Positions 1 through 64,000 of a stretch of 64,000 bases of DNA are shown piece after piece. The notes beneath the pieces are model-generated. The model did not search any database and was not told the DNA's origin. It saw only the letters and a program-made list of their open reading frames with translations. This stretch comes from a virus (lineage: Duplodnaviria > Caudoviricetes). Both the position numbers and the translations under genes were made by a program. How positions within the stretch are numbered: position 1 is the first letter of the stretch; every line of letters begins with the position of its first letter. Location of the stretch: IMG/VR virus record IMGVR_UViG_2531839366_000001, positions 15,127 through 79,126 of that record; one strand, 5' to 3'.

Positions 1-9918: not shown

Positions 9919-9934
9919 TATGCAATATTGCATA
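9919..9934. promoter_or_regulatory. PlcR box
   Basis: TATGCAATATTGCATA matches TATGNAN4TNCATA exactly. Confidence 0.85.
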
Positions 9935-10037
9935 TTTATACGTTTAGACAAAAATTAGACCTCTATTAGTCATTCCTTAATGGTATCATAGCGAGGTGAG
10001 AGTCTTTAAGGGTTCTCCTTAATAGGAGGAAACGGAT

Positions 10038-10172
10038 ATGGAAAGAGTGCAAGCAATTATTGACAGTAATCTGAAATTCAAGAGCTGGGTTAAACAGGTA
10101 CTAGCTATAGGCGGAATATTAGGGTTCTGCTTCTTTGTGTTATATTTTTACAGTTTCTTAATTGTTATGTAA
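10038..10172 (+). CDS. 44-aa single-TM small protein
   Basis: My translation MERVQAIIDSNLKFKSWVKQVLAIGGILGFCFFVLYFYSFLIVM; RBS AGGAGG; GAGTCTT...AGGCTC hairpin downstream. Confidence 0.6.
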   Translation: MERVQAIIDSNLKFKSWVKQVLAIGGILGFCFFVLYFYSFLIVM

Positions 10173-10246
10173 ATATATACAGCTATACTAGTGGAGTCTT
10201 TCCTACAGAGGTAAGGCTCTTTTGTTGTATCTGAGGTGAATTTAAT

Positions 10247-10603
10247 ATGCCTTTCTCTACTGGTCCAATTGAAAACGTAGGAAATCAACCTACTAATGCA
10301 AATAGAGCTAGGGTTAAGATCCTCAATCGTACTGCAGGTCCACTTACTGGGGTAGTTAGATCTTTTAGACTTGACGGTACAAGAACATTAATCGAACAGA
10401 TAAACTTTAATGTGGCTGCTAATGCTTCTGAATTTATAAATCTAAGTTTAGTTCACTCTACTTTGGGACAAGCACTTCAATATGAAGTTGAAATTGTTCC
10501 TAATCAAAACGGTGGTTTATACAGTGTCTACGGAATAACACCTGGTAACGTTATTATTACTGCACAACGTGTATTGAACTCAGAATTAACGCAGATTCTT
10601 TAG
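10247..10603 (+). CDS. Bacillus STGPIEN-type small protein, probably spore/exosporium-associated
   Basis: N-terminal FSTGPIEN and C-terminal QRVLNSEL resemble B. cereus spore-surface hypothetical proteins (from memory); RBS GAGGTG. Confidence 0.55.
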   Translation: MPFSTGPIENVGNQPTNANRARVKILNRTAGPLTGVVRSFRLDGTRTLIEQINFNVAANASEFINLSLVHSTLGQALQYEVEIVPNQNGGLYSVYGITPGNVIITAQRVLNSELTQIL

Positions 10604-10893
10604 TTTTAAAAGTAAAATGGTTCAAGTCGGAGGAAGACACCTTAGGTTGTCTTTTCTTTATGAAAAATCCCCACACAATGTGCAATTTCTTAACTTGATG
10701 GTGATGTGGCGAGACCCCTGCTTGAAAACATTAGAGATATACAGAAACAAAAGCGGAAAGGTTTTTTCGGTTTGTTTTAAAGACTAATTAATTGATTAAA
10801 TGACTCTTCCAAAAAACCTTTAAATCTATTAAATAGTCTAAGCACTCTTTCATTTTTTTCATATTATATATTGAAAAAAATAATTACGAAAGG

Positions 10894-12315
10894 GTGGTCA
10901 AAATACCTCCTAAACCAAATAATAAAGAGATTCAAGTGAATAACCCTGCTCAAGATGTAGCTAATTTTCCTAGAATAACTCAAAGTGAGACTAGCCTGGC
11001 TCATTTTAAGGATTTTATCCTCTATGGATTTAATGATAGTAATAATGGCGTTGATGGGGTAGGGAATTTTAACTTTTCAGGATTTGCTTTCTCGAGGGAT
11101 TTAGGTAAACATTGGACAGATGGTGGTTCTTTACCAGTAAATCCTCTTGGAGAAAATGGCGGTGATCCTGTTATTGCAGTTGATAGAAATGGTGTATTCT
11201 ATTATGGTCAAGTTGGATTTGAAAATGTGGGAGGGGTTCCACAAGGTGTAATAAGTGTTTCGACTGGGGTAATTAATCCAAACAAAATGATAACGATGAA
11301 CCCGCCTCAGGTTGTTGGTCAGGGACAAAATCCTGTTAATAGTGTGCTAGGAAATCAAGATAAAGAATGGATTGCAGTTGGGCCAGATGCGAATAGACCG
11401 GGAAATGAGGCACTATATGTAGTCTGGACGGATTTTACTGTTGCACCAGATCCTAATATTCGCTTTTCAAAATTTAGGACAGGACAAGTATTAGCTCCCA
11501 TTATTCCAAGCAAGACAATTGTTGTAGGGGGCACTAATTTTGTTTCAGGTTCTTTTGTAGTTGTAGATAAGCAGGGTGTACTCTATGTATTTTATGAGGA
11601 AATCGCAGGAGGAAATACTGGCCGTTTAACAATCGGGGTTCCTAATAGGACAATTCAGATGATTAAATCAACTGATGGAGGGAATACTTTCTCAGCTAAG
11701 GTGCCTGTTTCAAATACTTTCGCTGCCGCTGCAACTGATACAGCAATTTGTGGGCGTCCATCTATTGGTGTTGATAACACTAGACGGATTCGTATGAATG
11801 AATTCCCTCATGCCACGATTGGACCAGATGGTACTCTCTATGCGGTATGGAATCAAGGCAGAGTGGTTGGAACTACGACCTTTATTGATGTCTTTTTAGC
11901 TTTTAGTACGGACAAGGGTAATACTTGGAACAGAGTAAATGTTACTCCTAACAATAGACCTTTTTCGTTTTTTCCTTCGGTAGCTGCTAATGCTAAAGGG
12001 GCGCATATTCAGTATAACCGCTTTAATGATCCATCAGGAGTTGGTGGAGTCGGCAATGGAACATTCGGGATATTTATGAAAACATTCTCTCGTATTACAG
12101 GTTTAAGCCCTGAAAAGATGATAAGTACTAGATTTTCTCCAGTGCCAGTTACAAATCCAAGCCCGGATACCGCAAATTGTTATATGGCTGATTACAATCA
12201 AATTATTACAGGACCCGGAAATTCCTTACTTCACTCATGGGGAGATAATCGTAATCGCTTAGATGGAAGAGATAATCCAGATGTATTCTTTAGAAAAACC
12301 GAATCAAAGCCATAA
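10894..12315 (+). CDS. BNR/Asp-box beta-propeller (sialidase-like) protein
   Basis: Asp-boxes FSRDLGKHW, KSTDGGNTF, FSTDKGNTW; GGDPVIAVD; no signal peptide. Confidence 0.8.
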   Translation: MVKIPPKPNNKEIQVNNPAQDVANFPRITQSETSLAHFKDFILYGFNDSNNGVDGVGNFNFSGFAFSRDLGKHWTDGGSLPVNPLGENGGDPVIAVDRNGVFYYGQVGFENVGGVPQGVISVSTGVINPNKMITMNPPQVVGQGQNPVNSVLGNQDKEWIAVGPDANRPGNEALYVVWTDFTVAPDPNIRFSKFRTGQVLAPIIPSKTIVVGGTNFVSGSFVVVDKQGVLYVFYEEIAGGNTGRLTIGVPNRTIQMIKSTDGGNTFSAKVPVSNTFAAAATDTAICGRPSIGVDNTRRIRMNEFPHATIGPDGTLYAVWNQGRVVGTTTFIDVFLAFSTDKGNTWNRVNVTPNNRPFSFFPSVAANAKGAHIQYNRFNDPSGVGGVGNGTFGIFMKTFSRITGLSPEKMISTRFSPVPVTNPSPDTANCYMADYNQIITGPGNSLLHSWGDNRNRLDGRDNPDVFFRKTESKP

Positions 12316-12347
12316 CCTAGTAAATTCCTCTAATAGGGGTCACCATA

Positions 12348-12438
12348 CATGCCCATCAACTTAAGAAATAGGTAATTCTCCAAAACGAAGACAATTTTCG
12401 TTTTGGGGATATTTCAAAATCTTAGCTTGATGGGCATG
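12348..12438. repeat. 91-bp imperfect palindrome (hairpin family B)
   Basis: CATGCCCATCAACTTAAGA ... CCAAAACGAA/TTCGTTTTGG ... TCTTAGCTTGATGGGCATG; related arms at 30031-30120, 10687-10706, 9583-9605. Confidence 0.75.
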
Positions 12439-12544
12439 GGATAGCAACAACAAAACGAAAATTCCGTACATTAAGCTCATTTTCAGGACGGTTTACCAAT
12501 AATCGCTATACACCAGCTTGATACAATAATATTTGGTGTGAGTT

Positions 12545-12606
12545 CAATACATATTATTAAAATTAAAGTGGTTCAAGTCGGAGGAAGGCACCTTAGGGTG
12601 TCTTTT
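12545..12606 (+). repeat. Dispersed repeat A, second full-length copy
   Basis: Near-identical to 2079-2140. Confidence 0.85.
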
Positions 12607-12683
12607 CTTAATTTTCAAAAGGACCTGCTCAATTCATGCGTACACCTGGGTTTCATCCTCTTATTAAAGGAGGAACTATTGTT

Positions 12684-12794
12684 ATGGGATATGGTGGTAG
12701 TTGCGGCGAAGGCTGCGGTTTTGCTGGAGGATTTGCTTTATTAGTTGTACTCTTTATCTTATTAATTATTATCGGATGCAGTTGCTTCTGCTAA
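12684..12794 (+). CDS. YjcZ/YhzE-family small sporulation protein, second copy (36 aa)
   Basis: My translation MGYGGSCGEGCGFAGGFALLVVLFILLIIIGCSCFC. Confidence 0.9.
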   Translation: MGYGGSCGEGCGFAGGFALLVVLFILLIIIGCSCFC

Positions 12795-12916
12795 AAAAAC
12801 TATGGGAAAAGGCACCTTAGGGTGTCTTTTTATATATATTAAAAGGCCCACCTATTTCCGTAGGTGAGCTATATGTGATTTTGCACTTGTGCACTATTAA
12901 ATTATAACAAAATTCC

Positions 12917-14743
12917 TTAATCCTCGTTAATTATATCTTGGATAATTCCAAAAACTGGACGAAAACTCTCAAAATTAACCTGATTAAACGGTTCAGCTTC
13001 ATCATAAATGTATTGAGCGAAATTATTTTTGGAAAGAGCTATATTTGTGCTATCATCAGTAATATTACAAACCCCATCATCAATAATTTGTATAGAATTT
13101 TCTCCACATTTATTTTTATTTTTGCATATTTTACTACGATCTACGCTAAGACCATATGCAGAAGAAAACTCATTTCCCATATATAGTCTTCTAAGATGTG
13201 AATCTTCTAATTTAATATCTTCATCTGTGTAGTAGTGTTCTATACAAATATTCGGGGTTGACTTTCTATGGATTGGAATTGGTAATGTAAATGAGTATAC
13301 ATTATTACCCCATTTTTTGAAATTTTCGCCATTATTTCTAGAAGCTTTATTTATTATACCTGGCTCATCTCTGTCAAATATAGCGATAATTTTCATATCA
13401 TTTTTTAATTTGGACAAAGCGGCACATAAATTTAATAAATTACTACTTCCCATATCGATTTCATCTTCAAATTTATAGAATTCAAAATTATTTTCAGTCA
13501 TTTGTCCAACTGTTTGAAATTTATTTAAAGCAGCACTTAAATGTTTCCAGTCCGTTTTACCTTCAGTGATAACTAAATGTTTAGGTACATTTTTAATTTT
13601 TTCTTGTAAAAAATTAATATCAAATGCTTCTTTAATAACTTGTTCCTCTGTCCAGTTAAAGAATTCCCCTTGATCAGGTATGATAACTTCTCCAGTAGGA
13701 GTTCTTTTTAAAACTAATACTTTATCATTCAATCGACTATCATTATGAATAACAAAAGGAGAATGCGTTGCAAAAAATAATTGTGATGTTTGAAATCCTT
13801 CACTATTTTTGAATAGGTTTTTATAAAAATCAAGGATTTTTAATTGCCATTTAGGGTGAAGGCTAATCTCAGGTTCATCTATAAATACAACTGAACCTTC
13901 TGTTGCAAGTTTATTTCTTAATAAAAAGCTTCCTCTAAAAACAATTTGTTTTTCTCCAGAGCTTAAATCATTTATCGTAATTTCTTTTCCAAACTCTTCA
14001 AATAAAATAAGCTTCCCATTTGCTGTATTTACTACTTTTTTATATTTCTTATTCGGAAAAATACTTTCAAACGCATTTTTAAATCTTTTCATACGTATAT
14101 CTCTTATACCATCAGATACTTGAGCTGTAGGATTTCCGTCAGCCCATTGTGCAAAATCTCCGTTATCTAAAGATTCGATATCGACTAATAATTGAGTAAT
14201 CTCTTGAGCAAGATTTCCTGAAGACTTAATTACATTGCCATGAGGCATATCAATATCTAACGATGTAGTATAACCTATTGCCGTTGGTGTATAATTAACA
14301 TCTACATCAGAGAAAATACTTTGAAAAAGGTTAGTTTCAATTAAAATATAGACCCCAAAATAAATATTAGATGGTTCATCAACGCTTAAAATATACGGTT
14401 GTGTAGCATCTGAAGAACCCGCTTTAGAATAATCCACTGTTATTTTTAATTCGTCACCTAATTTATAACCAAACATTCTTGATTGAAAGGATTGATCTGC
14501 CCACAATAATTGTAAATCTTTTTGAGAAAGTTTGAAAATAAATTCAGCTTTTCCATTTGATTTTTTTTGTGGAATTGGAGAACTAAAAAAATCAAATATA
14601 ATATTTAATAACGTTGATTTTCCAGTTCCATTTTCTCCAGCTAGAATGATAGTTTCAAATGGTTGTCCATCCTCATCACAAAAATTAAATTCCAAATCCT
14701 TATAAATTTCATGATCAAAAAACTTTAAAGATTTAATATACAT
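12917..14743 (-). CDS. OLD-family ABC-type ATPase fused to TOPRIM nuclease (608 aa)
   Basis: Start reassigned to MYIKSLKF after RBS GGGGGTG; Walker A GENGTGKS, signature LSSGEKQ, Walker B FIDEPEISLHP, ATHSP; TOPRIM ITEGKTD and FDRD. Confidence 0.9.
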   Translation of the reverse strand: MYIKSLKFFDHEIYKDLEFNFCDEDGQPFETIILAGENGTGKSTLLNIIFDFFSSPIPQKKSNGKAEFIFKLSQKDLQLLWADQSFQSRMFGYKLGDELKITVDYSKAGSSDATQPYILSVDEPSNIYFGVYILIETNLFQSIFSDVDVNYTPTAIGYTTSLDIDMPHGNVIKSSGNLAQEITQLLVDIESLDNGDFAQWADGNPTAQVSDGIRDIRMKRFKNAFESIFPNKKYKKVVNTANGKLILFEEFGKEITINDLSSGEKQIVFRGSFLLRNKLATEGSVVFIDEPEISLHPKWQLKILDFYKNLFKNSEGFQTSQLFFATHSPFVIHNDSRLNDKVLVLKRTPTGEVIIPDQGEFFNWTEEQVIKEAFDINFLQEKIKNVPKHLVITEGKTDWKHLSAALNKFQTVGQMTENNFEFYKFEDEIDMGSSNLLNLCAALSKLKNDMKIIAIFDRDEPGIINKASRNNGENFKKWGNNVYSFTLPIPIHRKSTPNICIEHYYTDEDIKLEDSHLRRLYMGNEFSSAYGLSVDRSKICKNKNKCGENSIQIIDDGVCNITDDSTNIALSKNNFAQYIYDEAEPFNQVNFESFRPVFGIIQDIINED

Positions 14744-14989
14744 AAGCTCCACCCCCCTTAAATATTCAAAAAACCATAGATATCTATAATAATAACAAAG
14801 ATAGATAAACAATCAGACAATAAATTTCACGTACTATATCCGATATGTAAACCAAAATTTCGAAATAAAGCATATTCTAACCATCCATCTCCTTATTCTC
14901 TAACTCAGTCAGTTATAATTCCCCTATTTATTCCTCTATCTTAGCTAGTAGTATTTCAGATTAGTATTAAACCCTGTATTTTTCATCTT

Positions 14990-15590
14990 TTCTTCATGCT
15001 TATACTTGACTAAAGGTCTTGAGGGTTTTTATCATGTGGGAACGATTAAGGAACACGGCTGGAAGGCAGATTTATCCCCTACTTTGAAAGATCACAGAAA
15101 AAGTAATCGTTCAAAATAGATGGATAAGCGTCTTTGTTTTCGCCATGCGGTCACTTATAAGGTATCCGTATGTATAGACCCTGTTCACTCAGCGATCTTC
15201 ATCGCATACATCCTTTTTCTATGGCTTGTCCTTGTAATATCGTCCCTACACGACAAACTGAATGTACTCCCTAGCACCGTAATGCTAACGATAACCTCCC
15301 GAACCTTTTAGAGACTCGTCCCTAGGCAAGTTCTCGCCTACCCTCACCAGATGAACAGGAATCCAATGAGGGGCGCTGTTTTTGTAGGCGTATACTCTGT
15401 ACCCCCTGCACGACCAACAGCAAGCCACGCCGTAACACGTTCCCGCTAAATGTATGCAGCACGGAATCACGGCTTATCAGTTTTTAATTACGTGGTATCA
15501 GGCAATTCCACGCGAACAAAAAACAAAAAGGCATCTCCAATTCCTAAATGACCTGTACATTCACAAGACTTCTAGGTTTAGAAATGCCCG
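14990..15590 (-). ncRNA. Long, GC-richer, structured non-coding segment (candidate RNA or Rep-less origin)
   Basis: About 600 nt with no credible ORF, many hairpins, visibly higher GC than its flanks; TTGATT-N18-TATATA promoter-like site at 15592-15621 on the minus strand. Confidence 0.4.
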
Positions 15591-15637
15591 TTATATATCT
15601 TTTGGACTACAAAATAATCAAAACTAGTATTTACTAG

Positions 15638-15666
15638 TTGATATTTATCCAAACAATAGATAAAAT
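15638..15666 (+). promoter_or_regulatory. Sigma-A promoter, back-to-back with a minus-strand promoter across the palindrome AACTAGTATTTACTAGTT (15622-15639)
   Basis: TTGATA-N17-TAAAAT. Confidence 0.65.
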
Positions 15667-15671
15667 GGGTA

Positions 15672-15847
15672 TATCAAAGAAGCCTCGTGAAAAGGCATAG
15701 TTGTTTAAGAATAGTGTTGGTGCACTACTTAAACGTTAATACTGTGGTTGAATACAGTTCGTTTCTAGCCAAGTGGTGGTACACTAGCTAGAAGAGTCAT
15801 TCCCGCTAAAGGTTGGTAGCCGTTAGCATATGGGAGTGGCTTTTTTA
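15672..15847 (+). ncRNA. Candidate ~175-nt multi-hairpin small RNA
   Basis: Follows the promoter; consecutive stems GCCT/AGGC, GTTTAAG/CTTAAAC, ACTGT/ACAGT, TCTAGC/GCTAGA and a terminal GTCATTCCC...GGGAGTGGC-T6 terminator. Confidence 0.55.
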
Positions 15848-16017
15848 TTTTCTGTTCATATTCAATTGTTCTATCGATCTTCGTTTATGTAAAATATCAA
15901 ATTATGTTTTGTTTTGTAGAATGTTGCTTGTTGTGTACTACGTTACAACAAGCTTTTTTGTTTGTAAATGCCTCTATAAGCTTACAATATACCACTCTAC
16001 ATAAAATTCGAATTTCA

Positions 16018-16312
16018 TTTTTATACTTTTATAATTTTATACTTTTATAAAAAACTAGTTTTTCAATAACAGAATGATAGATTTTTTATACTTTTATAAT
16101 TTTATAAAAGTATAAAAGTATATTTTTATAAAAAATATACTGATAAAGCCTGATAATACAACATTTTGAAAATAGGTTTTAAAAACTATCATCTATTTAC
16201 AGTTTAACTTTAAACTTTTTATAAAAGTATAAAATTATAAATTTATACTTTACCGTTGGTTTGTTGTGTTATAAAATCAAATTATAAATTTATAAAAGTA
16301 TAAAAAAACTTT
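16018..16312. repeat. parS/centromere-like array of TTTATA(C/A)T-type repeats upstream of parA
   Basis: Clusters such as TTATACTTTTATAATTTTATACTTTTATAAAA in direct and inverted orientation. Confidence 0.8.
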
Positions 16313-16331
16313 TTTTACGAGGTGACGGAAA

Positions 16332-17159
16332 ATGTGCAAAGTTATCACAACTGGGAACTTCAAAGGCGGGGTCGGAAAGACTACCAATGCTGTAATGTTA
16401 GCTTATACATTCGCGAAACAAGGAAAGAAAACTTTATTAGTAGATTTAGATCCACAAGCGAATGCGACTGATTTACTATTCAACACAATGAAAAAAGTCT
16501 ATTCGATTGAACCCGAATTCAAAAGAACATTAGCTATGTCTCTTATAGATGCAAACTTACAAAGTGCACTAATTAATGTGCTACCTAACTTAGACTTACT
16601 TCCTTCTTACGAGGATTTACAAACATATGAGAAGTTCCTATTCAGAAATTTTGAGGATGACTTCTCGCAAGATACTTATTTCGCAAAACAGTTAAGTTCA
16701 ATCAAAGAAAATTATGATTACATTTTTATTGATGTGCCACCACAATTAAATAAATTTGCAGACAGCGCATTAGTCGCTAGTGACTATGTTATGGTTATTT
16801 TACAAACACAAGAAAGATCATTAAAAGGTGCTCAGAAATACGTTGAACATGTATTTTCGTTAGCAGATGATTACAATTTACCTTTAGAAATTATTGGGGC
16901 ATTACCTGTACTAATGCAAAACGGGAATGAAATAGACAAAGATATTCTTCAAGAAGCCGAAGAGATTTTTGGTAAAGCCAATGTATTCAGTAATATCATT
17001 AAACAGATGGCACGTTTAAAGAGATTTGATAGAACGGGAATCACTTATAATCTGAAAGATGTTCATGATAAAAACGTTCATACTGTATACCAAAATATCG
17101 CAGGTGAAGTTGAAAAAAGAATCGAGATTTTGGAAGGAATGACAACAGTAAATGGATAA
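16332..17159 (+). CDS. parA: ParA/Soj partition ATPase (type Ib)
   Basis: Deviant Walker A NFKGGVGKTT, LVDLDPQANAT, YDYIFIDVPP; no N-terminal HTH. Confidence 0.95.
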   Translation: MCKVITTGNFKGGVGKTTNAVMLAYTFAKQGKKTLLVDLDPQANATDLLFNTMKKVYSIEPEFKRTLAMSLIDANLQSALINVLPNLDLLPSYEDLQTYEKFLFRNFEDDFSQDTYFAKQLSSIKENYDYIFIDVPPQLNKFADSALVASDYVMVILQTQERSLKGAQKYVEHVFSLADDYNLPLEIIGALPVLMQNGNEIDKDILQEAEEIFGKANVFSNIIKQMARLKRFDRTGITYNLKDVHDKNVHTVYQNIAGEVEKRIEILEGMTTVNG

Positions 17160-17511
17160 CAAATTGAATATAGACAAAGAACAACTTGGTATGAGAAGAA
17201 AGAAAACTGAAGGATCAGTAACCTTTACGCCTGAAAGTAAAGAAAATCAAGAACGTAGTTTTCCTGACGATGAGAAGCTCTTTGAAAAACCTAAGAGAAA
17301 ACTTACTACAAAAGAGTTACCAAAATCTTTCCGTGTTTCATTAGAAACACACACAGCAATATCAACACTTGCTACAATTGAAGATATGAAAATTTATGAA
17401 GTAATAAATATGTTAATTGAAGAAAAAGTTGCTTCGTTACCTACACCGAAACAAAAGTTAGTAAAAAACGCTGTAAAACAAGTACTTGAATCGAAGAAAA
17501 GTCGAGAATAG
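17152..17511 (+). CDS. Small centromere-binding partner (RHH-like)
   Basis: Overlaps the parA stop; unstructured N-terminus then KSFRVSLETHTAISTL...IYEVINMLI. Confidence 0.7.
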   Translation: MDNKLNIDKEQLGMRRKKTEGSVTFTPESKENQERSFPDDEKLFEKPKRKLTTKELPKSFRVSLETHTAISTLATIEDMKIYEVINMLIEEKVASLPTPKQKLVKNAVKQVLESKKSRE

Positions 17512-17547
17512 GAATGAAGTTAAACTTTATTCCTATCTAAATAAACG

Positions 17548-17598
17548 CATTTATAATTTTATAAAATTATAAAGTTATACTTTTATAAAATTATAAAA
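17548..17598. repeat. Second centromere-like repeat cluster
   Basis: TTTATAATTTTATAAAATTATAAAGTTATACTTTTATAAAATTATAAA, the same unit as 16018-16312. Confidence 0.75.
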
Positions 17599-17609
17599 AT
17601 CAAATAGGA

Positions 17610-17969
17610 GTGGTACCTTTGGAAAATAAAAGTAAATCTTTTGTAGTAACTGTAACGCCTATTACCGAAAGTTCGGATTTAAATACTCAACTCGATCACG
17701 CTAACATGGAAAAGGAAATACAGACACCAGAGAAACCAGATCAACGTTTAGTTCCATCTAAAACAGCTAAAATTTCACCTGCTGTTTTGCTAAAGCTAAA
17801 TACCCTTAAGCCATTTATTCAAGAACAAGAAGGTATGGATAAAACATCAATTAACAACATCATTAATATGCTTGTTGAAAACTATGTAGATACCCATCTA
17901 GCAAATCGACATTCTAAAGCATATAAAGATATGTACAAGCGTCTTTATGAGATGTTAGAAAATGAATAA
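17610..17969 (+). CDS. Second small RHH-like DNA-binding protein of the par locus
   Basis: KTAKISPAVLLKLNTL...SINNIINMLVENY has the same pattern as the upstream partner. Confidence 0.6.
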   Translation: MVPLENKSKSFVVTVTPITESSDLNTQLDHANMEKEIQTPEKPDQRLVPSKTAKISPAVLLKLNTLKPFIQEQEGMDKTSINNIINMLVENYVDTHLANRHSKAYKDMYKRLYEMLENE

Positions 17970-18041
17970 TAAGCAAAAAATACAATGAGCTGCCCATATG
18001 GACAGCTCGTTTACAAAATTATCGTTATTGGAAGTCGTTTT
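17970..18041 (-). repeat. Inverted copy of the sequence just inside the Tn4430-like IR (4779-4851), including the GAGCTGCCCATATGGACAGCTC hairpin
   Basis: About 70 bp reverse-complement match ending at TAAG, the inner end of the IR. Confidence 0.8.
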
Positions 18042-18047
18042 AAAATT

Positions 18048-18257
18048 CTACATGTTTACTTTTTTCTTGTTCTTACGAATAAACCACAACACCACCGTTA
18101 AAAATAATAAAAAAATCAGTAAAAAGAGCGGTATTTTTTGAATAAAGAAAAATCCTTTCCAAAAATCTAACCTAGTACTATCAGGAGAATCTGTTGCCAT
18201 CACACCTATAAAAAAAGACAACGGAATAGTAAGTATATTTATCCCTAAACCGATCAT
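18048..18257 (-). pseudogene. 5'-truncated paralog of the small two-TM membrane family
   Basis: FIGVMATDSPDS...FW.GF.FIQ motif; the upstream frame (KNLTFVMIGLG) runs into a 17-bp IR remnant at 18292-18308. Confidence 0.6.
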
Positions 18258-18291
18258 TACGAATGTTAGATTTTTACTCCAGATTTTTGGT

Positions 18292-18308
18292 AATGCTGGC
18301 GGTACCCC
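18292..18308 (-). repeat. 17-bp outer fragment of the Tn4430-like IR
   Basis: GGGGTACCGCCAGCATT on the minus strand, identical to 4868-4884. Confidence 0.75.
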
Positions 18309-18381
18309 TTCTTGTTCTTACCAGAACCTCCGCCACTAGCTTATTTACATACCTATCGTTAGCGGAAGGCATTTTAAAATT

Positions 18382-18693
18382 CTATATGTCGATTTTTTCT
18401 TTGACCTTGCGGATAAACCACCATATCAAAGCTACAAGTAGTAGGAGGAGCGGTATTCCCTGAATAAAGAGAAATCCTCCCCAAAAATCAAGTACAGTAC
18501 TATATGGAGAGTCTGTTGCCATCACACCTATAAATAAAGCCACTGGAATTGTGCATAGATTTGCCCCTAAACTGACCATTATGAATGTTAGATTTTTACC
18601 CTTATTTTTTGGTGAATCAGAATTGAAGAATGAGAATACTGCAATGCCGCATATAAAATACAGTATTACATAAAGCTGATTAAGATATCCCAT
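18382..18693 (-). CDS. Small membrane protein (paralog 2)
   Basis: FIGVMATDSPYSTVLDFWGGFLFIQGIPLLLL. Confidence 0.75.
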   Translation of the reverse strand: MGYLNQLYVILYFICGIAVFSFFNSDSPKNKGKNLTFIMVSLGANLCTIPVALFIGVMATDSPYSTVLDFWGGFLFIQGIPLLLLLVALIWWFIRKVKEKIDI

Positions 18694-18839
18694 AATATTC
18701 CTCCATTAGCAAGTTCGATTTTGTATAAATTCGAATGGATAGGATATATATATAAATTTAACGTTATATAATATTATTGATAGCAAGAAAAAAACGGATC
18801 CCTCCTCTAAAAAGGAATCCACTCTTTCATTATGTACTT

Positions 18840-19166
18840 CTATACTTGATTTGTTTTCTTTGTTAGTGCAAACTTCAAAAAAGCTGCAAGTAGTAGGAGG
18901 AGCGGTATTCCCTGAATAAAGAGAAATCCTCCAAGAAAATCAAGCGTAGTACTATCTGGAGGGGCTGTTGCCATCCCACCTATAAAAAAAGCCATTGGAC
19001 TTGCGAGTAGATTTATCCCTAAACAGACCATTATCAATGATAGGTTTTTAGCCTTAATTTTTGATGAACCAGACAAGAAAAATAAGAATATTGCAGTGCC
19101 GAATATAAGAAACAGTATTACATAAAAATTTACCATAATATCCCTCCAAGACTTTAATTGTACCAT
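18840..19166 (-). CDS. Small membrane protein (paralog 3)
   Basis: FIGGMATAPPDSTTLDFLGGFLFIQGIPLLLL; the real start is probably MVNF. Confidence 0.75.
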   Translation of the reverse strand: MVQLKSWRDIMVNFYVILFLIFGTAIFLFFLSGSSKIKAKNLSLIMVCLGINLLASPMAFFIGGMATAPPDSTTLDFLGGFLFIQGIPLLLLLAAFLKFALTKKTNQV

Positions 19167-19319
19167 CAGCTAGGACAAATTTGAACAAATAGGATATTTA
19201 TATAAGTCAGATATAGTGTCTCTTTATCAGTTGTAATAAAAAAGCGGATCCCAACTCTCATAAGGAATCCACTCTTTCTTTTTCTACAACTCTATTTTTA
19301 TACGTTCCTCTTCTTGTCC

Positions 19320-19390
19320 TTACCAGAACCTCCACCACGGCTTTTTCTTCTCTTTCGCAGCCGCAACCTCATCCTGAAATCCCTGCATCA
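19320..19390 (-). pseudogene. Duplicated 3' end of the DUF3967-like gene
   Basis: Encodes MQGFQDEVAAAKEKKKPWWRFW, near-identical to 20197-20270; a shorter scar lies at 18309-18340. Confidence 0.7.
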
Positions 19391-19587
19391 TTCTCTTTGT
19401 TGAAAATTATGAACTTATTGATGAAATGTTAGATTACTATATCGCTAATAAGTTGAATTCAAATGAACAAGATAACCTAAACGACATAATATCTATACGA
19501 AAATAAGCCCTACATATGTAGGGACTTTTTCAAATTACTATATTCACCACTAGCTCATTTACACGATTATCGATATAGGAAATAGTA

Positions 19588-20088
19588 TTAAGCATCCGGC
19601 AGTACAAATTCCATTTGCTGACTCTGTGTTTTAAATCCGAGTTTTTCGTAGAATCGTATAGCCTTCTTGTTAAATTCTAAAACATTCAATTCTACGCTTG
19701 TTGCTTGTATTTCTTTAGCATACTCAAATGATTTTTGAACTAATATTTTCCCAATTCCTGTTCCTTGACATATTTCGCTTACACCAATATTGCGGATAAA
19801 GAGTACTTTTCGCTCAACTAACTTTGGATTTTCGGATGGTTCTTTAATATCTAAGATTATGTAAGCAAGAATCTCTTTATTATTATCCTCTACTACAAAT
19901 ATCTCTATGGTTGTATCAATAAGCCATGCTTCGTATGCATTGTGATCCAAAGAAGCTGAAGTATCAGAATAAATATCTGGTCTTCCCTCTATATGTAACT
20001 GTTGAACTTGCTTGTTTATATTTGATATATCCCAAAAATCTTCTGAAGTAGCTATTCTTACAGTGAAAGGCAAAACTTCATTAGACAT
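19588..20088 (-). CDS. GNAT-family N-acetyltransferase
   Basis: IGVSEICQGTGIGKIL acetyl-CoA motif, VLEFNKKAIRFYEKLGF. Confidence 0.9.
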   Translation of the reverse strand: MSNEVLPFTVRIATSEDFWDISNINKQVQQLHIEGRPDIYSDTSASLDHNAYEAWLIDTTIEIFVVEDNNKEILAYIILDIKEPSENPKLVERKVLFIRNIGVSEICQGTGIGKILVQKSFEYAKEIQATSVELNVLEFNKKAIRFYEKLGFKTQSQQMEFVLPDA

Positions 20089-20196
20089 AAGTACATTCCT
20101 CCTAATGTTTTATTTAAAGTGGGTTTAACAAAGCACATCATTATCGGTAACAAGGACAAAGAGGAACCCTACTATCACAAGGGAACCTCCTTGCTC

Positions 20197-20787
20197 TCAC
20201 CAAAACCTCCACCACGGCTTTTTCTTCTCTTTTGTAGCAGCAACCTCATCCCGAAATTCCTGCATCAACCTCTTCGCTTCCTGCATCTCACGTAGTGTCT
20301 TCATAAGCGTCTCATCTCGCGCTTCCAATCTTTTTTCCACTCGTTCATTATGTGCTTCTACGCTCGCTTTAATTTCTTCATTACTTTGCTTCGCCTGCTC
20401 ACTTAATCGCTTCTCCATTGCTAACATGCTCTGATTCACTTCTTGTGTCATAACGCTGTACTGTTCCTGTAGTTGCTGTTTAATGTGGAATGGCACTAAG
20501 TCCGTTTCCTCAGCCTCTTCTTGAATCAGATCCGGATTAACTTTTTCTATTTGCTGCGCAATCATCTTCGCTGCCTTCTCTAGCGTCATACCGTCATGCT
20601 TGCTGAGTTCAATTAACTTCTCTATCACCATGACGTCATGCTCGGTGTACTCTCTCTTACCTTGTTTATTCTTCTTAATCATGTAGGATTCTCGTTGGAG
20701 GACTTCAACATACTTTCTTAGTGTGCTATCGCTCACTTTTAAGCGACTATAGACGTCTTTAGCGGTATAAATAATCTCATCCGTCAT
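20197..20787 (-). CDS. DUF3967-like protein (MerR-like HTH, coiled coil, KKKPWWRFW tail)
   Basis: YTAKDVYSRLKVSDSTLRKY HTH; C-terminal basic/aromatic motif. Confidence 0.8.
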   Translation of the reverse strand: MTDEIIYTAKDVYSRLKVSDSTLRKYVEVLQRESYMIKKNKQGKREYTEHDVMVIEKLIELSKHDGMTLEKAAKMIAQQIEKVNPDLIQEEAEETDLVPFHIKQQLQEQYSVMTQEVNQSMLAMEKRLSEQAKQSNEEIKASVEAHNERVEKRLEARDETLMKTLREMQEAKRLMQEFRDEVAATKEKKKPWWRFW

Positions 20788-20980
20788 AGCGTCACAACAC
20801 CTCCTAGTGACAGTATTCCATGATTGGTGTAAAATTCCTGCAAAGAAAAAAGCCCCCGGTTAGGGCTTAGTATTCTATATTACGATTCTTAGGCATAACA
20901 TATATATTGTCTGTTACCCTTGTAACTCTTCCTAGATTCAACGGCCAAACTGAGTGTGCTGTTTAGTTAAGGAAGAGTTA

Positions 20981-21589
20981 CTATATTTTCGTTGCAAGAC
21001 TATCCATGAAATTGTTAATTGAAGAAGCTTGGAAGATACGTAAATTAGAAGAATTAATATCGTACTGCTTATCAGTAATAATGAGGATTGATGGGAAGAA
21101 TTTAGATCCTTTCGGCTGCCACGATTCGTTATGCCATTCCTGACTGTGGAAATATAACTCATACCTGTTTATTTTATCTTGCATAATCTTTTTACTGTAA
21201 ACAGACTTCTGAACCTCAATGAAGAATGGAGATCTATTCCAAATGGCAAATGCATCTGGTTCCATATAGTCTCTACCGTATTTCGGTTCGACTTTATATA
21301 GTTTCGGCTTTTCATAATGGATAAGCTGTTTATATACGTCTACAATACCGAGGAAGTGGGGAATCTTCTGGCTAGTTTTGCGAAGTGTGCTAGGTTGAGG
21401 GAAATATATAAATGGCTGTTGCGAGATATTGGCATCCACATGACCGTCTCTTCTTAATCGTTTCATCACGGTATTACAGCAAGTAACCGCGTTATTTAAT
21501 CCTTGAAAATGCAAGTCGATAATGTCATCACGGGACATACACCTAAAACGTTTCAGATTACTTAGAATCGCTTTATCTCTATTCCTCAT
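20981..21589 (-). CDS. Replication-relaxation family protein
   Basis: MRNRDKAIL wHTH N-terminus, KIPHFL, MEPDAF...FFIEVQ; coupled to FtsK. Confidence 0.8.
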   Translation of the reverse strand: MRNRDKAILSNLKRFRCMSRDDIIDLHFQGLNNAVTCCNTVMKRLRRDGHVDANISQQPFIYFPQPSTLRKTSQKIPHFLGIVDVYKQLIHYEKPKLYKVEPKYGRDYMEPDAFAIWNRSPFFIEVQKSVYSKKIMQDKINRYELYFHSQEWHNESWQPKGSKFFPSILIITDKQYDINSSNLRIFQASSINNFMDSLATKI

Positions 21590-22745
21590 CGTCTAACACC
21601 CCAAACAACGGAATCTCTTCTTGTGAATGATTCTGAAGCGTCATATCCTCTTTTGGTATGCGATAAGTTTCAACAATCTGTTTCGCCTTACTTAATTCTA
21701 AAAATGGAGCTTGCACTTTCTTTAATCCATTTAGTTTTAGAATCATTTGGCCCGATTGCTCCAAGTGTTCTGAACCAGGTGTACCCATGATATTACTGTT
21801 AATCGTACTATCACATTTAAATCCCATTCTAACTGTCATATTAAGCTTTAATTTGCCATCTAATACTTTTGCATCAGGACGTTGCATGGAAAGCATGAGG
21901 AACACTCCGAGTGCCCTACCGACTGCCGATATCTTTTCAACTGTAGACATACATTCTTTTTCATTTTGCAACATGGCTACTTCATCAATAGCGAGTAAGA
22001 TATATGGTTTCTGATTATCAGGATTCAATTTATTGTATTCGTCAATATGGTCCACTTCATGCTCTTCCATGAGTTTTCTGCGCTCTCTGATTTCCTTCCA
22101 CACTTTCTGAAGCATTATCTTCATTTCGATTTCTTCCATACAAACCTCTTTTACGTGTTTTACCCTTCGTAAAAAATGAAATTCGGAATTCTTCAAGTCG
22201 CCCAGGTACAAGTGTAATTTTTCAGGAGACATGTATTGAATGAGTGTGGACAGAACAACGCGTACCATACTACTTTTTCCACTTCCTGTTTCTCCTGCAA
22301 TTAATAAATGTGGTGTATTTGAATCAACCATGTCATACGTAATCATGTTTCCGAATTGGTCCCGACCCACCACAACAGGAAGACGATACTTTTTCAATAG
22401 TGGCTGCCATTTCTTATAACTGTAATTGTATGGTTGTAGTCCTGCATCCGAATGAAATACATTAAGTACAAACTTTTTAATATCACCTTCAATTGCTACG
22501 TTACGTCCTAATATTTGTTGAAAGCAAAACCATTTCTTTTCAATGGTCTTCGGATCTAAACCATTTGGAATGGTAAATATATATTTAACACTTTCTTGTG
22601 TGGAGGAAACATCATGTATCTTAGGATAAATCGGTACTTTTCCCCCTCTTGTTTGATGATCCACATATAAACCTGCTTTTCCAAATACCTCTATAAGCTG
22701 ATTCTTCAAATTTTGTTTATGAAGCCATTCTTTGATGAGTCCCAT
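21579..22745 (-). CDS. FtsK/SpoIIIE-family ATPase
   Basis: PHLLIAGETGSGKS, LAIDEVA, GRALGVFLMLSMQRPDA. Confidence 0.92.
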   Translation of the reverse strand: MGLIKEWLHKQNLKNQLIEVFGKAGLYVDHQTRGGKVPIYPKIHDVSSTQESVKYIFTIPNGLDPKTIEKKWFCFQQILGRNVAIEGDIKKFVLNVFHSDAGLQPYNYSYKKWQPLLKKYRLPVVVGRDQFGNMITYDMVDSNTPHLLIAGETGSGKSSMVRVVLSTLIQYMSPEKLHLYLGDLKNSEFHFLRRVKHVKEVCMEEIEMKIMLQKVWKEIRERRKLMEEHEVDHIDEYNKLNPDNQKPYILLAIDEVAMLQNEKECMSTVEKISAVGRALGVFLMLSMQRPDAKVLDGKLKLNMTVRMGFKCDSTINSNIMGTPGSEHLEQSGQMILKLNGLKKVQAPFLELSKAKQIVETYRIPKEDMTLQNHSQEEIPLFGVLDDEE

Positions 22746-22755
22746 GTGGCACCTC

Positions 22756-22950
22756 CTAGAACATGATTAAGATTTTGATAAATACATATCCGATGAAACA
22801 AACTCCACCTACTCTCATTCCGTAGTACATTCCATCACTTAAAAGTTTAGCTGCCGCAACGTGATCGTTTTTAACAAGGTGCTTTTCTAATACCGCTCCA
22901 CAAATTGTCGTTACTCCTAAAGCTCCTAATGAAATAAATGTAGTTAACAT
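22756..22950 (-). CDS. Small two-TM protein, first gene of the FtsK operon
   Basis: 64 aa, hydrophobic at both ends, RBS AAAGGAG. Confidence 0.7.
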   Translation of the reverse strand: MLTTFISLGALGVTTICGAVLEKHLVKNDHVAAAKLLSDGMYYGMRVGGVCFIGYVFIKILIMF

Positions 22951-23027
22951 ATAAAACGCTCCTTTATAAAACAGAATTTGAAATGCCGATGATACATAGG
23001 TTTATCGCCTCAAAACCATGGTAGTGT

Positions 23028-23099
23028 TACTTTGATAACTAACTTGGTAGCTACTTTGATAATAAGTTTGATAGTTACTTTGGTAACGACCTTGATAAA
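23028..23099. repeat. Six tandem 12-bp degenerate repeats (consensus TACTTTGATAAC)
   Basis: TACTTTGATAAC TAACTTGGTAGC TACTTTGATAAT AAGTTTGATAGT TACTTTGGTAAC GACCTTGATAAA. Confidence 0.85.
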
Positions 23100-23194
23100 G
23101 CATATGGTGTACAGCTTGGACAATATTCACCATTTTTAGGGGTTTATTTTTAGTGAAACTAGGACATTACTGAAAACAATAGATAACCAAAGGA

Positions 23195-23428
23195 GTGAAT
23201 ATTGTGTGGGGTCTCGGAAAAAAACGCACAAAATTAGGTAAGTTTTTAGATAGACACGGAATTGAGCAAGAATGGTTGATAAGAAAATCAGGTCTCGGAA
23301 GAAATACGGTAGGAGATTTGGCAAACAATCCAGATAGATCACCCACAAGGAAAACAATGCAAAAGATATTAAAGGTCCTTCGGGAGTTTGATCCAAGAAT
23401 TAAAGCAGATGATTTTTGGGATATGTGA
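23195..23428 (+). CDS. XRE-family HTH regulator
   Basis: FLDRHGIEQEWLIRKSGLGRNTVGDLAN HTH; divergent from the FtsK operon. Confidence 0.85.
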   Translation: MNIVWGLGKKRTKLGKFLDRHGIEQEWLIRKSGLGRNTVGDLANNPDRSPTRKTMQKILKVLREFDPRIKADDFWDM

Positions 23429-23484
23429 TTTACAAGTTCCTTCTTAAATTGGTATTATTTACTTAATTTAAGGGGGACGATTAT

Positions 23485-23577
23485 ATGAAGGTTGTTCGTT
23501 CGATATTTAAGGGATTCCGTTTAATGAGTAGAATCATAAGTCCAATATTAAAGGCATTATCTAAAAGTAAGTTTTAA
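23485..23577 (+). CDS. 30-aa cationic amphipathic peptide
   Basis: My translation MKVVRSIFKGFRLMSRIISPILKALSKSKF; RBS AAGGGGGA. Confidence 0.5.
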   Translation: MKVVRSIFKGFRLMSRIISPILKALSKSKF

Positions 23578-23637
23578 TTACATAGAAATAAAAAAGGGCC
23601 AATTCATAAAATATAGGCTTTTTTTAAAACTTCCATA

Positions 23638-23651
23638 AGAACATATGTTCG
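23638..23651. promoter_or_regulatory. LexA (SOS/Cheo) box upstream of yolD
   Basis: AGAACATATGTTCG fits GAAC-N4-GTTC. Confidence 0.8.
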
Positions 23652-23690
23652 TTTATAATAAGTATAAATTACACGAATCGGGGGATCATC

Positions 23691-23786
23691 ATGGAAAATC
23701 AAAGTTGGGGTACACCGAAAATAAAGGGGCGTGGCATGGTCAAATGGATGCCATTTGCTTCAATGCCAGAGCAGTATGAAGGAATC
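23691..23786 (+). pseudogene. yolD: YolD-like protein, 5' part (32 codons), interrupted by a transposon
   Basis: MENQSWGTPKIKGRGMVKWMPFASMPEQYEGI; joins in frame to 31198-31455. Confidence 0.85.
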
Positions 23787-24119
23787 TGTGATAAGAACCA
23801 TAAGTTTGCCGGAACGGCAAGTTTATGGTTCTTTTTGTTTATGGCAAACTTATGCTTCCGGTAATATTGATGTTTTTGAATTAAAGCTAAGAAGGAATTC
23901 TTCAACCATGGCACCAGAAATCACCTTTTATGAGCTCACAAAAGATTTTTAAGTACTTTTAATTGTGGATTTAAAACAAAGTTAAATCGTTTATATGTGA
24001 ATTTTTGATAATATAGGATTTTTTTATTAAGCAAACGGGCCATTTTTCGGAACAATAATCCATAATATATTAGTAATACCATGTGCAAACTCAATAGAGA
24101 GACACAATAAAATTTTGAG

Positions 24120-24451
24120 ATGGAGGTATTCAGAACAAAAAAATACTGTTAGGAATGCAAAAACAAACTGGGGTTATGTAGCTTCGTTTTGTGCAATTTT
24201 ATATGCAGCACCACATTTGTGGTGGGGATTAGGCATTGATTTTGTATTTACAGGTAAATGTAACTAGTAGCTGTTTTGACAGCATTGTTTGTCCTTTAAT
24301 TTGTAAGACCTTTGGGAGAAAAATTCCAAGTCTTTTGTTAATAATACCAGGGTGGATTTCAGCAGCAGGATTAATGTTTTGGGGTCTGGGCGTATTCAAC
24401 AACGGGTGCATTTATTTAATAGGAATAGCCGCTTATTTTTTTTTGTGCTAA
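24120..24451 (+). pseudogene. Decayed membrane-protein gene (DUF3995-like)
   Basis: Fragments WGYVASFCAILYAAPHLWWGLG and KIPSLLLIIPGWISAAGLMFWGLG lie in different frames. Confidence 0.4.
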
Positions 24452-24836
24452 TGATTAAGATTTTCAATAAGAGAGAAACACAAAACATTTTTGAGTATTA
24501 GACTTAATTAAGTGAAATACATACAAATACCCATAGCGCTCTAAATTGGAGTGCTAAATATACTTATTGATTATATTACCCAAATGAGGTTTTACAATAA
24601 AAGCGTTAGCAACGACTTTAAGTTAAAGATTTTGTGTCTAAAGTTGTTGAGGCTATAAATAAAAGAGATAGTAACATAATGAATTAATTCACGATTTTTC
24701 TCTCCTTTCTTTATAACTTTCTTTTAAAAGGGGCTGCTTCATTAAGAAATCTGCCTCTTCCATATTACATTACATTTTCCTTTTGAAAAACTATAGAAAG
24801 AATAGATCTAAAAAATTTAATAGAGTATATAAACAT

Positions 24837-24880
24837 AAATTAAATTGTAATGGTTAAATTAAATTGTAATGGTTAAATTA
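24837..24880. repeat. 19-bp tandem duplication upstream of the large cargo gene
   Basis: AAATTAAATTGTAATGGTT x2 plus a partial copy. Confidence 0.8.
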
Positions 24881-24955
24881 ACAAGATAATTAGGTGTTAA
24901 TTTTACTTTTTTGAATTTATGGAACTTCGGATTTTCAATAGAAAGGGTGAGAAAA

Positions 24956-27900
24956 ATGGATGATCATCTATCCCAAAATGATGTTTTTAAATTTGTAGCA
25001 CTTAGACCTCCAGCTGCAATAGATTCTGACACGGAGGAAAAAAGATTCATTAAAGACAAAAGGAATCCAGAGGATTCTATTGTTCTAAAAGAGATTGACA
25101 AGTATTTAGCAGAGGGTGTAGGAGAAGACAAATACTTTTCAACAATTCGAAGCCTCATTACAGAACATGGATATTCTCCTGATTTCTCCTTAGAGAAGAA
25201 TCAAATGTTTTTAGACATAGATAAGCTGGTTAAACAAAGTCAAAAAGAAAGTAATGGACCACAACTGATAAAAGGAATGGAGTATATATTAGGTGTTGTT
25301 CCATCTGAATATATAAAAGCAAATGAGTACAATCAAATACTTAATCATGTATGGGATAGTCTATATGCTTTTCATATAATAAATCGGGTTGAGCCAGTCA
25401 ATCTTGAGAACCTTATTCAGGATCTGAGAATACTTCACATTATTGAATATTGTTCAAAGGAATCCTCGTTTAAAAATAATATGGAATTAAATGATATTTA
25501 TGAAGCTATTCCTGTATTGCCAAAACAAGTTTTTACCATTCCGAATAATCCTGGAAGTAAGTCAGAATATCTTATTACAGATATTCATAAATCCGAGGAA
25601 ATGCATTATATAAAGCAACTTCAGGACTTTATTAGATTGTATAAAGCACATGAAGAGATAAAAGCCATTCCAGATTATTCTAAGGATGCCTTTAAAATAC
25701 ACGACGCAAATGTGAGAGAAGATAATGATTGGATAGGAGGACATATTAAAAGATGGTTACTAAATGGAGATGTAGTTAAAAGTTTGAGTGATGATACCAA
25801 GTCGGTATTAAAGAACTCAAATTTGAATATTGAAAATGATGGGTTCCTGGAAATTCTCAAAAGCTTGGAAGAACAATTACGCATAAAATCGAACAATCTT
25901 GTAAATGCTCCCAACTATGATATTTTAAAAGAATTACCTGAAGAAGTTGAAAGTATACCTGGATTAAAAAGTTACTTACATTGGATAATTGGAAAATCAT
26001 CTAATCCTATCACGTCGAAGAACCTTTCTTCTTCTTTGGATCTAAACTTTCCGCATTCCGATATCATACGACCACTATCTCCTTTGGACCCAACTTTTTC
26101 GAATTCTGGTATTATACGACCGCTGGGAATCGGAGATCTGAAGGTAGTAAAGCAGACGTTGGTAAAGTACGCAAAAGGGGAAGTAGCCCATATAGAAAAT
26201 GTGCTACTAGGTGAACATAAGGATAGAAAACATCGCAGGCTAGATCGTACAGAAGAGATATTTATGACAGAAAAAGAAACAACTGAGGCTGAAGAAAAGG
26301 ATAACCAGAGTACGGAACGGTTTGAATTAAAACAAGAAACAGAAAAAAACATTCAGTCTGACGAGAGTAAGCAAGCTGGGATAACAGTTAGCGGAGGCTA
26401 TGGACCCGTTCAAATTACTGCTCAGGGAAACTATGCTACAAGTTCATCTGTTTCCGAGTCTAAAAGAGCTTCCATGAGCTTTGCTAAGGATGTTATTGAT
26501 CGATCCGTTTCTAAAGTACAAAAGAGGTCACTAGAAAGAAGAACTAGAAAAACACTGCAGGAAATAGAAGAAATAAATGAACATGGATTTGATAACAGAA
26601 AGGGCAAAGGACATATATCTGGTATTTATAGATGGGTTGACAAGCACTATAAGGCACAGGTTTATAACTATGGAAGTCGGTTAATGATGGAATTCATTGT
26701 ACCGGAGCCTGCCGCATTTTATCTTCATAGTAAAAAATATAAACCTTTAACTGGGATGCCAGAAAACCCAAAAAATTTAGATATTACTCATAAAGATCTA
26801 ACAAGTTGGAATTACCATCAATATATAAAGGCGTATAGGGTTCAAGGAGTAAGCCCTCCACCAGCAACCTCCACAGTGGTTTCAACCGCTTTAGATAAGC
26901 CATCCGCGGAGAAAAAACAGGAGAATTTTGCAAAATCATACAAGGAAATACAGGTTCCTCCAGGTTACCGTGCAAGATGGAACTATGTTTTGTTCAATTC
27001 CATCGGGGATGATGATTCTTGGGCGACTCTTAATGTAGGAATGTGTCTATATGATCTTGCAAGAAAAAACAATAATCTTGGTAAAGCTTTATGGCAGGGG
27101 ATGTGGCATCAGCCAACTGAATTCCAGAGGATATATCTAGATGGAATGATTCCGGTAAGCATTTTAACAAGATATATAGATGCGTTCGCTCTGAATATTG
27201 AAATTCTTTGTGATGTCACGGAAGAAAGATATGAAGAGTGGCAATTGAAAACATATGACGCTATATTAACAGCTTATCATACAATGAAGCAGGATTATGA
27301 AAGAGCATTAGCATCCCAGACACTAGGAACCGTTATCTCAGGAAACAATCCTGAAATGAACCGGGTTATTGAAAAAGAGGAGCTTAAAAAGTGGTGCTTA
27401 AATCTTTTTACTAGACAAAGTTTCAATGTTTTTAATGCAATGATCTATCCTTCTAACACTACTATTAAGGGATTATATCCAGAAATCAATTTGGATATGG
27501 CTACGAGTCAGGGGAAATACATCCAATTTTTTGAACAGGCTTTTGAATGGGAGAATATGACCTATCTTTTCTATCCTTATTTTTGGGGTAAGAAGGATGA
27601 TTGGGTAGATAAACTTAACATACAGGACGCTGATCCCCTTTTTACTAAGTTTTTACAGGCGGGTTCAGCCAGAGTAATTGTTCCAGTTCCACTGGCTTAT
27701 AGACACGCAGTCTTACATTATCTTGAGACAAGCAGACCTGATAGACCAGGGGATATTTGGAATGGAGGAGATGCTCCTGTATTAGACGATCCTCTGTATA
27801 TATCAATTGTAAATGAACTAAGATCTCAACAGGATCCATATAAAGATGCAATTCCAGAGGGAGATCCATGGGATGTTATTATCCCAACCACTTTAGTTTA

Positions 27901-36642: not shown

Positions 36643-37482
36643 TTATAAATAGTGATATCTGAATCCGAAGGATATTTCGAAATTGCTAGCTCCAGAGATA
36701 GTAATGTTGTTCCAACCTGGTTTTAGCCGTATATAATAACGGCTTGTGTTACGGAATATACTTGCACCTTGCTTAAATGATCGAATCCCTGTTATAAAGA
36801 TTAGATCATTAGGATTAGATGAACCGTAATATTGCCAATAAATCGGCTGCCCGAATGCATCTAGAATAGATTTATTAGTTATCTTCAGTTGATTAGAAGC
36901 GCCGATAAAACTTATATCTAGGTCCATGTATCGTGAATCTATTTCAACATTCCCTGCATTAAATACCCATAGATCTGTTTCACTATAAAATACATATTGA
37001 ATGGGCTTATCTAGTACGAATCTAGACAATACATCCGAATTGTATAATTTCTCTATGAAATCAGATTCATCAGTTCGGAACGTAGACATAGCAAATGGAG
37101 GGTTATCAGCTGTGAATTTCACTTCGAAAAATCCGTACATTCTTTGTTGGTCAAAATCATAGCTGTCATCAGCTACAACAAGCCACCGTTTTTCAGGAAT
37201 TCTCATGTCATAAATAAAAAAATACTCATCACTTCTAAATAAATTAAACACTTCATCTCTCTCTGTTGCGTAAGTTTCCATACTCCCTGCTTTTAAACAA
37301 AAAACCCCAGTGATTTCACGGGATTCAATGTCAGCAACTTGTCCTACGCTGCCTGGTCGCCCTATAACTTGCTCACGAGGACGGTTATATTTAGGAGATG
37401 AGACGCGGAAATCTAATGTCATAATTCCCACGTCGCTTAACAGAGTTTTTTCACCACTAAAACGCTCAATTGAAACGTCCAT
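36643..37482 (-). CDS. Distal tail protein (Dit)
   Basis: Position after the tape measure; WVFNAGN...LKPGWNNITI. Confidence 0.85.
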   Translation of the reverse strand: MDVSIERFSGEKTLLSDVGIMTLDFRVSSPKYNRPREQVIGRPGSVGQVADIESREITGVFCLKAGSMETYATERDEVFNLFRSDEYFFIYDMRIPEKRWLVVADDSYDFDQQRMYGFFEVKFTADNPPFAMSTFRTDESDFIEKLYNSDVLSRFVLDKPIQYVFYSETDLWVFNAGNVEIDSRYMDLDISFIGASNQLKITNKSILDAFGQPIYWQYYGSSNPNDLIFITGIRSFKQGASIFRNTSRYYIRLKPGWNNITISGASNFEISFGFRYHYL

Positions 37483-37485
37483 TAA

Positions 37486-40400
37486 TCATCTTCCTTTTAA
37501 ATAAGATTTGATTTGAATGTTACTAGATTGCATATCACTTATGATTGGCTCAGTAACTCGGGCCATTTCATATCCATCTATAATAAGTACGTTTTCAATT
37601 ACTGTAGGTTTTTGTTGTACTGTAGCTGCATTTCCAAAGACACTATTTTGTGATTTCACCATTGCACTTTGACCAAAGCTGGACGTAGAAACCCCAGAAA
37701 CACTTGTAGGTACTCTGTATCCTGTTGAAACATTAGGAATCGCAGGAGCCGTTACGGTGCCCGTTGAAATATCACCTAACACTATTCCATCAGACAATGT
37801 ATCAAAAGCATCTTTCACTGATTCAGCCATTGTTCTTGCAGCTTTAACTGCTGGGTTTTCCATATTGTCTATCCCTTTGATCATACCTAATACTACGAAT
37901 TCCCCTACATCACGCATTAAACGAGATGGAGAATGAATATTAAAGAAACCTGTTACCGCTTCATAAGCTGAGCTAGCAATAGACTTAACTTTATCTACCA
38001 CTTTTCCTGCGAAATTACTGATACCATCTATCAATCCCTTGATTATGTTTTCGCCAGCTTTTAAGAATTTTCCGACAAATCCAGTAACCGAAGAAACAGC
38101 TTTATCAAGTATTATTTTTACGCCTGTTACGACACCTTCTAGTTTAGAACCAACACCGCTTACAATACCGTCCCAAATTTCGCCGAAGAAATTTCTTATC
38201 ATGCCGCCCCAACTACTAGTAAATGTGCTTATTGATTCAAGTTTAGAACCAAAAAATACGTATATTTCAGCTAGTGCGTCATTCCATACTCTCTTGATAT
38301 CATCCCAAAACTTAATGAACGGTTTAACAATATCTCCAGCAAATTTACCAAGCCATTTCAGAATGCGCCCTGCTCCCCAAAGTTGGATATAGCCCCAAAG
38401 GAACTCAAGTGCTCCATTCCAAATTTGCTTTATTCCTTCCCAAACACCATTCCAGTCACCAGTGAATAGAGATGAGAATACTTTTACAATACCGAGAATA
38501 ATGTCTAAGGCACCCTGAATAACAGATTTAATCGCTTCCCATGTCCCAATTACAATTTCTTTGATAATTGGCCATACGACTTGCATGACTGCTAGAATGA
38601 CAGGCATAACAGCTTGTATTACTGCAAGTACAGCATTCCAAACATTACCTATCGCCTCTTTTATTTGGTTTCCGTTTTCATTCCAAAACGTTGCGATTTG
38701 GCCTCCGATTTCAGTCATAAACGCCCATACTTCCCCTAACCCTTCACTGATTGTTGTTTTTATACTTTCTATAATTGAAGTTATAGTAGTAATTGCTTCA
38801 GGAGATAAACCTAATGATTTAAGAAGTGCCGAACCACCTTCGCCATCTCCCATGAACAACGTAAAAATACCTTGCATGAACGTTGCGAAGTCAGTAAAAG
38901 TTTGTTTAATTGTTTCAATTACAGATCTAACCGTTTCACCAAACGATAAGATAGCCTTTACATTCTCTGGAGACATGCCAAGTGAGGTTAACATACTTGC
39001 TGCACCACCACTATTGCCCATGAGAATCTGCCAAAACGCTTGGAAAGCCGTTATAACATTGTTTATTGCATTTCTAAATGGCTCTATGTTTTCATATGCA
39101 TATTTAAACCCAAGCACCAAAGCGGCAATTGCGGCAGCTACACCGAGCGCCACAGGAGTCGTCAACGCTAAACCTTCAAGCAATGGTCCAATTACTGCCC
39201 ATACCGCAAAAGCAGCAGCTCTTAATCCCTTAAACAACCCTATACCAACTGCAAGGGGCATTAGAATCACAGCTAAAGCAGACGCTAAATATAAAATCAT
39301 TCCGGCTATCTGTGTAATAGCTGGATTAATCTCATTGATTTTATTAATAAACTCACCGACTTTCGTCAATGCATTAACAAAACCAGCAGCAAACTTTCCC
39401 CATATCTCAACGAATGGTTTTAAAGCTTCTGCCCATACTTCTTTAAACTTCTCAATCGCTATACCTAAAGGAGTAAGTGAATCCTGTAATTCCTTAATCT
39501 TTTTACTTGCTTCGTCACGCGCTCTTCCTAACTCATCTTTTACAGCAGTATTAGTAAGAGCTATTTTTTCACGCCATAACGCTACATATTGATCTAGTTC
39601 AGGTTGCGATATTTGAGACAATGCTCGAATCTGCCCTGCTGCCTCTGGTCCCATTTTATATAACTCTTCTTTAAGTTCAACGGGTATACGAGCACCTAAA
39701 GATTTCATATCTTTAACCCAACCGCGCATTAAATCGACTTGGCTTTTTAGGTTATTTTTAAGGTCTTCACCCTTGAATGTTTCTCTCTGAACCTTTTTAA
39801 ATAAGTCAGCAAAGTTATATACTTCATCAATACGTTTTTGATATTGTTTGTTGTATTCGTCAGTGATTGCTTGTTGTTGCTTACGTATATCTGCGGGGTC
39901 AGGTCCTTTTGCGGCTTTCCACATAGCGGCAGTGAATAATGTAAAGCTAGCTACTGTAGCTAAAGCTGTCATCTGTAAACGCATGAGCCCCATATTGATT
40001 ATGCGTATCTGATCATTTAACTGTTTCATACTAGCGTTAGGGCCAACGAACTCTAACGCTAGTTGAGCAGCGTTACCAGATTGTGCGAATCGGTTAAAAG
40101 CACCTACAGCAGTCAAAGCACCACGTGATAAGTTATAGAACGGATTACCCATAGCAGTTAAATTCCCCTTCAATCTACCAGCCATGAGTGTCATATTTCT
40201 CATCGTACCAATTGTTTGAAGTATAGAAGCCATTTGCATACGATTAAGATTCATCATTGCGTCATTGGCTTTCTTTTCTGCTGCACCCAAAGCTGTAACC
40301 TCACGTATTAAATCGCGTGTAGAACCTTGATAGCTTCCCATACTCATACCCAAATCAAGATAAGCTAATTTTGTACGCTTTAATTCTTCAATATGGGGCT

Positions 40401-40617
40401 CCATAGCAGCACGTTGCTCTGCTTTCATTTGACGTAGACGTCTACTATATTCACTATTGGAATTCCCCATATTTTCAATACTACGCCGATATTCACGAGA
40501 GCTTCTGCTTGTTGTTGCTACAAAATCATTCATTTGTTGACGCATCTGTTGTATTTCACGACGCATCTGATCTGTTTCAGCTCTAAACTGAACTACTAAT
40601 TCTTCATTTGTTGCCAA
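37486..40617 (-). CDS. Tape measure protein
   Basis: 1043 aa, helical Ala/Gly-rich with W/F-spaced repeats, HSPSR motif near the C-terminus. Confidence 0.93.
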   Translation of the reverse strand: MATNEELVVQFRAETDQMRREIQQMRQQMNDFVATTSRSSREYRRSIENMGNSNSEYSRRLRQMKAEQRAAMEPHIEELKRTKLAYLDLGMSMGSYQGSTRDLIREVTALGAAEKKANDAMMNLNRMQMASILQTIGTMRNMTLMAGRLKGNLTAMGNPFYNLSRGALTAVGAFNRFAQSGNAAQLALEFVGPNASMKQLNDQIRIINMGLMRLQMTALATVASFTLFTAAMWKAAKGPDPADIRKQQQAITDEYNKQYQKRIDEVYNFADLFKKVQRETFKGEDLKNNLKSQVDLMRGWVKDMKSLGARIPVELKEELYKMGPEAAGQIRALSQISQPELDQYVALWREKIALTNTAVKDELGRARDEASKKIKELQDSLTPLGIAIEKFKEVWAEALKPFVEIWGKFAAGFVNALTKVGEFINKINEINPAITQIAGMILYLASALAVILMPLAVGIGLFKGLRAAAFAVWAVIGPLLEGLALTTPVALGVAAAIAALVLGFKYAYENIEPFRNAINNVITAFQAFWQILMGNSGGAASMLTSLGMSPENVKAILSFGETVRSVIETIKQTFTDFATFMQGIFTLFMGDGEGGSALLKSLGLSPEAITTITSIIESIKTTISEGLGEVWAFMTEIGGQIATFWNENGNQIKEAIGNVWNAVLAVIQAVMPVILAVMQVVWPIIKEIVIGTWEAIKSVIQGALDIILGIVKVFSSLFTGDWNGVWEGIKQIWNGALEFLWGYIQLWGAGRILKWLGKFAGDIVKPFIKFWDDIKRVWNDALAEIYVFFGSKLESISTFTSSWGGMIRNFFGEIWDGIVSGVGSKLEGVVTGVKIILDKAVSSVTGFVGKFLKAGENIIKGLIDGISNFAGKVVDKVKSIASSAYEAVTGFFNIHSPSRLMRDVGEFVVLGMIKGIDNMENPAVKAARTMAESVKDAFDTLSDGIVLGDISTGTVTAPAIPNVSTGYRVPTSVSGVSTSSFGQSAMVKSQNSVFGNAATVQQKPTVIENVLIIDGYEMARVTEPIISDMQSSNIQIKSYLKGR

Positions 40618-40635
40618 AATCTCACCTACCTCTCA

Positions 40636-40944
40636 TCAACGAAAATCGAGATTTTGTAAGAATTTCATATCTTCTTCTACTTTTTGTTTCTTTTCTTCTA
40701 TAGTTAACGAATGTTTTTCATCATCATTTAATTTATCTCGATTGAATAAATCAGTTGGTTTTAACTTCTTTTTAGGATCATGATGATAAGAAGAACGCAT
40801 CATGATTGCAAAAACACTATATGTTTGTAATTCATCAAGATGCTGTTCATTTCTGCCGATCATCATGTTATCGAATTCCCGTGGTGTAAGTTCCATAACT
40901 TCGCTTGGTAATAAATTTAAATATCTAAACCCATCTTGTTGCAC
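40636..40944 (-). CDS. Tail assembly chaperone, downstream (GT-like) frame
   Basis: LPSEVMELTPREF; the -1 frame is open across the upstream stop. Confidence 0.75.
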   Translation of the reverse strand: MQQDGFRYLNLLPSEVMELTPREFDNMMIGRNEQHLDELQTYSVFAIMMRSSYHHDPKKKLKPTDLFNRDKLNDDEKHSLTIEEKKQKVEEDMKFLQNLDFR

Positions 40945-40973
40945 TTTATCAAGATCATCTCGAGTAAATTCTC

Positions 40974-41399
40974 TTACTTTTCGTCCTTCCCGAACATGTC
41001 GTCTAGCATTTCTTGCATCTCTGGATTCTCCGCTGCTTCCGGATGTTTCGCTAAGTATTGTTTCTTCATTTGTTTTCGGCGCTTTTTTGTCGTGTTTTGG
41101 TAAAAAGAACTTTCAGCTACAACCTCATTTAAAAGTTCCTCAATAAATTCTTGTGAAATTTTTCCTGATTCGAATTGTTTTTCGATATTCTCCATTACTT
41201 TATCGCGCGTAAACCCTTGTTTTGTATGCATTAAACCGAAATATACAGCATCAACAAATAATTCTAAATCTCCTTGCATGCAAGCCATAATTACCGCGTC
41301 TGAACCACCTTCATACTTTTTGTTGAGTTCATAAATGTTTCCAAAAGTTAATTTTAAATCGTATTCTTTTCCATCAATTTCAAAACGCATATATATCAA
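40974..41399 (-). CDS. Tail assembly chaperone (G-like)
   Basis: MRFEIDGKEYDLKLTF; lies between the major tail and tape measure genes. Confidence 0.8.
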   Translation of the reverse strand: MIYMRFEIDGKEYDLKLTFGNIYELNKKYEGGSDAVIMACMQGDLELFVDAVYFGLMHTKQGFTRDKVMENIEKQFESGKISQEFIEELLNEVVAESSFYQNTTKKRRKQMKKQYLAKHPEAAENPEMQEMLDDMFGKDEK

Positions 41400-41457
41400 T
41401 CTCCTTTTAATTGAGTGTAATTTTCAAATTTAAAAAGAGCAGGCATTATGCCCACTC

Positions 41458-41928
41458 TTAAGCTCCTGCTGATACTGTTTCGCCCGCACCTGGTGGAATT
41501 GTAGTTAATGTTTCTGTAGTTACTGAACCAGATAATTTAACTTCCAAGGAATAGGTAGCAAATTCTCCTGTTGAAGCAGTCTTTTCAAACGAAGTGATCA
41601 TGTAAGTTCCTTTTTCTGCTTCTTTTGTACGTTTGTTAATTTCATAGATTTCAATATATTCTTTATTACGTAATTTTTTTAGTGCTGCCGCAGGGAATGG
41701 GTCACCCTCTGCCATGAGCCCTTCGAATGAACGTGTCTCAGTTACTTTTCCGTAGTCTGAAATTGTTCTATCTTTTGAAGCTGCTTCAATTTCATCAGCT
41801 TCTACACTATGTGAGGAATCCGTTTGGTCAAACGGACGTACCATAGTATCTTTGTTTGTAGCATCTTTAATAACTGCAGCGATTAAGAAATCATCACCGC
41901 GCATCATTTTGTTTTTTACTTCAGCCAT
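41458..41928 (-). CDS. Major tail protein (TP901-1-like)
   Basis: DEIEAASKD...GTYMITSFEKTASTGEFATYS. Confidence 0.85.
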   Translation of the reverse strand: MAEVKNKMMRGDDFLIAAVIKDATNKDTMVRPFDQTDSSHSVEADEIEAASKDRTISDYGKVTETRSFEGLMAEGDPFPAAALKKLRNKEYIEIYEINKRTKEAEKGTYMITSFEKTASTGEFATYSLEVKLSGSVTTETLTTIPPGAGETVSAGA

Positions 41929-41943
41929 CTATATTCACGCTCC

Positions 41944-42345
41944 TTAATTTGTATAAGTTTGTTGGTATTCAAAAATCATTGTTAATTGTGCTGAACCAAC
42001 TCCACTTGGAGCGGTTGTTACTCTTCGGAAATAAATCGTATCCATTGATTCATTGCCATCTTCATTACGAAGGTGTACGGTATAACCTTTGCTTCTAATT
42101 TTATTAGCAATCATTTCTGCTGTTTGCATTGCCTTATCTGTTGTTGTATTAAAAAACCTTACTATCATTGTGTATAGTAAGGTGTAATGATCCTTTGAAG
42201 TTTTATCATCATTTATAGATAAAATCGGATAATATACCGACGGAATAACTAGTTCTTCAGGAACTTGATCATGATAAACAAATGTATTAGTAGGTAGACT
42301 ATCATATACAAAAGCTTTCATAGAACCATGTATTTGCTCATACAT
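41944..42345 (-). CDS. Tail terminator/completion protein
   Basis: Synteny; size 133 aa. Confidence 0.65.
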   Translation of the reverse strand: MYEQIHGSMKAFVYDSLPTNTFVYHDQVPEELVIPSVYYPILSINDDKTSKDHYTLLYTMIVRFFNTTTDKAMQTAEMIANKIRSKGYTVHLRNEDGNESMDTIYFRRVTTAPSGVGSAQLTMIFEYQQTYTN

Positions 42346-42347
42346 AA

Positions 42348-42839
42348 TTATCTCGCTCCATTCTGTACCCAGTTTCTAAATTGGAGATCAAATGCAGTTT
42401 GGAACATACGCTCATAGATAGCGACAGCATTATCCCAGTAAGGACGACCTTCTATGAATTTAGCTGTAAGCATCATTCCCGTAGGTGCATGTGGATCATA
42501 TTCAAAGTTATGACCTTCCCATCTACCAGGAACAAATCGTCTCACTTGCTGCCACCCATCATTTTGAAGCTTCGCATACTCCACGTTTGTGCCAACTTCT
42601 AAAACTAACCCACCATCAGAGGAACGCCATACGTTTCCATTTCCACCCTTATCAAACGAATTAAGTAGTCGCCTTGTATCAACAACTGCTAATGAAATGA
42701 TTTGATTTTGCACCTCTTCTAGAAATTGAAATCCACTAGCTTCAAGCCATAAAGCAACATTCTGATCTATTCCGTTTGCCATACGGTTCAACTTAGCACT
42801 AAACTCTCGAAAACCTCGTGTTGTTATTTCGTTAGCCAT
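42348..42839 (-). CDS. HK97 gp10-like neck protein
   Basis: VDTRRLLNS...EVGTNVEYA. Confidence 0.85.
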   Translation of the reverse strand: MANEITTRGFREFSAKLNRMANGIDQNVALWLEASGFQFLEEVQNQIISLAVVDTRRLLNSFDKGGNGNVWRSSDGGLVLEVGTNVEYAKLQNDGWQQVRRFVPGRWEGHNFEYDPHAPTGMMLTAKFIEGRPYWDNAVAIYERMFQTAFDLQFRNWVQNGAR

Positions 42840-43216
42840 GGCTCTGTCTTCCTCTCTGCAATGGCTTTTATATGATAAACCTCACCAGTAAGCGGATGCA
42901 CTACTGGAAAAGGATTACGTATATAGTAAGTGACATTTGTATTCTTCTTGCTCACTTTGTCATTGTGTCTCACATCTGTACCAGGTATGAATAACACTTT
43001 AATTTGTTCTGTATTTAATTGATTTGGTGATGATTGAATTGTATCAGGAGCAGCAGTTGCTACATTCTCGGCGAAATAGCAACTTTGTTCCGCTATATCA
43101 GGAGTTTCATTGTAATAATATACAGTCTCTCCTGGTTGTCCATACTTACCAGGTTGCTCTTTCTTCTGCAAATGGTATATATCGCATTCATGAATAAACA
43201 TTCCTTGAAGAGACAT
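42824..43216 (-). CDS. Head closure protein (XkdH/DUF3599-like)
   Basis: GMFIHECDIYHL...GKYG; synteny. Confidence 0.7.
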   Translation of the reverse strand: MSLQGMFIHECDIYHLQKKEQPGKYGQPGETVYYYNETPDIAEQSCYFAENVATAAPDTIQSSPNQLNTEQIKVLFIPGTDVRHNDKVSKKNTNVTYYIRNPFPVVHPLTGEVYHIKAIAERKTEPWLTK

Positions 43217-43614
43217 TAAATCGTCCTCATTTTAAAGGTGACTTTATTTTTACCTTTATGATCCATAAACTTCCGAAGGAGATATAACACAGAAGGCTGA
43301 GTAACACTAGAACTGTCCTTAGTGTAGGTATAGTCACCACCACCAACACTTTCTGACTTAATGCCTTTCATAGCGTTTGTATCAGTATTGGTAAGAGCAT
43401 AATACTGTGCCAACTTCTTACAAGCTAACTTCACTTCTACTGGAACCTCAGGATACTTTGTCTTATCACCAAAATCTATTTTTGACAGATTATAAATCTC
43501 TGTTTCTGCCTCAAGTATGTCCTGCTCCAATAGAGGAACAGGACGTTTCTTCGCTTCAGGCAGTACAGTGTATTCTATTAATTCTTGAGCAGTAATAAGT
43601 GCCATACTTATCAC
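43216..43614 (-). CDS. Head-tail connector (YqbG/DUF3199-like)
   Basis: LITAQELIEYT...KLACKKLAQYYAL...SESVGGGDYTYT. Confidence 0.75.
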   Translation of the reverse strand: MISMALITAQELIEYTVLPEAKKRPVPLLEQDILEAETEIYNLSKIDFGDKTKYPEVPVEVKLACKKLAQYYALTNTDTNAMKGIKSESVGGGDYTYTKDSSSVTQPSVLYLLRKFMDHKGKNKVTFKMRTI

Positions 43615-43778
43615 TCCTCTCCTTTAGATTTACTACCTTCTTTTCGAACTTCAAATTGTTCATTACCATTTAGATAATCATAGGTTTTCTTTGTAACCTT
43701 TTCTTCTTGGTCCAATAAAAAAAGACGTTCATGGACGTCGTATGTTTTACCAACTATTAATTTAGTGTAGTAATTCAA
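43611..43778 (-). CDS. YqbF-like small head protein (55 aa)
   Basis: My translation from TTG: MNYYTKLIVGKTYDVHERLFLLDQEEKVTKKTYDYLNGNEQFEVRK...; not in the ORF track. Confidence 0.65.
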   Translation of the reverse strand: MNYYTKLIVGKTYDVHERLFLLDQEEKVTKKTYDYLNGNEQFEVRKEGSKSKGEE

Positions 43779-43784
43779 AAGTCA

Positions 43785-44714
43785 TCACTCCTTAACTTTG
43801 ATAACTTTTGCTACTGCATCTTCCTCTTCGAACTTCACATCAACCTTCGCAGTTAAAACAATGATGAATTTACGAGCACGAATATCCTTATCTACTTCAA
43901 TTCGAATATTACGGCTCATACCTGTCACAATATTTTTAGGAGGAGTCAATAAAATATCAGATACAGTATTTCCTCCATCATTATACGGCTGTAACATAGC
44001 AATCCCCTCTACTGGAACACCATAAGCAGAAGCTAAACCACCTTGAAGTGAAACATCCCCTAAGTTAGTTTGTCGCATCGCTACTTGGTCTTTCCATTCA
44101 ATTTCTAAACCATGTGATGTGTAAAACTTCCAATCTTTAGGGTTACGCAGGTATTTAGCAGGAACAGCTTTATAAGCTTTCTTAAATACATCTTTAGTAA
44201 ATGCACTTGCAGCACAATCTACAACATGCGAAGTTGCTTGTTTGCGAAGGCCATCTAATAAAGCTAAATAGGAATCTGTAGACGCTATATCACCATTCAA
44301 AATTAGCTCTTCGATATCTAATGCAGCACGATCTGCTATCATCTGCATGATAGTATTTTGAAGATTACCGCCCTCAATATTGTTTTCCAATGTATCATAA
44401 GTAATATGCACTTCCGCAATTACTTCTTTAGCATTTAACGTAATTGTGCTAGTTGATGGAGCAGAGCGATCAGAGTCTTTTAAAGGTACACCTTCAACAC
44501 CAGGGCGAAGAATACGGGAACCAAAGCCGATCTTTTCAATTTTAAGTGTGTCTGAGGTCATTTGAACAAAGCGCGAATCCTTTAAAATAGTAGGGGAATT
44601 TTGCACCATACGTAAGAATGTATCAGCTTGTTCAGGATTCATTAAACCGCCACTAGCTAATGTGGCAAGAGTAACGTCTGCTTTCTCGATAATTGTTTTG
44701 TTATTAAGTGTCAT
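43785..44714 (-). CDS. Major capsid protein (XkdG/YqbE-like)
   Basis: [12 protein letters not shown]...EKIGFG...[10 protein letters not shown]...FEEEDAVAK. Confidence 0.92.
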
Positions 44715-44735
44715 ATATATTTTCCTCCTTCAGGC

Positions 44736-45968
44736 TTACAGTAAGCCATTCCATACAGATTTTTTGACTTCAGTTTTTTCAACAACATCAGTATCTTGTT
44801 GATTGCTAACGCCTTGAGATTTCTTTAAGGCTTCAATCTCTTCACGTAGAGGAGCGGTAGCAGCTTCAACAGCTTTTTTTACTCTAATATCTTCTTCTGT
44901 TTTTTCCTCGTCGAGATTAAGATGTTTCTTAACAGAAGCTAATTCCTCTTTAATTGGATTCACTGCTTTTTCTACTGCGGATGCTAATGTCTTTTCTAAC
45001 TGTTCTTGGTTAAACTCCATATTGTTTTCCTCACTTCCTGCGCCTTCCCGTGACGGTGTGACGCGTGTTTTTAGATTTGTTAATGAATCAATAGCTGCAT
45101 CAATATCAGCCATGTTCGTATTACTAATTTTCTTACCTGCTTTTTCTACTTCTGCAGCAAGAGATACAACAGGTTTGTTCTCCCATGCTTTCACAACTGC
45201 TTCAGTACCCTTCAACTCGTTGATAATCTCAACAAATTCAAGCGCAGCTTCTTCAATACGATCTAAGTCAATAGCATCGGCTGTAGACGCATTCCAAAGC
45301 GACTGATAGAAAGTATCTTCTAGTGCAGAGAAAGATGCATTAACATCACGGCGATGCTTATTCTGGTTAAATTTATCTCTAACCTCGCCTTTTTGAACGT
45401 TTTCTCCACTAAAAAAGCCCTTCATCAATTGGAAGAAGGACTCTTTTTGTTTTTCTTCAGTTTTCGTTACTTCTTCCTCAATCACTTCTGTCTCAGCGAT
45501 CCCTGCAAGAGAATACCCTGTCATCTTGCCATCTTTAATGTCTTTCCATATCTCATCGGTTGCTTTTGTCACTAACACCCATGTACCTTTAGTGATTGTT
45601 TCACCGTTAATATCCATATCAACAGGAGCTACATAACTTTCTACCACTTCACCTGCTCCTGCGTTAAAATCATGTTGAGCATCGATGTTTCGGTACTTAG
45701 CGATGAAGTTATGAGCAGAGCGCTCTATATCTTCCGCATCCATAAAGTCCCCATGTGCATCGTGCGTACTTGTATCTTCTGCACTACCTGGTTCATAGAC
45801 AATCCCATACACAAGCTTTTGGTCTTCATCTTCACCTTTAATGATTTTAACTTCTTTTTCGAATGTTGGTTCTTGCTCACTTTTCGTTAAGAAGAACTTC
45901 TTTTTATTTGCTGCTTTATCTACAATAGAAACAAAGCTCACATCCACGTTTTTAAGTTTCCTTGGCAT
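44736..45968 (-). CDS. XkdF-like prohead protease/scaffold
   Basis: VSIVDKAANKKKF, LVYGIVYEP, DAHGD, TGYSLAG; coiled-coil C-terminus. Confidence 0.9.
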   Translation of the reverse strand: MPRKLKNVDVSFVSIVDKAANKKKFFLTKSEQEPTFEKEVKIIKGEDEDQKLVYGIVYEPGSAEDTSTHDAHGDFMDAEDIERSAHNFIAKYRNIDAQHDFNAGAGEVVESYVAPVDMDINGETITKGTWVLVTKATDEIWKDIKDGKMTGYSLAGIAETEVIEEEVTKTEEKQKESFFQLMKGFFSGENVQKGEVRDKFNQNKHRRDVNASFSALEDTFYQSLWNASTADAIDLDRIEEAALEFVEIINELKGTEAVVKAWENKPVVSLAAEVEKAGKKISNTNMADIDAAIDSLTNLKTRVTPSREGAGSEENNMEFNQEQLEKTLASAVEKAVNPIKEELASVKKHLNLDEEKTEEDIRVKKAVEAATAPLREEIEALKKSQGVSNQQDTDVVEKTEVKKSVWNGLL

Positions 45969-46109
45969 TTATTCACCTCCTTTCAAAAGGATATGTATTT
46001 GATTTAGTGTTAACTTATTGATTTCTTGTAAATTCCAACCTAACTTCAGTAAAAGATAAGTTAATTCGTTCAAATTATCCCTCCTTATTAAACGAACAAA
46101 AGACACCGG

Positions 46110-47270
46110 TTAAGATGTCTTTTGTTCATTAAGTAGATTTATTATCTTTTCAATACATTTCTCTATATCATCATTGATTTCGTTTTCCCAAAACCGTAAT
46201 ATCTTCCAACCTTTTTCATGGACGTCTTTGTTTTTTCTAGCATCTTTTTCTTTTTGTTTGGGAAGGTTATGCCAATACACTCCGTCACACTCAATGATAA
46301 TATTATGATTTGGTATACCGAAGTCACAAATCCATCTTCCTAGTTTGAATTGTGGTTCAAAAGGAATATTAGCATCCTTCATTGCAGATTCTAACTTAAT
46401 TTCTATAGAACTCCTTTTACCACCTATCATTTTTTGTGTATACGCTCCAACACATTGTGTCGAACATAACTTTCCCCAACCCATTTTGATATTAGCTGGT
46501 TTGGCGTGAAATTCAGTTCCGCAAATTAGACATTCTCGTTTGACTTGACTATATAAAGGATGTCTTTCTCCGGTTCTGTTCTTTATAAATATTAAAGAAC
46601 ATTCTTTTGAGCAGTAATTATATACATCTCTGTCTCTATAACTAACAACAAATTCTTTTTTACAATTTCTACACGTTTTTTTGACATCGTCATGTTTATT
46701 CCAAGCTGCTTTTTTTATTTCTCCAGAATGTATCTTTTCATAATACTTTTGTCTGTTTATTGCAGCTTTATCTGTATGAAAATGTCTCCATGATTCATTT
46801 TGCTCAGCCGATAATTTACCAAAACACTCTCTAGAACAAAATCTACCTTGCCCCTTCTTGACTCTCGAAATAAACGTAGTAAATTCTTTTCCGCAAAATT
46901 CACATTTTACTTCTAAACTTTTGGGATTTTTACTATTTCTAAATTTAATAGCACAACTTTTGCTGCAACAATTACCAGATTCTTTGTATTTTGTCTTTGG
47001 GATTTCAACGCTCTTATTGCACCATGCACAATTAGATATAATTCTTTTATCTTGCTTCTCAGAGACCTTCTTAATAGCACATACAGGGCATCTTGTACCG
47101 CCTAAAAAAGCACCTGCATTAGGTTCCCATTCATTACCGCATACATTGTGTTTCATTTTTATTTTAGATCTCTTGTTTATATATCTCCCTAAAACGGTGT
47201 ATTCGTCTCCAACTGCTTCAAAAATCAAAGATACGTATTCTTCATGCGTTCTTTTCAAAATAAACACCAC
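46110..47270 (-). CDS. Free-standing endonuclease: Zn-finger repeats plus DUF559/Vsr-like nuclease
   Basis: DUF723-like N-terminus, four CxxC...CSxxC repeats, DFGIP...IIECDGVYWH...GWKILRFWE. Confidence 0.85.
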   Translation of the reverse strand: MVFILKRTHEEYVSLIFEAVGDEYTVLGRYINKRSKIKMKHNVCGNEWEPNAGAFLGGTRCPVCAIKKVSEKQDKRIISNCAWCNKSVEIPKTKYKESGNCCSKSCAIKFRNSKNPKSLEVKCEFCGKEFTTFISRVKKGQGRFCSRECFGKLSAEQNESWRHFHTDKAAINRQKYYEKIHSGEIKKAAWNKHDDVKKTCRNCKKEFVVSYRDRDVYNYCSKECSLIFIKNRTGERHPLYSQVKRECLICGTEFHAKPANIKMGWGKLCSTQCVGAYTQKMIGGKRSSIEIKLESAMKDANIPFEPQFKLGRWICDFGIPNHNIIIECDGVYWHNLPKQKEKDARKNKDVHEKGWKILRFWENEINDDIEKCIEKIINLLNEQKTS

Positions 47271-47309
47271 CTAGTTATATAACTTATAATACTTAAAAGA
47301 GGTGATATT

Positions 47310-47474
47310 ATGGCTATTGATAAAACAAAGAATACCCAAGTTTTAGTTACGTTCCCTAATGAAATGCTAAAAGATATAGATGAATATTGGCACGATAATA
47401 GATTGAAGAATAGAAATGAAGCAATTAGAGAGTTGATTAGAATCGCTTTAAGTCAAAAAGAGGCACATAAATAA
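47310..47474 (+). CDS. CopG/RHH-family regulator (54 aa)
   Basis: My translation MAIDKTKNTQVLVTFPNEMLKDIDEYWHDNRLKNRNEAIRELIRIAL...; RBS GAGGTG. Confidence 0.8.
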   Translation: MAIDKTKNTQVLVTFPNEMLKDIDEYWHDNRLKNRNEAIRELIRIALSQKEAHK

Positions 47475-47489
47475 GAAGTGTCTCTTTTT

Positions 47490-48410
47490 TTATTTCTTTT
47501 TCGCTAAAACCTCTGCTCGTATCTTTTCTTTCTCTTCTTCAGAAAGCCCTAATATCTTATTATCAACCGCAGGAGACATTACACACTTGCAAAAAATTCT
47601 TTCCTTTCCACTTAACGAACTGTCACGCGGAAACATACATTTTTCACCGGAACCCGGTAGAACGAAGGGTTCTTCAACCAGAACAACAGTGCCATCGTAT
47701 TCAACATGATTCTCACGAGGGTCATTGTTTTTAGCACCACTATGCCTCCACTTTTTTCCCGTAACAGCAGGACTCTGCAAATATGACTCGAACTGGCTTG
47801 CCGAACAACTCGCAAGTACTTCAGTGGCAGCGGTTTTCCTCGCTCTTTTACGATCGAATTCCGGAAGCTTTGCAAGCTCTCTCGCAATTTCCTTTATACC
47901 TTTCCCCTTCTCTAATCCATCGTTTAAAATACGCTCCACTGCTTTGTGTGAGTTAATTTGCATCAACTTACCTAGTTCATCAGACCAACTATTAATCCAC
48001 TTTGTAGTGCGTTTTGAGAAGATATTAAATTGGATGTCAGGGTCAATCGCATTCATGAAAGCTTTAGCCATATCTTTCATTGAATAATTAAGGAACTTCC
48101 TTGCAGATTTGCTCAAGCTTTTTGCAAAGGTATCTGCTCCAAATAGGCTACCAGTAACGAAATTAATGATATCTTTTATCTTGATACCCTTTTCGATAGC
48201 GTCCTTTTTCGTATAGTTCTTAATCCCATCAACAAAGTACTTGCGCTGCTTCCTAAGCAGTTTAGCAATTTCCTTTTCGAAGTCCTCAACATAACCAGGT
48301 AGCATGTCCAATACTTCTAAATCAGCAGGTAAGGAAGTAGAAAAATCGTCTGTATCAGCCTTTTGTATCCATTCATTCAATGAAATTAGCAGTTTATCAA
48401 TCTTCTGCAT
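47490..48410 (-). CDS. Minor head/morphogenesis protein (Mu F/SPP1 gp7-like)
   Basis: RARKTAATE...KKWRHSG...PRENH...FPRD...CKC. Confidence 0.88.
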   Translation of the reverse strand: MQKIDKLLISLNEWIQKADTDDFSTSLPADLEVLDMLPGYVEDFEKEIAKLLRKQRKYFVDGIKNYTKKDAIEKGIKIKDIINFVTGSLFGADTFAKSLSKSARKFLNYSMKDMAKAFMNAIDPDIQFNIFSKRTTKWINSWSDELGKLMQINSHKAVERILNDGLEKGKGIKEIARELAKLPEFDRKRARKTAATEVLASCSASQFESYLQSPAVTGKKWRHSGAKNNDPRENHVEYDGTVVLVEEPFVLPGSGEKCMFPRDSSLSGKERIFCKCVMSPAVDNKILGLSEEEKEKIRAEVLAKKK

Positions 48411-49920
48411 CTTGCATCGATTCCAATAAGTCTCTTAAATCCTTCATAATCATGACTAGGTCAACAGGAGTATCAGATTTTTGAATAGGTTCTGTTGTCT
48501 TTTGTTCAGACAACTTCTTAATTGCTTGTAATACCAATGCAATAGGCTGATTCGCTTCTTCTATTTTGAACGATTCAAGGTTCTTATTCAGTACTTTTGA
48601 AGCCAAATCACGTAAATCGTTAAACGTGACGCCGCCATACTTACATAGAATATCAAGCATTTTCGCAAGGTCTTCAGTATTACTGATTTCCGGCTTACGC
48701 AGGTTCACATATACATGTTTAAGCTCGTATGGAGGCAAGAGAATGTTATTAATAATAAACTCTAGGGAGTTTCTTTCTGGTTCAAATACTTGTTCTTCTG
48801 TAATCTCTCGTGCCGCATCAGCAGTAGCACGGTTAAAGTCTCTGCTATACCCTACATAAATATCAGGTAAACGGAATGCTGATTGTACCTTTTGACGTGA
48901 TTTTTCATCGTATTCTAGGAATAGAGCATCATTTTGCAGGATGTCAGCTAATGATTTTAACTCGATATCAACCTGAGGAGGGGTATCTCCTACAACTCCT
49001 TCTTCTGCTGGCTCTACTTGAAGCAGCAAATATTTATGTTGATTATCCTCACCTTCAACATCCGAAACATAGTTAGTAATTGCCGCTTCGCTTTCTTCTG
49101 AAAGAACACCATTCTTTAGTAAAATAGCCATAGGAATATGCCTACCTTGTTTGAAATAACGCAAGTTTAATTCTTCTGCTTTTCTAGCGCCTACCATATG
49201 AACAACATGGGATACCCAGCGAGGAATACCATAAGGACCATTTCCGATTTTCAAATGAAGTACCTCAGTTGCATCTTTTGGCCCAAATGATTTATCGCTA
49301 AATTCCCCAGTCTCTTTATTTAGAAAGCGCGGATCACCAAATTCCTTAAAATAGGTATCTACAGCACCTACTTGTTGTACATAACGACGAAATAATTTCT
49401 TTCGCTTAATTGATTTACCATTAATAAAATAGGAGACTTCTTGTGGTTTATCATCTTTACGCGTAACCCTGATGTATTGCGGTAACATATTTACTAATTC
49501 AGCAGGTTTTCCCTCAAGATTACGAATTACCTCAATATAGCCATTACCTGCGGTTTCTCTATCATCAATTGCAGTTTCAAGAATTTCTTTGAATGGTTTT
49601 TCAAAACTAAAGAAAGGAATAACTTCTATGTCTACATATGTCCACTCTGACTTCATCTCGGTGGTTTCTTCAATATCATTCTGTTTGTACTGCATTTCAT
49701 GTCCAAATCCAGCAATATTTCGCTTATAAGCATCTATGCATTGACCTAAAATTGTACTATTTTCTCTAATCAACTGTAAGTCTTCTATTCTATAAGGTGG
49801 CGTAATGATATCGTTGAATGCATTCTTTTCTTTTTCGTCCTCTTGTTGGCGTGACAAGACTTGAGTACTTGTTCCTGCCGCCTTAATTACTCTGGCACTA
49901 ACTTGTCTTTTCTTCGTCAT
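48397..49920 (-). CDS. Portal protein (PBSX XkdE/YqbA family)
   Basis: CIDAYKRNIAGFG, YGIPRW, SAFRLPDIYVG...DFNRATA. Confidence 0.93.
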   Translation of the reverse strand: MTKKRQVSARVIKAAGTSTQVLSRQQEDEKEKNAFNDIITPPYRIEDLQLIRENSTILGQCIDAYKRNIAGFGHEMQYKQNDIEETTEMKSEWTYVDIEVIPFFSFEKPFKEILETAIDDRETAGNGYIEVIRNLEGKPAELVNMLPQYIRVTRKDDKPQEVSYFINGKSIKRKKLFRRYVQQVGAVDTYFKEFGDPRFLNKETGEFSDKSFGPKDATEVLHLKIGNGPYGIPRWVSHVVHMVGARKAEELNLRYFKQGRHIPMAILLKNGVLSEESEAAITNYVSDVEGEDNQHKYLLLQVEPAEEGVVGDTPPQVDIELKSLADILQNDALFLEYDEKSRQKVQSAFRLPDIYVGYSRDFNRATADAAREITEEQVFEPERNSLEFIINNILLPPYELKHVYVNLRKPEISNTEDLAKMLDILCKYGGVTFNDLRDLASKVLNKNLESFKIEEANQPIALVLQAIKKLSEQKTTEPIQKSDTPVDLVMIMKDLRDLLESMQDAED

Positions 49921-51239
49921 TAAGCTGCTTCACCTCTTTTCTTTTTCTTCTTTTTACGTAATCCAAATATGATTGTATTAATGAAGTATCTCGTTTCGTC
50001 CATGTGGTGGTCATTCTCTTTTAGAGGTTTATCCTCACCACGTTGGATTGCTTTTTCATCCCATATATAAGAAGCGAACTCTTTAAATGTCTCGATGCAG
50101 CAGTCATTGAAGTACGCTCTTCCTGTATTAAGCGCTATACCGACGTTACCAATACCTTCTTTCACATTGTTACGCGCCTTATATACTTTCCTCTTATTGC
50201 GCATCAATACTGCGATAAATGAAGCAGCTGAAGGATCAACTACAGTTCCCTTAATTGGCAAATCACCAACGAATCCCTCGTAGTCTTCGTAGTATTCCTG
50301 GTCCGTTTTCTGCTTCTCTGTATCACGGCCGCTATAATGGTACTCTTTGATTTTGTACCACACTTCTTTGTCGCCTTCTTCAATACATTTCCCCCATAGT
50401 CCATACGCCATAGCGTTCTGCGTACCGTAGTCACATGATACATAATACTCAACGTATTCACGTTTAATGGACGGAACCTCATGAATATCCTTGTTGAACA
50501 TATCGAATACGAGACCTGAAGCAGCTGCCCATTCACCTTTGATGTATCTACGATAGAAAACACCGCTATACATACGGTTGTAACGTTCTTTTGTTTTCTT
50601 ATCTAAAGACAAGTTGTCTTCCATCGTAAAACGCAAGTGCAGGAGATTCTTTGTTTTCTTATCATCTAGCCACTTCATTTTAAACCAATGATACGGGCCA
50701 CCCGGATTACAGTTGAACCACATTTTCGCTCCAGTAACAGAACAACGCCCAGTTGCTTGCTCTACAAAACTTCGTACCATAAGCACTACTTCATCAAAGA
50801 ATATCCCAGCCAAAGTAATACCTTGAATCAAATCTTGTGAACTTTCATCTTTCCCACCAAAAATATAAAAGAAGTTTGTTACTCCATCTTTCGTGATGGT
50901 CAACATATTCTCACTACGATGGTCCTTCACCTTATAACCACGAGACTTGAGCATCTTTTTAAGTGGCGTTATAACGTTACGACGGTGTGAACCAATCGTT
51001 TTACCACACATACCGAAGTTCTCGCCTTCGAATGATTCCATTGCCCACATGACATAGGAAAGAGCCATTGATACAGTCTTCCCAGCACGAATGGAACCAT
51101 CACAAATAATCCCGTCATAATCTTTAACGGGACTGTTAGGCTTCCACCAGGTTAATACTTTCATCTGCTTCTTGGAGAATGGCTTAAATTTGAATGGAGC
51201 AGGTTTCTTTTTACGCTTCGGAATCGTCGTCATAGTCAT
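49920..51239 (-). CDS. Terminase large subunit (PBSX family)
   Basis: DGSIRAGKT, FFDEVV, FNCNP, SCDYG, DPSA, DHHMDETRY. Confidence 0.95.
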   Translation of the reverse strand: MTMTTIPKRKKKPAPFKFKPFSKKQMKVLTWWKPNSPVKDYDGIICDGSIRAGKTVSMALSYVMWAMESFEGENFGMCGKTIGSHRRNVITPLKKMLKSRGYKVKDHRSENMLTITKDGVTNFFYIFGGKDESSQDLIQGITLAGIFFDEVVLMVRSFVEQATGRCSVTGAKMWFNCNPGGPYHWFKMKWLDDKKTKNLLHLRFTMEDNLSLDKKTKERYNRMYSGVFYRRYIKGEWAAASGLVFDMFNKDIHEVPSIKREYVEYYVSCDYGTQNAMAYGLWGKCIEEGDKEVWYKIKEYHYSGRDTEKQKTDQEYYEDYEGFVGDLPIKGTVVDPSAASFIAVLMRNKRKVYKARNNVKEGIGNVGIALNTGRAYFNDCCIETFKEFASYIWDEKAIQRGEDKPLKENDHHMDETRYFINTIIFGLRKKKKKKRGEAA

Positions 51240-52008
51240 CCCACGCTTCCTCTACCTTGCCTTCTAGCGCTTCTTTGAAACCATCATCTTCATACTCTTC
51301 ACCATCTTCCCCTTTAATACGAGCGGTTTCGGCTTTCGTTTTCTCTATATCAGCTTTCAGTTTATCTAGCTCTAATCTTCTCTTGTCATCAGCATTCGCT
51401 AGCTTGTCAAACCTTTCAATAAGCTGCGATAACGTAGTCATTGCCCTTGATTGGGCATTTAAGAAGGTTGCATGTTTGTCCCAAGCGAATTGAATTTCCC
51501 ATTCTTCTTCAAATCCACTCTCAGTAACCTTATTTTTTCGCAACTCTTTTGTTGTATCTTCCTGATATTTAACAAACATTAATCGTTGCGCTCTAATAAT
51601 AGCTGTATATTGAATCGTTATGTTTTCCCACAACATATCAATTGGGTCTTTCTCCATGATCTCAGCGGCTAAATCCGCAACATCTTCCGGGAAGTGTTTA
51701 CGGAAGAATCCGTGCGTCATAGCGTTATGGTTCCCTTTTGGTGGACCATGACCTACAGCATTCTTATTACCCCATTTAGGATTCTTGTTACCTGGGTTAC
51801 CGACTGCATTTTGATTCCCAATGGGTGCACCCGTCTTCTTTTGTGTGCGTACTTTTTCTTCTTTTGTATGCACACCTTTTCGGTCCCATTTGTACCTGGT
51901 CTTCCATGACTTTACGGTATTTACGCTGACATCATGTTTCTCAGCTATATCTTTATACTTCATTCCTTGTATGTAATCTTCTTGAGCTAACTCGTGTTTT
52001 TGTTTCAC
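51211..52008 (-). CDS. Terminase small subunit (YqaS-like)
   Basis: HTH KDIAEKHDVSVNTVKSWKTRYKW, GAPIGNQNAVG and GNHNAMTHG repeats. Confidence 0.9.
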   Translation of the reverse strand: MKQKHELAQEDYIQGMKYKDIAEKHDVSVNTVKSWKTRYKWDRKGVHTKEEKVRTQKKTGAPIGNQNAVGNPGNKNPKWGNKNAVGHGPPKGNHNAMTHGFFRKHFPEDVADLAAEIMEKDPIDMLWENITIQYTAIIRAQRLMFVKYQEDTTKELRKNKVTESGFEEEWEIQFAWDKHATFLNAQSRAMTTLSQLIERFDKLANADDKRRLELDKLKADIEKTKAETARIKGEDGEEYEDDGFKEALEGKVEEAWDDYDDDSEA

Positions 52009-52155
52009 TTCATATCACCCACCACCTTCTATATAATAGGAAGTAACTCGTTATAACTCCTCCTTATGGTAATTCCTTTATAAAATAAAAAAGCAGCGGA
52101 TTCGCTACTTTAAAGTAAATGATTTAATCTTGAATTTCCCCATCTCTTTCCCCTC

Positions 52156-52767
52156 CTACATAACCCCCTTTTCTTTTGCTCTCTCATAAAGAACCGTACG
52201 ACTTACACCAGTAACTTCACATATCTTCTTTACTGTGTATCCATTCTCTTCACGCTTAGCAAGCAGCTCTAAAGCGTGCTCCATTTTAGGATTTTTATCG
52301 CCGTACTTTTTAGGTCTTCCCTTATATACGCCACGTTGTTTAGCAAGGTCTATACCTTCTCTTTGACGCATCTTAAGTAAATCCCTTTCTAACTGGTTAA
52401 CACCAGCCATTACAGTGAGTAGAAAAGTGCTGTATGGGTTATCGCTCGTAGTATCAAGCCATGTATCCTTTATTGATTTAATCGAAGCCCCTTTACTCTT
52501 AATAACTTCAATGAGTTCAAATAAATCCTTTGTACTTCGACTAATACGAGTTAAATCGGTAACTACAATCGTGTCACCTTCTTTTAAGTTATCAAGCATT
52601 AATTGAAGTTCTTCTCTGTTTGTTGTTGCTCCGCTTGTTTTCTCTTCATACACATGATCACATCCATAATCATTCAGCTGTTTCAATTGCCTAGCTAAAT
52701 TTTGTTCTTGTGTAGAAACACGAGCATAACCAATTATCATAATATCTTCCCCTTTGTCCGCTAACAC
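52156..52767 (-). CDS. Serine recombinase (resolvase family)
   Basis: GYARVST catalytic Ser, DLTRISRS, C-terminal HTH. Confidence 0.95.
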   Translation of the reverse strand: MLADKGEDIMIIGYARVSTQEQNLARQLKQLNDYGCDHVYEEKTSGATTNREELQLMLDNLKEGDTIVVTDLTRISRSTKDLFELIEVIKSKGASIKSIKDTWLDTTSDNPYSTFLLTVMAGVNQLERDLLKMRQREGIDLAKQRGVYKGRPKKYGDKNPKMEHALELLAKREENGYTVKKICEVTGVSRTVLYERAKEKGVM

Positions 52768-52992
52768 GTTCGGAAATTAATCCTATGTACATAATACCAT
52801 TTGTTTTCCGTACATGTAAACAGGACGTTGTGAAGTATGATAAATTCGTTCGCTCTTTTATGTCCGTATAGGGTAGACCTAATTAGGACTATTCTTTTGT
52901 AATTATCCCATATTGGTGTTATTATTATTTTTGTACTCTAGCGCGAGTGGCGCGATGTGCTTATACATCTAATAATGCCACACGAGAAAGAG

Positions 52993-53112
52993 ATGTATAT
53001 GAAAATCGACTTAAAAGGTAGCTTCGACTTAAAAATTGAGGTGAACCCTGAGTCATTAGCGAAATTAGTAGATTTAGTTCTATTACTCGCACAAGCTTAC
53101 CTGGGGCAATAG
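52993..53112 (+). CDS. 39-aa small protein with hydrophobic C-terminus
   Basis: My translation MYMKIDLKGSFDLKIEVNPESLAKLVDLVLLLAQAYLGQ; terminator hairpin over the stop. Confidence 0.4.
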   Translation: MYMKIDLKGSFDLKIEVNPESLAKLVDLVLLLAQAYLGQ

Positions 53113-53245
53113 TCTCAGGTATTTTTTCGTTCGTTGTGTTCGTTTGTTTTGTTATCTTTCCTTAACAACAAACAAGACGCCACCCAAATCACGGCAGCGC
53201 CTACGAGAATTGCTATACACTTAATCAAACTCATTTATCCTCACA

Positions 53246-53437
53246 TTATTTATTTCTTTGCTTCCATACCCCATGCTCTTTACGATAAGTATCCTTTCCA
53301 TTCATGAAGTCAGCTGTATTACCAGGCATGCTATATCTTTTATTCTTTTTCTTAGCCTTCTTCTTCAGCCTTTTCTCTTCTTGAATAGCTTGCAAATCCG
53401 CCTTCCATTGTTTCAACAAATCCTTTTCACTTCGCAT
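53246..53437 (-). CDS. Small basic hypothetical protein
   Basis: 63 aa, Lys-rich, RBS AAGGGG. Confidence 0.6.
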   Translation of the reverse strand: MRSEKDLLKQWKADLQAIQEEKRLKKKAKKKNKRYSMPGNTADFMNGKDTYRKEHGVWKQRNK

Positions 53438-53966
53438 CGAATTTGTACCCCTTGGATTAAAATGTGAACCAAATAACTAGATTCTACCAATTTATATAGA
53501 TATCCTTTAATCCAAATGTCCATTTTGTTCAAAACAAAAAAAGCACCCGTTTCCGCGAGCGCTCCTTTTAAGGGATTATGAGATTCCCCATTAACGAAAG
53601 TTAATGTTACTAAAATTAATGAGGTACAAGCAGTATATGCTTGTCCTATTCAAATAGTGCATAGAAAGAAAGCATCCACATCAGTAGATGCCCAAATGTG
53701 TAGGAGTTTTCAATGAGTATTGAATAGGACCTGAGAGAGGTTGTCCTACACTTCAATATATGCTTGTACTTATCATAATGTGCAATAAAAAAAGCACCCT
53801 CGTCCAGGCGCCAAGAGATACATATACGTTGAGGTAACTAACACGCTAGAAAAGACCCTTCCATATCATTTTATGATTATCGATTATCTTTATACCTAGA
53901 ATACTCTTTAAATACGTTTAATGTGTAATTTCTATATAACAAAGGAAAAAGCACCCGTTTTGGATG

Positions 53967-54191
53967 CTATTGATCATTATAGTTACGTTTCAAAATGATA
54001 TTTAGTTCTTTTTCGGTTTCCTCGTTTTTCGGATGTCGATAATACTCCAATTTATACTTCTTTACATCATAATTAAAGAGACCTATCTTAATACTGTTAG
54101 TTTCTTTCAAAACAGCCATTAAACTAGCTACATCCTCATTTTTCGAATCAAGAATCAGTTCTCCAGATTCACCCCTAAAAAACACTCTCAT
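53967..54191 (-). CDS. Hypothetical phage protein
   Basis: 74-aa ORF with RBS AGGGGATG. Confidence 0.6.
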   Translation of the reverse strand: MRVFFRGESGELILDSKNEDVASLMAVLKETNSIKIGLFNYDVKKYKLEYYRHPKNEETEKELNIILKRNYNDQ

Positions 54192-54249
54192 ACACTCATC
54201 CCCTTTCCCACTATCTATTCGACAGAAAAGAAGAATATCCTACAAAATA

Positions 54250-54900
54250 AAAAGCCATCACCGAAGTGACAGCTTTCTTTCAAGGGGATGGAGAAATATT
54301 CACGAAGGGGGCGTTTCGCAATCATTTCAATGCTGATAACTCTCAACCTTCTCCAAGCCACCGCATCATATAATTTTCTAGCTATCTTAGCTACGCGCTT
54401 TACGTTCGGTGACTGGGAGAAGACTAAGAATCTTCTCGTTTATACTCCGTAGAGTCGGCTACTTAATCTCATTTTCGCCAATTTCGCTTACACAACGTTT
54501 AAAGGATTAATAGCAAGACGTATATTTTTCTTCCGACGCCTTGTTTGAACCAATACACTAGAGGGACGGAAGGGGGATGTTTCAGCTGTATTGGCTCAAA
54601 CAAAGAGCGAAAGCTCTCTGCTCTCATTTTGGTCATTAATAAGAATCATGAGTAATTACTAATGATCGAGATTACGTATACAATCCTGTACCAGAAACGC
54701 GATGTTCATTCAATCAAGAACAACCACCCCATTTCCATTTTCAAGAACCGACATAACAGAGTAATAGACTTATATTCATTATCAACCCAGAGGACGCATT
54801 CCGAGCTGAATAGTAAATATAAATAATTTCGGGAAACTCTTATTCCCTCTAGCCTCCGCGCCACCGAGTAACGTTATTATAATGGGAACGCTATCCCCAA
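54250..54900 (-). ncRNA. Hairpin-rich non-coding region downstream of arpU (candidate late leader/ncRNA)
   Basis: Stems TTGTTTGAACCAATACA/TGTATTGGCTCAAACAA, AGAGC-GAAA-GCTCT, GAGAAGA/TCTTCTC; ends in an AGCTGTCAC-TTCG-GTGATGGCT terminator. Confidence 0.35.
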
Positions 54901-54997
54901 AACGTATTCTCTTTTCAAAGAACTGTTTATGGAAATAGCTTATAATTTTCACGTTTTTATTTAGTCCCCCAAAAAGTTCGCATTTTGTTCGCGATTT

Positions 54998-55369
54998 TTA
55001 GATTATCCCTAATGCTGTAGCAATCAATTTAACGGCACTCTGCTTCTTCTCATAGAAGTAAGTCTTCTTGAGTAATAGATCATGATAAACATCTGAATCT
55101 TTTACTCTCTCGTTTGTCAGGAACTTCCGCTCAACAATCTTACGCTCATCTTCATCTAGTAAATTATTAAGCGCCTTCTCAACCTGCTGCACCTTCCATT
55201 TACTTGCATTCCTTGAATCACGTAACTCAGGGAATAAACTGATTCCTTCCTGCTCCACTTCATTACTGAATCGCATCTTGAGTGCTCTGTATTCCTTTAA
55301 TACGCTCACTACTTCCTTTTGTACTTTCTTATCATCGATAGCTGGTAATAAAGTTAATTGTCTCTCCAT
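54998..55369 (-). CDS. ArpU/RinA-family late transcriptional activator
   Basis: MERQLTLLP...LDEDERKIVERKFL...YEKKQSAVKLIATALGII. Confidence 0.9.
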   Translation of the reverse strand: MERQLTLLPAIDDKKVQKEVVSVLKEYRALKMRFSNEVEQEGISLFPELRDSRNASKWKVQQVEKALNNLLDEDERKIVERKFLTNERVKDSDVYHDLLLKKTYFYEKKQSAVKLIATALGII

Positions 55370-55506
55370 GAAGGAATCCCCCTATTTCTGAATTTGTAAT
55401 TTTAATATCACATAAGGTACGTGAAATTTTAATATCTTATTGTTGAATAAGGGAACGACGGTTAGTAAGTAGCCCCACCATCTACTCGCCATCGTTCCGC
55501 TATCCA

Positions 55507-56136
55507 TTAAGCCTTTAATAATTTACGTTTCTTGTTGTTCATTTTCTCTTTCGCTGCTTCAATGTCATTTGCTACCTTTTTATGGTCCTGATCAAATTGA
55601 ATCATGCCATCTATTACCGGTGTGAATCCTTGCTCATCAGTGTATTGTAAGTAATCAACTGGCGCTCTTTCTGTCTGATCTACCAGGTACCCATAAATAT
55701 CAAAGCCTGCTCTTGGTATAGACTTCTTAGCCTTCGGTTGATGAGACATCCTTACATAAAATTGAATGACTGTTAGTGGTACCAAGAAGACTGACTTATC
55801 CTTGCTGAATTCAATAAGGAAGAAGCAAACCGCTCCCATCCTCTCTGCTTTTTCCAAGTAATCTAATTGGTGCTGCGCGATGTTTTTTAGATCAAATCGT
55901 GTAGGATTCTCAGTAGACTTCGCTTCAAATGCAATAGCTCGTCCTTTGTACACGCCATCATAGTCTACTGTACTTTTAGCTTCATAGAATCCATTTAGTA
56001 CTCGTCCACCCTTACTCTTTAACACCTTCACAGGAGTCGGACGTTTATTTATAAGCGCCACTCCCGCTCTTTGATACATTTCATTCGATAGATTGATAAG
56101 CTTTTCAAAAGCCATTCCACGGTTACCTTGTCCCAT
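55507..56136 (-). CDS. recU: RecU Holliday junction resolvase
   Basis: NRGMAFE, KRPTP, STVDYDGVYKG, FEAKST, HQLDYL. Confidence 0.93.
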   Translation of the reverse strand: MGQGNRGMAFEKLINLSNEMYQRAGVALINKRPTPVKVLKSKGGRVLNGFYEAKSTVDYDGVYKGRAIAFEAKSTENPTRFDLKNIAQHQLDYLEKAERMGAVCFFLIEFSKDKSVFLVPLTVIQFYVRMSHQPKAKKSIPRAGFDIYGYLVDQTERAPVDYLQYTDEQGFTPVIDGMIQFDQDHKKVANDIEAAKEKMNNKKRKLLKA

Positions 56137-56138
56137 TT

Positions 56139-56369
56139 TTATTCCTCCATTTCTTTCTTGCAGCCTTCAAGAAAATCAATAACTTCCTGAACATGCTCCC
56201 TTGTTGTCATACTTTCCATTACGTATCCTGCATCGTTATAAACATTAACCTTATTTCCTGTAAACTCCATTCCGCACATTCCGTCTGCACCTAATAGCTT
56301 TACTTTATCTTCCACTCTGCCAACCTCGCTTTCTATTAAAATGATTATTTTGTTTAGTTTTCTTTCCAA
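56139..56369 (-). CDS. Hypothetical phage early protein
   Basis: Coupled to recU. Confidence 0.6.
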   Translation of the reverse strand: MERKLNKIIILIESEVGRVEDKVKLLGADGMCGMEFTGNKVNVYNDAGYVMESMTTREHVQEVIDFLEGCKKEMEE

Positions 56370-56626
56370 CTCTCACCCTTACGAAAATGAATATTCCATG
56401 CTTGTTGTCGTGTAAAACCTATATCTTGCAGCTCTTTTATATTTTGGGGCTCTTCAAATGTGCAAGGTACACTTATTTCTCTACTAAAATCAAAACCAGA
56501 TTCAACTGTTTCATCAGAAGAAATATCGATTTCTTGAATACCACCCTGTATTTCCACACTTTCTCCTTCAGCTGTTTGTATAAAGTATTTAACACCTTCT
56601 AAATTCAGGCCCATATCCATATCCAT
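56354..56626 (-). CDS. Hypothetical phage early protein
   Basis: Operonic, RBS AAGGGG. Confidence 0.6.
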   Translation of the reverse strand: MDMDMGLNLEGVKYFIQTAEGESVEIQGGIQEIDISSDETVESGFDFSREISVPCTFEEPQNIKELQDIGFTRQQAWNIHFRKGESWKEN

Positions 56627-57001
56627 TCCCCTTTTCTACAAAATGAAATTTTTATAATCATAATTAGATAAAAACAACATAAATTTTAATGAGACTGGGT
56701 ATTTATTAGCGGTTAGGAGCGCCTTGGTCAATCGTTCCTTTTTTGTGTGTACCAAATAGCGTTTTTGTTAAAATTTCACTTCAATACACTTCATTTATGG
56801 TATATAATGATAATTGAAAACCAAAACTTTCATTTTAGAAAAGTCCTTACGTTTATGTGAGGGCTTTTTTACATTCAAATAAGGATGTTATTTAAATTTT
56901 ACAAAACCTATCTTTACCAAAATAGGTTCAAAATTACCCATTTAGCATAATATAATCCTTTTAAACATTTTAAATTTATAATTAGTAATGGAGGCATTAA
57001 A

Positions 57002-57361
57002 ATGGGAAGCATCCCAAAATTACCATCACAACAATCATCCCTAAAAAACCAAATTAATTCTAACAATCACCAACAAACGAATAAAAAACTAAGACGTCGT
57101 CTTTTACTAGCGCTAGCTTTTATGCTACCTATTGTTATTTCCGCCCAAATCTCCCTTTATAAGCAGGAGCAAATGATTAAGAAAAAACAAATTATACTTA
57201 ATAATGAAAAACAAAAATTATCTTATTTAAAGAACGTTGGACACTATCTTGAAAATGATATTAAAACTTTAACAGAGAGTGAAGAAGGTATTTTACAGTT
57301 CGGAAGAAAGTTGTATGGGTTTTCCAAGGCTGATGAAACTATATTTCTAATAGCTAAATAG
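57002..57361 (+). CDS. DivIC/FtsB-like septum formation initiator (moron)
   Basis: KKLRRRL, TM helix, coiled coil, then IKTL.ESEEGILQFGRKLYGFSK.DETIF. Confidence 0.85.
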   Translation: MGSIPKLPSQQSSLKNQINSNNHQQTNKKLRRRLLLALAFMLPIVISAQISLYKQEQMIKKKQIILNNEKQKLSYLKNVGHYLENDIKTLTESEEGILQFGRKLYGFSKADETIFLIAK

Positions 57362-57641
57362 CTTTTTGATATATAAGCAATTATCATTAATCAATGAGCA
57401 ATTTAATGATAATCGCTTATTATCAACATCCCATTAAATAACTATTTTGTTAAGATTTTAAGTATCCAATTTCCTTTTTCGAATAATCTTTTTTATATCG
57501 CACATACTATCTCTAAGCCGACCTTTCCCCGGCTGCACTCTTTCAAAACGGAAAGCGCTCCTCCGTGCCGTGCAAGAACATGGCGGGCAACTTAATCAGT
57601 TGCCTGCTGTTTTTGTGTATAATCGTAAAAATTCTTGTGCA

Positions 57642-64000: not shown

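Follow-up and report, generated by a model that had tools for sequence, protein, structure and literature searches.

The locus analyzed here raises a question about plasmid maintenance: how does an extrachromosomal prophage replicate as a plasmid when the DNA beside its parA gene holds no credible ORF? The element is a 79,126-bp IMG/VR virus record rated complete by CheckV, and the window, meaning the whole stretch of DNA that was analyzed (64,000 nucleotides), corresponds to bases 15127-79126 of that record. The parA product matches Pfam AAA_31 (6e-43) and CbiA; the 119-aa protein encoded downstream gave no Pfam hit and is presumed to be the centromere-binding partner. Large minus-strand ORFs run through 31.8-52 kb of the element and, by comparison with the annotated relative pBT1850055, we take these to be phage structural genes. 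A resolvase-like gene is also present. Close relatives of the element are ~50-kb plasmids of the Bacillus cereus group, for example pBFH_1 (G9241), pE33L54, and the 52.8-kb plasmid of KBAB4. Based on parA and its iteron array, the structural-type ORFs, the resolvase, and the pBFH_1-like relatives, we conclude that the element is a phage-plasmid. The related pBFH_1 of B. cereus G9241, described in PMC10196113 as a prophage/phagemid that is extrachromosomal and gives rise to virions, carries the block described below, which counts in favor of that block being a plasmid-state replicon.

The intergenic gap next to parA spans 14813-16331, and its left neighbor is a 631-aa ABC-type ATPase gene (12917-14812, minus strand). 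As the initial annotation had stated, no credible ORF lies here. The longest ORFs in the gap are 57-63 aa, and nothing exceeds 63 aa. None of the short ORFs of the conserved block is itself conserved, each being intact in at most 23 of 67 non-redundant homologues, and frame-breaking indels hit them in most of the 67. On these two grounds they were ruled out as hidden genes. G+C content is 0.44-0.51 at 15200-15600, compared to 0.26-0.33 in the flanks.

The conserved block comprises positions 14895-15905 of the window and is 88-94% conserved in more than 100 B. cereus-group plasmids (Table 1). By blastn, 14822-15969 matches PLSDB plasmids (244 records) at 88-91% identity, rising to 92-95% over 14990-15640. 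Among the matches listed, the hosts are the B. cereus group and a few Peribacillus, Planococcus, Pseudalkalibacillus, and Sutcliffiella. In all 244 of its PLSDB plasmids the block adjoins parA, and the gene on its left varies from plasmid to plasmid. Column identity to the window is 0.87-0.99 across 15020-15440 in 57 phage-plasmid copies. A 17-mer taken from the core of the block is matched by 102 IMG/VR contigs; a 17-mer scan of genome contigs returned chance matches for the most part. Searching 14700-16400 against Rfam, at gathering scores and with E up to 10, yielded nothing credible. A group II intron, a retron, and an IS-associated RNA were each rejected as identities for the block, since Rfam gave no match and neither a reverse transcriptase nor TnpB is linked to it. 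Cumulative GC skew was driven by gene orientation and was uninformative for origin placement. Conservation of the left arm of the block is 0.68-0.72 among phage-plasmids, compared to about 0.5 for the small-plasmid types. Its repeats are rated weak because a repeat finder missed them at seed 7; they are possibly a protein- or primosome-loading site.

Table 1. Features of the conserved block and of the adjoining partition region (window positions; a point marks features without an assigned strand).
Feature	Position	Strand	Description
Left arm of block	14895-14955	.	Two direct repeats of ~20 nt, imperfect (CTCTA..CT.AG..AGT..TA); seen on aligning all types with MAFFT
Conserved 3' tail of long RNA	15005-15060	-	Ends CAUGAUAAAAACC.UCAAGACC...AGUCAAG (15036 to 15005)
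Core of large structured RNA	15061-15424	-	~364 nt, about 94 base pairs, 7 branch points; RNAalifold and pair counts
Variable hairpin insertion	15425-15478	-	In phage-plasmid type; missing from most small-plasmid types (gaps in L006, L007, L009, L076, L056)
Conserved hairpin GUGGAAUUGCCUG.A.ACCAC	15479-15529	-	Preceded by U-rich tract (15529 to 15515); two covarying pairs
Long imperfect hairpin, terminator/attenuator-like, with trailing U-tract	15530-15592	-	Between leader and core
Palindrome AACTAGTA-ttt-ACTAGTT	15621-15640	.	Overlaps P2 -35; read directly from sequence
P2, sigma-A-type sRNA promoter	15638-15666	+	TTGATA-17-TAAAAT, score 10/12
sRNA, about 178 nt	15673-15850	+	Three or four stem-loops; intrinsic terminator 15795-15850
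P3, candidate long-RNA promoter	15865-15905	-	Directly right of sRNA terminator
Partition centromere	16018-16318	.	Array of TTATAAAAGTATAA-type iterons in both orientations
parA (275 aa) and small downstream gene (119 aa)	16332-17511	+	parA itself 16332-17159

The minus strand of the block contains a G+C-rich RNA fold of ~530 nt. We aligned 63 homologues from window position 15600 to 15000 on the minus strand and computed a consensus fold with RNAalifold. The consensus has an energy of -108.4 kcal/mol and 119 pairs, 36 of which are changed on both sides. The reverse-complemented alignment gave -50.2 kcal/mol, 80 pairs, and 19 double changes. An independent count over the 119 consensus pairs found 99.3% of cells paired. 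The initial annotation had proposed covariation as a check, and the 36 compensatory pairs compare to 8.8 +/- 2.2 in shuffled alignments (0 of 500 shuffles reach 36); when the partners were slid by one to three columns, only 5-9 double-change pairs were counted. Folding of window 15036-15592 gave z = -5.1 for the minus strand and -1.9 for the plus strand. The helix 15341-52/15361-72 is a continuous 12-bp stem on the minus strand only, thanks to G.U pairs, and at three of its positions a G.U pair of the window corresponds to A-U or C-G in a small-plasmid type. The consensus fold, the covariation, and the strand bias therefore show that the G+C-richer, hairpin-rich minus-strand segment seen in the initial annotation is a real structured RNA.

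Parts of this RNA differ in how strongly they are constrained. Among 105 species-representative genomes of the family, 32 contain the core as detected by a covariance model built from it (R1), and a ~260-nt single-copy relative of part of the core is present in B. cereus-group chromosomes, adjoining a DUF520 gene. The 3' tail is conserved in all 63 aligned sequences and is 75-95% identical between co-resident variants (see below), making it a candidate RNA-to-DNA transition site or origin. The conserved hairpin at 15479-15529 is the top-conserved bin across all types (0.76), and the hairpin insertion next to it has 11% identity between co-resident variants. As a start for the long RNA, the plus-strand promoter TTGACT-18-TATCAT (15006-15035) was rejected: its -10 element is not conserved in L008, L009, and L010, and a plus-strand start is also contradicted by the structure and G.U evidence for the minus strand.

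On the plus strand, the multi-hairpin, terminator-ended transcript described in the initial annotation is borne out in promoter, body, and terminator, all of which are conserved. Both hexamers of P2 and their spacing are kept in all types of homologue. The sRNA has a folding energy of -61.6 kcal/mol, and diverged types retain its stem-loops with changed sequence. G.U pairs in the terminator stem can be read on the plus strand only (118 cells vs 0). At the sequence level, the sRNA body is the least conserved part of the block between types (0.21-0.44). The right half of the palindrome that overlaps P2 (TACTAGTTGA) is kept in all types, the left half in some only.

Other elements assigned to this region did not fare as well. 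Back-to-back promoters had been proposed; the plus-strand member is the conserved P2, but the minus-strand partner at 15621-15593 reaches only some 8/12 when scored by hand, is missing from the output of the promoter scan, and is not conserved in the small-plasmid types L007, L008, and L009. The DnaA-box-like TTATCCAAA is indeed present, at 15645 and with one mismatch. However, it lies in the P2 spacer, only 34 of 67 homologues have it, and the small-plasmid types all lack it, so our data do not support its assignment as a functional site.

A better candidate for the start of the long RNA is P3. In the small-plasmid types L007, L008, and L010 this region holds a good minus-strand promoter (TTGATT-17/18-TAAAAT), and the phage-plasmids L001 and L198 have TTGATA-17-TAGATT. 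The version in the window is weaker (TTTACA-17-AACAAT at 15893-15865, 9/12), which counts against the replicon reading. Downstream of P3, the motif GAACGGA / ACAAT is conserved across all types. From these sequences we infer that the long RNA starts near 15865-15880, to the right of the sRNA. With such a start, the sRNA would be antisense to the first ~190 nt of the long RNA. The two RNAs had been described as divergent; this is probably wrong and a sense/antisense overlap is more likely, since the minus-strand promoter at 15621-15593 is unsupported. B. cereus GUCC 3 holds two variants of the block, one on a phage-plasmid of 55.9 kb and the other on plasmid L006 (6.9 kb). The cores of these co-resident variants are 70% identical and their sRNA bodies only 28%, a difference that would be as expected for an antisense incompatibility determinant.

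Between the leader and the core, a stable hairpin with a U-rich sequence behind it is present in all types (15592-15515 in the window). The hairpin at 15530-15592 alone folds at -28 kcal/mol. Its stems differ between types yet covary (GGCAU/AUGCC, GGGCGU/ACGCCC, GGGCAUUAUC/GAUAAUGCCC), and the hairpin with its U-tract looks like an intrinsic terminator. For the window type, the 5' arm of the hairpin could instead pair over 13 bp with the part of the leader that is complementary to the 5' stem of the sRNA (-18.6 kcal/mol, compared to -11.6 kcal/mol for shuffles). Across types this pairing has a median z of -2.2 and it is absent in L008 and L234, which counts against the replicon reading. Because the cross-type support is moderate, we keep attenuation as a hypothesis, in which the alternative pairing would work as in countertranscript-driven attenuation.

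Diverged copies of the block, with 69-85% identity or detectable by profile only, are found in long non-coding gaps of small plasmids: L006 (6,868 bp), L007 (7,523 bp), L008 (7,300 bp), L232 (7,631 bp), L233 (10,816 bp), and L234 (7,380 bp). A 16-kb Peribacillus plasmid also has a diverged copy. No MOB-suite replicon type was assigned to any of the six plasmids of 6.9-10.8 kb, and scans of proteins from four of them (L006, L007, L008, and L233) gave no Rep domain. With the exception of one L008 protein, the scanned ORFs of L006 and L008 have HTH and resolvase domains only. When all ORFs of eight block carriers were clustered, a serine recombinase (resolvase) was the sole widely shared protein family. 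Genes flanking the block belong to unrelated families, none of which has a homologue in this element. No plasmid-encoded initiator is thus linked to the module, as there is no conserved ORF inside it and the flanking genes are variable and unrelated. Likewise, the scanned ORFs of the window gave no plasmid-type initiator, and the annotation of pBT1850055 lists none. Since the small plasmids have no recognizable rep gene and share no flanking protein, the block is their only common replicon candidate.

Taken together, these comparisons make it probable, in our judgment, that the block at 14895-15905 is the plasmid-state replicon of the element, a variant of the ori1030 type that would act via a structured RNA under antisense control. 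The Rep-less, RNA-based replicon of the initial annotation thereby gains comparative support, as the block is the sole feature common to ~50-80-kb phage-plasmids and six small plasmids with no recognizable rep gene. In the model that we infer for the transcript ends, antisense attenuation, the priming step, and replication itself, P3, to the right of 15865, would drive a minus-strand RNA whose ~190-nt leader is fully complementary to the P2-driven sRNA (15673-15850). The terminator-like hairpin with its U-tract (15592-15515) would come after this leader, and transcripts that read through it would enter the ~470-nt structured G+C-rich domain (15510-15040) and finish in the conserved A-rich box (15036-15005). 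At this box, host enzymes may use the RNA as the primer of the leading strand, or the RNA may open the DNA for leading-strand synthesis. The sRNA would set copy number and incompatibility, as its pairing with the leader would favor termination.

Could the block instead be a DNA origin served by a protein initiator, with the RNAs merely regulating or transcriptionally activating it? We consider this, the main rival explanation, unlikely. The initiator would be the phage replisome organizer in the phage-plasmids and unrecognized small winged-helix proteins in the small plasmids. A Phage_rep_org_N protein (E 7e-51) and an IstB/DnaC-like ATPase are encoded in the first 15 kb of the record (L005, 3361-4975), 10-12 kb outside the window and about 25 kb from the block. 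The replisome organizer and DnaC-like loader could serve an origin in trans, and this counts against the replicon reading, which the initial annotation had regarded as refuted if a rep gene were found elsewhere on the element. The pair goes part of the way to such a refutation, though it adjoins a Sak single-strand annealing protein and an antirepressor. Temperate siphoviruses usually have such a gene set as their early lytic-type replication module. In the small plasmid L008, a 164-aa HTH_36/DnaD_N-like gene lies beside the block, and a RepA_N-like ORF (PDB 4PTA, E 5e-5) adjoins the block of BTB_15p from Bt407; both count against the replicon reading, and the two weak ~20-nt repeats of the left arm also fit a protein-served origin. 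Other carriers of the block speak against a protein-served origin. L232, whose block is of the same type as that of BTB_15p, does not have the RepA_N-like ORF and has no annotated gene above 200 aa, and no scanned ORF of L006 contains an initiator-like domain. No flanking protein is common to the carriers, the left-hand genes alone representing at least four unrelated families. Furthermore, a ~470-nt domain with 36 covarying pairs far exceeds what an origin regulator would need.

If the block were a large non-coding RNA with a non-replicative role, such as lysogeny control, partition, or host/phage interference, the plasmids would have to replicate from another, unrecognized module. Phages commonly encode large structured RNAs whose function is unknown, and the ~260-nt relative of the core beside the chromosomal DUF520 gene cannot be a plasmid origin. 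Yet plasmids of 7 kb that have nine small genes and lack a rep gene need a replicon, and the block is their sole shared element. Its position next to par is the usual place of a replicon, and the probable pHT1030 has a non-coding region homologous to the control region of the block. We therefore regard a non-replicative role as improbable, at roughly one chance in ten. Another function, as a 5' leader or cis-regulator of the left minus-strand gene or of the par operon, is suggested by the location of the long RNA upstream of the ATPase gene and next to parA. This explanation is largely refuted because the neighbors vary, and we give it hardly any credence: the left-hand gene differs between plasmids whereas the end of the block is constant, and on the other side the block is divergent from parA, with a terminator (15926-15962) and the iteron array in between.

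Returning to the structured-RNA replicon, we tentatively suggest a more specific role for the ~470-nt core, although we would put its chances at distinctly less than even. The core may be an "RNA initiator", a large tertiary-folded RNA that takes the place of a Rep protein by making and positioning a primer or R-loop at the A-rich box and recruiting the host replisome, with antisense attenuation setting copy number. If true, this would be a new class of large functional bacterial RNA, common to ori1030-type plasmids and many Bacillus phage-plasmids and with a diverged single-copy relative in the B. cereus chromosome. The block also defines a large structured RNA that is not listed in Rfam. For 30 years, vectors have relied on the protein-independent theta replicons of Bacillus (ori1030, oripLS20), whose mechanism is even now described as unknown (PMC8557374). 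A conserved, covarying RNA of ~0.5 kb with an antisense partner offers a concrete, testable mechanism for such replicons, and it predicts that the sequence of the sRNA sets incompatibility between these plasmids. A replicon of this kind would explain the plasmid persistence of widespread, integrase-poor prophages of the B. cereus group, including pBFH_1 of the anthrax-like G9241, and the block offers a compact replicon for vector design.

Several features of the block recall RNA-controlled replicons of other bacteria. Like ColE1, it has no initiator protein, a long structured RNA that would end at a conserved box, and a small multi-hairpin RNA on the opposite strand whose terminator abuts the presumed start of the long RNA. 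ColE1-type priming is proposed by analogy. A ColE1-style arrangement, with the sRNA antisense to the 5' end of a pre-primer, holds only if the long RNA starts at P3 (15865-15905). Unlike ColE1, the block is found in a Gram-positive host, has a terminator-like hairpin between leader and core, and has a far more elaborate core; there is also no sequence or Rfam relationship (no match to the RNAI/ColE1 family with E up to 10). An antisense RNA complementary to a leader, followed by a terminator-like hairpin, is the arrangement of pT181, pIP501, and pAMbeta1. In pT181 and pIP501, however, the attenuator precedes a rep ORF and not a non-coding structured RNA, and the Rfam ctRNA_pT181 match here is 22 bits, compared to a gathering score of 56. 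ColE1 and pT181/pIP501 are therefore best seen as functional analogies, with no family membership implied.

Closer parallels come from Bacillus itself. The origin of the B. subtilis plasmid pLS20, oripLS20 (Meijer et al. 1995), belongs to the class E theta replicons. It is a ~1.1-kb module without a typical rep gene, adjoins a partition module, and is limited to Bacillus (Val-Calvo et al. 2021, PMC8557374). Its replication was reported to be independent of DNA polymerase I (PMC9743546). The block described here is likewise free of a rep gene, of ~1.1-kb scale, and adjacent to a partition module. Relatives of oripLS20 all retain DnaA boxes at similar positions (PMC8557374), whereas the single DnaA-like 9-mer of the block is not conserved.

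The closest parallel is ori1030, and we found no description of its RNA anatomy in the literature. BTB_15p (15,189 bp) carries Tn4430 and IS231A and has a 1.3-kb non-coding region. We take it to be pHT1030 or a near copy, judging by how large it is, the serotype of its host, and the presence of Tn4430. A ~1-kb ORF-free region of pHT1030 (ori1030) reportedly suffices for protein-independent replication, a result attributed to Lereclus and Arantes in 1992, and ori1030 is the basis of the pHT304/315/370 and pBS0E vectors. Its use as the replicative origin of Bacillus vectors is documented (PMC5678133). The non-coding region of BTB_15p aligns with window 15506-15862 (E 6e-18), and a profile built without the BTB_15p type still matches its hairpin/GUGGAA region (E 1.6e-15). 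The central core of BTB_15p (~400-520 nt) cannot be aligned to that of the window and is not detected by R1, which counts against the replicon reading. It should also be noted that BTB_15p, like the window, has a G+C-rich stretch (~520 nt) that folds on the equivalent strand (z = -4.4, vs -0.1 for the other). The two further share the sRNA promoter, the sRNA architecture and terminator, the terminator-like hairpin with its U-tract, the GUGGAA hairpin, and the left boundary box. Unlike in the ori1030 plasmid, the module here is part of a 79-kb phage-plasmid, where it lies beside parA.

The block is mosaic in three rows of our alignment of its copies. L204 and L150 combine a phage-plasmid-type core with small-plasmid-type segments inside it, and L006, a 6.9-kb plasmid, joins a core of the window's type to an sRNA region of the type found in the Bt407 plasmid BTB_15p, probably pHT1030. 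This mosaic structure points to recombination among replicon types. Two variants of the block reside together in strain GUCC 3, which hosts the phage-plasmid L254 (NZ_CP137770) and L006 (NZ_CP137771); these are 70% identical in the core and 28% identical in the sRNA body. NZ_CP053995/NZ_CP053996, NZ_CP009603/NZ_CP009604 and, in HD-771, NC_018502/NC_018489 appear to be further co-resident pairs, judged only from neighbouring accession numbers or a shared strain name.

In BTB_15p, an ORF of 346 aa adjoins the ori1030-like block (see table). Its product matches the RepA_N-type replication initiator of PDB 4PTA (E 5e-5) and, weakly, Pfam RepA_N/HTH_36. The 7.6-kb plasmid L232, which carries the same type of block, lacks this ORF. 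The ORF may be the stability gene spbA or a second replicon.

A search of species-representative genomes with R1, the covariance model of the RNA core, also detected a chromosomal relative of part of the plasmid RNA core, a single-copy element of ~260 nt (E 8.7e-16 over R1 positions 88-359). Its conservation across B. cereus-group species is 90-92%, and it lies directly downstream of a DUF520 (YajQ-like) gene, flanked by an RNPP-type regulator and cvfB; no matching family was found in Rfam. The full-length core RNA is also present on chromosome-sized contigs (5.2-5.3 Mb), presumably within integrated phage-plasmids or co-integrates.

Features in the window, in record DNA upstream of it (L005) and in other genomes
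Feature	Location	Strand	Match
346-aa ORF adjoining block	BTB_15p (L010) 101-1141	+	PDB 4PTA
Chromosomal core-related element	L248 1056-1289 = G007:C1:1164255-1164488	-	R1
Further copies of this element	G005:C1:8573-8835; G041:C8:96612-96881
Full-length core RNA	G058:C1:1446666-1447030; G035:C1:5226243-5226597
64-bp element	window 14823-14886
Cargo island	window 2576-14812 + L005 10237-13726
ABC-type ATPase, 631 aa	within window 2576-14812		AAA_21/AAA_15
DndB-like genes, two in tandem	within window 2576-14812
IS3-type transposase	within window 2576-14812
AAA ATPase, then subtilase	within L005 10237-13726
Group II intron RNA	window 57642-58418	-	Rfam group-II-D1D4-5 (115 bits); Intron_gpII domain V/VI (56 bits)
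FtsK/SpoIIIE-domain ATPase paired with Replic_Relax protein	window 20981-22745	-	Replic_Relax: PF13814

A variable cargo island lies to the left of the block, and its genes are likely defence genes. At the block's left boundary is a 64-bp element with 81-86% identity to phages IEBH, 250, PfNC7401, PfIS075, vB_BceS_LY4 and 0105phi7-2, which may mark the edge of a hot spot for cargo insertion.

Elsewhere in the window, the two Rfam matches of a group II intron RNA are just ~780 nt apart with no ORF of at least 90 aa inside, and the intron seems too short for an intron-encoded protein. The pair formed by the FtsK/SpoIIIE-domain ATPase and the Replic_Relax protein recurs in the annotations of pBT1850055 and other related phage-plasmids, as well as in that of a conjugative plasmid of 30 kb bearing a BTB_15p-type block.
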